From positions 416,001-480,000 of the forward strand of contig CANJVR010000001.1 of assembly GCA_947478395.1 (NCBI GenBank): DNA of 64,000 bases, given 5' to 3'. Numbering within the stretch: position 1 is the stretch's first letter; each line of letters starts with the position of its first letter. This DNA comes from Opitutia bacterium (lineage in GTDB: Bacteria > Verrucomicrobiota > Verrucomicrobiia > Opitutales > Opitutaceae). A program made the position numbers and the translations under genes. The notes beneath the pieces were generated by a model, which saw nothing but the letters and a program-made list of their open reading frames with translations, ran no database searches and had not been told where the DNA came from. This document shows, piece by piece, positions 1 to 64,000 of this stretch.

Positions 1-369
1 GTCGGAATAAAAAACGTTTTCCGGTAATTCGCGCACATTTTCAGCAAAGATCCTTCCCGCCACCGCGCTCGTTTCATTATCACCGGTGATAAACAAATTC
101 AGGCGCGGCTCTTGAAAATTCATGGTCCAGGCCGTCAGCTCGTTCCGCGGTCGGGACGCCGTGTGCAGCACGAAGGCGGCAAGCCCGCGCTTGAACAGCG
201 CGTCATGCTCGGGCGCAGGCTTTATCCCGTTCGCGGCGAGGTGCAGATAGTAGTCGACAAAAAGTTCGCTGAGGTGAGCGCGGGCCAGGAGTACATTTCG
301 ACTCCGCACAAAATTCGTGCGGATCTCGAGCCCGGCGTCGGCGGTATTAACCGGAGTAAATTTAGGCAT
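1..369 (-). CDS. Hsp33-family redox chaperone, N-terminal part (runs off the window start)
   Basis: Manual translation from ATG at 369: MPKFTPVNTADAGLEIRTNFVRSRNVLLARAHLSELFVDYYLHL...TAWTMNFQEPRLNLFITGDN..., open to position 1. Resembles verrucomicrobial Hsp33/HslO N-termini from memory; the C-terminal zinc motif lies outside the window. Confidence 0.6.
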   Translation of the reverse strand, partial: MPKFTPVNTADAGLEIRTNFVRSRNVLLARAHLSELFVDYYLHLAANGIKPAPEHDALFKRGLAAFVLHTASRPRNELTAWTMNFQEPRLNLFITGDNETSAVAGRIFAENVRELPENVFYSD

Positions 370-574
370 GACGGGAACGTTAGCTGGAAAAATCCAATGT
401 CGAACGCGGATGCAAACCTGTCCGGCTTTCGTTGATAAACGGAGCGCGCCAGAGCGCTGACCTGCGGGCGGCCGGCTCTTTGGATTTAGCTGGTTCGACC
501 GCGCCGCCAAACTTTGCGGTTTCGGTTTACGCGATTGCCACATCCGGGAAAGGTCTAATGAATCCACCGCACAA

Positions 575-1495
575 ATGGCAAAAAACCCCGCTCTCGCAGT
601 AGAGGAAGAATTCTCCCTTCCGCTTTTCTTGTTCACGGTCATCGCTTCGCTCGCCGGTCTCGTCGTCCTATTGTGGCTGATCGCCCCTAGCGCTGTTTGG
701 TCCGCCCAGATTTCCTCCGGTCCGGGCCGCTTCGTTGCGGTGTTCCTCGGCATCACCATGTTAAACTGCTTCGCCGAATTCGCGTTTCACCGCTACGTGC
801 TGCACAAGCCGGTGGTGCCTTTCCTCAGCCGCTTCTACCGTCAGCACACGCTGCATCACTCGCTGACACGCATCGGCCGCCGCCGCACTCCGGGTGGCAG
901 CGACGTCCCCTTTGTCGAAAACATCTATCCGGTGACGCAGCCTGAGCAAGGCGAGGCTTCGTTTTTTCCTTGGTACACGCTCGCGGTATTTGCCGCGGTC
1001 GTGACTCCGCTGCTGGCGCTCGGGCAATGGCTCGCGCCGGCGTTCCCGTGGTTTTTCGGTGGATATGCCGCCCTGTCCGCGTCGCTCGCGCTCTACGAGA
1101 TTTTCCACGCAATCGAACACTGGTCCTTTGAACGTTGGGCGCCGCTCATCGAACACCCGCAGCTCGGCTGGTTCTGGCGCAAAGCTTACAGCTTCCATCT
1201 CCGGCATCACGCTGTGATCGATTGCAACGAAGCCATCTCCGGCTTCTTCACCCTGCCCGTGGCCGACTGGGTCTTCGGCACATTCATCTTGCCGAAATCG
1301 CTCTACGTCAACGGCTCCGACTGGCAGGCGGCGGATTTCATCAGCCCGCGCCCCTACGCTTTCATCCGCTGGTGTGATGCCAGAACCGACGCGATGGTGA
1401 AAAACCGCCGCCAGACGAAAGCGACCGCCGGCGGAAAGCCCGTCGACGACCTGGAGTCAGCCGGGGCGACCACGACCCGCGCGGGCAACAGTTAA
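575..1495 (+). CDS. Fatty acid hydroxylase / sterol desaturase superfamily membrane protein
   Basis: Hydrophobic segments with histidine boxes HRYVLH, HTLHH, HAIEH and HLRHH, typical of di-iron membrane hydroxylases/desaturases. Confidence 0.7.
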   Translation: MAKNPALAVEEEFSLPLFLFTVIASLAGLVVLLWLIAPSAVWSAQISSGPGRFVAVFLGITMLNCFAEFAFHRYVLHKPVVPFLSRFYRQHTLHHSLTRIGRRRTPGGSDVPFVENIYPVTQPEQGEASFFPWYTLAVFAAVVTPLLALGQWLAPAFPWFFGGYAALSASLALYEIFHAIEHWSFERWAPLIEHPQLGWFWRKAYSFHLRHHAVIDCNEAISGFFTLPVADWVFGTFILPKSLYVNGSDWQAADFISPRPYAFIRWCDARTDAMVKNRRQTKATAGGKPVDDLESAGATTTRAGNS

Positions 1496-1652
1496 AGTTA
1501 AATGGAGCCTGCGGCCAGGACCTGCACGCGGGACCGGTTGAACAAGTTAGCGTCGCGGAGAACGATTGGGCGAATCACGCGGCGCAACTGAAAGCTCCTG
1601 ACCAGCGTTTCGAAGTTATTGCGCTGGCCGGAAAGCAGCACAGGGTCGCGGG

Positions 1653-1907
1653 ATGGATTGTCGCCACGGTTGCGGCGCGTGCTGCATCGCGCCGAGTATC
1701 AGCTCCCCAATTCCGGGCATGCCTCAGGGCAAACCGGCGGGCGTTCGCTGCGTGCAACTGCTCGCAGATTTTCGCTGCGCGCTCTTCGGCCGGCCGGAAC
1801 GACCCGCCGTTTGTCTAAGCCTACGACCGATGGAAGACATGTGCGGAACAACCCGCGGGGACGCGCTGGCCTTTCTCGTCGCGCTTGAAATTGCAACGGC
1901 ACCTTGA
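1653..1907 (+). CDS. YkgJ/YeiW-family cysteine-cluster protein
   Basis: CRHGCGACCIAPSISSPIPGMPQGKPAGVRCVQL...C..FGRPERPAVC signature. Confidence 0.85.
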   Translation: MDCRHGCGACCIAPSISSPIPGMPQGKPAGVRCVQLLADFRCALFGRPERPAVCLSLRPMEDMCGTTRGDALAFLVALEIATAP

Positions 1908-2010
1908 CCGCGCCTCCGCGCGAAAAAATATGGCTTCCCACGAGCGCCCACCCTTCCCTCTCTTTCCTCCGGTCTCTTTAGCCGCCGCCGGCCATTCACT
2001 CACTCAGGCC

Positions 2011-2925
2011 ATGAAACGGATAATTTTTCTGCTCGCGAGCTGCCTGCTCGCCCTCGCCCCAGCGATGGGCGCCGACAAACCGGCCGCTGGCTCGAAAGTG
2101 CAGCGCGGCTTGGAGGTGCTAATCGCGGCCGACGCCATCGCGTCCCCCGAAGGCTTCCGGCCGGAACCAGGCCATCCCATTCATTATGTTTTTGGCCAGA
2201 GCCGTCTCACGATCGGCGATCCGGTCGCGGGCGTTAAGCTCCCCGAACCCGCCGCGGTCGAGCAGGCCGTCACGGCTGAACTCGCCAAACAAGGATTCGT
2301 TCGCACTAAAGTCGGCGGTCCGATGCCGGAGCTTTTCATCCTGGCCATTGTCGGCGACGCCAATTTTGAGGAACCGACCTCAGACCCCGCCGAGATGGAG
2401 CCTTACATCGCATTGGTAAACCAGCGGCGCATCGTCCAGGATCATCCCGAAGCTCAAAGCAATCCGGACCTGCTCGAACAATTGATCTACAACGAAGCGA
2501 TTCGCATTCGCTATCAGCAAAGCCTCCGGTTGGCCGACAAACCAAAAATCGAAGCGCTGTTAGGGGCGACCAAGGTAACGCGCGCGGTGAAGAACGGAAC
2601 GATGATGCCGGATGCCGCCGACCGCGTGGCCTGGGCGGCGTACGAGAATCGCTACTATGTTTCGGTCAATGCCTTCGACGCGGCGAAATACGCGAAGAAG
2701 GAAAAGGTGCTGCTGTGGCGCACCAACCTGTTCATCGACTGGCGCAACGATCTGGCTCTGGCCCTGCCGGCGATGCTGGCGCAGGCCGGGCCCCTATTTG
2801 GAACCGACGTGGCCGTGCCAACGTTTGTCGACGACCGCGATCGCAAGAAGGCTGACGTCAAGATCGGCGAAGCCACGGTGGTGCCGGATGCTAAGACCGC
2901 CGTGCCGGTGGAGACCAAAAAGTAG
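2011..2925 (+). CDS. Hypothetical secreted protein
   Basis: ATG 2011 starts a signal-peptide-like MKRIIFLLASCLLALAPAMG; long ORF with coding-like codon use. Confidence 0.65.
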   Translation: MKRIIFLLASCLLALAPAMGADKPAAGSKVQRGLEVLIAADAIASPEGFRPEPGHPIHYVFGQSRLTIGDPVAGVKLPEPAAVEQAVTAELAKQGFVRTKVGGPMPELFILAIVGDANFEEPTSDPAEMEPYIALVNQRRIVQDHPEAQSNPDLLEQLIYNEAIRIRYQQSLRLADKPKIEALLGATKVTRAVKNGTMMPDAADRVAWAAYENRYYVSVNAFDAAKYAKKEKVLLWRTNLFIDWRNDLALALPAMLAQAGPLFGTDVAVPTFVDDRDRKKADVKIGEATVVPDAKTAVPVETKK

Positions 2926-3087
2926 CGCGCGACCACCGGCGCCGCCGAGCTGACTTCAAGCGGTCCCGCTTGAGACGGGTGCCCAACGGGCGGGATGGGT
3001 GCGCCCCCGGCGCCAACCAAAAACCGCCGTCCCAAACCCCCGGGTTAGTTCGCTTGCCGGATTTACGGCGCGCGCTTGAGTCACCGC

Positions 3088-4776
3088 ATGGCCCGACCCG
3101 AAGAAGCCCCGAAGATCATTTTCTCCATGCTCGGCGTCTCGAAGAAAATCGAGCGCAAGGAAATCCTCCGCGACATCTCGCTGTCATTTTACTACGGCGC
3201 CAAGATCGGCGTCCTCGGGTTCAATGGCTCCGGCAAATCCTCGCTGCTCCGCATCCTCGCCGGCCGAGACACCGAGATCGACGGCCGCCTGCACTTCGAG
3301 CCGGGCTACTCCATCGGCTTCCTCGAACAGGAACCGCACCTCACCGCCGGCGCCACCGTGCGCGCCTGCATCGAGGAAGGCGTGAAACATCTCACCGATC
3401 TCACCGCCGCTTACGACGCCACCTGGGACGAACTCAGCGCGGCCGAAACCGACGCGCAAAAAGACGTCATCGCCACGAAGCAGGGCGAATTGCAGGAAAA
3501 AATCGACGCCCTCGGCGCCTGGGATGTCACCCCGCAAGTCGAGATGGCGATGGACGCGCTGCGTTGTCCACCAGGCGAACAGATCGTCGATAACCTCTCC
3601 GGTGGCGAACGCCGGCGCGTGGCGCTCGCGCGGCTTTTGCTGAAGAAGCCCGCCATTCTGTTACTCGACGAACCCACCAACCATCTCGACGCCGAGAGCG
3701 TACACTGGCTCGAACAGCATCTCGCGCGCTACGAGGGCACCGTCATCGCCGTGACGCACGACCGTTATTTCTTGGATAACGTTGCGCAGTGGATTCTGGA
3801 GTTGAGCCACGGTCACGGGATTCCGTGGAAGGGGAACTACTCCTCGTGGCTCGAGCAGAAACAGGCGCGCTTGGGCGTCGAGCAGCGCACCGAGGACAAG
3901 CGACAAAAAGCGATGGCGCGCGAACTCGCATGGATTCGACAGTCGGCGAAAGCGCGCGTCGCGAAATCGCAGGCTCGCATCAGCGCCTACGAGTCGATGG
4001 TGAAGGAAAACAATCCCGAGAAGGAAAAGGAATTCGAGCTGCTCATCCCGCCCGGGCCTCGGCTCGGCTCGCTCGTCGTCGAGGCAAAAGATCTCGGGAA
4101 AAGTTACGGCGACCGCGTGCTTTTCGAGGGCGTGAATTTCTCGCTGCCCCCGGGCGGTATCGTCGGCGTGATCGGGCCCAACGGCGCGGGCAAGACGACG
4201 ATGTTTCGGTTGATCACGAACGCAGAAAACGCCGATACCGGTGAGCTACGCGTCGGTCCAACGGTAAAAATCGCCCACGTCGACCAGTCGCGCGACTCGC
4301 TGCCGGATGCGCAGACGATTTTCCAAGCGATCAGCGACGGCGAAGAAATCCTCAAGCTGGGTAATCGCGAAATCAACGCCCGCGCCTACTGCGCACAGTT
4401 CGGATTCACCGGCGCGGACCAGCAGAAAAAAGTCGGCGTGCTTTCCGGCGGCGAACGCAACCGCGTGCATCTGGCCCGATTGCTCAAAAGCGGCGCGAAC
4501 CTGATTCTCCTCGACGAACCGACCAACGATCTCGACGTGAACTCAATCCGCTCGCTGGAGGAAGGGCTGGAGAATTTCGCGGGCTGCGCGGTCGTCGTCT
4601 CCCATGATCGCTGGTTTCTCGATCGCGTGGCGACGCACATCCTCGCTTTCGAAGGCGACAGCCAGGTGCACTGGTTCAATGGCAACTACTCGAGCTACCT
4701 CGAAGACTTCCGGCGCCGCAAAGGCAAGGAAGCGGACCAGCCGCATCGAATCAAATACCGGAAACTCACACGATAG
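3088..4776 (+). CDS. ettA: Energy-dependent translational throttle protein EttA (ABC-F)
   Basis: Two ABC domains (GFNGSGKS, GPNGAGKT, LSGGE twice), 'ILRDISLSFYYGAKIGVLG' and C-terminal 'PHRIKYRKL' typical of EttA/YjjK. Confidence 0.95.
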   Translation: MARPEEAPKIIFSMLGVSKKIERKEILRDISLSFYYGAKIGVLGFNGSGKSSLLRILAGRDTEIDGRLHFEPGYSIGFLEQEPHLTAGATVRACIEEGVKHLTDLTAAYDATWDELSAAETDAQKDVIATKQGELQEKIDALGAWDVTPQVEMAMDALRCPPGEQIVDNLSGGERRRVALARLLLKKPAILLLDEPTNHLDAESVHWLEQHLARYEGTVIAVTHDRYFLDNVAQWILELSHGHGIPWKGNYSSWLEQKQARLGVEQRTEDKRQKAMARELAWIRQSAKARVAKSQARISAYESMVKENNPEKEKEFELLIPPGPRLGSLVVEAKDLGKSYGDRVLFEGVNFSLPPGGIVGVIGPNGAGKTTMFRLITNAENADTGELRVGPTVKIAHVDQSRDSLPDAQTIFQAISDGEEILKLGNREINARAYCAQFGFTGADQQKKVGVLSGGERNRVHLARLLKSGANLILLDEPTNDLDVNSIRSLEEGLENFAGCAVVVSHDRWFLDRVATHILAFEGDSQVHWFNGNYSSYLEDFRRRKGKEADQPHRIKYRKLTR

Positions 4777-4943
4777 CACGGCGCGCGTCCAAAACCTAAA
4801 ATAGCGCGAGACTTCAGCCCGCGTTCCGGTTTTCTTTTCGCGCGCGAGTACGCCCTAAACACCCCGCCCTGAGAGGTGCGTAGCGTCGCCCAGTGGTATT
4901 TGATTCCCTGGAATACGTTCGTAACTCTTACCTTTCACCACCC

Positions 4944-5540
4944 ATGATCCGTTTCATCCTTCCACTCTGCCTGTTCGCGCTTCTCCCCTCTTCCATGACC
5001 CAAGCCGCTGAAACAAAAACCGAATCCATCGTCCTCGGTGGCGGGTGCTTCTGGTGCACCGAGGCCGCCTATAAACTGCTGCCCGGCGTCAAAGGCGCGA
5101 CCTGCGGTTACGCCGGCGGCGACGAGCCGAATCCGACCTACGAGCAGGTCTGCGCGCACGCAACCGGTCATGCCGAGGTCGTAAAAATCGACTACGATCC
5201 ATCGGTCGTGACGCTGGACCGCTTGCTAGAATATTTCTGGCAGGTCCACAACCCGACGCAGGTCGGCGGCCAAGGCAATGACCACGGCCCGCAGTATCGC
5301 TCGATTATCCTGCCCGCAAACGCCGCGCAAAAAGCCGCCGCCGAGAAATCGAAAGCGGAAGCCGGTAAAATTTTCCGCGACAAGCTCACGACCGAGATCG
5401 TCGCGTTAACAAAATTCTGGCCGGCCGAGAGCTATCACCAGGATTACTTCACGAAAAATCCAAACGCCGGCTACTGTTCCTTCGTGATCGCGCCGAAAAT
5501 CAAGAAGCTTCAGCACGCGCTGGAAGACGCGAAGAAATGA
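4944..5540 (+). CDS. msrA: Peptide-methionine (S)-S-oxide reductase, probably exported
   Basis: GGGCFWC active site, GHAEVV, AESYHQDY; N-terminal signal-like segment. Confidence 0.93.
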   Translation: MIRFILPLCLFALLPSSMTQAAETKTESIVLGGGCFWCTEAAYKLLPGVKGATCGYAGGDEPNPTYEQVCAHATGHAEVVKIDYDPSVVTLDRLLEYFWQVHNPTQVGGQGNDHGPQYRSIILPANAAQKAAAEKSKAEAGKIFRDKLTTEIVALTKFWPAESYHQDYFTKNPNAGYCSFVIAPKIKKLQHALEDAKK

Positions 5541-5920
5541 GCGCCTCAAAAATGTTGGCGCGGCGCCCCTACCCGCAGCGAGCGAATCGTTCTGTTCGTC
5601 GGAAGAGCCCGCGTGTTTTTCATGTCGACGGAAAAACCCCTGCGGCGAAGCGTTAATTCATTTAATTGAAACTGCTTAAGTCAGCCATCCGGAACCTCAA
5701 AAAGAGTGAATTTGGCCGCCAGCTTCTGACCCGCGAAAATCATGGCACCCAACAGGGCATGTCGTGATTTTCGTCGGAAAGCGGCTTGAATGACAAATCC
5801 CAGCGAGAATTCATCGATTCCGGACCAATATTCAGGCGGAATTGGAAAAGGCGAAAATCGGTGCGATTTGGGCTTTACGGGCTTTGACGCGCACCGATTT
5901 CCTACTAAACCTCACTTTCC

Positions 5921-6382
5921 ATGAAGCCCCTCAAGGTTCCATCCCTGGAGCTTTTTCTCCACGAAATGATCCCACTTGCGAAGGCAATGGGCGTCGGCGT
6001 GGAGGTCAGCGACGAGCGGGCTTTGACGCTCACGGCGCCCAAGGAGCAGAATAAAAATTCCCTCAACACCGCATTCGGCGGCAGTCTCGTGTCCCTCGCC
6101 ACGCTCGCTGGGTATGGCGTCGTTTGGGAGCTGATGAAGAACGAAAAGGGGGCCGAAAAACCCGAATGGAGCATCGTTGTTAAAGAAAGCCGCGCCGCGT
6201 ACCGGCGACCGGTGATCGGCGACCTCCGCGCGATTTGCGAACGTCCGGCGCAGGCTGCCATCGCCGAGTTCAAGGAAGCGCTCGGCCGCTACGGCAAGGC
6301 GAAGCTCAAACTTCGTGCCCGCGTGATCGAAAAAGGCGAAACCGCCGTCGATGTGACCGCGGCATTTGTCGTCACCCGGTAG
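5921..6382 (+). CDS. Hotdog-fold thioesterase (YiiD C-terminal-like)
   Basis: 'IPLAKAMG...APKEQNKNSLNTAFGGSL' matches the YiiD_C pattern. Confidence 0.8.
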   Translation: MKPLKVPSLELFLHEMIPLAKAMGVGVEVSDERALTLTAPKEQNKNSLNTAFGGSLVSLATLAGYGVVWELMKNEKGAEKPEWSIVVKESRAAYRRPVIGDLRAICERPAQAAIAEFKEALGRYGKAKLKLRARVIEKGETAVDVTAAFVVTR

Positions 6383-6469
6383 TGTCCTCCGCGTGAAAGC
6401 CGTCGTTTACGGCTTCACGTTCATACTGGTGGCTCTCCTCACCCGAGCTCAGATCGCGGCGGCACTGAG

Positions 6470-6560
6470 GTAGGGCGGGTTATCCTCAAACCGCCGGTGC
6501 GACCCGGCTCACACAAGCGATCGAAATCAAGGGGGCGCGCCCGGGAGAACGCGCCCTAAC
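6470..6560. repeat. GTAG-type REP-like inverted repeat
   Basis: TAGGGCGGGTTATCC pairs with GGAGAACGCGCCCTA; lies between convergent genes; related copy at 28431-28521. Confidence 0.55.
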
Positions 6561-6576
6561 CGACTTGCGGCGTCCC

Positions 6577-6948
6577 TCAGATGTGCTTCGAGTCCGTCTC
6601 GTCTTTTTTCACGTAGCCGCTCTCCTGCCGTTGGTGATTGACCGCGTTTTTCTTGAGGTAGGCTTGGTAAACGTCTTCCGCCGTCATGCCCAGAGTCTGA
6701 GCGAGCGACACGAGAAAATGAAACAGGTCCACGACTTCGACTTTGGCGTTTTGCTCATCGAATTTCTGGTACTTCGCCCACCACTTCCAAGGCACGCTGT
6801 CGATCAGCTCCGCCGTTTCCTGCTGCATCGCCCGGGTATAGTTGAGAATCCACTTGGCCTTTTCTTCGTCGGTGGGCGGCGGCAAGCTGACCCCGATGCG
6901 CTGGTTGAGCGCGTCCTGCATGCGGAAAATCTCCTCGAGTTTGTCCAT
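6577..6948 (-). CDS. Dimeric all-alpha dUTPase (dUTPase_2 family)
   Basis: MDKLEEIFRMQDALN...ETAELIDSVPWKWW...EVVDLFHF...YLKKNAVNHQRQESGY. Confidence 0.85.
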   Translation of the reverse strand: MDKLEEIFRMQDALNQRIGVSLPPPTDEEKAKWILNYTRAMQQETAELIDSVPWKWWAKYQKFDEQNAKVEVVDLFHFLVSLAQTLGMTAEDVYQAYLKKNAVNHQRQESGYVKKDETDSKHI

Positions 6949-7163
6949 GCTTGCGACCTTGCAAACGCGTTTCGCGAGAGGCAAGCCCGCCTTGCGCAAT
7001 CGAGGAGGATTACGCGGCGCGACTGGAATTAGCAGTTGCTCCAGCGAAAGTTTCGTTTGACTTTGAATCTTTAACGTCCGCGTCGAGCGCTTCCCGCGTT
7101 CCGCAGGCGTCATTCCAACCCGTCGCTCCCGTTTTCGGTGAGCGCGATAACACACACCACACC

Positions 7164-8279
7164 ATGACAGATCCAGATACGTCCGGCGCTCCCGCCGCGA
7201 CTGACGCCGCGCCCAGTGCCGGCAACACCACCCAGCCGTTCGGGTCGTTCGGCTCCACCCGCGGCTCCGGCCTCGCGCGTGGCAAACGCCCCAGCATGCC
7301 CACCGCCACCTCCGCCGCGGCTCCCGTCGCCGGCGACTACAAACCCAGCTCCCTCGAGGTCATCACCTCAAAGAGCGAATACAAGAATCCGTTCGCGCGC
7401 GAAGAACCGGCCAGCGCGGTCGTGACGCCACCAGCAACCGTCGAAGCCAGCGCACCCGCGCCCGCCGCATTCGTTCCGACCCCTCCGGCGCCCGCGCCCG
7501 CGCCGATCAGCGCGAAGCCAGTCCCGGTAACGCCGTCCGTTGCTCCTGCGAGGGAAAAAGCCGAGCTGAACATCCTGCCTCCGGCCGAGCCCAAACGTCC
7601 GGCTACGAGCTGGGAAAACAACTCCGCTGATCAGCGTTCGGCACGCAGCGAAGAACGTCCGACTTTTCGCCCAGCCCCCCGCGAGGCTCGGCCCAGCGAA
7701 CCGTTTCAAGCCCGCGAACCGGCCGCCGACAGCCGTTTCAACGCCCGCGAACCGCGCCGTGATGAAGGTCAACGTTCCGCGCAGCCACGGCGCGACGATC
7801 AATTCCGCCGCGAGCCCCGCGGCGACTCCCCGCGCGAAAATCGCGCGTCCGCACCCGCTCCCGCCCAACCCGCCAAGTCCGGCGGCTTTTTCGGTTGGCT
7901 GAAAGGCCTCTTCGGCGGCAAATCCGCGACTCCCGTCGCGGCCCCGTCAGGCCATTCGTCCCGCGACGGCGATCAGGGCCGCGAGGGTTACGAAGGCGGC
8001 CGGCGCCGCAATCGTCGCGGTGGACGCGGCCGGAATAGCGGCGGCGGCCATCAAGGCGGCGGTGAACGCCAAGGCGGTTACACGCCGCGGCCCGAGGGCG
8101 AAGGCCACGGACATTCCCACGGCGAGCACCGAGGCGAGCAGCGTCATGATGGCCAGGGCGAATCTCGCGGCCGCCGCCAGCGCGGCGGGCGTGGACGCGA
8201 CCGTGGCGGAGATCGCGGTGGCGACCGAGGCGGCTATAATCCCCGTCCCGAAGGCCAGCAAGGCGGCGGCGCGATTTAA
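7164..8279 (+). CDS. Low-complexity Pro/Ala- then Arg/Gly-rich disordered protein with an amphipathic helix
   Basis: Long ORF from ATG 7164; Pro/Ala-rich N-half, KSGGFFGWLKGLFGG, then RRRNRRGGRGR and GGDR repeats. Confidence 0.7.
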   Translation: MTDPDTSGAPAATDAAPSAGNTTQPFGSFGSTRGSGLARGKRPSMPTATSAAAPVAGDYKPSSLEVITSKSEYKNPFAREEPASAVVTPPATVEASAPAPAAFVPTPPAPAPAPISAKPVPVTPSVAPAREKAELNILPPAEPKRPATSWENNSADQRSARSEERPTFRPAPREARPSEPFQAREPAADSRFNAREPRRDEGQRSAQPRRDDQFRREPRGDSPRENRASAPAPAQPAKSGGFFGWLKGLFGGKSATPVAAPSGHSSRDGDQGREGYEGGRRRNRRGGRGRNSGGGHQGGGERQGGYTPRPEGEGHGHSHGEHRGEQRHDGQGESRGRRQRGGRGRDRGGDRGGDRGGYNPRPEGQQGGGAI

Positions 8280-8437
8280 TCGCAGCCCCCGTTAAAACTT
8301 GCCAACGCGCACCTCGGTGCGCGCATTCCCTAGGCGTCCGTTTCCGCGGACGCCTTTTTTGCGCCCCGCGCAAATCCTCCGAAGCTCTAGCGAAGGAGGA
8401 ACGCACCCTCACTTTTTCCCAGCCTCCCGATCCGAAT

Positions 8438-9727
8438 ATGGCCGATCTCATCGTCAACGGCGGTCGCCCGCTCAGCGGCACCATCACGCCGTCCGGCAAC
8501 AAAAATTCCGTCCTGCCGATCTTCTGCGCGACGCTCCTCACCGACGAGCCGGTAACGTTGCAAAACGTCCCCGACATCACTGATCTCGACAAGCTCGTCA
8601 CGTTTTTCCGCGCGCAGGGTTCAAAAATCGACTGGGACCGCGCCTCCGGCGTGATGCGCGTGGACCACTCCGGTTTCCGCAGCGGCCTCGACGGTGACGA
8701 GCTGCCGCAGGACATGCGCTCGACCGTGTTACTGTACCCGGCGCTGCTTCACCGCCTCCGCCAGCTGACGATCCGCGCGAACACCAAGGGCTGTTCCCTC
8801 GGCGTTCGTGAGATTGACCCCCATCTCGAAATCCTCCGCGCGCTCGGCACGGTGATCAACGACGGCGAATCGCTCGTCCTCGCGTTGCCCAGCGGTTTCA
8901 CCGGCGCGCGGCACTGGTGCGACTATATGTCGGTGACGGTCACGGAAAACTTCGCCATGGCGGCCGCGATCGCGCAAGGCCGCTCCACGCTCATCAACGC
9001 CGCGAGCGAACCGCACGTGCAGGATCTCTGCGCGGCGCTCATCGCGATGGGCGCAAAAATCGACGGCCTCGGCACCTCGATGTTGCAGATCACCGGCGTC
9101 AAAAAATTACATGGCGCTACGATCAAAATCGGGACCGATTACCACGAGGTCGTCACGTTCCTCGCGCTCGGAGCCATTACCGGCGGCGAGGTGAGCGTCG
9201 TAAATTCGGTGCCGCATCACTTTGACCTCATCGCGCGTGCCTTTGCGAAACTCGGAGTCACGATTGAACATGAAGGCACCACCGCCATCGTGCGGCGCAA
9301 CCAGTCGCTCAAAATCCAACAACCGTTCACAAGCAACCTCCTCCCCAAGATCGAGGCCGCCCCGTGGCCGTATTTTTCCGTGGATCTTTTGCCGCTGTTG
9401 ATCGCGCTCAGCACCCGCGCCGAAGGGACGATTCATTTCTGGAACAAGGTCTACGAAAATGGTTTTTCGTGGATTCCCGAACTCGCAAAATTCGGCGCGC
9501 ACGCACTCGTAAGCGATCCGCATCGTATCGTGGTTTTTGGCAACCGCCCGCTGCGTCCGGCGATCGTCGATTCGCCCTACGTGATTCGCGCCGCCGTGGC
9601 GCTGACCATGGTCGCGGCCTCGATTCCAGGCCATTCGACCGTGCGCAACGCCGAGATTATTAAACGCGCCCATCCCCGCTTCGTCGAAAACCTCCGCTCG
9701 CTTGGTGCGGAGCTCGAATGGAAATGA
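8438..9727 (+). CDS. murA: UDP-N-acetylglucosamine 1-carboxyvinyltransferase
   Basis: SGNKNSVLP, catalytic Cys loop GCSLGVREID.H, NAASEPHV.DL. Confidence 0.92.
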   Translation: MADLIVNGGRPLSGTITPSGNKNSVLPIFCATLLTDEPVTLQNVPDITDLDKLVTFFRAQGSKIDWDRASGVMRVDHSGFRSGLDGDELPQDMRSTVLLYPALLHRLRQLTIRANTKGCSLGVREIDPHLEILRALGTVINDGESLVLALPSGFTGARHWCDYMSVTVTENFAMAAAIAQGRSTLINAASEPHVQDLCAALIAMGAKIDGLGTSMLQITGVKKLHGATIKIGTDYHEVVTFLALGAITGGEVSVVNSVPHHFDLIARAFAKLGVTIEHEGTTAIVRRNQSLKIQQPFTSNLLPKIEAAPWPYFSVDLLPLLIALSTRAEGTIHFWNKVYENGFSWIPELAKFGAHALVSDPHRIVVFGNRPLRPAIVDSPYVIRAAVALTMVAASIPGHSTVRNAEIIKRAHPRFVENLRSLGAELEWK

Positions 9728-9896
9728 ACCTAAAACGATAAGAAGAGCCGGATGACGCGGAAAGATGCGAAGGCGGCAAAGTTCGGGGCGTGGTAATTAA
9801 TTTTTTGAGCGCCCGGCCCGTCAACGATTTCATCTCAACCCTTTCCTTCCCTAGCGTCTTTGCGCTTAATCCGCCCTCGCTCGACCTTGATCCTTC

Positions 9897-10943
9897 ATGC
9901 CTGCTCCTGATTCCGCTCCCAAAGGCCTGGGCTTTATCGCCTCGTCGCTCGCTGCGCCGGTCTCGCCCGCCGAGGCCGCGCTGCGGCCACTTTCATTCGC
10001 GGACTTCACCGGCCAGCCTAAAACCATCGAACGCCTGCAAGTGATGGTCGGCGCCGCGAAACGCCGCGGAGATGCGCTGAACCACATTCTTTTTTCCGGC
10101 CCGCCGGGTCTCGGCAAAACCACGTTGGCGTTCATCCTCGGGGCCGAACTCGGCAAAAGCGTGCGCGTCACGTCCGGCCCGGTCATCGAGAAAGCCGGCG
10201 ACCTCGCCGGCTTGCTCACGAGCCTGGAGGAGGGCGATCTGCTGTTCATCGATGAAATCCACCGTATTCCGAAAACGGTCGAAGAATATCTCTACTCCGC
10301 GATGGAGGATTTCCGCCTCGATATCATGATCGACCAAGGGCCCAACGCCCGCAGCGTCCGCCTGTCGATTCCCCGTTTCACGCTGGTCGGCGCGACGACG
10401 CGCGCGGGTTTGCTGACGGCGCCGCTGCGCTCGCGGTTCACGTTGCAAACGCGCCTCGATTACTACGATCACGCGACGCTGGAAGGAATTGTGCGCCGGA
10501 GCTGCGGCCTGCTAAACGTGAGCATTGACGCCGGCGGCGCCGCGGAAATCGCCACCCGCGCCCGCGGCACTCCGCGTGTCGCCAACAACCTCATCAACTT
10601 CTGCCGCGACTACGCGCAGGAACGCGCCCAGGGCAAGATCACGAAACCCGTCGCCGCCGCGGCGCTCGAGTTGTTAGAAATCGACGCCGCCGGCCTCGAC
10701 GAAATGGACAAACGCATGCTCCGCGTGATGGCGGAAAATTATCGTGGCGGACCCGTCGGCATGAGCACCATCGCCGTGGCGGTCGGCGAGGAAGCTGAGA
10801 CGCTGGAGGAGGTGCACGAGCCTTTCCTCATTCAGGAAGGTTATCTCCAGCGCACGCCGCAGGGCCGCACGTTGACCGCCAAAGGCTACGCCGCAGTCGG
10901 ACTAAAGGCGGCGGTCGGGAGCGATCAAGGCTCCCTGCTTTAA
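9897..10943 (+). CDS. ruvB: Holliday junction branch migration helicase RuvB
   Basis: LRP.SF.DF.GQ, GPPGLGKTTLA, LFIDEIHR, GATTRAG, RGTPR, EPFL...RTPQGR. Confidence 0.97.
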   Translation: MPAPDSAPKGLGFIASSLAAPVSPAEAALRPLSFADFTGQPKTIERLQVMVGAAKRRGDALNHILFSGPPGLGKTTLAFILGAELGKSVRVTSGPVIEKAGDLAGLLTSLEEGDLLFIDEIHRIPKTVEEYLYSAMEDFRLDIMIDQGPNARSVRLSIPRFTLVGATTRAGLLTAPLRSRFTLQTRLDYYDHATLEGIVRRSCGLLNVSIDAGGAAEIATRARGTPRVANNLINFCRDYAQERAQGKITKPVAAAALELLEIDAAGLDEMDKRMLRVMAENYRGGPVGMSTIAVAVGEEAETLEEVHEPFLIQEGYLQRTPQGRTLTAKGYAAVGLKAAVGSDQGSLL

Positions 10944-10947
10944 AGCC

Positions 10948-11253
10948 TCACCGCGTGAGCCGAAGGGGTCTTCCCCGGCAGCCGTGCGCTGCCCCAGGGG
11001 AGAGCAGCACTCGGCGTTTCCGCCGTGATGAGTCCGGAGGTTCCCACCGCGATTCGCGTGGTTTTTCCGGAGCGAGACTTCCGCATAGACGATTTGGACG
11101 CGCCGGGTTGAAGCCGTATGGCTCGGAGCAAGCTGGACGCAGACTGAGAAGGCCAAGCCCCCGTCTAGCTTCAACTTGCAGCCCGCCGCCTGAGCCCCGT
11201 TGCGTTGCGGCGCAGTAGATTCAGCAGGGGGCACCCAGTGCCACGCGGACTGA
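10948..11253. ncRNA. Candidate structured non-coding RNA of unknown class
   Basis: No credible ORF; terminal complementarity CCGCGTG / CACGCGG encloses several nested stems (see findings). Confidence 0.4.
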
Positions 11254-11326
11254 TCGCTCGACGCAAAATTTCTTTTGTCGAATGTGATCGGTAAACTGAA
11301 TAAGCCTCGATCGACTAAAATCTTCC

Positions 11327-12544
11327 ATGCCCACCGCCAGCGCCAATCCGTCCGTCCCCGTCACTACGACGCCCCGCGTCGGCGATCTCGAAATCAAGGA
11401 CGCCCAATTGATTTTCGGCTCGGTGTGGGCCGATTTGGAAGCCGACTTCGGCCGCAAAAATCTGCGCTTCCCGAAGGAAATCATCCTCCTCGGCGGCGCA
11501 CCCGGCGCCGGCAAAGGCACCAATACTGACTTCATCGCGAAAGCACGCGGTCTCACTTGCGGGCCGATCGTGATCAGCGCCTTGCTCGATACGCCCGAAG
11601 CCAAGCGACTGAAGGATGGCGGCAACATGGTCGGCGATCGCGAGGTCATCGGCCTGCTGCTGCGCCGGCTATTGAGCCCGGAATATCGCGACGGCGTCAT
11701 CCTCGATGGCTTTCCCCGCACGAAGGTGCAGGTCGAATGTCTCAAGCTGCTCGTGGATCGGATGCATCAGCTGCGACGGGAATTCTACAGTACGCCGCTC
11801 GGCATTCACTTTCGCCAGCCCACCATCCACATCATGGTGCTCTTCGTGGACGAGAAGACGTCCGTCGGCCGCCAGCTCAAACGCGGTCACGAGATCAAGG
11901 CGCACAATGACGAAGTCCGCCGCACTGGCATCGGCGAATTGCAGGAAGAGCGCGCCACGGACTTCGACCAAGCTCTCGCGCAACGGCGCTACCGGGTGTT
12001 CAAGGAGCAGACTTGGGATGCGCTGCAGGAGCTGAAGGAAATCTTCCATTATCACTTCATCAACGCCCAGGGCGCGTTCGATGAAGTGGAGCAAAACATC
12101 CGCCACGAGCTCGACTACCAGAGCACGCTCGAACTAGACCCGAGGACGGTGGACCGCCTGCGTTCGATCCCCGTTGCGAGCGAAATCATCGTGCACGCGC
12201 GGCAGGAGATGGTGAAGCGGCTGGACGCCTATGAACTAGAACACCCAACGCTTTTTGGGGAGGTGGCGACCTTCATCGCCCAGAAAGTAATGCCCATCGT
12301 GCTGCGCCATGCGATTTCCGGCGTCGCGTTGGTCAATACCGAGGAAACGGTGCTCGAAGACCCGTTGGCTCTGGCGATGCTGATCGATATTTTTTCCGAA
12401 CGAGGCTACCACGCCGTCGTTGATATTCATCGCATCGAGGTGCCACGGAAATTCGACCTCCAGACCGGCGCGATCACTTGCCGCACAAAAAAAGTCTATC
12501 GCGTCCAGATCCGCTTTCACGGCTCGGAAATCCGGCGCGGCTAG
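11327..12544 (+). CDS. adk: Adenylate kinase-family protein with long C-terminal extension
   Basis: GGAPGAGKGT P-loop, GNMVGD and ILDGFPRT.VQ motifs; 405 aa. Confidence 0.8.
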   Translation: MPTASANPSVPVTTTPRVGDLEIKDAQLIFGSVWADLEADFGRKNLRFPKEIILLGGAPGAGKGTNTDFIAKARGLTCGPIVISALLDTPEAKRLKDGGNMVGDREVIGLLLRRLLSPEYRDGVILDGFPRTKVQVECLKLLVDRMHQLRREFYSTPLGIHFRQPTIHIMVLFVDEKTSVGRQLKRGHEIKAHNDEVRRTGIGELQEERATDFDQALAQRRYRVFKEQTWDALQELKEIFHYHFINAQGAFDEVEQNIRHELDYQSTLELDPRTVDRLRSIPVASEIIVHARQEMVKRLDAYELEHPTLFGEVATFIAQKVMPIVLRHAISGVALVNTEETVLEDPLALAMLIDIFSERGYHAVVDIHRIEVPRKFDLQTGAITCRTKKVYRVQIRFHGSEIRRG

Positions 12545-12608
12545 GCCCGCCACGGCCGCCCGGTTTTTGTTTTCGGGTTAAGGGCCGAATCGGATTATTC
12601 GTAATTCG

Positions 12609-13838
12609 TCACTCGTACCGCAACGCCTCGATCGGATCGAGCGACGCGGCCTTCCAGGCGGGATAAAGCCCGAAAATAATTCCGATCCCGCCGCAAACGG
12701 CCATGCCGATGCCGGCCCACATCCAAGGGAACGTAATCTCGGTGTGCATCACCACGGCGACCGCATTGCCGCCACCGACGCCGACGGCGACTCCGGCAAA
12801 GCCCCCGATTAAAGAAAGCGCGACAGCCTCGGCTAGAAATTGCAGGAGAACGCTCCGCTTCTTCGCGCCGATGCTTTTGCGAATCCCGATCTCCTTGGTG
12901 CGCTCAGTCACGCTCACCAGCATGATGTTCATCACGCCCACGCCCGACGCGAGCAACGCGATTGAGCTGATGATCAGCGAGCCAACTGCAACGACGTCCG
13001 CGATCTTGTTGAAGGCCTCGATCAGCGACTCGTTCGAGAAAATCTCAAAGTCGTTCAAATCCTCGGGGTGCAGGCCGCGGATCAGGCGCATCGCGCCGAT
13101 CGCTTTTTCTTGGGCCGCAGGCAGCGCTTCCTGACTTAGCGCCTGTACGTTAATGCTGATCGAGCGAAACTGCCGGCCGTAAATTGTCAGCCAGCGCGTG
13201 ATCGGGACCATCAAGAAATTGTCCGAACTGCCGCCGAACGACGTGCCCTTCGCGGCCAATACGCCAATCACCGTGTAGTTCTGCCCGTCGATGCGCACCA
13301 TTTGACCCAGCGGGTCCTCGCCGGCGAAAATCTTGTCCACAATGTCGTTTCCCAGCAGGCAAACCGGACGGGCATATTCGACATCGTCGGGGCTGAGATT
13401 GCGTCCGGCCGCGACCTCAAAATTAAACGCCGTGATGAAATTCTCATCGGTGCCGCGCAGGACGACATTGGGATTGGTCCGGCGATCCTTGTACACCACG
13501 ACCTTGCCCCAGCGACTCAGTTGCAGATTCACCCGGGCGTCTTCGCCCAGGATGTCCTTGAAGCGCGAACCGACCGCGTAGGTCAGATCGCGCCGGTTGC
13601 GATAGCGGGACGAATCCGCCGGCGAAAAACTGAACGCCGGCGTTTTGCTGACCTGAAAGCTATTTGCCCCGAGAACATTCAGCCCGGTTTCGACCGAGGC
13701 CCTCATGCCGTTGATGAAGGTCATCACCCCGATCACGGAAAACACCCCAACTCCGATCCCGAGGATCGTAAGGAACGAACGGAGTTTATTCGCCATGAGC
13801 GAGGCGAAGGCCAGGCGGAAGATTTCGGCGAGGAGCAT
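12609..13838 (-). CDS. MacB/FtsX-type ABC transporter permease
   Basis: NKLRSFLTILGIGVG, GVGVMNIMLVSVTERTKEIGIRKSIGA, C-terminal LDPIEALRYE. Confidence 0.92.
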   Translation of the reverse strand: MLLAEIFRLAFASLMANKLRSFLTILGIGVGVFSVIGVMTFINGMRASVETGLNVLGANSFQVSKTPAFSFSPADSSRYRNRRDLTYAVGSRFKDILGEDARVNLQLSRWGKVVVYKDRRTNPNVVLRGTDENFITAFNFEVAAGRNLSPDDVEYARPVCLLGNDIVDKIFAGEDPLGQMVRIDGQNYTVIGVLAAKGTSFGGSSDNFLMVPITRWLTIYGRQFRSISINVQALSQEALPAAQEKAIGAMRLIRGLHPEDLNDFEIFSNESLIEAFNKIADVVAVGSLIISSIALLASGVGVMNIMLVSVTERTKEIGIRKSIGAKKRSVLLQFLAEAVALSLIGGFAGVAVGVGGGNAVAVVMHTEITFPWMWAGIGMAVCGGIGIIFGLYPAWKAASLDPIEALRYE

Positions 13839-13843
13839 GGGGT

Positions 13844-15094
13844 TTATTCGTAACGCAGCGCGACGACCGGATCCAACTTGCTCGCTGACCAAGCCGGCGC
13901 GAACCCACTGAAGATTCCGGTAAACACGGAAACCACCAACCCCATCAAAACGAGACCGAGCGAAAATACCAAGGGGAACGCGGGCATCAGCACGCCGACA
14001 ACCGCCGCCATCGTCCAAGCCGTCGCGAGGCCGCCGATGCCACCGAGCAGGCAAATGGACACAGCCTCGATCAGGAACTGCAACAGGATCGTCCGCCGGC
14101 GAGCCCCCAAGGCCTTGCGCGTGCCGATCTCTTTCGTGCGCTCCTTCACGCTCACGTACGTAATGTTCATAATGCCGATCGCGCCAACGAACAGAGCGAG
14201 GCTCGTGATCACGAGCCCGGCCGTGGCGATGCCTTTTTTAATCGGATCCAATTGTTCGCGGATGATCTGCTGGCTGTTGATATCGAAATTATCCTTTTTT
14301 TCCGGGCTCAGCCGGCGAGCCCGGCGCATGATGCCCCGGAGCTCATCCTCCGCTTCCTGCTGCCGTGAGGTATCCATCTGCACCCGAATTTCGGGATTAG
14401 CGAAACGGATGGGGTAAAGGCGCGCGAACGAGTCGAGCGGCAAAAATACTTGGGAGTCCCAGCTGAAAAGTCCCAGGAAACTGCCCTGCCGTGCGGCGAC
14501 GCCCACCACGTTGAACTGCTGGTTGCGAATGCGCACCGTTTGTCCGATCGGAGATTCGTTCGGAAAAAGCGCGTCGGCCACGTCGAAACCGATCACGATC
14601 ACGTTACTCGCGTTCCGGGACTCGATTTCCGAGAAGAAGCGCCCCTCCTTCATGTCGGACTTCACAATGCGTCCAAGATCGGCACTCGTCCCGTAACTAG
14701 TGATATTGTTTACGCGATAGGCGCCTCGGATAATCGTCATGTTCGTCCCGGCGGCCGGCACCGCCAGCTTCAGGGGACCGCCGGGATGCGCGGCGATCCA
14801 ATCGTTGATCATCTGCGCTTGGTTCGGATTGATCTCAGGCCGGTTCCTCAGATTCCACCAATCCGAAACGTCGCGCCACGGCTGCCGCGAGACGTAAAGC
14901 ACGTCATCGCCAAACCCCGAAAGACTCGACTCCACCCCCGAATCGATGCCGAGAATCGCCGTGCCCATCAATGTGACCGCGACGATACCGATGATCACGC
15001 CCAGCGCGGTCAGCATCGAACGCAGCTTGTTTGCGTAAATCTGGGAGAACGCCATCCGCAGTGACTCGGAAATCTCGTAGAAGGTGCGAGTCAT
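13844..15094 (-). CDS. MacB/FtsX-type ABC transporter permease
   Basis: NKLRSMLTALGVIIG, IGIMNITYVSVKERTKEIGTRKALGA, LDPVVALRYE. Confidence 0.92.
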   Translation of the reverse strand: MTRTFYEISESLRMAFSQIYANKLRSMLTALGVIIGIVAVTLMGTAILGIDSGVESSLSGFGDDVLYVSRQPWRDVSDWWNLRNRPEINPNQAQMINDWIAAHPGGPLKLAVPAAGTNMTIIRGAYRVNNITSYGTSADLGRIVKSDMKEGRFFSEIESRNASNVIVIGFDVADALFPNESPIGQTVRIRNQQFNVVGVAARQGSFLGLFSWDSQVFLPLDSFARLYPIRFANPEIRVQMDTSRQQEAEDELRGIMRRARRLSPEKKDNFDINSQQIIREQLDPIKKGIATAGLVITSLALFVGAIGIMNITYVSVKERTKEIGTRKALGARRRTILLQFLIEAVSICLLGGIGGLATAWTMAAVVGVLMPAFPLVFSLGLVLMGLVVSVFTGIFSGFAPAWSASKLDPVVALRYE

Positions 15095-15486
15095 CCGATT
15101 TTCAATTTTGAATTCTCGAGTTTCGATTTCTGCAGACCCGCCTGTAGCGTGCGGCGCGATGCGACCATGATCGCGGTCCGCTCATCAGCCTCGCGCAGGA
15201 ACGGTGTGACTTTTCCCCCAGGCATCAGTCCATGTTCAGCGACTAGTTCCAGCCCAAACCCGGATTCGTCCGCCTCTTCCTCGACCACGGCGAACTTCGA
15301 AATCATTTCCGCCGACGAACGTGAACGACCGGCCGCGCGGTAGTTTGAGCCCACCGCTGTTCCCGAACGGCCGAGTTGATTGGTCAGCACCCGCCCGGAA
15401 GAGGTTTCCGGCCGTGAATCGATCAAGGTCAAAACTCGCAGCGCGGAGGCCTTGGTGCGCGGCTTCATCTGGTGCTCAGTGGTCAC
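15091..15486 (-). CDS. Four-helix-bundle protein (23S rRNA IVS protein / Avd-like family), possibly decaying
   Basis: RTK.SALRV, NQLGRSGTAVGSNYRAAGRSRS, VEEEADES..LEL match the family pattern (QLLRSGTSVGANYRAA.RARS...EEEADE..WLEL). Several normally hydrophobic positions are substituted. Confidence 0.8.
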   Translation of the reverse strand: MTTEHQMKPRTKASALRVLTLIDSRPETSSGRVLTNQLGRSGTAVGSNYRAAGRSRSSAEMISKFAVVEEEADESGFGLELVAEHGLMPGGKVTPFLREADERTAIMVASRRTLQAGLQKSKLENSKLKIG

Positions 15487-15498
15487 AAAAATCGAAAA

Positions 15499-16233
15499 TC
15501 ACTCCACCGGATTGTCGCTCTCGATCAGGCCGTCGCGGAGACGGACGATGCGGCGGGCGTGGCGGGCGATGTCTTCCTCGTGGGTGACCACGATGATGGT
15601 GTTGCCCTGCTCGTAGAGCTGCTCGAACAACTCCATGATTTCCTCGCCGGTCTTGGAGTCCAAATTGCCGGTCGGTTCATCCGCGAGAATGATCGACGGA
15701 CTGTTGACCAAGGCGCGCGCGATCGCGACGCGCTGGCGCTGACCGCCGGAAAGTTCGTTGGGGCGGTGAAACATGCGGTCGCCCAAGCCCACGTTCTCCA
15801 GCGCGTGGCGAGCTTTCTCCAGGCGCTCGGCGCGGCCCAGCCCGGCGTAGATCAGAGGCAGCTCGACGTTGTGGAGCGCATTCGAGCGCGGCAGCAGGTT
15901 GAAAGTCTGGAAAACGAAACCGATCTCGCGATTGCGAATCTCCGCCAGTTCGTCGTCGACCATCGTCGCGACGTTTTTTTGGCTGAACTCGTAGCGGCCC
16001 GCCGTCGGCGTATCGAGACAGCCGAGCATGTTCATCAGCGTGGATTTCCCGCTGCCCGACGGGCCCATGATCGCGAGATATTCGTTGCGGTGAATCTTAA
16101 CGCTCACCCCGCGAAGCGCGTGGATGATTTCCGCACCCATCTTGTAGAGTTTCGTCACGCCCTCGATTTCGATCACGAGGGGCCCGGACGGACGCAGCGT
16201 GCGTGCACGCGGCGCAGGGGAAGAGGCGTTCAT
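15499..16233 (-). CDS. ABC transporter ATP-binding protein (MacB/LolD-like)
   Basis: [48 protein letters not shown]. Confidence 0.95.
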
Positions 16234-16297
16234 AGGCGGTGGAATGCGATAAAAGAATTCGTGGCTCCCAGCCGTCGAGGGCCGGATCGCGCCGGGA

Positions 16298-17668
16298 TCA
16301 TGGCTTGATGGGCTTCGGCTTCTCGAGCGTGACCTTCATGTCGTCTTTCAACGTGCGAGTGATGACCCCGAAACTGCCGCTCACCACATCGTCGCCTGCT
16401 TTTAGACCCGATTTCACCTCGATGTGCGTCGTGTCCTGCAAGCCGGTCTCAACTTTCACCATTTTCACGACATCCCCTGACCGCACGAAAACGACCCGCT
16501 GCAGATTATCGCGGTCCGATTTCTCGGCCTGTTTTTGTTGAGCGACGTTGACGGCGGTCACCGCTCCATCGCCTTTGGTCTGGGCCGCGTTCTTGTCCCG
16601 ATCGGCCGCGACTTGCTCGACGGTCTTGTTGCCCTCGCGGGCGCGGACGGTCACGCTTTGAATCGGCACGGCGACGACGTCCTGCACCGATTTCGTCTCA
16701 ACATCCGCGTTAGCACTCATGCCGGGACGGAGCGGCGCGTCTTTGTCGAGGATCCGGATTTTGACCAGAAAATTGGTGACTTCGTCCTGCGTGTTCTGGC
16801 CGGTCACTTTTGCCGCAGAACCGATTTCTTTCACTACGGCGTCAAACTTCCGGTTCGGAAACGCATCGATGGTCACCTTTGCCTTGTCGCCGACCTTCAC
16901 GTTAACGATGTCGTTTTCGTTGATGTTCACTCGCACCTCCATGTTGGAAAGGTCCGCTACGCGCATGACCTCGGCGCCGCCGTAATTGCCCGTTCCGGCC
17001 ACGCGCTCGCCCACCTCGTTGCTGAGCGAACTCACCTTTCCGTTGATGGGCGAATAGATGACGGTCTTGGTCAGCTGGTCGCGCGCCTGGCTAAGGGAGC
17101 CTTCCGTGCGACGAATTTGGGCCTGGGCACTGTCGAGATTACCCTTGGCCACTTCGAGGGCGGTGCGCGCGGCGGCGATATCGGCGTCGGAGATCAGCTG
17201 CTTGGCAAAAAGGTCTTCGTTGCGCTTGAGGTCGTCCTGCGACTTGAGCAGTTGAGCCTTCGACTGGAGCGCGCTGGCCTTGGCTGAAACCAGCCCGGCC
17301 TCCTGCTGCTCAACCTGTGCCTGGTAGGCATCGGGTTTGATGCTGAGCAATAGGTCGCCTTTTTTGACGACAGCGCCTTCGCGGAATCCAAGTTGAATGA
17401 TCTCACCCGTCACCTCGGGCTGAATCTTTACTTCAACCTCAGGCTGAATTTTTCCAGTGGCGGAAACGATTTGAGTGATCGTTTTGATGACCGCTTTCTC
17501 GGCGGTGATCACGACGGCCGGAGTGGCGTTTTTCTTCTTAAAATAGGCGGCCGTACCGAGCCCGACGAGCAGGACGATGCCGCCCAGCACGAACCATTTT
17601 TTCGTGGATTTTTTGCGGGGAGCCGAAGCCGGGGACGCACTTTTGGATGCAGCAGGATCAAGGTTCAT
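16298..17668 (-). CDS. Efflux periplasmic adaptor subunit (MacA-like)
   Basis: N-terminal TM segment, lipoyl/coiled-coil hairpin, 'VKKGDLL', 'IYSPING', 'LRPGMSA', 'GLKAGD.VV'. Confidence 0.9.
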
Positions 17669-17905
17669 AGAGATTCAGGCACAACGTTAAGCAGCACCGA
17701 AGGAAGTGCTCTGGACGATATAGGCAAGCCGCTCATTCGCCTGCGCCCCTTGAAACAAACGCGTTTGAGACGCGGATTCCAAATCCAGAAACGTGAAAAC
17801 CCAGCGGCGACCGGCCCAACGCGGGCGTCTATCCCACCACCTATAAGGATCATCGGTGTCGCCCAGCGCGTGACCTGCGGACGGCGCGTGATTCGGATCG
17901 GCCGA

Positions 17906-19681
17906 TCATTCCAACGCGATCCGTGCGCGATAAAAGGCGTCGCACTTCGCGTAAATTTCCTTCGCCGAACCCAGCATCAGCGCCTCAGCCGCGAGGTCGC
18001 GAGCGTCCGTCATCTTCATCGCGCGGATTAAATATTTCACGGCCGGCAGCACCGGTGGCATCATGCTGAGACTGTCGACCCCCAGCCCGAGGAGCAGCGG
18101 CACAAAAATCGGATCGCCGGCCATTTCGCCACAAACGCCGACCGGCCGCCGGGCCCGGTGCGCCTCGTCGATGATGTGCTTCAAGGTCCGCAACACCGCG
18201 GGATGCGTCGGCTCGTAGAGATGGGCGATGCGATCATTGCCGCGATCAATCGCGAGCAAGTACTGGATGAGATCGTTGGTCCCGATGCTGAAAAAATCGC
18301 ATTCGGGCGCGAGCAGATCAGTCGTCGCAGCGGCGCTGGGGATTTCGATCATCGCGCCGATGGCGAGCTTGGGGTCGAACGGCTGGCCCCGCGCTTTCAG
18401 CTCGGCCTTGCACTCGGCGAGAATGGCGTTGGCCCGCTGCAACTCCTCCACGCCACAAATCATCGGGTACATCAGGCGCACGTTGCCGAACGTGCTCGCG
18501 AGCAAGATCGCCCGGAGCTGATCCTTGAAAATATCGGGGTGCTCCAGGCAGAACCGGATCGCGCGGAACCCCATGAACGGATTCGCCTCTTTCGGAAACA
18601 GGTGGGGATTGCTCGCCATCGGTTTGTCTCCCCCGAGATCGAGCGTGCGGATCACGACGGGATTTGGCGCGAGCCCCTCAGCCACGGTCTTATACGCGAC
18701 AAACTGCTCCTGTTCCGTCGGCATCCGCGCCGAATTCAGGTAGAGATACTCCGAACGGAAAAGGCCGACCCCCTCGGCGAAATATTCCTTCACCAGCGCC
18801 ACCTCATCCACTTTTTCGATGTTGGCCTGCAGCATCACCGTGACGCCGTCGAGCGTCACCGCCGGCTTCCGATTCGCGTCGAACAGCCGCTGCTCAAACG
18901 ATTTTTTCTGCGACTGGATTTTACCGTAGCGGAAAAGCGTCGCCTCGGACGGATTCAGGATGACGACGCCATCGTAGCCATCGACGATCGCCCAATCGCC
19001 GGTGTTCACTTTTTTCGTGAGATCACGGACCCCCACGACCGCCGGAACTTTCATCGAGCGGGCGACGATCACCGCGTGACTCGTCTTGCTGCCGGAGTCG
19101 GTCACGATGCCAAGGGCCGCGCTGCGATCGATGCTCGCCGAATCCGAAGGCGAGAGATCGTTTGCGATCACGATTCGCTTCTCGGCGAGCCGGCTCAGAC
19201 TGTTCTCGGCCTGGCCGAGCAGATTTTGCAACACGCGCTGCGCCACGTCGCGGATGTCGGAGGCGCGTTCCCGCAAGTACTCGTCGTCGATTTCCGCAAA
19301 CGCCTGGATGTAACGCTGCGAGACCTTGTCGAAGCACGTTTCGATATTACGGCCCGTCGTTTCGAATTCGCGGATCGTCTCGCCGATGAGTGCCTGGTCC
19401 TCGAGGACGAGCAGATGAGCATCGAAAATCAGGGCTTCCTGCGCGCCCAGATTTTTTTCCACCTCACTCTGAATTTTTGCAATCTGGCGGCGGGTTTCCA
19501 GCAGCGCCTTGTCGAATCGCGCAATTTCTTCGATGCGTTTCTCGTGGTCGACTTGATAGCTCGGGACCTCGACGTCGCTTTGCAGATAAACGAAAATTTG
19601 CCCGTACGCGATCCCCTGCGAGGCGGAGATGCCTTGCACGATGATTTCCTGTTTACTGCGTGAATCCGAGGGCATGGCCAT
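17906..19681 (-). CDS. ptsI: Phosphoenolpyruvate-protein phosphotransferase (PTS enzyme I)
   Basis: GSKTSHAVIVAR phospho-His motif, GVGLFRSE, RTLDLGGDK, MIEIPSAA, SIGTNDL.QY, CGEMAGD. Confidence 0.95.
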   Translation of the reverse strand: MAMPSDSRSKQEIIVQGISASQGIAYGQIFVYLQSDVEVPSYQVDHEKRIEEIARFDKALLETRRQIAKIQSEVEKNLGAQEALIFDAHLLVLEDQALIGETIREFETTGRNIETCFDKVSQRYIQAFAEIDDEYLRERASDIRDVAQRVLQNLLGQAENSLSRLAEKRIVIANDLSPSDSASIDRSAALGIVTDSGSKTSHAVIVARSMKVPAVVGVRDLTKKVNTGDWAIVDGYDGVVILNPSEATLFRYGKIQSQKKSFEQRLFDANRKPAVTLDGVTVMLQANIEKVDEVALVKEYFAEGVGLFRSEYLYLNSARMPTEQEQFVAYKTVAEGLAPNPVVIRTLDLGGDKPMASNPHLFPKEANPFMGFRAIRFCLEHPDIFKDQLRAILLASTFGNVRLMYPMICGVEELQRANAILAECKAELKARGQPFDPKLAIGAMIEIPSAAATTDLLAPECDFFSIGTNDLIQYLLAIDRGNDRIAHLYEPTHPAVLRTLKHIIDEAHRARRPVGVCGEMAGDPIFVPLLLGLGVDSLSMMPPVLPAVKYLIRAMKMTDARDLAAEALMLGSAKEIYAKCDAFYRARIALE

Positions 19682-19753
19682 GCGCCGTCTGCTGGGGAAG
19701 CGCGGGCGGCGCCGGACGATAACGGTGGTCCCTTCCGTCGGGTCAATGCTGAT

Positions 19754-20659
19754 TCACAGAATCCGCGTCTCGATCACGAAACAATCGCGACCCCAGGCCT
19801 CTTTGATCGTCGCGACGATCGCCGGCGTCGGCGCTCCATCCGGCAAAAAAGCAAAACACGCGCTGCCGCTGCCGCTCATCCGCGGCGCCAAACCGAACTC
19901 ACCGCGCAACCGCTCGAGCAAAGTCGGGAGGGCGAGATATTTCGCGAATGCGACCGGCTCCATGTTATTAAACAGCAGGGTTTCGGCCGGCAGTTCGGCG
20001 TCGGCCAGCCAAGCCGAGAGCCGCGCCTCGGCTTCGGCCGCCGGCAGATAACTCGCGGGCGCCCGTTTGGCGAGTTGCGCGTAAGCCCACGGCGTCGCGA
20101 TGCCGAAATTCGGTTTGAATACCACCACCCGCCGCCCGCGCAGCCGTTTCGCCGCGGGCTCAGGCAACGGCTCAATTCGCTCGCCCCGCCCGCGCATCAA
20201 CGCAGGGCCATTTTGCAAAAATAAGGGACAATCCGATCCTAGGCCCGCGGCCATGGCCGCCATCGTCTCGGCCCGAACTGGTTCCACCCGCAACGCCGCC
20301 AGTGCCCGCAACGCCGCCACCGCGTCGCTGCTGCCGCCGCCCAGTCCCGCGCCCATCGGCACGCGTTTCTCGAGAAAAAATTTCGCGCCGGTCCGCGGTG
20401 AGTCTGTCCGCGAATCCGCTGTCGCCGCCACAAACGCGGCCGCCGCTTTCAAGACGAGATTGCCCGCATCCACCGGCACTGCCGGATCATCACATGAGAG
20501 TGTGAACTGACCTGCCGCCGCCGTCTCAACCTGGAGCATGTCGCCAAAGGCCAGCGGCGCCGCCACCGACACAAGATCGTGAAATCCATCTCCGCGTCGG
20601 CCGGTGATCGCGAGAAACAGGTTTAGTTTAGCGGGGGCAAAAATCGAAAACGCACTCAC
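19754..20659 (-). CDS. ispE: 4-diphosphocytidyl-2-C-methyl-D-erythritol kinase
   Basis: APAKLNLFL, KRVPMGAGLGGGSSDA, LGSDCP, MSGSGSA. Confidence 0.95.
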   Translation of the reverse strand: MSAFSIFAPAKLNLFLAITGRRGDGFHDLVSVAAPLAFGDMLQVETAAAGQFTLSCDDPAVPVDAGNLVLKAAAAFVAATADSRTDSPRTGAKFFLEKRVPMGAGLGGGSSDAVAALRALAALRVEPVRAETMAAMAAGLGSDCPLFLQNGPALMRGRGERIEPLPEPAAKRLRGRRVVVFKPNFGIATPWAYAQLAKRAPASYLPAAEAEARLSAWLADAELPAETLLFNNMEPVAFAKYLALPTLLERLRGEFGLAPRMSGSGSACFAFLPDGAPTPAIVATIKEAWGRDCFVIETRIL

Positions 20660-20765
20660 TGGCAGAGTGATCGCCGATTAACGGCGCCGCCTCCAGCCGG
20701 ATTTTGCTTTTTGAAGCGGGGGCTTGAAAACACTTCCCGGTGTCCACTGCCTCTGTGGTTTCACC

Positions 20766-21455
20766 ATGCCCTGCGATCTCATCCTCGTTCTCGACGCCCA
20801 ATCGCCCCGCGAAGTCACCCCTGCCCTGCGCCAGCTCCAAGGCACCGTGCGGTGGGTAAAAGTCGGGCTCGAGATGTTCACCGCCTGCGGACCCGACTGC
20901 GTGCGCGAAATCGCCGGGCTGGGTTTCAACGTGTTTCTCGACCTCAAGCTGCACGACATACCCAATACCGTCGCCAAGGCCGTCGAATCCGTGGCGAAAC
21001 TCCCCATCGGCATGCTCACCCTGCATACCTCCGGCGGACGTGAAATGATGCAATGGGCCGTAAAAGCCCAGCAACAGCACGCACCGCAGTTGCTACTGCT
21101 GGGCGTGACGGTGCTCACGTCGACGAGCGCCGCGGGCCTCGCTGAAACCGGCGTACCCGATTCGCCCGAGCAACAAGTCGTGCGCCTCGGCCGGCTCGCC
21201 ATCGACGCCGGACTGCGCGGACTGGTTTGCTCGCCCCTTGAAATCAAACCGCTCCGCCACGTTTTGCCCGCCGACGTTGCTCTCGTCACGCCTGGGATTC
21301 GTCCGCGCGACGCCAAGGCCGACGATCAAACGCGCGTGATGACTCCCGCCGACGCCGCGCAAGCCGGTGCCAGTTACCTCGTAGTCGGTCGCCCGATTTT
21401 TAAAGCGCCAGATCCGGTCGCGGCGGCCCGCGCGATCCTAGCCGAGATAGCGTAG
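20766..21455 (+). CDS. pyrF: Orotidine-5'-phosphate decarboxylase
   Basis: KVGLE, FLDLKLHDIPNTV, VTPGIRP, DDQ.R, VVGRPI. Confidence 0.96.
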   Translation: MPCDLILVLDAQSPREVTPALRQLQGTVRWVKVGLEMFTACGPDCVREIAGLGFNVFLDLKLHDIPNTVAKAVESVAKLPIGMLTLHTSGGREMMQWAVKAQQQHAPQLLLLGVTVLTSTSAAGLAETGVPDSPEQQVVRLGRLAIDAGLRGLVCSPLEIKPLRHVLPADVALVTPGIRPRDAKADDQTRVMTPADAAQAGASYLVVGRPIFKAPDPVAAARAILAEIA

Positions 21456-21459
21456 ACGG

Positions 21460-21605
21460 CAGATATTCGATTTCAGAGGCCTGATGCCAGCCTGGGAACC
21501 TCCTGTTCCCTCCGCGGTAAATTCCATCGTCAACCTGTTCTTCCCTAACTTCCGAATTCTGACATCTGTCCTCTGGCCTCTGGCTTCTAATCTTTTGCCC
21601 TGATC
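21460..21605. repeat. Heptamer-unit imperfect inverted-repeat element
   Basis: CAGAGGCCTGATGCCAG pairs with CTGACATCTGTCCTCTG; the 3' arm reads TTCTGAC ATCTGTC CTCTGGC CTCTGGC TTCTAAT. Confidence 0.6.
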
Positions 21606-21615
21606 TTTTTAAAAA

Positions 21616-22356
21616 ATGTCCCGTACCGCCGCCATTCTCCTCGCTGCCGGCAGCGGCACCCGCATGGGCGGGGCCGTCACCGACAAAGTGCTTGCTCTCC
21701 TCGCCGGCCGGCCCGTCTTCGCGCACTCCGCAGCCGCGTTCGCCGCAAGCGGCATCGCGGATCTCTATGTCATCGTCTACCGCGACCAGCGCCAAATGCT
21801 CACGCTCGCGGCGCTCGCCCCCACGCCGAGTTTGCTGATCGCCGGAGGTGCCGAGCGCCAGGACTCGGTCGCCGCGGCGCTCGCGGCGCTGCCGCCCGAC
21901 ATCGCCCACGTCTTCATTCACGATTGCGCCCGACCGCTGGTCCGAGCCGAACAACTCGTAGCCTTGCACAAAATCGTCCGCCGCGAACACGCCGTCGTCC
22001 TTGCCCATCGCGTGACTGATACGATAAAAAAGCACCGTAGCGGCGGTCGTTTGCGCACGCTCGATCGCGACCGGCTTTGGGCGATGGAGACGCCCCAGGT
22101 TTTTGCCCGTGAGCTCATTTGCGCAGCTTATGCGCGTGTCGCGAAAAAAAAGCTCCGCATCACCGACGACGCGCAGGCCGTCGAGGCCCTCGATCATCCG
22201 ATCGCGCTCCTCGAAAATCCCTATCCCAACCCCAAACTGACCACCTCGGGCGATCTCAAGTACCTGGAGTTTCTGCTTTCGCACGAAGGAGAGGAAAATT
22301 CCAAACGCCAAAATTCAGGCGCCAAAGAAACGCCCACCAGCCAATCCGAAAGATGA
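21616..22356 (+). CDS. ispD: 2-C-methyl-D-erythritol 4-phosphate cytidylyltransferase
   Basis: LAAGSGTRMG, GGAERQDSV, IHDCARP, ETPQVF, TDDA, NPKLTT..DL. Confidence 0.95.
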   Translation: MSRTAAILLAAGSGTRMGGAVTDKVLALLAGRPVFAHSAAAFAASGIADLYVIVYRDQRQMLTLAALAPTPSLLIAGGAERQDSVAAALAALPPDIAHVFIHDCARPLVRAEQLVALHKIVRREHAVVLAHRVTDTIKKHRSGGRLRTLDRDRLWAMETPQVFARELICAAYARVAKKKLRITDDAQAVEALDHPIALLENPYPNPKLTTSGDLKYLEFLLSHEGEENSKRQNSGAKETPTSQSER

Positions 22357-22408
22357 TTTTGCCCGTGGATTTTTTTGGCGTTTAGCCGGTTGGCGTTTGA
22401 ACCTTTTC
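22294..22408. repeat. Heptamer-unit inverted-repeat element at the ispD/ispF junction
   Basis: GAAAATTCCAAACGCCAA pairs with TTGGCGTTTGAACCTTTTC; ends 2 nt before the ispF ATG. Confidence 0.65.
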
Positions 22409-22410
22409 CC

Positions 22411-22899
22411 ATGAACCTCCGCATCGGCCACGGCTACGACATCCACCGCGTCGTAGCCGGCCGTCCACTCATCCTCGGCGGCGTGCGTTTTGACACCGAC
22501 TACGGCCTCGACGGACACAGCGATGCCGACTGCCTCACCCACGCGATTTGCGACGCGCTCCTCGGTGCGGCGGGGCTGCCGGACATCGGCCATTTTTTTC
22601 CCAACACCGATCCGGCTTATAAAAACATCGACTCCCAGCGCCTGCTTGAACGCGTCTGCCACGAACTCTCCACGCGCGGCTTCGCCATCGCCAACCTCGA
22701 CGCCACGGTGGTCGCCGAGAAGCCGAAAATTTTTCCCCGCCTCGCCGAGATGAAAGCCGCGCTCGCCAAATCCACGCATCTGCCGGTCGCGAACATCGGA
22801 CTCAAAGCCACGACCAACGAGGGCATCGACGACATCGGCCGCGGCCTCGCCATCGCCGCCCACGCCGTCGCCCTGATCGCGAAAAATGAGGCCCGCTAA
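22411..22899 (+). CDS. ispF: 2-C-methyl-D-erythritol 2,4-cyclodiphosphate synthase
   Basis: RIGHGYDIH, GHSDAD.L.HA..DALLGA, DIG..FP, KATTNE. Confidence 0.96.
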   Translation: MNLRIGHGYDIHRVVAGRPLILGGVRFDTDYGLDGHSDADCLTHAICDALLGAAGLPDIGHFFPNTDPAYKNIDSQRLLERVCHELSTRGFAIANLDATVVAEKPKIFPRLAEMKAALAKSTHLPVANIGLKATTNEGIDDIGRGLAIAAHAVALIAKNEAR

Positions 22900-22936
22900 A
22901 TCCGCGAAAGTTCGCGCAAGAAAATCCGCGCCTCTC

Positions 22937-24574
22937 ATGTCAGTTTTTCTTTCGCGCCCTTTCGCCCTTTTAGCGGGCCTCTCCCTTCTTTTTCTCATCA
23001 GCGGCTGCGCCCGGCGCGAAACGGCCGTCGAGTCCGGCGGGCGCACCCAAACGCTCCATCGCGGCATCGGCGCGGAAATCGGCGACCTCGATCCTCACCT
23101 CGTCACCAACATCGCCGAGATGGATATCGTCTCCGCGCTCTTCGAGGGTCTCGTCACCGAAGACCCCGTCGACCTGCATCCTGTCGCCGGAGTGGCCGAG
23201 CGCTGGGAAATTTCCTCCGATCAGCTGACCTATACGTTTCACCTCCGCGCCAACGCCCGCTGGTCAGACGGCACGCCGGTGACGTCCAACGATTTCGCCG
23301 CCGCGTGGCGCCGTATGCTCACGCCGTCGCTCGCCGCGGAAAACGCCAGCCTGCTCCACGTGATCCAAGGCGCCGAAGCCTATCATCGCGGCGTCACGTT
23401 GGACTTCACTCAAGTCGGCGTCGCGGCGATCGACCCTCGGACGCTGCGCGTCACGCTCGAGCACGCCACCCCCTATTTTCTCTCGCTGCTCACCCACCCG
23501 GCCTGGCTGCCGCTAAATATGCGGAGCATCACGGCCCATGGTTCGCCGACGGCACGGGGCAACGCGTGGGCCCGGCCCGGTCGCTTGATTGGCAATGGCG
23601 CATTCGTCCTGAAATCGTGGGAGCCGAACCAAGTCCTCGTGGTGGAGAAATCGCCGACGTATTGGGACGCCGCGACCGTGCGGCTGCAGGCGATTCATTT
23701 TTACCCGATCGACAGCATCGACGCCGAGGAACGGACCTTTCGAGCCGGCCAGCTGCACCTCACCTACGTCCTGCCGCACTCGAAAATCGAACGCTACCGC
23801 CGCGACGCTCCGCAATTTCTGCGGACGGACCCTTACCTCCACACGTATTTTTTGCGGCTAAACGTCCTGCGTCCGCCGCTCGCCGACCAACGCGTTCGTC
23901 GCGCCCTTGCACTCACCGTGGACCGGGCCGCCATCGTCGGAAAGATTCTCCACGGCGGTCAGCTCGCCGCGACGCGGATCACGCCGCCGAATCTTCCGGG
24001 TTACACGCCGACAGCCGGTACAAGCCCGTCGTTCGAAGCGGCGGCAGACGAAGGCCGTGCGCTGCTCGCCGCCGCCGGCTATCCTGGTGGCAAAGGGCTG
24101 CCTGCGCTCGAGCTGCTCCACAACACGTCCGAAAATCACCGCTTACTGGCCGAGGCGCTGCAGGAAATGTGGCGGCGCGAACTCGGCCTTGACGTAAAGC
24201 TAGTGAATCAGGAATTCAAAGTGACGCTCGCAGAACGCAGCGCCGGCCGTTATCAAATTCTGCTTTCCGATTGGGTCGGCGATTATCTCGACGCGACGAC
24301 GTTTCTGGATCTCTGGAGCAGCGGCAGCGGCAACAATCACACGGGCTGGAGCAGCGCCGACTACGATGCCCGGCTTTTCGCCGCCGCGCGCCAGCCCGAT
24401 GCGACCGCGCGGGCCGCTCAACTCCAGCAAGCTGAGACCCTGATGCTCACGGCCGCGCCAATCGCACCGCTCTACTACAACACGCACGTGTTCCTCCTGC
24501 ACCCGAGCGTGCACGGGTGGAATCCGACGCTGCTCGACCACCATCCCTACAAGCACGTCTGGCTGGAAAACTAG
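22937..24574 (+). CDS. Peptide ABC transporter substrate-binding lipoprotein (OppA-like, copy 1)
   Basis: Lipobox LISGC, LDP, LFEGLV, AERWEIS.D.LTYTFHLR..ARWSDG, W.GDY.D. Confidence 0.9.
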   Translation: MSVFLSRPFALLAGLSLLFLISGCARRETAVESGGRTQTLHRGIGAEIGDLDPHLVTNIAEMDIVSALFEGLVTEDPVDLHPVAGVAERWEISSDQLTYTFHLRANARWSDGTPVTSNDFAAAWRRMLTPSLAAENASLLHVIQGAEAYHRGVTLDFTQVGVAAIDPRTLRVTLEHATPYFLSLLTHPAWLPLNMRSITAHGSPTARGNAWARPGRLIGNGAFVLKSWEPNQVLVVEKSPTYWDAATVRLQAIHFYPIDSIDAEERTFRAGQLHLTYVLPHSKIERYRRDAPQFLRTDPYLHTYFLRLNVLRPPLADQRVRRALALTVDRAAIVGKILHGGQLAATRITPPNLPGYTPTAGTSPSFEAAADEGRALLAAAGYPGGKGLPALELLHNTSENHRLLAEALQEMWRRELGLDVKLVNQEFKVTLAERSAGRYQILLSDWVGDYLDATTFLDLWSSGSGNNHTGWSSADYDARLFAAARQPDATARAAQLQQAETLMLTAAPIAPLYYNTHVFLLHPSVHGWNPTLLDHHPYKHVWLEN

Positions 24575-24607
24575 CGCGATTTAACCAAAAGCGTGCCCGC
24601 TAACGAC

Positions 24608-24677
24608 GTAGCAGCAGGCGTCGCTGCCGGCCGAAACGAGAGCGCCGAACCCGGCAGCCAGGGACGCCTGCCGCTAC
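24608..24677. repeat. GTAG-type REP-like inverted repeat
   Basis: GTAGCAGCAGGCGTC pairs with GACGCCTGCCGCTAC (14 of 15 positions). Confidence 0.7.
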
Positions 24678-24854
24678 AAGGACGTGCTTTCAGTTTAACG
24701 GCAGCCGTGAGGCTTTCACCGGTCTCTTCCAAAGCGCTCACGCGTTCCGCTACTCGGAAAGGAGGATTCGCGGCTTTTTAGACGCCCGCTCAAACGCCTT
24801 GCCGAAAGAAGGCCGCTGCCGAATTGACGGCATCCCGCGTGAGAGCAATCTGCC

Positions 24855-25118
24855 GTGATAACACGCATTAAAATGCAACTGCCCGACGACGTTTACGCCC
24901 GCGCCCGCAAGGGGTGGGAGCGCCTTGAAAAATCCTTCGCCGAACTCTGCCGCCGCGGTCTCGAATACATCCTCAATGTTTACGCGCTGGAAACGGACCC
25001 GACCAGCCATTGGCAGCCCCGCCAGCCCGGTCGTCTCGGTTGGAAAAACCCAAACAAGGTAGAAATTAAAAAAACCTGGACCGCTCGCCTCACATCAAGG
25101 ACCTCGAGCCCGAGTTAA
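24855..25118 (+). pseudogene. Orphan or decayed ribbon-helix-helix antitoxin-like gene
   Basis: 'TRIKMQLPDDVYARAR.....EKSFAELCRRGLE' resembles CopG/VapB-type RHH antitoxins; no toxin ORF follows. Confidence 0.55.
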
Positions 25119-25157
25119 AGAAGCCCCACCCTGAGGGCGCCAAATCCCATCCCTAGC

Positions 25158-26762
25158 ATGAACGCGCGCACGCTCCGTTTTCTTTGCACCTGCTCGTGCC
25201 TCTTCGCGGCCCTGTTCGCGGGCTGCACCCGCGCCGCGTCCCTCTCCGCGCCAGTCCAGGTGCTCCGCGTCAGCCAGCGCAACGAGCCCGCCGATCTGGA
25301 TCCCGCCACCGCGACGCTCCCCGACGAGTTCTTCATTATCCGCGCGCTGAGCGAGGGTCTAGTCGTGCCCGAATCCACCGCACCCGGCGGCGTGCGAGCC
25401 GCCACCGCCAGCCGTTGGGAAATTTCCGCCGACGGCCTGAGCGTCACGTTTCACCTCCGCGCCAATGCGCGCTGGTCCAATCGCGAACCGGTCACGTCCG
25501 CTGACTTCATCGCTTCCTATCGGCGTCTGCTCACCCCGGCGACCGCCGCGCCGAAAGCCGAACTTTTCTTTGCGGTAAAAAACGCCCGGGCTTTCGTCGC
25601 CGGTAAGCTCACGGATTTTTCCACCGTGGGCTTTGCGGCGCCCGATCCGCTCACGCTCGTCGTCACCTTGGAGAGGCCCACGCCCGACCTACTGCTGTTC
25701 GTCGCCAGCGGTCCATGGATTCCCGTTCACCCCGCGACCGTGGCTGCGCATGGTCGCGACTGGACCAAGCCCGGACACTTTGTGGGCAACGGGCCGTTCA
25801 CACTCGGCGAATGGCGTTCGCAACAGCGTATCGTCGTTAAAAAAAATCCCGCGTATCACTCCGCCGCGGCCACGCGAATCGACGAAATCCAATTCCTCCG
25901 CTACGACAGCGCCGATACGGAGGAGCGGGCCTACCGCGCCGGGCAGTTGGATGTGACGATGGATGTGCCGAAGACCAAAATCGAAACGTACGCCGTGGAA
26001 CGTCCCGCGGAGTTGCACCGCGCAGCACTCGCGGAAACGCGTTTCCTATCCTTCAACCTCCAGCGCCCGCCGCTCACCGACGAGCGGGTCCGCCGCGCCC
26101 TCGCCCTCGCCATTGATCGTGACAAAATCGTCGACCGCGTTTTGCGCGGCGGACAGGAGCCTGCGATCCGTTTTGTCCCGACGGTCCTGCGGCCCGAATC
26201 CAAGAACACGGCCATCGACGGCGAATTTCGCCACGATCCCGCCGAGGCGCGCCGCCTGCTTGCCGCGGCCGGCTTTCCCGAGGGCCGAAATTTTCCGCGC
26301 CTCGAACTGGCGGGCTGGTCCAACAATCCGGTGCTGGAAGCCATCCAAGCCATGTGGCGACAGGAGCTCGGCATCGAGGTCGCGCTCACGGTCCGCGAAG
26401 CGAAGGTCCATCTCGCGGCGTTACACGCCGGCACCTACGATATCGCCTTCGCGACCACGCTGCTCGATCTCGCCGAACGCGCGCACGCGCTCGAAGAATT
26501 CTCCACCGGCGCCGTGAACAATTTTCCCCATTGGTCGTCGCCGGAATTCGACGCCGCGCTGCAAGTCGCCAACGCCGAACGCGACGCCGGCCGTCGTGCG
26601 CTAAGCCTCGACCACGCCGAAACGCTTTTGCTCCGCGCCGCACCGCTCGCTCCGGTTTATTTCAACACCCGGAACTGGCTCATGGCCCCACGCGTCCGTG
26701 GCTGGCACGAAGATGCGCTGTGGACCCGCTCTTATCAGGCCATCTATCTCGATGAAAAATAA
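25158..26762 (+). CDS. Peptide ABC transporter substrate-binding lipoprotein (OppA-like, copy 2)
   Basis: Lipobox FAGC, EPADLDP, WEISADG..TFHLR..ARWSN, VRRALALAIDR. Confidence 0.9.
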   Translation: MNARTLRFLCTCSCLFAALFAGCTRAASLSAPVQVLRVSQRNEPADLDPATATLPDEFFIIRALSEGLVVPESTAPGGVRAATASRWEISADGLSVTFHLRANARWSNREPVTSADFIASYRRLLTPATAAPKAELFFAVKNARAFVAGKLTDFSTVGFAAPDPLTLVVTLERPTPDLLLFVASGPWIPVHPATVAAHGRDWTKPGHFVGNGPFTLGEWRSQQRIVVKKNPAYHSAAATRIDEIQFLRYDSADTEERAYRAGQLDVTMDVPKTKIETYAVERPAELHRAALAETRFLSFNLQRPPLTDERVRRALALAIDRDKIVDRVLRGGQEPAIRFVPTVLRPESKNTAIDGEFRHDPAEARRLLAAAGFPEGRNFPRLELAGWSNNPVLEAIQAMWRQELGIEVALTVREAKVHLAALHAGTYDIAFATTLLDLAERAHALEEFSTGAVNNFPHWSSPEFDAALQVANAERDAGRRALSLDHAETLLLRAAPLAPVYFNTRNWLMAPRVRGWHEDALWTRSYQAIYLDEK

Positions 26763-28410
26763 ACTACGGCTGTCTTGGCTCACTCTGGTCGGAACCGCGG
26801 CGCTCTTCGGCGCCGAAACGCGGCCGGCGATTTCCGCGGCCAGCATTCTCGCGCGCACGCGCATTCTAGCGTCCGACGAATTCGAGGGCCGCGCGCCTGG
26901 CTCGCCCGGCGAGGAAAAGACGGTCACCTATCTGACCGACGAATTCAAAAAAATGGGCCTTCAGCCCGGCAATCCCAACGGCGCGTTTGTGCAAAAGGTC
27001 GCGCTCGTCGGCATTACGTCGAAGCCCACGCTGTCGTTCGCGGCGGGTGGCCAAACGCTCGCCCTGGAATTCATCAACGATTTTGTGGGCTCGACCAGCC
27101 GCGTGCAGGCCCACGTCGAGGCGAAAGGCAGCGACGTCGTTTTTGTTGGATACGGCATCGTTGCGCCGGAATTCGGTTGGGACGATTTCAAAGACGTCGA
27201 CGTGCGCGGCAAGACCGTGGTCATGTTGATCAACGATCCGCCCGTGACCGATCCGAAAACCGGTGCCCTCGACCCGAAAATTTTCGGCGGCCTGGCCATG
27301 ACCTACTACGGCCGCTGGACCTACAAATACGAGATCGCCGCGGAAAAAGGCGCCGCCGCCTGCCTCATTGTCCACGAGACCGGGCCAGCCGCGTATCCGT
27401 TCGGCGTCGTCGTCACGAGCCGCAGCCGTGAAAATTTCGAAATCCGCTCGCCCGATGGCAACGCGGGGCACGTCGCCATGGAAGGCTGGCTCACGCTCGA
27501 TGCAGCGAAAAAATTGTTTGCCGCCTCGGGCCACGATTTCGACGCGTTGAAGCAGAGCGCCGTCTCCCGTGAATTTCGCCCCGTGGCGCTGGGCGCGCAG
27601 GCGGCGTTCACCGTCGACAGCACGCTGCGCAACGTCGATTCGCAGAACGTCGCCGCCTTGCTCCCAGGCTCCGATCCGAAGCGACGCCAGGAGTACGTGG
27701 TGTATAACGCCCACTGGGATCACCTCGGCCGCGATGACCGGTTGAAGGGCGACCAGATTTACAACGGTGCCGCCGACAACGCCGCCGGCACCGCGGTGCT
27801 GCTCGAGCTCGCGCAGGCGTTCAAAGCCCTGCCCGCCGGGCAGCAACCGGCGCGCAGCATTTTATTTCTTTCCGTCACGGCCGAGGAAAAAGGGCTCCTC
27901 GGCTCGCGCTATTACGCGCAGAATCCGCTCTACCCGCTCACGCAGACGCTCGCGGTCATCAACATGGATGGCGCGAATCAATTCGGCCCGACTAGCGACC
28001 TGACGACCGTGGGCTACGGCGCCTCGACCATCGACGATATCGGCACCGCCATCGCGAGATCGCAGGGGCGCGAAATGAAACCCGATCCTCATCCCGAGCG
28101 CGGCTCCTACTACCGGAGCGATCATTTCGAATTCGCGAAGGTCGGCGTGCCCGGCTACTACTCGAAATCAGGCAACGTTTTCATCGGCCAGTCGGCCGCG
28201 TACGGCGAGAACCTCGTCAACGACTACATCGCGCACGATTATCACCAAGTGAGCGACGAAGTGAAATCCGGCTGGACCTTTGAGGGCGCCGCGCAGGACA
28301 CGAAATTCCTGATGCTCGTGGGTCTGCACGTCGCCAACGACGACGCCTGGCCTGAGTGGAAACCCGGCAACGAGTTCAAGGCCCGCCGCGATGCGATGCT
28401 GAAACGGTGA
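26752..28410 (+). CDS. M28-family metallopeptidase with PA domain
   Basis: Signal peptide; LASDEFEGR.PG, AHWDHLG, NGAADNAAG, AEEKGLLGS, NMDG, RSDHF. Confidence 0.92.
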   Translation: MKNKLRLSWLTLVGTAALFGAETRPAISAASILARTRILASDEFEGRAPGSPGEEKTVTYLTDEFKKMGLQPGNPNGAFVQKVALVGITSKPTLSFAAGGQTLALEFINDFVGSTSRVQAHVEAKGSDVVFVGYGIVAPEFGWDDFKDVDVRGKTVVMLINDPPVTDPKTGALDPKIFGGLAMTYYGRWTYKYEIAAEKGAAACLIVHETGPAAYPFGVVVTSRSRENFEIRSPDGNAGHVAMEGWLTLDAAKKLFAASGHDFDALKQSAVSREFRPVALGAQAAFTVDSTLRNVDSQNVAALLPGSDPKRRQEYVVYNAHWDHLGRDDRLKGDQIYNGAADNAAGTAVLLELAQAFKALPAGQQPARSILFLSVTAEEKGLLGSRYYAQNPLYPLTQTLAVINMDGANQFGPTSDLTTVGYGASTIDDIGTAIARSQGREMKPDPHPERGSYYRSDHFEFAKVGVPGYYSKSGNVFIGQSAAYGENLVNDYIAHDYHQVSDEVKSGWTFEGAAQDTKFLMLVGLHVANDDAWPEWKPGNEFKARRDAMLKR

Positions 28411-28430
28411 TGCGGCGCCTTTAACACGAA

Positions 28431-28521
28431 GGCCGGGCCGGTTATCCCGAACCCCACGGCGCGACTCGGCTCACCAACTGAGCAATGCCGAACCGGCGGG
28501 TTGGGTATAACGCGCCCCACC
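28431..28521. repeat. REP-like inverted repeat
   Basis: GGGCCGGTTATCCCGAACCC pairs with GGGTTGGGTATAACGCGCCC; resembles the 6470 element. Confidence 0.55.
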
Positions 28522-28605
28522 CTCGCATCGCCCGTTAAAGCCCAGCGCTCCGCCCGTCGTGCCGTACCGCTTGCACCGGGCCCGGCAGTTGCTTTGCTTT
28601 CGCGC

Positions 28606-30246
28606 ATGCTTCGACGTTCCCCCCTCGTTCTCGCCACCCTGGTTGCGGCCCTCGTTTTCGTCTCAGGCTGCGGCAAAAAAGATTCCATCACCGCGGGCGC
28701 CACCGGCGCAAAGAAGTCCAACGATCAGATCCTACGCCTCGGCAACGGCGCCGAGCCGCAGGATCTCGACCCGCAAACGATCACCGGCGTCCCCGAGCAC
28801 AAAGTCATCATGGGACTCTTCGAGGGGCTCGTAACCGAAGATCCCAAGGATCTGCACCCCGTGGCAGGCCTCGCCGATCGCTGGGAGATTTCCCCCGACG
28901 GTCTGGTCTACACGTTTCACCTGCGAGCCGACGCCAAATGGTCCGACGGCACGCCGATCACCGCGGAGCAATACGTCGAATCCTATCAACGCATGCTCAC
29001 GCCAGCGCTGGCCGCCGAGTATTCGTATCTTCTCTGGTTCGCCGTCGGGGCGGAAGATTACACCAAGGGAAAACTTACTGATTTTTCGAAGACCGGTTTC
29101 AAGGCCCTCGATTCCCGCACGCTTCAGATCACGCTCAACTCGGCCACGCCCTACCTGCTGAAAATCATCGCGAGCCACTACGCATGGAGCGTGGTGCCGG
29201 TGCACGTGATCAAAAAATTCGGCAAGCTCGAGGAGAAGCACACGGCCTGGACCCGCGCCGGGAATCTCGTCAGCAACGCCGCGTTCATGCTGAAGGAATG
29301 GCTGCCCAACCAACGCATCACGCTCGTGCCGAATCCCCATTACTGGGACGCCGCCACCGTGAAACTGAAAGCCATCGAGTTCTATCCCACCGAGGACATC
29401 GCGAGCGAAGAACGCATGTTTCGCACGGGTCAACTCGACAAGACGAACGAATTGCCCAACGCCAAAATCGACTCCTATCGCAAGGAGCACCCCGAACTCC
29501 TGCACATCGAGCCCTATCTCGGTCTCTATTTTTACCGCTGCAACGTCACGCGCGCACCCCTCACGGACAAACGCGTGCGTCAGGCCCTTGCGCTCGCGAT
29601 TGATCGCGAGAGCTTGATCAAGAACGTGACCCGCGGCGGTCAGTCTCCGGCCTACGCCGTGAGTTATCCGGGCACGTCCGGCTACATGCCTCGGGCCAAA
29701 CTCGAAGGTCGCATCGCCGAAGCGAAGAAGCTGCTCGCTGAGGCGGGTTATCCTGACGGGAAGGGCTGCCCGCCGATCGAGCTTCTCTACAACACGTCCG
29801 AAAATCACCGCGCCATCGCGGAAGCCATCCAGCAGATGTGGCGCAAAAATCTCGGCGTAGAAATCACGCTCCGCAACGAAGAGTGGAAAGTTTACCTCAC
29901 CACTCAGCACATCACCCACGACTTCACGCTCGAACGCGGCGGCTGGATCGCCGACTACGTCGACCCGCACTCCTTTCTCGAAATGTGGGTCACCAACGGC
30001 GGCAACAACGACACGCTCTGGTCCAACGCCGAATACGACCGACTCTTCCAAGCCGCCCTCTCCGCAAAAAACGATTCCGATCGTTACGAGATCTACCAGA
30101 AGATGGACGCCATCCTCGTCGACGAATGCCCGGTGTTGCCGATCTACTACTACACCCGCGTCTACGCGATGAACCCGCGCGTCAAAGGTTACTATCCCAC
30201 GCTCCTCGACAACCATCCTTACAAGTACATCTGGCTCGAGGATTGA
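28606..30246 (+). CDS. oppA: Oligopeptide ABC transporter substrate-binding lipoprotein (OppA-like, copy 3; the most canonical)
   Basis: Lipobox FVSGC, GNGAEPQDLDP, LFEGLV, LLYNTSENHRAIAEAIQQMW, GWIADY.DP. Confidence 0.9.
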   Translation: MLRRSPLVLATLVAALVFVSGCGKKDSITAGATGAKKSNDQILRLGNGAEPQDLDPQTITGVPEHKVIMGLFEGLVTEDPKDLHPVAGLADRWEISPDGLVYTFHLRADAKWSDGTPITAEQYVESYQRMLTPALAAEYSYLLWFAVGAEDYTKGKLTDFSKTGFKALDSRTLQITLNSATPYLLKIIASHYAWSVVPVHVIKKFGKLEEKHTAWTRAGNLVSNAAFMLKEWLPNQRITLVPNPHYWDAATVKLKAIEFYPTEDIASEERMFRTGQLDKTNELPNAKIDSYRKEHPELLHIEPYLGLYFYRCNVTRAPLTDKRVRQALALAIDRESLIKNVTRGGQSPAYAVSYPGTSGYMPRAKLEGRIAEAKKLLAEAGYPDGKGCPPIELLYNTSENHRAIAEAIQQMWRKNLGVEITLRNEEWKVYLTTQHITHDFTLERGGWIADYVDPHSFLEMWVTNGGNNDTLWSNAEYDRLFQAALSAKNDSDRYEIYQKMDAILVDECPVLPIYYYTRVYAMNPRVKGYYPTLLDNHPYKYIWLED

Positions 30247-30281
30247 GGCGGAATCGGTCCCCAAAACCACCGCGTATAAAT

Positions 30282-30361
30282 GTGGGTGGGGTGCCCTAAC
30301 CCCGCGTTTGGCCTTCCCTTTGGATCATGTCGCTCACGGGGTGAGGGCCACCCCGGCCTCC
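30282..30361. repeat. REP-like inverted repeat
   Basis: GGGGTGCCCTAACCCCGCG pairs with CACGGGGTGAGGGCCACCCC. Confidence 0.55.
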
Positions 30362-30481
30362 AAAAACGAAAGCCGACCGAGCCGCAGCATCAAAGGCACG
30401 GTCGAGCTCGGTCAGTCAGTCGCGATTCTAGGCAACGCCTGAGCTCGACTCTGGCGTCCAACGTGCTGGGGTCGGAGTCGC

Positions 30482-32116
30482 GTGTTTGCTTCCTTTGCCC
30501 CCAAAACGACTGCGCTGTTCGCTCTCGTCGTCGCCCTCGCGTTCTCCGCGTGCAGCAAGCGCGAGACGGCTGTCGAAGCCGCGGTCCGCACGCAAACGCT
30601 GCACGTCGGCAACGCGGCCGAACCACCCGACCTCGATCCCCACACCAACAACAGCGCGAACGTCGCGATCATCGACAGCAGCTTGTTCGAGGGGCTCGTC
30701 AGTCTCGCCAACGACGGCACCACCATTCTGCCGGGCGTCGCCGAGCGCTGGGAAATTTCTCCCGACGGCCTCGTCTATACCTTTCATCTGCGCGCCGACG
30801 CCGTCTGGTCAAACGGTGACCCGCTCACATCGGCCGATTTTCTCGCCGGATTTCACCGGTTTCTTGAGCCCGCACTGGGCTGCGAAGGAGTTAACATTAT
30901 TTTTCCCGTCGTCGGCGCGCGCGATTTTGTCGAGGGCCGCAGCAAGGATTTCTCCACGGTTGGGATCCGCACACCCGACCCGCTTACCGTGGAGCTGAGA
31001 CTACGTTTTCGCGCCCCCTATTTTCTGAGCATCGTGGCCGACCCCCATTTCGTGCCGCTCCACCAACCGAGCCTGGACAAATTCAACGGTCGCACGCAGC
31101 GGGGCGGAAAATGGACGCAGCCGGGCAATCTCGTCAGCAACGGTCCGTTCACCCTCAAATCCTGGCGACCCAACGAAGTCCTCGTGGTCGTGAAAAATCC
31201 GCGCTACTGGGATGCGGCCCATGTCCGTTTAAACGAAGTTCGTTTTTATCCGATCGAGGATTCCGCCGCCGAAGAACGGTCTTTCCGGACCGGACAACTC
31301 CACGTCACGAACGGACTGCCCTACGGCAAACTCGATTCCTATCGGCAACGCCGCGCGCCCGAGCTGCATCTGACGCCGGTCCTGGGAACCAACTACGTGA
31401 CCTTCAGCACCGGACGGCCGCCCTTCGCCGACGTCCGGGTCCGTCGCGCATTTTCCCTCGCGATCGATCGCGACCAACTCGCCGCTACGATCCTCAAAGA
31501 CCGAGCCAACGCCGCGCACGCGTTCGTGCGCCCCGGCGTCGGTGGCTACCAACTCGGCGAGTTCTCCCATCACGATGCAGCGGAGGCCAAAAAACTTCTC
31601 CGTGAGGCCGGCTTTCCCGACGGCGCCGGTTTTCCCGCGGTGGAATTCATGCTCTCCAGTCGCGATGAAAACGTAATCACGCTCGGTCAGGCTCTGCAGC
31701 AAATGTGGTCGCAGACGCTGGGCGTCAAAGTGGAGCTCCGTCCCACGGAGACAAAAGTCTGGCTCGACGCCCTGCGCACCAAGTCGTTCGCATTCACGAC
31801 CGACAACTGGAACATGGGGTTCAACGACCCTTCGGACATGCTCGCCCTCGCGGTCACCGCCGATCCCAACAACGACGCCGGCTGGAGCAACGCGCGCTAC
31901 GACGTGGCGTTCGCAAAAGTGAACACCGCTGCCACGGAAGCAGAGCGTCGCGCGGCGATGGTCGAGTGCGAGCAGCTCATCGCCGCAGAAGTCCCCTACG
32001 CCCCTGTATATCACACGAACAAGGCGCAGCTCGTACACGCCTCGGTGCACGGCTGGCGGGACAACGCCCTTGGGGCGATCGACTGGCGCGAACTGTGGCT
32101 CGAAGCGCCGCCATGA
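30482..32116 (+). CDS. Peptide ABC transporter substrate-binding lipoprotein (OppA-like, copy 4)
   Basis: Lipobox FSAC, GNAAEPPDLDP, LFEGLV, AERWEISPDGLVYTFHLR. Confidence 0.9.
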   Translation: MFASFAPKTTALFALVVALAFSACSKRETAVEAAVRTQTLHVGNAAEPPDLDPHTNNSANVAIIDSSLFEGLVSLANDGTTILPGVAERWEISPDGLVYTFHLRADAVWSNGDPLTSADFLAGFHRFLEPALGCEGVNIIFPVVGARDFVEGRSKDFSTVGIRTPDPLTVELRLRFRAPYFLSIVADPHFVPLHQPSLDKFNGRTQRGGKWTQPGNLVSNGPFTLKSWRPNEVLVVVKNPRYWDAAHVRLNEVRFYPIEDSAAEERSFRTGQLHVTNGLPYGKLDSYRQRRAPELHLTPVLGTNYVTFSTGRPPFADVRVRRAFSLAIDRDQLAATILKDRANAAHAFVRPGVGGYQLGEFSHHDAAEAKKLLREAGFPDGAGFPAVEFMLSSRDENVITLGQALQQMWSQTLGVKVELRPTETKVWLDALRTKSFAFTTDNWNMGFNDPSDMLALAVTADPNNDAGWSNARYDVAFAKVNTAATEAERRAAMVECEQLIAAEVPYAPVYHTNKAQLVHASVHGWRDNALGAIDWRELWLEAPP

Positions 32117-32169
32117 TTCGTCGAAACTTTCATTCGCCAATCGGCGTTCGCCGTTTCTAATTTCCGCCG

Positions 32170-33090
32170 ATGCTCCGCTTCGTCGCCAACCGCCTGCTTT
32201 TCCAGACCGTGCCGGCGTTGCTGATTATTATTACCGCCACGTTCTTTATGATCCGCTTCGTGCCCGGCGGACCCTTCACGGCAGAGAAAGCCGTCACGCC
32301 GGAAATCCTCCGCAATCTCGAAGCGCACTACGGTTTAAACAAACCGCTTTACCGGCAGTATTTCGACTACCTCGGCCGGCTGCTGCACGGCGATCTTGGC
32401 CCTTCGTTCAAGTATCCCAACCGCACCGTCAACGAGATCCTCAGCAACAAACTGCCGACCTCGCTCGAACTCGGCCTGCTCTCCCTCACGGTCGCGCTCA
32501 CGATCGGCATCCCTCTCGGCACCCTCGCGGCAGTGAAACGGAATAGTTGGATGGACTACCTGTGTTCGTCGTTCGCCATGCTCGGGATTTGTGTCCCCAC
32601 GTTTGTCCTCGGGCCGCTGCTCGTGCTGACGTTTGCGATCCATTTCCAATGGCTCAACGCCTCCGGCTGGTACGGCCCGGCCGACCGCATTCTGCCCTGT
32701 CTTGTCCTCGGTTGCGTGTACGCCGCGTATATCGCGCGCCTGACCCGCGGCGGCATGCTCGAAGTTCTGAACCAAGATTACATCCGCACCGCGCGCGCCA
32801 AGGGCGCCAGCGAAACGCGGGTGGTGTTCAAGCACGCGCTCCGCGGCGGGCTGCTTCCCGTCGTGTCGTTCCTCGGCCCAGCCATCGCCGGGATTCTGAC
32901 TGGGTCGTTTGTGATCGAAACGATTTTTCAAATCCCGGGCCTCGGACGCGAATTCGTGAACAGCGCCTTCAACCGCGACTACACCCTCGTGCTGGGGACG
33001 GTGATCCTTTACGCGACGCTGCTGATCCTACTCAACCTCGCCACTGACGTCGTCCAAGTCTGGCTCAACCCGAAGCTAAAATTCGAATGA
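32170..33090 (+). CDS. oppB: Oligopeptide ABC transporter permease
   Basis: PGGPF..E, YGLNKPL..QY, GDLGPSFKY, ARLTRGGMLEVL..DYIRTARAKG. Confidence 0.93.
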   Translation: MLRFVANRLLFQTVPALLIIITATFFMIRFVPGGPFTAEKAVTPEILRNLEAHYGLNKPLYRQYFDYLGRLLHGDLGPSFKYPNRTVNEILSNKLPTSLELGLLSLTVALTIGIPLGTLAAVKRNSWMDYLCSSFAMLGICVPTFVLGPLLVLTFAIHFQWLNASGWYGPADRILPCLVLGCVYAAYIARLTRGGMLEVLNQDYIRTARAKGASETRVVFKHALRGGLLPVVSFLGPAIAGILTGSFVIETIFQIPGLGREFVNSAFNRDYTLVLGTVILYATLLILLNLATDVVQVWLNPKLKFE

Positions 33091-33269
33091 GCCGGCCCAT
33101 CTTATTCAACCGCGAATCAGCCCTGAGCAACGCGCAAGACGGCCGAATTCCGGCGAGCGATTCGCGGGCCCATTCCGGGCTTCACGACGTTTCGCGTTCG
33201 TTCGCGGCTGCCCCGTTCGGCACTCTCCCGCCATCCGCGCGCTCCGCGTAATCCGCGGTTAAAATTTCG

Positions 33270-34175
33270 ATGGTCTCTCTAAGTCCCACCAATCTGCCCT
33301 CGCCGGCCATCACTCCCGAGCAAATCGAAACCGGTTCGTCGCTCTGGCGCGACGCTTGGTCGCGGCTGCGCAAAAACAAACTCGCGGTGTGCGGCGGGGC
33401 CATGTTGCTGACGCTGTCTTTGCTCTGCATATTTGGGCCGATCTTTTCGCAGTCGTATCAGGAACAAAATCTCGATCTCGGCGCCACCGCGCCCAGCGCC
33501 GCGCACTGGCTCGGCACCGACACGCTGGGCCGCGATCTTTTCGCCCGGATTCTCTACGGTGGCCGCATCTCGATCATGGTCGGCCTCGTCGCGACGTTCG
33601 TCGCTCTCGCGATCGGAGTCAGCTACGGCGCGGTGGCCGGTTTCTTTGGCGGCAAACTCGATGCCGTCATGATGCGCATCGTCGACATCATGTACGCCCT
33701 GCCCTTCACGATTTTCGTGATTCTGCTGATGGTGTTCTTCGGACGAAACATCTTCCTGCTCTTCTTCGCCATCGGCGCCGTCGAATGGCTCACGATGGCC
33801 CGCATCGTTCGCGGCCAGATCATGTCGATCAAGAAAATGGAATACATCGAGGCCGCCCGCGCGCTTGGTCTCGGCCGGCGTCGCATCATTTTCCGGCACA
33901 TGATCCCGAACGTTCTCGGGCCGATCATCGTGTACACGACGCTCACAATCCCGGCCGTCATGTTGCTCGAGGCGTTTCTCAGTTTCCTCGGCCTAGGCGT
34001 ACAGCCGCCGATGAGTTCCTGGGGCGTGCTCATCAAAGACGGAGCGGAAAAAATGGAGGAATTCTGGTGGCTGCTCGTTTTCCCCGGCGGGGTATTTTCC
34101 CTGACGCTTTTCTCGCTCAACTTCCTTGGTGACGGCCTGCGCGACGCCCTCGACGTGCGGTCCTCCAAGGATTGA
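33270..34175 (+). CDS. oppC: Oligopeptide ABC transporter permease
   Basis: SLWRDAW.RL.KNKLA, HWLGTD.LGRD, ARIVRGQ, EAFLSFLGLGVQPP, NFLGDGLRDALD. Confidence 0.93.
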   Translation: MVSLSPTNLPSPAITPEQIETGSSLWRDAWSRLRKNKLAVCGGAMLLTLSLLCIFGPIFSQSYQEQNLDLGATAPSAAHWLGTDTLGRDLFARILYGGRISIMVGLVATFVALAIGVSYGAVAGFFGGKLDAVMMRIVDIMYALPFTIFVILLMVFFGRNIFLLFFAIGAVEWLTMARIVRGQIMSIKKMEYIEAARALGLGRRRIIFRHMIPNVLGPIIVYTTLTIPAVMLLEAFLSFLGLGVQPPMSSWGVLIKDGAEKMEEFWWLLVFPGGVFSLTLFSLNFLGDGLRDALDVRSSKD

Positions 34176-34217
34176 GGTGGAACGAGCGCCTCACTTCGCC
34201 TTCTTTTGCCGCCCGCC

Positions 34218-35960
34218 ATGCGTCGTTTCCGTCCGTATTTTAGCTACCTTCGCCCGCAGCGCGGATTGCTGATCTTGGCCATCGTGTGCGGTGTCGTCGC
34301 CGGTATCGCCTCCGGCGCGGGCCTGCCGCTGATGGTGAAAAAGGTTTTCCCGGTCATCTTCGCGAAGAACGCCGTACCGCTCACCTCGTGGGAGCTCGCG
34401 ATGGTCGTGCTGTGGATTCCCATTGTTTTCGTGATTCGAGGCGCCGCCGGCTACCTCAACTCCTATTTCATCCAGCTCGTCGGCACACGCGTGCTCGAGG
34501 CGGTGCGCCTGGATTTTTTCCGCAAGTTACAGGTGCTGCCGCTATCTTTTTTCCAAAAAAACTCCACCGGCGACTTGCTCTCCCGCGGCCTCGCTGATGC
34601 CAACCAGCTCCAGTTTACCCTGACGAACGTCGCGAACGAGCTGATCAAGAGCCCGGTCACGCTGCTGAGCGCGGTCATCGTGATTGCAAACCTGGCCTAC
34701 CACGAAAATGGCGTGCCCCTTGTGCTCGTCTCGCTCGCCGTCGTGCCGCTTTCCGTGCTGCCCATCCGCTACGTAGGGAAAAAACTCATCAAGCGCGCCG
34801 GCAAGATTCAGGCCGAACTCGGCGCCGTCACGAATATCTTCAGCGAAAATCTCAGCGCCACGAGGGAAGTCCGCGCGTTCGGCCTCGAGTCCCGCGAAGT
34901 CGCGCGCTTCACCGCGGTCTCGCAGATCCTGATCCGCGCGCAGATGAAGTTCACGAAATACGAGAAGGCGCTCACCCCGCTGATCGAGATCGTGTCGGCC
35001 GTCGGTATTTCCATCACCCTGCTCTACGCCTACCAGATCCACCTCGACCAGGACACGTTCACCACGTTGATCATGGCCATCTACGCCAGCTACGAGCCGA
35101 TCAAGAAACTCGGTGGTCTGAACAACGACATGAAGCGCGGCCTCGGCTCGCTCGACCGGCTGGAAGCGGTGCTGCACGCGCCCGAAACCATCACCGACGC
35201 GCCCAACGCCATCGCGTACCCTCGCGCCATCGGCGAACTCACCTTCGAGACGGTCAGCTTCGCCTACATGTCCGACGAGCCCGTGCTGCAAAATGTCACC
35301 GTGCGCATTCCCGCCGGTACCGTCTGCGCGCTGGTGGGCCCCAGCGGCGCAGGCAAATCCACGTTCGCGAATCTCGTCCCGCGTTTCTTTGACCCCGTCG
35401 CCGGCCGCGTGACGCTCGATGGCCACGATTTGCGTGCGCTCAAACTCGCCGACCTGCGCCGTAACATCGCCGTCGTCTCGCAGGACCCGGTGCTTTTCAA
35501 CGACACGATTTTCAACAACCTCCTCATCGCCCGGCCCGAGGCAACCGCGGCCGACGTCGAGGCCGCCGCCCATGCCGCCTACGCCCATGATTTCATCCGC
35601 GGCTTCCCGGAGGGCTACGCCACGATTGTGGGCGAACGCGGCGCGCGGCTTTCCGGCGGACAGAAGCAACGCCTCGCCCTCGCCCGCGCGTTTCTGCGCA
35701 ATGCACCCCTCCTCATTCTCGATGAAGCCACCAGCGCGCTCGACAGCGAGAGCGAGGCCGCCATTCAGCTCGCGTTGAAAAAGTTGGTCGTGGACAAAAC
35801 GGTCCTGATCATCGCGCACCGTTTCAGCACGATTCGCGACGCCACCAAAATCCTCGTCTTCGACCGCGGCGAGATCGTCGCCACAGGCAGTCACGCCGAA
35901 TTGCACGCCGGCAATCCGCTCTATCGCTCGCTCTACGACCGGCAGCGCACGGAAACCTGA
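34218..35960 (+). CDS. ABC exporter, fused TMD-NBD (MsbA-like)
   Basis: N-terminal TMD; GPSGAGKST, LVPRFFD, LSGGQKQRLALARA, LDEATSALD.ESE, IAHR. Confidence 0.9.
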   Translation: MRRFRPYFSYLRPQRGLLILAIVCGVVAGIASGAGLPLMVKKVFPVIFAKNAVPLTSWELAMVVLWIPIVFVIRGAAGYLNSYFIQLVGTRVLEAVRLDFFRKLQVLPLSFFQKNSTGDLLSRGLADANQLQFTLTNVANELIKSPVTLLSAVIVIANLAYHENGVPLVLVSLAVVPLSVLPIRYVGKKLIKRAGKIQAELGAVTNIFSENLSATREVRAFGLESREVARFTAVSQILIRAQMKFTKYEKALTPLIEIVSAVGISITLLYAYQIHLDQDTFTTLIMAIYASYEPIKKLGGLNNDMKRGLGSLDRLEAVLHAPETITDAPNAIAYPRAIGELTFETVSFAYMSDEPVLQNVTVRIPAGTVCALVGPSGAGKSTFANLVPRFFDPVAGRVTLDGHDLRALKLADLRRNIAVVSQDPVLFNDTIFNNLLIARPEATAADVEAAAHAAYAHDFIRGFPEGYATIVGERGARLSGGQKQRLALARAFLRNAPLLILDEATSALDSESEAAIQLALKKLVVDKTVLIIAHRFSTIRDATKILVFDRGEIVATGSHAELHAGNPLYRSLYDRQRTET

Positions 35961-36045
35961 CGCCGCGGCAACGCGGGGCCACTCGATTCATTCGGCCGAC
36001 GTTCGCTCCGTCGCGGTGACCTTGGCGGGCGATTCGAGCTACCGA

Positions 36046-39942
<3,897 letters not shown>

Positions 39943-39985
39943 GGTCGGCACGTTAGAAACCAAACCCCGATTGGCAAGGGAACAT

Positions 39986-40009
39986 ATCGACGCATTGAGA
40001 TGCGTTGAT
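39986..40009. promoter_or_regulatory. Palindromic operator candidate upstream of metH
   Basis: ATCGACGCAT-TGAG-ATGCGTTGAT; arms match at 9 of 10 positions; about 45 bp upstream of the metH start. Confidence 0.45.
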
Positions 40010-40075
40010 GTGAATTTGCTTGCGAGGTCAAATTAGAGGCAGAACGTGCACGCTTGGTCTGACGTTCTTTTGAAA

Positions 40076-40374
40076 TTTTCGGGGTGCAAGGAAGGCCGTT
40101 AGATCCGGCCACAGTTGCGCTGCGGTATCGCATCACAAACCCAAACCGTGCCGTCCGTCAGTCGGCAGGGGCAAAGCCAATCGGGACTTCGGTCGCGGTG
40201 AAGGCGAAGGGGGAGGATGCGCGCTCGCGGCGCGCAATTTACAAATTCCAGAAATCCAAAGATCCAAAAAAGCGGGACGGCCGCAGTGAATTTTTTGGCG
40301 TTTGGTTCTGGTATCTAAAATTTGCGCGCGGCCAGCGCGCCCATATGCGGAGTCCGAATATTTGCTCCCGAAAA
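40076..40374 (+). ncRNA. Cobalamin riboswitch (variant, with a large internal hairpin insertion)
   Basis: Closing stem TTTTCGGGG(T)GCAA / TTGCTCCCGAAAA; AAGGAA-GGCCG-TTAGATC-CGGCC-ACAG-TTGC-GCTGCGGTA core; GCCAATCG...GGTGAAGGC; GAGTCCGAATATTTGC B12-box-like 3' end; sits upstream of a btuB-like gene. Confidence 0.75.
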
Positions 40375-40519
40375 GCTCACGCGTCCGTCGCGGTTGCGCG
40401 CGATGGTTCGCGAAAACTTCATCGCAAAAGTGAAGCGTGAGAGTGGCCACGGCCGCGCCGGTTCTTGGTAAAACCGGCGGGGTACGACTGCTCTTGCCCA
40501 TTAGGAAAAGCAGACACCC

Positions 40520-42385
40520 ATGACTACCATTAACCCGCCGGCGCGCGTTACGCGCCGGATCGTATCGATCGTGTTCGCGTTCGCCGGCCTTGGCGCCGCG
40601 CACGCTCAAATCACGCCGGCCCAGCTCGAGCCATTTATAACGACGGGCACGAGGACGCCCACGGCCGCGTCCACGCTGGGTACACTCGTCGATCAAATCA
40701 CCGCCGCCGAGCTCGCGCGTCAGCAACGTTCCACTCTGGCCGAGGCCCTCGGCGGTCTCAGCGGAACGCCGTTATTCGCCTCCGGAGCGAACGGCGCTCT
40801 CTCATCGCTTTTTATGCGCGGGGCCAACTCGAACCAGACGCTGTTTCTCGTCGATGGCATCCGGTTGAACGACCCGAACACCGACTATCAGGTTTTTCTC
40901 GGCGGAGCGTGCGTGGGTGCGTGCGACAGCCTGGAAGTGGCGCACGGCCCGCAGAGCACGCTGTACGGCGGAGAGGCGGTAGGCGGAGTGATTTCGTTGC
41001 GAGCGCAACGCGGCGCGGGCGCGGGCCGCGCGAGCGCCGCGATCGAAGCCGGCCGTTTCGGCACGGTGCAAGGTGCGCTTGCGGCTCAGGGCGCGAACGG
41101 CGCAACCAGCTATAATTTCGCGGCGACCGGCGGGCGGACGGAGAACGATCGCGTAAACAACGCGTTCGAGTCTTCGACGACCACGCTCCGGCTCGACCAC
41201 ACGCTCAACGGGCTGACGAGCATAGGCGGCACGGTGCGCTGGTTTCACGGTGCTTACGGCGATCCCGGCGATCGCTACACCAACGATCCCGACAACGAGA
41301 CGCGCGAAGAGAACGTGCTAGCGACCGCATTCGCCGACGTGAAGTTGGCCGACGCCTGGACGGCACACGCCGTGCTCGGCGGGCAGGACCGCCGCTTCGT
41401 GGCTGAGAGCCCGCGCGTGGGACGCGCCACGGCGTTCACCGTGGTGAAAAATCGGCGAGCGGTGCTCGACGCTCAGACGACCTTCGCGGGGTTTGAGCGC
41501 AATCGCATCACGGCCGGCTTTACCGGGGAGACCAATCACACGCGCAACACCGGCTTCGGTGACATCAATAAAAAGCAGGCGCTGTTCGCCGTCTTCGCGC
41601 AGGATGAATTCTCGCCGGCCGAAGATGTATTTCTCACCGCGGGTTTGCGCAGCGACGATTTCGACACGTTCGGTCGCGCCACGACCGGACGGGCGACCGC
41701 GGCGTGGCTGGTGGCACAGCGTTCACTTAAATTCCGCGCGAGCTATGGTACGGCGTTCCGTTCGCCGAGCTTTCTCGATCTTTATGGCAAGAGCGCGTTC
41801 TATGTCGGCAACCCCAATCTCAATCCCGAAAAGGCGCGGGGCTGGGATGCGGGCGTTGATTATTATCTACCAGCGAAACGCGGCACGCTGAGCGCAACGT
41901 GGTTTCAAACGGATTACACAAACCTGATCGTCTTCGACTTTAATCGCAGTCCGAGCACGGTCGTCAACATCGAGAGCGCGCGCACGCACGGCCTCGAGCT
42001 CTCGGCGAAAACCACGCTACCCGGCGCGATTGAAACGCGGCTGAGTTACACGTTCCTCGAGGCGGATAATCTTTCCCAAAACAAACGTCTCCTGCGCCGC
42101 CCGCGCCACAGCGGCAGCGTCGATGCGTGGCATGATTTCGGCAACGTGAGCGTAGGTGCGGGCATGAACTTTGCCGCGCAACGCGAAGACGTTGATGCGA
42201 AATCGTTTCGCACGATCGACCAGGAAGATTACACCGTGGCACGCGTTTACACCGCATGGCGCGTAACCGCCCGACTCGCGTTGAAAGCCCGGGTCGAAAA
42301 TCTGTTAAACGAACGCTACGAACCGGTGAACGGCTATCCTGGGCTGGGCTGCGGCGCCTTTGCGGGCGCGGAGTGGAAATTCTAG
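40520..42385 (+). CDS. btuB: TonB-dependent receptor, probable vitamin B12 transporter
   Basis: TonB-box-like 'ITTGTRTP', plug 'SLFMRGANSNQTLFLVDGIRLN', 'GPQSTLYGGEAVGGVI', ASYGTAFRSPS, C-terminal Phe; riboswitch upstream. Confidence 0.82.
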   Translation: MTTINPPARVTRRIVSIVFAFAGLGAAHAQITPAQLEPFITTGTRTPTAASTLGTLVDQITAAELARQQRSTLAEALGGLSGTPLFASGANGALSSLFMRGANSNQTLFLVDGIRLNDPNTDYQVFLGGACVGACDSLEVAHGPQSTLYGGEAVGGVISLRAQRGAGAGRASAAIEAGRFGTVQGALAAQGANGATSYNFAATGGRTENDRVNNAFESSTTTLRLDHTLNGLTSIGGTVRWFHGAYGDPGDRYTNDPDNETREENVLATAFADVKLADAWTAHAVLGGQDRRFVAESPRVGRATAFTVVKNRRAVLDAQTTFAGFERNRITAGFTGETNHTRNTGFGDINKKQALFAVFAQDEFSPAEDVFLTAGLRSDDFDTFGRATTGRATAAWLVAQRSLKFRASYGTAFRSPSFLDLYGKSAFYVGNPNLNPEKARGWDAGVDYYLPAKRGTLSATWFQTDYTNLIVFDFNRSPSTVVNIESARTHGLELSAKTTLPGAIETRLSYTFLEADNLSQNKRLLRRPRHSGSVDAWHDFGNVSVGAGMNFAAQREDVDAKSFRTIDQEDYTVARVYTAWRVTARLALKARVENLLNERYEPVNGYPGLGCGAFAGAEWKF

Positions 42386-42661
42386 GCCCGCTGATCGAGG
42401 CTCGGAAAGTCGGGCCGCGGCCAAGCTCACCACGCACCTCGATAAAGCCACTGCGGTTTTTAAAAATTCCGCGCACGGTCGACCGAAATAACGGATCGGG
42501 CGCAAGCCTCCGAAAATTCCTACAGAATAAAATTCTTCACGCCGTTCGGCGACCGCTTTAGCGTCCCCCCGTTCCCGCCCCGAAACGGAGGCGCGGCCCG
42601 CTCGCACCCGGCGCTGCGCCGCGTCCTTGCCAACCAAAGCGCCCTGCTAAATTTCTTACCC

Positions 42662-44845
42662 ATGAATTATAGTGAGCCTCCCTCGCTGCACCTGCGCCTG
42701 ACTTGCGCTCTGCTCGTTGCTTCCGTCGCCCTCATCCCGCCTCTCCTCCGGGCCCAGCCCGCCGCCGCTCCCGCCATGCCCGACAATCCGCTTCTCGCCG
42801 AAAGTTCCCTGCCACTCCATTATCCGCCTTTCGACCTCATCAAGGATGAGCACTTCGCGCCCGCCTACGCGCTCGGCATGGCGGAAGAGCGCAAGGAAGT
42901 CACCGCCATCGCGGATAATTCCGCGGCGCCGACGTTCGACAACACGATCACGGCCCTGGAAAAAGCCGGCCAGCTCCTCGCCCGCGTCGACCGCATTTTC
43001 TCCAATCTCGCCGGCTGCAACACCAATCCCAAGCTGCAGGAAATCGAGCGCGACATGGCGCCGAAACTTTCCGCGCAGCGCGATGCGCTCCAACTCAACC
43101 CCGCGCTTTTCGCCCGCGTTCAGGCGCTCTACAACCAGCGCGCCGCGCTGGGTCTCGATCCGGAATCGCTGCGCCTCTTGGAACGTTACTACCGGGATTT
43201 CGTCCGCGCCGGCGCGAAACTTTCGGAAGCCGAAAAAACCCGTCTCAAAGCCTACAACGCCGAGATCGCCACCCTTCAGACCACGTTCAGCCAAAACGTC
43301 CTGAAGGAGATCAACGCCTCCGCCGTGCTCGTTGCGGATCGGAAGGAGCTCACAGGTCTTTCCGAGGCCGAGATGACTACGGCCGCCACTCACGCCAAAA
43401 CCGAGGGACACGAGGGCCAGTATTCAATTCATCTCGTCAACACCAGCGGACAGCCGCCCCTGGCTTCCCTGCAAAATCGCGCGCTCCGCGAAAAAATCAT
43501 GCAGGCCTCGCTCGTCCGCGGCAGCCATGGCGGGGCCTACGACAATCGCTCAATCGTCGCCCGCCTCGCCCGCCTGCGCGCCGACCGCGCCACTTTACTC
43601 GGTTATCCGACGCACGCTGCCTACACGCTGGAGGATCAGACCGCACGCACCGTGGCGAACGCCGACCAACTCCTCAGCAAACTCGCGCCCGCGGCCGTGG
43701 CCAACGCCCGCCTCGAGGCCGCCGATATGCAAGCCATCATCGACCGCGAAGGCGGCGCCTTTCAACTGGGAGCCCAGGACTGGGAACTCTACTCCGAAAA
43801 GGTGCGGGCGGCCCGTTACGCCTTCGATGAATCGCAGGTGCGCCCGTACCTGGAACTCGAGCATGTCCTGAAAGACGGGGTGTTTTTCGCCGCTCATGAA
43901 CTCTACGGCCTGACGTTCAAGGAACGCAAAGATCTGCCGGTCTACCAACCCGACGTTCGCGTATTCGACGTCTTCGACGCCGACGGCTCGGTCCTCGCGA
44001 TTTTTATCGCGGACTTCTACGCGCGGGCCTCGAAAAACGGCGGCGCATGGATGAGCGAATACGTGCCCCAATCCACGCTGCTCGGCGCCAAGCCGGTCGT
44101 CGCCAACCATCTCAACATTCCCAAGCCAGCCGCCGGCGAACCCACGCTGCTGACGTTCGATGAAGTCACGACGATGTTTCACGAATTCGGCCACGCGTTG
44201 CACGGCATGTTTTCCCGCGTCAAGTACCCGCTCTTCAGCGGCACCAACGTCCCGCGCGATTTCGTCGAATATCCCTCGCAGGTAAACGAAATGTGGGCCG
44301 CCTGGCCGGCCGTATTGCAGCACTACGCGAAGCACTATCAAACGGGTGCGCCCCTGCCGCCGGCGTTGCTTGAGAAAGTGCTCGTCGCCCGGAAATTTAA
44401 CCAAGGCTATAAGACGACCGAGTATCTCGCCGCTGCGCTGCTCGATCTCGCTTGGCACGGGCTGAAGCCGGCCGACGTGCCCGCGACCGATGACGTGCTC
44501 ACCTTTGAAGCCTCCGTTCTAAAAAAGGCGGGGCTCGACTTTGCGCCCGTCCCGCCGCGTTACCGGAGCACTTATTTCTCCCATGTTTTTGCAGGCGGTT
44601 ACTCGGCCGGCTACTACGCGTACATCTGGGCCGAGGTCCTGGACGCGGACAGCGTCGAATGGTTCAAGCAGCACGGCGGCTTGAAACGCGAGAACGGCGA
44701 GCACTTCCGCTCGACCCTGCTCTCGCGCGGTGGCAGCGAGGAGGCCATGACCTTGTTCAAGGCCTTTCGTGGCGCCGATCCCGATATTAAGCCGCTACTA
44801 GAGCGCCGGGGCCTCAACGTGCCGGCGGCCACGGAAAAAAAGTAA
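42662..44845 (+). CDS. dcp: M3-family metallopeptidase (peptidyl-dipeptidase Dcp-like), exported
   Basis: Signal peptide, GGAWM, HEFGHALH, VPRDFVEYPSQVNE, GGYSAGYYAYIW. Confidence 0.9.
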   Translation: MNYSEPPSLHLRLTCALLVASVALIPPLLRAQPAAAPAMPDNPLLAESSLPLHYPPFDLIKDEHFAPAYALGMAEERKEVTAIADNSAAPTFDNTITALEKAGQLLARVDRIFSNLAGCNTNPKLQEIERDMAPKLSAQRDALQLNPALFARVQALYNQRAALGLDPESLRLLERYYRDFVRAGAKLSEAEKTRLKAYNAEIATLQTTFSQNVLKEINASAVLVADRKELTGLSEAEMTTAATHAKTEGHEGQYSIHLVNTSGQPPLASLQNRALREKIMQASLVRGSHGGAYDNRSIVARLARLRADRATLLGYPTHAAYTLEDQTARTVANADQLLSKLAPAAVANARLEAADMQAIIDREGGAFQLGAQDWELYSEKVRAARYAFDESQVRPYLELEHVLKDGVFFAAHELYGLTFKERKDLPVYQPDVRVFDVFDADGSVLAIFIADFYARASKNGGAWMSEYVPQSTLLGAKPVVANHLNIPKPAAGEPTLLTFDEVTTMFHEFGHALHGMFSRVKYPLFSGTNVPRDFVEYPSQVNEMWAAWPAVLQHYAKHYQTGAPLPPALLEKVLVARKFNQGYKTTEYLAAALLDLAWHGLKPADVPATDDVLTFEASVLKKAGLDFAPVPPRYRSTYFSHVFAGGYSAGYYAYIWAEVLDADSVEWFKQHGGLKRENGEHFRSTLLSRGGSEEAMTLFKAFRGADPDIKPLLERRGLNVPAATEKK

Positions 44846-44972
44846 CACCGGCGACTCGCCGTGCCCCCGTGCAGCGCGAATTGCCGGCTGACCTTTTGCG
44901 GCTCGCGATCCGCCGGGTCCTCCCGTCCGCCGCATTCAACTCACGGAACCCGGTTGGGACCAAGGCGTCCAA

Positions 44973-45581
44973 ATGCGCATGTGTTCACCCCATCGTTCAG
45001 GTTTTTTCGAGCTCGTTGCGCTCGGGTTGGGTCTGCTAACCGCCAGCGTCCACGCGTCCGCCGCAACCGGCAGCGAATCGTTTTCGAGCGAGGAGCAGTC
45101 GACGACCGGACTCACTCGAATTTCACCGGCGGAGCGCGCTGAACTGGATCGGCAGATCGAGCGCGAAATCACCCTGGCGCGCGAAGGCGACGTCGTCGCG
45201 TTCGCAAAATCGTTCACCGCCCGCCGCACGGCGGCGCAGCTCGATGCCGCGGGTCTGACTCGCCTCTCCGCCGAAGAACGGGGCCAACTCGATTTCCTGA
45301 TTGCGCGCGCCATCGCCCGTCGCCCCGCGACGGCCGTCCTCCGGTTTCAAAAAAAGGAATCCGAGGATATCGAGACCGTCCGGTACCGGGCCCAGCTTCA
45401 TGGCGAGGTTTCACTCACCTACGGCACGGCGGGCCGCGAACGATATTTTTATGGCGGATCGTTGACGGCTATTCTCGACGATCCGACCCATCACCTGACC
45501 GTCGCTTTTACCTACGCCGAATATCACAGCAAAGGGCTGCGGCCTTTCGTCGACTGCGAGCCGTTCGGATATCTGCCCTGA
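44973..45581 (+). CDS. Hypothetical exported protein
   Basis: Signal-like N-terminus, duplicated 'GLTR(I/L)S..ER..LD..I.R.I' motif, beta-strand-like C-terminus. Confidence 0.6.
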   Translation: MRMCSPHRSGFFELVALGLGLLTASVHASAATGSESFSSEEQSTTGLTRISPAERAELDRQIEREITLAREGDVVAFAKSFTARRTAAQLDAAGLTRLSAEERGQLDFLIARAIARRPATAVLRFQKKESEDIETVRYRAQLHGEVSLTYGTAGRERYFYGGSLTAILDDPTHHLTVAFTYAEYHSKGLRPFVDCEPFGYLP

Positions 45582-45658
45582 CCAATCCCGGGCCGGATCT
45601 GCGCCGCCCGTGATTTCCGTTGAGCCGGGCCGCGAGCCCTCTTTCCGTCGAGCCGTTC

Positions 45659-46657
45659 ATGACTGCAAACAACCGCAAAATTCGCTGGGGCGTCTTAGGT
45701 TACGCCCGTATCGCCCGCGAAAGTGTCATCCCGGCCATGCTTCGATCGAGCAACTCGGAATTCGTCGCGCTCGCCTCCCGCGACGAGACCAAACTGCTCG
45801 AAGCGCAGAAGCGTTACTCGATTCCCAAAACCTACGTGGGCTATGAGGCCCTGCTGCAAGATCCGTCGATCGACGCGGTCTACATCCCGCTGCCGAACTC
45901 CCAACACTACGAGTGGACGCTGCGCGCCGCGGCCCACGGCAAACACGTCCTCTGTGAAAAACCTCTCGCGCTCAACGCCGCCCAGGTTCGCAACATGATC
46001 GCCACGTGCGCCACTCATCGCGTCACGTTGATGGAGGCCTTCATGTATCGCTACACGCATCGCACCACCCGGGTCCGCGAGATCATCCGCAGCGGCGTGC
46101 TCGGCGAAATCAAATTCATCCACGCGGGCTTCCGGTACCTGATGGGCAATCCCGCCTCGATCAAACTACAGCCTGCGCTCGGCGGCGGCGCGCTCTACGA
46201 TGTGGGTTGTTATCCGGTTAACCTCATCGGCTGGATCGCCGACGAAATCGCCGGCCAGCCCGGGACCGGCGCGATAAAACCCGTGTCAGTCGCGGCTGAA
46301 TCCGTGGACAGCGGCGGCATCGACCTCGTTTTTTCGGCCATCCTAAAATACGCCTCCGGCCTCGTGGCCACGGCGCATTGCGGGCTCAATGCGCATAAGC
46401 GCGTCGTCGCCGAGGTCGTCGGCACGCAAGGGGTGTTGGAAATTCCCGAGACTTACTTCGACGACGCTACGCCCTTGGTCCTCATCGCCGGCGATCAACG
46501 CACCGAGATCCCCGTCCAAGCCAGCGACCGCTACGGCCGCGAAGTCGAGGATTTCTCCGATGCCATTCTGCAAGCGCGTCGCCCGCACTTCAGCCTTGAT
46601 GAATCGCTGCGCAATGCGGAGGTGATCGACCAGCTCTTCGCCGCGGCCAAAAAATAG
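45659..46657 (+). CDS. Gfo/Idh/MocA-family oxidoreductase
   Basis: IRWGVLG.A.IA, DAVYIPLPN..H, GKHVLCEKP, EAFMYR, GGGALYDVGCY. Confidence 0.92.
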   Translation: MTANNRKIRWGVLGYARIARESVIPAMLRSSNSEFVALASRDETKLLEAQKRYSIPKTYVGYEALLQDPSIDAVYIPLPNSQHYEWTLRAAAHGKHVLCEKPLALNAAQVRNMIATCATHRVTLMEAFMYRYTHRTTRVREIIRSGVLGEIKFIHAGFRYLMGNPASIKLQPALGGGALYDVGCYPVNLIGWIADEIAGQPGTGAIKPVSVAAESVDSGGIDLVFSAILKYASGLVATAHCGLNAHKRVVAEVVGTQGVLEIPETYFDDATPLVLIAGDQRTEIPVQASDRYGREVEDFSDAILQARRPHFSLDESLRNAEVIDQLFAAAKK

Positions 46658-47053
46658 GGCGACCTTTACTTCCGCAGTATCGGTAAAATCCTTACGTATA
46701 AGGCTCGGTGCTTTGGGACGCTCGCGTCGCTCCACTTTGCGGCGCACCAAATTCGGCATGCGCGGGCTGAACCGCAAAGATCGCAACGTGATCCTGCCGG
46801 CCGAGCGCCTCGCCGGGATAGGCCGCTTCGCCCGCTCGATTGTCCACGATTAAAAAACTTCCGCTCGGTGCTTAGCCTCGCAGCCGAATTCGGTTGCAGC
46901 GTGTCGACGCCACATCCCCTTCGGGCGAAGGGCGCGCCGTCCAGCGCACGCCCGATCGGCTTCTTATTAGCGATGGGGCCGTGGCTGATCAAATTCGACC
47001 GGCCGCCTCCCCGGCGCACGACGCTTAGACCCGGGCGTTTTCCGGAGTTCATC

Positions 47054-47158
47054 TTGCCTCTCGCCGATGAAATCAGAGCGGAAGTCGAAGGCCATGACGG
47101 TCGCCTCTGGGTGCGCAGCGAACTCGCGCGCGACGCCATCTTTTGCGTCAGGCTTCCA
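47054..47158 (+). pseudogene. Remnant of a histidine kinase HATPase_c C-terminus
   Basis: LPLADEIRAEVEGHDGRLWVRSELARDAIFCVRLP resembles GL.I...IVEAHGGRIWVES.PG.G.TF...LP; no upstream kinase sequence. Confidence 0.4.
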
Positions 47159-47221
47159 CTTTTGACGTCGTCGGAATCGCAGGAGCGCGCTACTCCAGCC
47201 CCCCTCCGGACGAATACAGAT

Positions 47222-47890
47222 TCATTCGTGCGGACGGCGACGCGACAGATCCGCGATCAAATCCGCCATCGCCGTACGAATCGGCGAATCAACGAGAAAT
47301 TCTTCGGCCGCCGTTTTTTTCCCCCGCAGACGGAGGCCCGCATATACCTGTAGTTCGAACTGCAAACGCAGCCGATGGTGCGCCTCGTCCAGTTTGAGCG
47401 CGCGCAACAAAAACAGCAGCGCCTCGACGGTCGAAAACAATCCCGCGCCTTGTTGCGACCTCAGCCAGTACCGGCTTTTCCCCGCCATCGGCAAACTGAT
47501 GCGGCGGCCCCACCCCTCCACCCCTTTCATCATGGCCGCCGCTTCGCCCCAGCTGCCGTCGAGCAGCAACACCTGCAATTGATCCAGCGGCGGCGCCGGC
47601 GGCATCGGTTCACCGAGCGGGTGTAAAATCCAAAGCACCTTTCCCGGTTGCACGATGTCTGCCGGCTGCAGCGGCAGGTCTCGATGGTAGATGTGCGCGC
47701 GGGCGCCGGACACCGCGCGATCGATCAACCGCCCCGTGCTCGTCGGCCGCCACTGTTCGCGTTGGTGAATCAACACGTCCACTTGAAAAGGAAGCACCAC
47801 GTCGTCCCGGCCCGCACAAATGCACCAGCGCGGCGAAAGTTCGCACCGTTCGCAACGGCGGCTGCCCGCGAGAACTACACTACGTGCCAT
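47222..47890 (-). CDS. DTW-domain tRNA-uridine aminocarboxypropyltransferase
   Basis: RC.RC.L....CIC, H.RE..RPTSTGRL, LDGSW.EA, Y.LR, STVEA. Confidence 0.88.
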   Translation of the reverse strand: MARSVVLAGSRRCERCELSPRWCICAGRDDVVLPFQVDVLIHQREQWRPTSTGRLIDRAVSGARAHIYHRDLPLQPADIVQPGKVLWILHPLGEPMPPAPPLDQLQVLLLDGSWGEAAAMMKGVEGWGRRISLPMAGKSRYWLRSQQGAGLFSTVEALLFLLRALKLDEAHHRLRLQFELQVYAGLRLRGKKTAAEEFLVDSPIRTAMADLIADLSRRRPHE

Positions 47891-48408
47891 GACCACGTCG
47901 CTGCGGCAAAGCCGGCGGGCCGTCAATCGCGGGACCTTAATTCACCCGCTTTTCGCCTTCTTGATTTCGCAAAAAATCGTCCCGTCGCGGCGTAACTTCG
48001 AAAAGGGCCGATGGCCAAATGACCGCCAACGTCCGACCGCGCGTGCTCCGCTGATGGTTCCTTAGTTCGCATCTTCGCCGGCCTACGCGTTTCGCTGCTC
48101 CGCCCCACCAATCCTCTCACCGCCAGCGACGCAACCCGCTCCCAATCGTCGTTGATGCCGCGCCGGAGGAATCGCTCGTCGGGCGCCCATTGATGCGCGC
48201 GTCGCACGGGGCTAGTGCGCCCAAAATTACAGAAAAATTACAGGGCATCCGTTGGGCGTCGGGAACGCGACGGCACGGTTGCGGCGACCGAGAAATCGGT
48301 CGCCGAGGCAATGCGATCGGGCACGCGACCGACTTCGAACCGCAAACCATCCCTTGCCTCCGAAAAAACCCTACCCCGCACAACCACCGTCCGTTACCGC
48401 CCGCCGCT

Positions 48409-48657
48409 ATGATCACGCTCAGCCCGCTCCATCACCGTCACGTCCGCGACGATAACCCGAACCACCACCTTTGGAACAACCACGGGACTTGGTTTGTGCA
48501 CTTTACCATTCACCCGACCCACAACACCAAAGAGCGCGTCCGGCGGTCGCTCGGCACGAAGGACGTCGTCGTCGCGCGCAAACGACGCGATCGATTTTTC
48601 GAGCTGCTCAGCCTGGCGGAACGCCCCATCGATCTGGAAAGAGAATTCGCGGCCTGA
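48409..48657 (+). CDS. Small basic protein resembling an integrase arm-type DNA-binding domain
   Basis: NPNHHLWNNHGTWFVHFTIHP...ERVRRSLGTKDVVVARKRRD: predicted three strands plus a helix with an 'RRSLGT.D...AR' motif. Confidence 0.6.
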   Translation: MITLSPLHHRHVRDDNPNHHLWNNHGTWFVHFTIHPTHNTKERVRRSLGTKDVVVARKRRDRFFELLSLAERPIDLEREFAA

Positions 48658-49161
48658 GGCCGCTAGCGGGCGGTAAAACCGCGACGACGCCCGCCCCGAA
48701 AAATCACGGCCACGTCGAGCCGGACGACAAACGACGAGTTCGATTCGCGCGATATTTCGCGACGAAATGGCGCAAAATTTATCAGGGGCTCGGGCCTCAT
48801 CGCCATGTGCCTCTCTGCGGGTCCAGGAAATGGATTTTGGGTGAACGCAAATCCCTGCGCCTTTTCGTCGGCCGCCAGGCGCGCGCATATCCCCCGCGTC
48901 GGGCCGCCCTCCTCGTTTATGGCCGGGCCCGCGTTTCCCGTTTCCACCAAAGCAGCCCGCGCCTTGCGATTTTCGCTGGCAGAATTTTCCTGACGTGTTT
49001 GCGGCGAGGCACGAATCTTCCGTGCCGAAAGCACACTCATTCCGCTAACCCTTGATCTGCTGGCTTAAGGACGGTCGGGGGCACGTGGCATTACTCCGCC
49101 CCATGGCTGAAAGGCATCGTGCGGGCGACGAACAAGAAAGTAGCGCAGGTGATGGCGCTCG

Positions 49162-49198
49162 ATCGTTTTTTCCTATCACCGACAGCGTTTATTAATAT
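49162..49198 (+). promoter_or_regulatory. OxyR-type LysR binding site upstream of katG
   Basis: ATCG-N7-CTAT-N7-AGCG-N7-ATAT fits the spacing of the OxyR consensus ATAG-N7-CTAT-N7-ATAG-N7-CTAT; lies in an AT-rich patch. Confidence 0.65.
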
Positions 49199-49232
49199 TT
49201 CTTTTCTATGCCCCGAACTAATATTGTTCTGA

Positions 49233-51686
<2,454 letters not shown>

Positions 51687-51894
51687 TCCGGCCACGCTCC
51701 AACCCATAAGCTGCCCCAAGTCCAGGCGCCACGCCGCGGCGAGAACAAGCCGCGGCGCAGGGCATTCGCTTGAAGGCAACGCCATGGAGTCAGGCCCAAA
51801 AATCGTCATCTGCAAAAGCCGGGGTCGACCGCGCCTTTTGCACCGAAAATAGGCCGAAAAACGACGGGATCTTCGCCCGCAAGCCGCCCATTGG

Positions 51895-52281
51895 TCAGTC
51901 TGCGTCCGGCCGACCTCTTCGTTTTTTTATGCCCGCGCGGTGCTTCTTCGATTGAATCATCCGTATCTTCTGACCGCGGGACTTCTGCCGGCTCCTGCGG
52001 CGGACTAGTTCGCGCTCGTCCGTCTGCCTCGCACTAACGAGGCGTTGGCGCTCCTCCAACTTCGCGCACAACTCGGCCCATGCCAGTTCACGATTGGCCG
52101 ACTGCGAGCGCTCCCGCTGGCACCTCGTCTCTACCCCCGAAGGGCGATGGCGCAGCCACACGCAGGAACTCGTCTTCTGCAATTTCTGTCCACCGTGACC
52201 CGAGCCGATGATAAATCGTTCATCCACGTCCGCCGCCTTCACGCCGAGAGCCGCCAATCTGACTTCAATGGACTTGTTCAT
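51895..52281 (-). CDS. Stand-alone GGQ peptidyl-tRNA hydrolase domain protein (release-factor-like)
   Basis: ERFIIGSGHGGQKLQKTSSCV.LRH.PSG....CQ.ERSQ..NR; basic C-terminal tail. Confidence 0.85.
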   Translation of the reverse strand: MNKSIEVRLAALGVKAADVDERFIIGSGHGGQKLQKTSSCVWLRHRPSGVETRCQRERSQSANRELAWAELCAKLEERQRLVSARQTDERELVRRRSRQKSRGQKIRMIQSKKHRAGIKKRRGRPDAD

Positions 52282-52528
52282 CGCTGGAGGTCGGACACCG
52301 GCTAATATTATTGGCCATAAACGTGAGCATGTTGCTTTTCGGACCGCTCGGTCCGGAGCCGCGCACCAACGTTTCCTCTGCATCGCCGAGACGCACGCTA
52401 GGCGCAGTAAATTTTTTCAAGATTTGGGATGGCAAGCTCATGAGCGCGCGTGTTGATGTCTGAAACTCTTTTGCTCTCGCCGAGTCAAACCGGCCTCCTC
52501 CTGCTCGTCGCGCTTCCGACCTACAACC

Positions 52529-53491
52529 ATGCTCACCGGCCCCGCCTGGACCCAGAAACTTCGCACTGAAATCGGCAAAGCCGTCATCGGCCAAGACGCT
52601 GTCATCGAGCGCCTCCTCGTCGCCCTTCTGGCCAATGGCCACGTCCTTCTAGAAGGCATGCCCGGCCTGGCAAAAACCCTGCTGGTCAAATCCCTTGGTA
52701 CGACCTTGGGCATCCAGTTCGAACGCGTTCAATTCACGCCCGACCTCCTGCCCAGCGATGTCGTGGGTACGATGATCTTCCAGCCCAAGACCGGCGAATT
52801 CACCGCCCACCGCGGGCCCGTGTTCGCCAACCTCGTCCTGGCCGACGAAATCAACCGTGCCCCCGCCAAGGTGCAGAGCGCCCTACTCGAAGCCATGCAG
52901 GAACGCCAGGTCACCATCGGCGGACAAACCCATCCCCTGCCAAAGCCGTTTTTTGTGATGGCGACTCAAAATCCCGTGGAGCAGGAAGGCACTTATCCGC
53001 TGCCCGAGGCCCAGACCGATCGGTTTCTGTTTAAGCTGATCGTGGATTACCCGAGCGCCGAGGAAGAGTCCGCGATGATGTTGCGTTGGGGCCAGGTGAC
53101 CAAGCAACCCGCACTCCTGCCCGCCTCCAGCGGTGAGGAATTGTTGAGCCTGCGCGCCGAGGTCGACCGCGTCCACGTATCGCCCGCGGTGCACAACTAC
53201 ATCCTCGCGCTCGTCCGCGCCACGCGGGCCCTCACTGAAGGCCCCGTCGCCAAGCGCCACCTGACTTTCGGGGCCTCGCCGCGCGCTTCGCTTGCGCTGT
53301 ATCAATCCGGACGCGCCCTTGCCTGGATCCGCGGACAGGACTTTGTCTCGCCCGCGCTCATCCAGGAACTCGCGCCAGATGTCCTGCGCCACCGCATCGG
53401 GCTCACCTACGAAGCCGAAGCCCAGGAAGTCACGGCCGACATTCTCATCGCCCAGGTGATCAAAGCCACCCCGGTGCCGGCGACCACGTAA
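52529..53491 (+). CDS. moxR: MoxR-family AAA+ ATPase
   Basis: GHVLLEGMPGLAKT, RVQFTPDLLPSD, LADEINRAPAKVQSALLEAM, ATQNPVEQEGTYPLPEAQ.DRF. Confidence 0.95.
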   Translation: MLTGPAWTQKLRTEIGKAVIGQDAVIERLLVALLANGHVLLEGMPGLAKTLLVKSLGTTLGIQFERVQFTPDLLPSDVVGTMIFQPKTGEFTAHRGPVFANLVLADEINRAPAKVQSALLEAMQERQVTIGGQTHPLPKPFFVMATQNPVEQEGTYPLPEAQTDRFLFKLIVDYPSAEEESAMMLRWGQVTKQPALLPASSGEELLSLRAEVDRVHVSPAVHNYILALVRATRALTEGPVAKRHLTFGASPRASLALYQSGRALAWIRGQDFVSPALIQELAPDVLRHRIGLTYEAEAQEVTADILIAQVIKATPVPATT

Positions 53492-53557
53492 CGCCTTCCG
53501 ACTCCGACTTGTGTTTCCCAACGGCCCGATCACGACCTGGCTCACGACGATGTTTTT

Positions 53558-54469
53558 TTGCCCGTGACTACGGTTCCCGATAATTCCACCACGCAGAACC
53601 CGCTCGCGCTCCTCCGCCAGCTCGAGTGGCGGGTGCGCCATGCCGTGGAAAACGTCCTGAGCGGCGAATATCGGTCCGCCTTTCGCGGACGGGGCATGGA
53701 GTTCGACCAGGTCGTGAAATACACTTACGGCGACGACGTCCGCGACATCGACTGGAACGTCACCGCGCGCCTCGGCGAGCCCTACCGCAAAAAATTCGTC
53801 GAGGAACGCGAAATCTCACTGCTTGTCGTCTTCGAAGACACGCCGAGCCTGCAGTTCGGATCCGGCGCCCAATCGAAACGCGAGGCGCTCCTCGAGCTCG
53901 CCGGGCTCGTGATCCTGCTCGGCGCGGTCAACCGCGATCGCGTCGGCTTCGTCCACGTTGCGCCTGGCGGTTATTTGTTTCGCGAGCCGGTCCGCGGGCG
54001 CGGAGCCATTCTCCACGCCGCAGCCACGCTGCTCGGCCGTCCCGCGCCCGATCCGGCGGACCAAAGACCGCTCGAAATTCCATGGCGCCTGCTCTCCCGC
54101 GCCGCGCCCAAGCACAGCGTCCTACTTTGGCTCAGCGATTTTCCGCCGCGCGCCGTGCCCGAAGGCTGGATCGTCCTCGCCCGTCGCTATCAACCGATGG
54201 GCTTCCGGGTCGACGATCCCTGGGAACGCGAGCTACCGACGCGCGGCCCTTTTGCCGCGTACGATCCTACGGCGGGCCGGCTCGTGACGCTCGAAAACTC
54301 CGCGGCCGAACGCACCGCCCATGCCGCCTGGCGAAGCGAGCGCGAACAATCGTTCAACACCCTTTTTCCGAACATCCTCAGCCGGCTCGTGGTCAGTACC
54401 GACGAAAACCGCCTCGATGCGCTGGTCCGTTTTTTCCACGCGCGCATGAAGGCCGGATCGATTCGGTAG
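53558..54469 (+). CDS. DUF58 domain protein
   Basis: GEYRSAFRGRGMEF...Y..GDDVRDIDWNVTAR...K.F.EERE. Confidence 0.92.
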   Translation: MPVTTVPDNSTTQNPLALLRQLEWRVRHAVENVLSGEYRSAFRGRGMEFDQVVKYTYGDDVRDIDWNVTARLGEPYRKKFVEEREISLLVVFEDTPSLQFGSGAQSKREALLELAGLVILLGAVNRDRVGFVHVAPGGYLFREPVRGRGAILHAAATLLGRPAPDPADQRPLEIPWRLLSRAAPKHSVLLWLSDFPPRAVPEGWIVLARRYQPMGFRVDDPWERELPTRGPFAAYDPTAGRLVTLENSAAERTAHAAWRSEREQSFNTLFPNILSRLVVSTDENRLDALVRFFHARMKAGSIR

Positions 54470-54612
54470 GAAATTTCAAAACCCGATGGTCCAACGCCAA
54501 AGAAAATCGCAAGGTTCAGGCGGGCTCTTCGCGGCCGGGCCGCGCGCGTATTTGGGATTTTCACTCCGGTTGAATTCTATCTGGCCCTTAAAATTTGGCC
54601 TTTGGAATCCCC
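54469..54612. repeat. Heptamer-unit inverted-repeat element
   Basis: A-rich arm GAAATTTCAAAA..CCAACGCCAAAGAAAATC and T-rich arm TTTGGGATTTT..AAATTTGGCCTTTGGAATCCC fill the gap between the DUF58 stop and the batA start. Confidence 0.55.
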
Positions 54613-54619
54613 TCCAGCC

Positions 54620-55663
54620 ATGAAGCACTTCGTTCTTCACGATCCGCTTTGGCTCCTCGCCCTCGCCGCGCTGCCGTTTCTCATCTGGCTGCGTTCGCGG
54701 CGCCGGGTTTCCGTGCTCGTCGTGCCTTTCGCGGCCGCATGGCACCGGCCGTCCCTCGCCGCCGCCTCCCGCTGGCCCACCGGACTGGCCTTCACTGGCC
54801 TCGCCCTGATCATCGGCGCGCTCGCCCGGCCCCAACGCGTCGAGGACAAACGCGAAGTTCACTCGCAAGGTTACGACATCGTACTCTCCATCGACCTTTC
54901 CTCGTCGATGCTGGCCGAGGACTACGAAAAAGACGGCGGCCGCATCAACCGCCTTCAGGCCATCAAGCCCATCATCCAAGCCTTCATCGAACAGCGGCCG
55001 GCCGATCGCATCGGGATCGTGCTGTTCTCGGGGCGCGCCTACACCATGGCGCCGCTCACGATGGATCACGACTGGCTCGCCGCCCAACTCGAGCGCGTAA
55101 AAATTGGCCTGATCGAAGACGGCACTGCGATCGGCGACGGCCTCGGCGTCGCGCTCACCCGCCTCGAACAGGCTAAGCGCCAGTCGGGTGGAAAACGCCA
55201 GGGCGCTTTCATCGTGCTTCTGACGGACGGCGCTAACAATCGCGGCGCGCTTTCGCCGACCCAAGCCGCTGAACTCGCCAAATCACGCGACATCCCGATT
55301 TACGCGATCGGTGCCGGCAAAGATGGCATCGTCCCATTTCCCGTCTTCGACGAAAAAGGCAACAAGGTCGGCTACCGCCGCATGCTTTCCGATCTCGACG
55401 AAGGCGCGCTGCGTGAACTCGCCGAGTCGACCAATGGGAAATTTTTCCGCGCCTCCGACACCGGCGCGGCCGAGGCGGCCTTCAAGGCCATCGATCGCGC
55501 CCAGAAAATCGAGTTCCAGGCCAAGAGCTACCTGATCACGACGGAGCTTTTTCTCTGGCTCGCCATTCCCGCAGGCGTGTTGCTGCTCGCGGGCGGACTG
55601 CTCGGGCGGACGCGCGCCTCAGCCCGCGTCTCGGCCGCACCCGCGCTCGCTTCCGCCAACTGA
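54620..55663 (+). CDS. batA: VWA domain protein, BatA-like
   Basis: ALARPQ, MIDAS DLSSSM.AED, DRIG.V.F, APLT.D, GTAIGDG, LLTDGANN. Confidence 0.88.
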   Translation: MKHFVLHDPLWLLALAALPFLIWLRSRRRVSVLVVPFAAAWHRPSLAAASRWPTGLAFTGLALIIGALARPQRVEDKREVHSQGYDIVLSIDLSSSMLAEDYEKDGGRINRLQAIKPIIQAFIEQRPADRIGIVLFSGRAYTMAPLTMDHDWLAAQLERVKIGLIEDGTAIGDGLGVALTRLEQAKRQSGGKRQGAFIVLLTDGANNRGALSPTQAAELAKSRDIPIYAIGAGKDGIVPFPVFDEKGNKVGYRRMLSDLDEGALRELAESTNGKFFRASDTGAAEAAFKAIDRAQKIEFQAKSYLITTELFLWLAIPAGVLLLAGGLLGRTRASARVSAAPALASAN

Positions 55664-57546
55664 TGATGCAATTCGCCCTGCCCCACGTCCTCTGGTGCCT
55701 CGCGCTGCCGATCGCGCTGCTCGTGTGGGAAATCACCCGCGCCCGGCGCGCGGCCGATTTTTCCCAGCCGAAAATTCTCCGGGCCGAAGCGGGGGCTGAT
55801 TCGCTTCAGCTGACGCCCGCGCGTTACTCGATGCCCGCGCACGCCGCGCGCGCCCGCCTCTTTTTTTGCGCCGGACTCTCGCTCGCCATCGTGGCCATCG
55901 CCCGGCCGCAATGGGGCCGCATCGACGAACCCGTTTTCGATCAGTCGCGCGAAATTATTTTGGCCGTCGACCTGTCCCGTTCGATGCTCACGCCCGACGT
56001 GAAACCATCGCGGCTCGATCGCGCTAAACTGCTCATTCAATCCCTGCTCGAGCGCCTCGCCGGCGAACGCATCGGCCTGATCGTGTTTTCCGGCACGGCT
56101 TTTCTCCAATCGCCGCTCAGCTCCGACTACGAGATTCTCCGCGAGTTTCTGCCTAATCTCGGTCCCGATTATTTGCCGGAAGGCGGCACAAACTACACGG
56201 ACCTGATCCGGAGCGCAGTCTCCGCCTTCAACCACAGCTCGGCGGCAGACCGTTTTCTCATCGTTCTGAGCGACGGTGAAGCCACCGACGACACGTGGAA
56301 ACCGCTGGTGGAGGAGTTGAAGAAAAAAAACATCCGCGTCATCTCGCTCGCCATCGGCACGGCCGCCGGCGGCATGATCCCTGACGGCACGGGCGGCTTT
56401 GTGAAAGATGATCGCGGCGCGGTCGTGCTCTCCCGGCTCGAGCCCAACACGCTGCGCCAACTCGCGGACATCACGGGCGGCACCTATCGCGACGCCAGCG
56501 CGTGGATCGATCTCGCGGCGCTGATTCAATCCACCGTTGAGGCCGGCCAGAAGGGCAAATTCGTGGAAAAAAATTCGGTGCGTTTCGTCGAGCGCTTTCA
56601 GTGGCCGCTAACGGCCGCACTCGTGTTCTTGTTGCTGAGTTTCTGGCGTGAATTTCCCGTTCGCCCAAAACCCCGCCTTCTCGTGCTGGGCCAGCCACGC
56701 CCATCAGGAGCATCCTCCGGTACCGCAGCGCCGCCGATCCTGGCCGGCCCCGCCGCCTCCGCCTTGTCGTTGCTCCTCGTCGCGCTGGCCACGCTCGGTT
56801 CACCCGTGCCGATCCAAGCCGCCAGTCTGCAGCCGCGGTCGTCGCCGGGCGAAAACGCGCCGGCCACGCCCGAAGCGATCGCTCTCACCAAAATCGTGAC
56901 ACGGCTCGCCGGTCAGCCGAGCCAATCAGCTCGAGACTGGGCGGAGCTCGCCCTCGACACGGTCACGTGGGGCCAGCACCTGCTGACCGCGCAGCAACCG
57001 GTCGCGCCGGGCCCGGTCGAGGACGCACTGGCGGCGGTCGCGCTCGGCTCGGTTCAGGACCCGAAGACCGCGGACTGGACCGCGTTGCGCAGCCAGCTTC
57101 AGGATCTGCTGAAAAAACCGGACCAGCAAAAACAAGATCAGGATAAGCAGGAAAAAAACGACCAGCCACAGGACAAGGACCAGCAGCAGCAACAGAAACC
57201 GGATCAGGACCAGAACCAGGAGAAAAAAGACGAGAACTCCCCGCCGAAAGACGCGCCAGAAAATCAGAACGAGAAAGCGGCGGAAGGAAAGCAGGGGCAG
57301 AAAGCGTTCGGCGACATGCAGGAAAAGCCATCGTCTCCGCCTCCCCCTACCCCTCCGCAAGGTGACACCCAGAAGGCGGGCGGCGCGCCCGAGAAAAAAT
57401 CGGATGAGCCACCCGTCGACCCCGCCCTGGCGATGCCATTGCAAAAACTCGACCAGCTGCGGACGCAGGATTCCCCGGCCAAACTTTTCCGATTAATGCA
57501 GGGCGATCCCCAGCCCGCTCCCGCCAACAAAGGTAAAAACTGGTGA
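55663..57546 (+). CDS. batB: VWA domain protein, BatB-like, with a BatC-like Q/D/K-rich C-terminus
   Basis: ARPQWG, DLSRSM..DVKPSRL..AK, LSDGE, ERFQWPL; Q/K/D-rich linker ending in KNW. Confidence 0.82.
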   Translation: MMQFALPHVLWCLALPIALLVWEITRARRAADFSQPKILRAEAGADSLQLTPARYSMPAHAARARLFFCAGLSLAIVAIARPQWGRIDEPVFDQSREIILAVDLSRSMLTPDVKPSRLDRAKLLIQSLLERLAGERIGLIVFSGTAFLQSPLSSDYEILREFLPNLGPDYLPEGGTNYTDLIRSAVSAFNHSSAADRFLIVLSDGEATDDTWKPLVEELKKKNIRVISLAIGTAAGGMIPDGTGGFVKDDRGAVVLSRLEPNTLRQLADITGGTYRDASAWIDLAALIQSTVEAGQKGKFVEKNSVRFVERFQWPLTAALVFLLLSFWREFPVRPKPRLLVLGQPRPSGASSGTAAPPILAGPAASALSLLLVALATLGSPVPIQAASLQPRSSPGENAPATPEAIALTKIVTRLAGQPSQSARDWAELALDTVTWGQHLLTAQQPVAPGPVEDALAAVALGSVQDPKTADWTALRSQLQDLLKKPDQQKQDQDKQEKNDQPQDKDQQQQQKPDQDQNQEKKDENSPPKDAPENQNEKAAEGKQGQKAFGDMQEKPSSPPPPTPPQGDTQKAGGAPEKKSDEPPVDPALAMPLQKLDQLRTQDSPAKLFRLMQGDPQPAPANKGKNW

Positions 57547-60122
57547 CCACCCGCATGCCGCGACGCTTTGCTCAAATCCTCTTGTTCCTCGGATTCGTCG
57601 CCGCCGCGACGCTGCACGCCCAGGGCGTTCACTGGGATCCTGCGCGCGGCAACCTCGCGGTTGGTCAGGCCGCTGAACTCCAGCTCGTCTTCGAGGGCTG
57701 CACCCCGGATCCCGAGGTCCGCCTGCCCAAAATTGATGGTCTGAGCCTAGAACCCATCGGCCGAACGGTCAGCACCTCGATTATCAATTTCAACCGCTCC
57801 GACAGCGTCACGATCACCTACACCGCGCTGCTCAGTAAAAAGCAATCGGTCACCATTCCGTCGTTCGAGATCAACACGAACAAAGGCAAAGTCCGCACGA
57901 CAGCCGTCACCTACGAAGCGGTCGACCCGACCGTCGGCTCGACGGGAGTTCCTCTGGATACCGTCGCCACGGGTCGTTTGGTGACGGCGCCGTCGAGCGT
58001 GTGGGCCGGGGAGGTATTGAATCTGCAATACACCATCGAAGCTTCGCACAATAACATGCCGGATTTTGGCCGCGGCGTATTCGAGTGGAACGCCGAGCCG
58101 CTCGTCACCGAGGAATGGTCACGACCGGAGCCGGTCAATTCCCGCACGGGCGCCGATGCCCGCGACGGTCTCATCTACCGCACCCGCGCCATCGCGCGCA
58201 ACCCCGGGGCGATACGCTTGAACGCGGTCCACCAGCTAATCAACCTTGCCGTTGGCGTAACCGGCTTCGGCTTTTTCCAGCAGCGCCAGTACCAACAATT
58301 TTCCGTTCCAAGCTCCGCACCTCTGCTGGAGGTGAAGCCGCTGCCGCCCGCGCCCGCCGGCTTCACGGGAGCCGTGGGGGCGTTGAAATTGGAATCCAAG
58401 GTCGTGCCCCTGACCGGCGGCGTGGGTGAACCGATCACCTGGACGCTGCGCCTGAGCGGCACCGCCAACTGGCCGGACGTCAGCGGCCTCCCCGCGCGCG
58501 AAGTCTCCAAGGATTTTCAAATTGTCTCGCCGCAAGCAAAGCGCACCCCGGTCGAGGGAAAACTTTTTGAGGGCACCCTGGCCGAGGACGTCGTGCTCGT
58601 TCCCACCAAGCCGGGCACCTACACACTCGGTCCGCTCACGTTCGCTTATTTTGATCCCAAGAGCGGCGCCTACAAAACCATCACCACGCCGGCTACCACC
58701 GTCACTATTACTCCGCCGACCGACGTCCCCAACCCCGCGACGCCCGCAAATCCCGCCACCGTTGCCGAGCAATCCGCAGCTCAAAACTCAAAAGCAATCC
58801 CTCCTCCGCCTCCCTTGGGACTGCCTCGCGACCCGTTGCCCGGTGCCGATGTCGTCACACCGCCGATGAGTGCCGTCCAACTCGGGCTGCTCGTACTTTC
58901 GCCCTTCGCTTCGCTCCTTCTGTTCTGGCTGTTCTTGGCCCTGCAACGCGCCCGGGTAACAGATCCTTTCCGGGCCCGCCGCGCAGCGCACGCGCGACTC
59001 ACCACTCTGCTCATGCAAATTCGCCAGGGCGAGGTTCAGCCTTCGGTCCTCCGCGCAAAACTCCTCGAGTGGCAGCACGACACGGCCTTCCTCCTGCACA
59101 TTGCTCACGCCGCGCCCACGCCTGCCGTGCTCAACGCAAAACTCGCCCCGCCCAATCCTAAAATCGCGGCGCTCTGGTCCGAATCCGACCGCGCCCTTTA
59201 CGGCGAAAACACTCCGCTCCCCGCCGACTGGCCCGAGCGGGCCGCCGGCATCCTGGCCGACACCGCCGTGCCCCGCTTCGCTCCGCTCGGACTCTTTCTA
59301 CCGCGCAACTTATTCCCCTTCTTCGCGCTGATTCTCTGTGCCGTGATTTGCGCGCCTCGCCTCCTCGCCGAAGCCAGTGCTCCGCCGCAGAACTTAAAAC
59401 CCATCGCGGGCATGAAAACCCCTGAGGTCGTCATCGACCCGGCGTTGGCCTATCGCCGCGGAGATTTCGCGGGTGCCGAAAAAGCGTGGCGCACGACACT
59501 CGCTTCCGCGCCCACCGACGCCATCGCGCGCCACAACCTTTCCCTGGCGCTAGCGCAGCAGGATCGCTGGGACGAAGCCGCCGCCCACGCCGCCGCTGCC
59601 TTTGTGCAGCTCCCCTCCAGCGAGCCCATCCGCGCTCAGTTCGCCCTCACGGCGGATCGTTCCGGCCACGTCCCGGTTCCCCTCACGGGCTTCCTCAACC
59701 GCGGTCCCCTCGAATCGATCGCGGCGCTGACTTCGACAACGGGCTGGCAGTACACGTTGGTCGCGAGCGCCGCGCTCGTGGCCCTGGCCCTCGCGTGGTT
59801 ACTGCACCGTAGCTACGCCAATCAACCCGTCGCGTGGCCGCCCTTCGCACTGCTCGGATTGAGCTTCGTCATGGCCCTCATCGCGATACTCGCCTGGCAT
59901 GGCTATGGTGAAACGGATGCCCCCCGGGCGGCGATCGTCTGGCGCGCTGGTACGCTCCGTTCGATCCCCACCGAAGTCGACACCACGCAAAAAACATCGC
60001 CCGTCGCCGCGGGTGTCGTCGGTGTCGCCGACCAAAATTTCCTCGGTTGGCAGCACCTGAAATTTGAAGCGGGCCAAGCCGGTTGGGTTCGTACGGACGA
60101 GGTGGTGCCGATTTGGAAATGA
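57543..60122 (+). CDS. batD: BatD-like protein fused to a BatE-like TPR/SH3 region
   Basis: Signal peptide, Ig-like repeats, LEVKPLP...FTGAVG, FAYFDPKSG.Y; then a TPR (YRRGDFAGAE...ARHNL) and an SH3-like 'GQAGWV'. Confidence 0.78.
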   Translation: MTTRMPRRFAQILLFLGFVAAATLHAQGVHWDPARGNLAVGQAAELQLVFEGCTPDPEVRLPKIDGLSLEPIGRTVSTSIINFNRSDSVTITYTALLSKKQSVTIPSFEINTNKGKVRTTAVTYEAVDPTVGSTGVPLDTVATGRLVTAPSSVWAGEVLNLQYTIEASHNNMPDFGRGVFEWNAEPLVTEEWSRPEPVNSRTGADARDGLIYRTRAIARNPGAIRLNAVHQLINLAVGVTGFGFFQQRQYQQFSVPSSAPLLEVKPLPPAPAGFTGAVGALKLESKVVPLTGGVGEPITWTLRLSGTANWPDVSGLPAREVSKDFQIVSPQAKRTPVEGKLFEGTLAEDVVLVPTKPGTYTLGPLTFAYFDPKSGAYKTITTPATTVTITPPTDVPNPATPANPATVAEQSAAQNSKAIPPPPPLGLPRDPLPGADVVTPPMSAVQLGLLVLSPFASLLLFWLFLALQRARVTDPFRARRAAHARLTTLLMQIRQGEVQPSVLRAKLLEWQHDTAFLLHIAHAAPTPAVLNAKLAPPNPKIAALWSESDRALYGENTPLPADWPERAAGILADTAVPRFAPLGLFLPRNLFPFFALILCAVICAPRLLAEASAPPQNLKPIAGMKTPEVVIDPALAYRRGDFAGAEKAWRTTLASAPTDAIARHNLSLALAQQDRWDEAAAHAAAAFVQLPSSEPIRAQFALTADRSGHVPVPLTGFLNRGPLESIAALTSTTGWQYTLVASAALVALALAWLLHRSYANQPVAWPPFALLGLSFVMALIAILAWHGYGETDAPRAAIVWRAGTLRSIPTEVDTTQKTSPVAAGVVGVADQNFLGWQHLKFEAGQAGWVRTDEVVPIWK

Positions 60123-60266
60123 GGCGCGGAATTAAATCCACCGCGCCCTGCGGCGGCACCGTTTCAAGAGGGGATTCCCTGAAATCGGATTAGGTGCGGC
60201 GGGATTGATTTCCCCATCGAGAGGGGTGGCGCGCAGGGCGGGGTCGGTTCAGGTGCGAGCCGCGCC

Positions 60267-60818
60267 TCAACCCACCAAATTCGTCTTCCGCACCATGCGC
60301 GCCATCGACTCTTCCGGGTTGAGCCGCGCCACATCCGCGAGCAGCACCCAGGCCAGTTCTTTCGATTCACTCGCGGCGCGTACCAGCGGCTCGGTCGGAT
60401 CCGCTTCGATCACAAAGCGGAGATCGTAGTGCCAGTGCGCCGGCTCGGTTTTACGCGCGGGAATCCAGTGCCGGTCCACGTCGAAAATCTCCGGCGTGAC
60501 CAATCGCAGCCGGGTCAGACCGCTTTCTTCCCGGGCTTCGCGCATGGCCACCGCCGCGAGATCGCCGTCGCCATCGGCGTGGCCGCCGAGCTGAAGCCAT
60601 TTGTTTAACTTCAGATGATGCGTGAGCAAGGTGCGCTGCCGCCCGGCGTCCACGACCCAAGCCGAACCCGTGAGATGTCCCGGCGCACAAGTCCGCCGCA
60701 AACACGCCGGCTCCGCCGCCACAAATTTCAGCGTTTCGGCGAGCATCGCCGCCTCATGCTCGTCGAGCATCGGCGAACGATACGCGCGCAGTAATTTCAG
60801 GACTGGTTCACGGTGCAT
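60267..60818 (-). CDS. NUDIX hydrolase
   Basis: GHLTGSAWV, WLQLGGHADGD.D..AVAMREAREESGL Nudix box. Confidence 0.92.
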   Translation of the reverse strand: MHREPVLKLLRAYRSPMLDEHEAAMLAETLKFVAAEPACLRRTCAPGHLTGSAWVVDAGRQRTLLTHHLKLNKWLQLGGHADGDGDLAAVAMREAREESGLTRLRLVTPEIFDVDRHWIPARKTEPAHWHYDLRFVIEADPTEPLVRAASESKELAWVLLADVARLNPEESMARMVRKTNLVG

Positions 60819-60830
60819 GCGCGTTTCGCC

Positions 60831-61412
60831 TCACCGCGTCTCGAACCACTTCGACTCCGTCTTCGCCTGGCGCGCGATTTCAATCTGCGAAAAAATTTCC
60901 GGGACGGTCGAGGCCACCCGGAAGAGTTCCAGGTTGGAGGGTTTGAAAAACTTATCCTGCAACATGCGGTCGAACAGACGCAGCAAGTCGTCGTAAAAAC
61001 CATCTTGATTCAAGAAGACGCACGGCTTCTTCACGACGTCGAGCTGGCGCAGCGTGAGAATTTCCATGATCTCCTCCAGCGTACCGAAGCCGCCCGGCAG
61101 CGTCACGAAGGCATCGGCCCGCGTTTCCATCAGCAGCTTGCGCTCGCGCATGGTGATGACCGTCACAAGTTCGTCCGCTTCGTCGAAGGCGAGTTCGCGG
61201 GCTTTCATGAATTCTGGAATGACTCCGACCACGCGCCCGCCAGCCGATTTTGTCCCGCGCGCCACGGCGCCCATCAGTCCGGTCTTTCCGCCGCCATAAA
61301 CGAGCCCCCAGCCTTCCGCGACAAGCCGTTCGCCAAGCTCCGTCGCGGCCTTGAAATATTTGGGATCGAGCCGGTCACTCGAGGCGCAGTAGACGCACAG
61401 CAGTTTAGACAT
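60831..61412 (-). CDS. LOG-family nucleotide phosphoribohydrolase
   Basis: CVYCASS, LVYGGG..GLMG, M.ERK, LPGGFGTLEE. Confidence 0.92.
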   Translation of the reverse strand: MSKLLCVYCASSDRLDPKYFKAATELGERLVAEGWGLVYGGGKTGLMGAVARGTKSAGGRVVGVIPEFMKARELAFDEADELVTVITMRERKLLMETRADAFVTLPGGFGTLEEIMEILTLRQLDVVKKPCVFLNQDGFYDDLLRLFDRMLQDKFFKPSNLELFRVASTVPEIFSQIEIARQAKTESKWFETR

Positions 61413-61498
61413 GATTTCTTTGAACCGTTAATCTTCGCTGGTTCACGCTAATTGTTTTGGCGTTTTCAAAGTTTAGCTGTGATTAGCGAAGTTCAGCG

Positions 61499-62362
61499 GT
61501 GAAAAATTCTGTTCCCCTCTATCGCGGCCGGCTTGCTCCCTCGCCCACCGGGCACCTGCACCTCGGTCACGCGCGGACTTTCTGGCTGGCCGCCGAGCGT
61601 GCCCGCGCAGCGGGCGGAGCCTTGCTTTTACGCAACGACGACCTCGATGCCGTGCGCTTCCATCTCGATTTCGTCGCCGCGATGATTGAGGACCTCCACT
61701 GGCTCGGTCTGACTTGGACCGCGCCCATGATTTCCCAAAGCGAACGCCTGCCGATCTATCGCGCTGCGCTCGCCCGCCTTCACGCCGCAGGCCACATCTT
61801 CCCTTGCACGCGTACGCGGCGCGATGTGTTGGACGCGATTGGTGCACCCCATGAAGGCGGTGAAAACGACGAACCGATCTATCCGCCGCAGTTTCGGCCG
61901 CCGGCTGACGCCGCGTTGCCTCCACTTGCCGATGCGCTCGACGTCAACTGGCGCTTCCGGGTGCCCGATGGCGAGACCCTGGCCTTCGACGACGCCGCGC
62001 TGGGCCGGCAAACGGCGTCTGTCGGCCGCGACTTCGGGGATTTCCTGGTTTGGCGCAAAGACGGCGCACCCAGCTATCAGTTCGCGTGCGCCGTCGACGA
62101 CGCCGACCTCGGCATCACCGAGGTCGTGCGCGGTGCCGATCTCGTGAAAAGCACCTACCGCCAACTTCTGATCCTGCGCGCCCTCGGTGCACCGGCCCCG
62201 CGCTACTACCACGCCAGTCTCGTGCTCGACGAAAATGGCGTGCGTCTCGCCAAGCGGCATGACGCTCTCAGTCTGCGTACGCTGCGTGCGCGCGGGGTAG
62301 ATCCGGGCACGATCATCCAGAAATTCTCCGAAGAGTTAACCGAGGTGACCGAGAAAGATTGA
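61499..62362 (+). CDS. gluQ: Glutamyl-Q tRNA(Asp) synthetase
   Basis: YRGRLAPSPTG.LHLGH, DFGDF...R.DG..SYQ.A..VDD, VVRGADL, RLAKR; no anticodon-binding domain. Confidence 0.9.
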   Translation: MKNSVPLYRGRLAPSPTGHLHLGHARTFWLAAERARAAGGALLLRNDDLDAVRFHLDFVAAMIEDLHWLGLTWTAPMISQSERLPIYRAALARLHAAGHIFPCTRTRRDVLDAIGAPHEGGENDEPIYPPQFRPPADAALPPLADALDVNWRFRVPDGETLAFDDAALGRQTASVGRDFGDFLVWRKDGAPSYQFACAVDDADLGITEVVRGADLVKSTYRQLLILRALGAPAPRYYHASLVLDENGVRLAKRHDALSLRTLRARGVDPGTIIQKFSEELTEVTEKD

Positions 62363-62399
62363 ACCTCGCTCCGTTTCCTCCGTTACCTCCTGCAACGAA

Positions 62400-62924
62400 A
62401 TGATCCGTATCGGCGTCCTCAATATTTCCGACCGCGCTAGCGCTGGTATTTACTCCGACGAGCCCGGCCAGGCCTGCGTCGCGCTGCTGCGCGAGTGGCT
62501 GAGCACGCCGTTCGAACTCGACTACAAGATAATCCCAGACGAGCGCCCCGTCATCGAAGCCGAGCTCCGCCGGCTCGCCGATGAAGCGGGCTGTGCATTG
62601 GTCGTCACCACCGGCGGCACCGGCCCCGCCCCGCGCGACGTCACGCCCGAAGCCACGATCGCGGTGTGCGAAAGAATTCTGCCCGGTTTCGGCGAACTCA
62701 TGCGGGCGACTTCGCTGAAGTACGTGCCGACCGCAATCCTGTCGCGCCAGACCGCCGGCACCCGCGGCCGCACGTTGATCGTGAATCTCCCCGGGCGGCC
62801 CAAAGCGATTCGCGAAAACCTCGAGGCGGTTTTCCCCGCGATCCCGTATTGCGTCGATCTCATCGGCGGACCGCGTCTCGAGACCCACGAGTCGGCGATG
62901 AAAGTTTTCCGGCCGAAGAGCTGA
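62400..62924 (+). CDS. mog: Molybdopterin adenylyltransferase
   Basis: ISDRASAG.Y.D..G, TTGGTGPAPRDVTPEAT, PGFGELMR..SL..VPTAILSRQ, NLPGRPKAI. Confidence 0.95.
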   Translation: MIRIGVLNISDRASAGIYSDEPGQACVALLREWLSTPFELDYKIIPDERPVIEAELRRLADEAGCALVVTTGGTGPAPRDVTPEATIAVCERILPGFGELMRATSLKYVPTAILSRQTAGTRGRTLIVNLPGRPKAIRENLEAVFPAIPYCVDLIGGPRLETHESAMKVFRPKS

Positions 62925-62927
62925 AGT

Positions 62928-62987
62928 GCAGCGCGGAGCTTCCGTCCGCGTTCCGAAACTCAAACCGAGGACGAAGCCTCGCGCTAC
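62928..62987. repeat. REP-like inverted repeat between convergent genes
   Basis: GCAGCGCGGAGCTTCCGTCC pairs with GGACGAAGCCTCGCGCTAC. Confidence 0.55.
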
Positions 62988-62997
62988 GTCGGAGGGC

Positions 62998-63351
62998 TCA
63001 ATCGTTCCGCCATTCGGCCGGCAGGATCGACTCCGGTCCGATGATGTACACCCGATAGTAGAGCCAGAAAATCAGCGCGCCCAATCCCAGCAGGAAAAAA
63101 ATCTCCCCGAGTTCGCCCGCCCCCCGGCGGCTGCCGCGATGCAGCAGGCTGACGAGTTTTCCGATGGCCGGCGCTACCACGAAACCCACGAGCGAACCGC
63201 CGAAAAGAACCATCGCCATGATCGCGCCCGTCCGCAGCAGCGGATCGCCCAGCTGTTTCGTTTTATAGCTCACCAGCTCGACGGAAAGATTCAACAGGAG
63301 CAAACAGCAGGGCAGCACGTAATAGTCGCGAACGACGGCGGTCTTTTTCAT
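62998..63351 (-). CDS. Hypothetical membrane protein
   Basis: 117 aa with three hydrophobic segments; fills the gap between mog and the DUF5069 gene. Confidence 0.65.
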   Translation of the reverse strand: MKKTAVVRDYYVLPCCLLLLNLSVELVSYKTKQLGDPLLRTGAIMAMVLFGGSLVGFVVAPAIGKLVSLLHRGSRRGAGELGEIFFLLGLGALIFWLYYRVYIIGPESILPAEWRND

Positions 63352-63425
63352 GGCGGCGAAATCCCCGTCACTTGATCATTCCACTGCTTGCGCGAAAGCG
63401 AATTCTAAACAACCGTCCGTTTTTC

Positions 63426-63872
63426 ATGATCAACTACAGCAATCCCGACCTGACTCAACATCCTCCTCGTAGCATACGCGTCCGTCTCGGCGGGTACATC
63501 CACCTTTGCCGGCTGCTCGACAAAGCCCGGGCTACTTTGGCCGGCAAGGGCGGCGAGTATCACTACAACTGTCCGCTCGACCAACTGTTCTTCACGTTTA
63601 CCGGCATCGGCCAGGAAGCCATGCTCGCAGAAATCAAGACCGGCAAAACCGACGTCGAGATTCTCGAGTGGGTCAGCACCCAGACCAAGCGCTTGCCGCA
63701 CGAAATTGTTGCGTGGTCGACATGGGCTGAACTTGAAGGCCCCGGCGGCGAGGAAGGCCACGAATGGGTTGCCAGCGTGATCAAGGGCCACAAGTCGAAG
63801 CGCGACGACATCCATTCGTTCGCCGACCTCCTCGATTTTGACGATTTCCTATCCTACGGCGGAAAAGCCTAA
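63426..63872 (+). CDS. DUF5069-like protein
   Basis: PDLTQHPPRS.R..LGGY.HL.RL.DKARA...G..GEY.YNCPLD..FF.F.GI pattern. Confidence 0.8.
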   Translation: MINYSNPDLTQHPPRSIRVRLGGYIHLCRLLDKARATLAGKGGEYHYNCPLDQLFFTFTGIGQEAMLAEIKTGKTDVEILEWVSTQTKRLPHEIVAWSTWAELEGPGGEEGHEWVASVIKGHKSKRDDIHSFADLLDFDDFLSYGGKA

Positions 63873-63890
63873 TAAGGCGTTAACCGGGAT

Positions 63891-63913
63891 TTCGGATTTC
63901 TGAGAAATCCGAA
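63891..63913. terminator. Hairpin after the DUF5069 gene (possible terminator or operator)
   Basis: TTCGGATTTC-TGA-GAAATCCGAA perfect 10-bp stem; no clear U tract. Confidence 0.35.
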
Positions 63914-64000
63914 TCAAATTCACGGCGTCCGTCGTTGCAGCCAATGGCACCGGCGGGCGGGCCGCCCCGCCCCCGCGGCTTCGACGTTGCCCGCTGAACG

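Follow-up and report, generated by a model that had tools for sequence, protein, structure and literature searches.

A candidate DNA-level insertion cassette: a four-helix-bundle gene between inverted heptamer arrays at the stop-start junctions of a MacAB-like operon

The short gene that separates the ATPase and permease genes of a MacAB-like operon in an Opitutia bacterium is probably – we put the chance at roughly 55% – an aging DNA-level insertion cassette, in which an S23p/Avd-like four-helix-bundle gene lies between inverted arrays of 4-5 heptamers at operon stop-start junctions. The gene was found in a window of 64,000 nucleotides (the whole stretch of DNA that was analyzed, to which all coordinates refer). 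The minus-strand order of the operon is MacA-like, ABC ATPase, 131-aa ORF, permease 1, permease 2, with the following features:

16298..17668, minus strand: host MacA-like membrane fusion protein (profile match).
15499..16233, minus strand: host ABC ATPase (MacB/LolD-like), the upstream neighbor (profile scores under the equivalog cut-offs).
15095..15500, minus strand: whole cassette (5' arm, four-helix-bundle gene and 3' arm) at the junction of ATPase and permease 1; limits drawn from full, remnant and empty alleles across 112 orthologous operons.
15481..15500, minus strand: 5' heptamer arm, truncated, with two units remaining; its start lies inside the ATPase stop codon.
15091..15486, minus strand: four-helix-bundle ORF (TIGR02436), assigned by profile score and by the fold of an intact relative.
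15095..15129, minus strand: 3' arm of five heptamer units, which forms the in-frame protein tail and spans the permease initiation region.
13844..15094, minus strand: host MacB-like permease 1, the downstream neighbor (profile match).
12609..13838, minus strand: host permease 2, whose 5' junction measures 5 nt in the window genome.

The ORF encodes 131 aa if read from a GTG, or 125 aa from the ATG at 15468, and its stop overlaps the permease AUG (15094) as ATGA. Two other freshwater studies contain DNA contigs of the same species that span the cassette, which is therefore no assembly artefact.

Family membership is given by the TIGR02436 profile, against which the window protein scores 48.5 bits (cut-off 24); its PF05635 score, that of a decayed copy, is 25.6, below the Pfam cut-off of 33.8. 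A reading made earlier from the sequence alone (the sequence-only reading) had proposed that the fold is akin to that of Avd, and the predicted model of an intact relative (G006; pLDDT 96.7) bears this out: it matches 2RLD (E 1e-5, TM 0.82) and 2GSC (TM about 0.8), and Avd weakly (4DWL and 8UB7; TM 0.60-0.73, E 0.09-0.1). Likeness to the solved relatives 2GSC and 2RLD suggests that the protein is a pentamer. A protein atlas search returned PF05635 clusters and nothing else, and no nuclease family or fold is present among the profile, atlas and structure matches. At residues that are at least 80% conserved the window protein carries nine changes, against a median of one among 23 clade members and none in G006; several clade copies retain every conserved residue, and many others have decayed. 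Compared with G006 and G094, the closest relatives at the same junction, the window copy has lost 18 nt of its 5' arm. Judged by its sequence, the window cassette is an aging, decaying copy. Adenine-specific mutation of the retroelement type was considered and rejected, the substitution spectrum having no such pattern (an ATPase control for this spectrum was left out because of noise at the gene ends).

The sequence-only reading saw the gene as bracketed by a stem, and its account of the letters is accurate. The 5' segment GATTTTCGATTTT (15500-15488) begins at the G of the ATPase UGA, the 3' segment AAAATTGAAAATC (15109-15097) stops 2 nt short of the permease AUG, pairing of the two extends over 13 bp and includes a single G-U (-10.5 kcal/mol), and the five heptamers at 15129-15095 code for the protein tail ...QKSKLENSKLKIG. 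What fails is the strength of this stem in the window: the closing duplex does not rise above chance (z=-1.1; 25 of 200 shuffles are equally strong), and its pairs have a probability of ~0 in the folding ensemble. An inner register (15500-15481 with 15138-15117; -22) is stronger than the outer 13-bp duplex, with a probability that falls from ~1 to 0.14 when the folding window is widened slightly. Local alignment of the window arms scores 23.5 (shuffle mean 20.6, maximum 28), and the flanks of 27% of 399 control ORFs score at least as high as those of the window cassette. The window copy's own stem is degenerate, and is at chance level because the copy is decaying; the 13-bp register is the outermost one, which is the register used by intact relatives. 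The terminal complementary arms form a long stem in relatives, and a chance-level stem in the window copy.

The design itself – a gene within heptamer arms – is real. The sequence-only reading had proposed a test of the flanks of all family genes in the genome, and all four lie between inverted heptamer runs, with a different heptamer at each. Family matches number about 594, with at least one gene in each of 131 of the 151 host-family genomes. The possibility that the flanks are no better than shuffled sequence is contradicted by 114 of 134 host-family cassettes, which beat all 30 shuffles for arm complementarity; across phyla, 72 of 78 loci (one of 79 was dropped, its flanks being too short) outscore every one of 10 shuffles; the period is 7 throughout, and the median arm is 32 nt. 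Both arms change together across cassettes, and the number of tandem units varies. In intact relatives arms of ~30 bp reach from stop codon to AUG: among the 29 scored cassettes (those at the two inner junctions of the operon) the median distance is 2 nt from the upstream stop to the start of the 5' arm and 3 nt from the end of the 3' arm to the AUG, and for each arm it is 10 nt or less in 24 of the 29. The ORF stop and the AUG overlap as ATGA in 16 of 31 cassettes. The proposal that the stem joins stop and start thus stands for the relatives (24 of 29 at each end) and falls for the window copy, whose stem is degenerate. That the gene is a discrete insert of the intervening-sequence type is borne out by empty alleles, which are common and have gaps of -4 to about 25 nt; nor is it the case that relatives all carry the gene at this site without complementary flanks.

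Comparison of loci shows each gene clade to be tied to one host locus. In 150 host-family genomes, 33 of the 51 non-self close matches of the window gene are no more than 6 kb away from the orthologous ATPase. Each of the three remaining clades of the genome keeps to its own junction (we take these to be liv, hisF and aspartokinase-thrC), in 24 of 24, 13 of 25 and 19 of 29 fetched loci, one of them inverted in place; for the L003 protein, 29 of 42 non-self matches were fetched. Among cross-phylum matches the 10 best, and 14 of 79 overall, lie in this same operon. The operon set comprised 112 fetched operons, eight of the 120 ATPase matches (68-71% identity, likely paralogues) having been left out, and G025, with a frameshifted, broken gene at J2, was excluded from counts and trees. 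Four junctions were scored: MacA-ATPase (J0), ATPase-permease 1 (J1), permease 1-permease 2 (J2) and the site after permease 2 (J3). The full gene of the window clade occupies J0 in 1 of 108 operons, J1 in 17 of 112, J2 in 14 of 106 and J3 in 3 of 106, and one further clade gene lies inverted, more downstream of the operon (inverted copies are those of L241 and G103). Heptamer arms alone are present at J0, J1, J2 and J3 in 7, 20, 7 and 18 operons, respectively, and J1 and J2 are both empty in 63 of 106.

Movement within the operon is evident from the trees. To account for the 17 J1 carriers the host tree needs 15 or more changes; the protein tree, built on 110 columns, intermixes the junction labels, which change nine times or more, and AU tests reject both a single clade of J1 genes and a single clade of J2 genes (p<1e-50). 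Among 13 operons with a full J2 gene, eight have arms only at J1, compared to 10 of 73 others; in independent pairs this association has a median p of 0.03 (range 0.016-0.29). These J1 remnants beside J2 genes fit putative copying to the next junction and then decay of the first copy. Such comparison shows that the window clade has been re-inserted at neighboring junctions of the same operon, often beside an arms-only remnant.

The cassette gene has also been replaced between genomes. The gene tree (110 columns) is in conflict with the operon tree: the permease of G006 is 55% identical to that of the window, yet its cassette gene is the closest (77%). In the sisters G001 and G064 (97.8% host protein identity) the cassettes belong to different subclades and have different heptamers; AU tests reject a clade for these two genes (p=0.00014) and likewise for those of G055 and G132 (p=0.0015). 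The block that differs between G001 and G064 takes in the cassette and some coding sequence on either side (~60 nt in the ATPase, ~30 nt in the permease), and the flanks beyond it are 90-100% identical, which points to recombinational allele exchange in DNA. G001/G064 is the sole clear case: no drop in flank identity was found in the other close pairs with differing states, and deletion therefore accounts for many empty alleles. Different clades and heptamer types substitute for each other at a single site. Mobility of the cassette, part of the sequence-only reading, is thus upheld by the tree conflict, the junction changes and the block replacement between sisters; the movement observed is DNA-level – block replacement, internal deletion and inversion. 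No consistent target-site duplication was found in seven filled/empty or filled/filled alignments, in which divergence around the junction is too great.

A further set of alleles concerns decay. G060, G073, G029 and G131 each have a cassette with an internal deletion that has spared both arms and the initial codons, and the junctions can be arranged in a series from full cassette through internal deletion, arms only and solo arm (G003) to empty gap. The comparison shows that internal deletion wears cassettes down, leaving gene-less hairpins, solo arms and empty sites. Further gene-less heptamer hairpins are dispersed in the window genome, which has 23 period-7 runs at the strictest threshold compared to 0-3 for other periods; dispersed copies have an idiosyncratic variant unit in common, and 14 of 17 hairpins lie between co-oriented calls (gene calling was crude and the background gene set unreliable, and this count carries no weight here). 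Among 151 genomes, at least five matches to the window clade's arm motif are present in 15 of 24 carriers of the clade and in 18 of 127 non-carriers, and for a second clade with its own motif in 16 of 25 carriers and 12 of 126 others (uncorrected odds ratios 10 and 17, respectively; a cassette's own arms contribute a few of the matches). Cross comparisons of each clade with the other clade's motif were not significant in the 151 genomes. In independent pairs that control for kinship the association has p=0.012 for the window clade and p=0.34 for the second. Causation could also run in reverse, with abundant hairpins recruiting genes.

One gene-less hairpin lies in the window itself, at 21457-21590 in the pyrF-ispD junction, where many heptamer types are found in relatives. 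A full cassette was present in none of the 89 relatives' loci there (29 top matches and 60 picked from the remaining 93). The proposition that every gene-less hairpin is a relic of a full cassette at its junction failed at this site, and gene-less units therefore turn over independently. Solo 3' arms persist at pyrF-ispD directly ahead of AUGs.

Much of this could be read as the history of a passive passenger, in which an old insertion has been lost time and again while neutral recombination shuffled it, its arms having arisen by slippage and template switching and not being used by the protein. Simple deletion does fit most close pairs, variation in tandem unit number is in keeping with slippage, and the symmetric mismatches in the stems (below) fit DNA-level homogenization. 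A passenger of this kind is nevertheless hard to reconcile with a period of 7 in all 72 significant cross-phylum stems, with arms that co-vary, with a variant unit common to dispersed copies, with a gene that has moved among four junctions, or with the retention of all conserved residues in several copies, and we regard it as very improbable.

If the stem is selected in mRNA, then sense-strand G-U pairs are expected to exceed A-C mismatches. The host-family stems (n=104) contain 88 G-U and 123 A-C in ungapped comparisons (p=0.02, the kin not being independent) and 193 and 296 with gaps, a lean in the opposite direction; the cross-phylum stems (n=72) are even, with 62 and 53. A strand-specific RNA stem was rejected, no sense-strand G-U excess being present in either set. 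The pairing data appear to favor neither strand, and we make no claim for one.

This result bears on the possibility that the element is a regulator useful to its host, whose hairpin masks the downstream initiation region until opened by the upstream ribosome, and whose pentamer binds the RNA of hairpins of the same type, the whole spreading by ordinary recombination and selection. The stop-to-AUG geometry (24 of 29 cassettes), the solo 3' arms kept just before AUGs at pyrF-ispD, and the retention of one or more family genes by 131 of 151 genomes are what such a regulator would produce, and heptamer arrays of Beggiatoaceae lie upstream of start codons and have been proposed as regulator sites (passages of PMC4679880). 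Set against this, the pairing signature of an RNA strand is absent, most genomes are without the element at any single junction (in 63 of 106 operons neither J1 nor J2 is occupied), one clade or heptamer type supplants another at a given site, and many copies decay. We consider a host regulator distinctly unlikely.

The sequence-only reading went further and allowed for excision at RNA level. According to this explanation the insert is an mRNA intervening sequence: RNase III cuts the ~30-bp stem as in 23S rRNA and frees the gene's RNA, the outcome being either two mRNA halves or a re-joined mRNA, and the insert survives where fragmentation is harmless (rRNA helices, gene junctions). In its favor, the 23S rRNA intervening sequence (IVS) of Coxiella carries the same protein family within a 28-bp stem cut by RNase III in vitro (as described in parts of PMC4990558). 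Excision of inverted-repeat transposons from animal mRNAs is the subject of PMC12779559. Intact arms abut stop and start and, at a median length of 32 nt, match the Coxiella stem in size, and the window genome has an RNase III gene; cleavage of intact copies is therefore possible. The runs listed were 24, one of them RNA, and the RNA run was compared alongside three of the 23 DNA runs. This shallow metatranscriptome (12% of sampled words) yielded a single RNA contig in the cassette, 257 nt long (15154-15410, depth 2.1), which lies within the gene and inside the loop as excision would have it, and is too thin to count. No excision joint was found in RNA, a weak absence given one shallow run represented by contigs only. 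One joint in a DNA run, skipping 15082-15514 (depth 3.8, 32-nt side, likeness 85), is probably another organism's empty allele and was discarded. RNA-level excision thus draws no support from a sense-strand G-U excess or from a joint; the window copy persists despite its chance-level stem, cleavage in the 3' arm would take away the downstream initiation region, and replacement and hopping at DNA level are left unexplained by excision. We hold this explanation to be unlikely.

The DNA-level insertion cassette remains the reading that we prefer, and a mechanism can be sketched for it. The insert passes between genomes by allele replacement, in one clear case with breakpoints within host coding sequence. 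The protein may bind the heptamer arrays of its own cassette in single-stranded form, whether DNA or RNA, and could aid host enzymes in copying arm-bounded units in the manner of RAYT/REPIN, itself having no known catalytic domain. Transcription would be from the host promoter, hence tolerance of the insert, with the ATGA overlap at the ORF end maintaining translational coupling; ribosomes that halt on the 5' arm or read through the 3' arm would melt the stem, making splicing unneeded. Neither a catalytic fold nor a partner enzyme came to light: the one RT match and one Y1 transposase match of the window genome lie far off, the only RT match being on another contig (in surroundings that are presumably defense-like) and the single PF01797 match elsewhere. 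A bolder version, which we offer as speculation and think unlikely, is that these are enzyme-less mobile elements in which the Avd-like pentamer reads 4-5 heptamers, recruits a host polymerase or RT, and uses the operon transcript as the source of arm-bounded hairpins that are copied into stop-start junctions close by; this would explain ORF-bearing rRNA IVS, local hopping and heptamer repeats in many bacterial phyla alike.

If the cassette reading is true, it gives a testable role to a large family that has no assigned function (131 of 151 genomes contain about 594 matches between them), and offers an origin for two oddities: ORF-bearing rRNA IVS and intergenic heptamer repeats. The operon provides natural series of cognate gene-heptamer pairs, of sister genomes whose cassettes have been swapped, and of alleles that range from full through remnant to empty. 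Because it is decaying, the window copy is a poor experimental subject; intact ones are available in G006, G001, G029 and G072.

Comparison with known systems places the cassette among several, and no published description of such cassettes outside rRNA was found in full-text articles (mostly non-subscription, without supplements). Dispersed heptamer repeats are one relative, the cyanobacterial STRR being an example. Others from bacteria are TAACTGA (PMC4679880) and GGGAATC (PMC4692102), both as given in parts of those papers; the likeness, on the evidence of the same parts, lies in period-7 arrays before starts or after stops between aligned ORFs, often as inverted pairs. The phrase 'helix bundle' does not occur in the main text of PMC4679880, nor 'helix' in that of PMC4692102; the parts of those papers drawn on here give no origin for the repeats, whereas the arrays described here trace to gene-carrying cassettes.

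Avd of the diversity-generating retroelements has a fold similar to that of the cassette protein, and homology of Avd to PF05635 is described in part of PMC10053308. Unlike a diversity-generating retroelement, the cassette gene has no adjacent RT and no adenine-specific pattern. Homing elements are characterized by patchy alleles tied to a site, a series from full through degenerate to empty, and co-conversion of flanks. The cassette alleles are likewise site-tied and patchy and form a degenerate series, with flank co-conversion in one pair; the cassette, however, has no nuclease, and its gene moves to non-homologous neighboring junctions.

In structure the closest system is the 23S rRNA IVS with an ORF, which shares the protein family in a stem-closed insert, variable heptamer arm repeats and an ORF prone to decay (passages of PMC4990558). 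The helix-45 IVS of Coxiella burnetii has heptamer repeats in its 5' arm, and ORF-bearing 23S IVS are also known from Leptospira, Brucella and Xanthomonas, as cited in the same passages. The cassette differs in lying between an ABC ATPase and a permease and not in an rRNA helix, and in that its clades change junction and leave gene-less derivatives (for the rRNA of the window genome itself, three short rRNA motifs were unmatched in the assembly). In behavior the resemblance is to RAYT/REPIN: a locus-resident gene, dispersed gene-less hairpins and, in the window clade though not in the second once kinship is controlled, more hairpins in carriers (sections of PMC8049555). The cassette protein is an all-helical Avd-like bundle and not a Y1/HUH transposase, and the arms, unlike a REPIN, are tandem heptamer arrays; RAYTs are described as vertically inherited and not self-copying (the same sections of PMC8049555), whereas the cassette gene is replaced horizontally and changes junction. 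The cassette is built like an rRNA IVS and behaves most like RAYT/REPIN.

At two loci in relatives (L241 and L120, in genomes G046 and G103) a cassette – a four-helix-bundle gene together with its inverted heptamer arms – is present in reversed orientation, positioned at its usual junction or just past it: this suggests that the inversions arose by recombination between the arms. Members of the gene clade to which the window's cassette belongs extend to the macAB-type operon of a genome labelled Chthoniobacterales (locus L289), and thus the tie between this clade and the operon may span class boundaries.

The window itself contains two further repeat features:

21457-21590, plus strand: heptamer hairpin without a gene, between genes that we take to be pyrF-like and ispD-like
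36909-36936: short period-7 run resembling the arm type of cassette locus L001

The heptamers of the hairpin are of the same type as those of the cassette at locus L003. Among relatives, the four-helix-bundle gene is absent from the pyrF|ispD junction in all 89 loci considered (the 29 top matches plus 60 chosen from the remaining 93); a 3' arm is nevertheless frequent, lying immediately 5' of the AUG, and is composed of heptamers or octamers whose types differ. The period-7 run, judged by eye, falls within a long coding region, and inspection by eye revealed no partner arm.

Inverted arrays also appear to lie around genes of a second family in the source genome (G000):

C1:199157, C2:589568, C7:27370 and C1:171105: the genome's full set of four GxxExxY (TIGR04256) loci (L035-L040)

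By eye, arrays with a period of approximately 9-10 nt appear to flank all four, each at an operon junction, one being downstream of an ABC ATPase-like gene. The profile match is split at two of the four. Arms resembling these are present, with no gene, at macAB-type operon junctions in three relatives (G045, G148 and G066).

Transposase and reverse transcriptase (RT) matches in G000 are as follows:

C1 346400-347900: Y1 (PF01797) transposase gene
C4 155219-156386: RT-like match, the only one in this genome

The transposase gene has a tandemly duplicated 5' end and carries its own short inverted terminal repeat. The RT-like match, bordered on one side by a presumably methyltransferase-like gene and on the other by one we take to be ATPase/nuclease-like, looks to be situated in what we regard as a defence island.

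Other sequences also occupy macAB-type operon junctions. Between the ATPase and permease 1 genes of seven loci (L079, L080, L089, L090, L104, L113 and L140) there is an unrelated hydrophobic stretch of ~60 codons, being either an N-terminal extension of the permease or a small membrane ORF. At L178, L172, L180 and L160 there are palindromes, which we take to be REP-like, either inside decayed cassettes or by themselves: these junctions therefore gather several kinds of small element.
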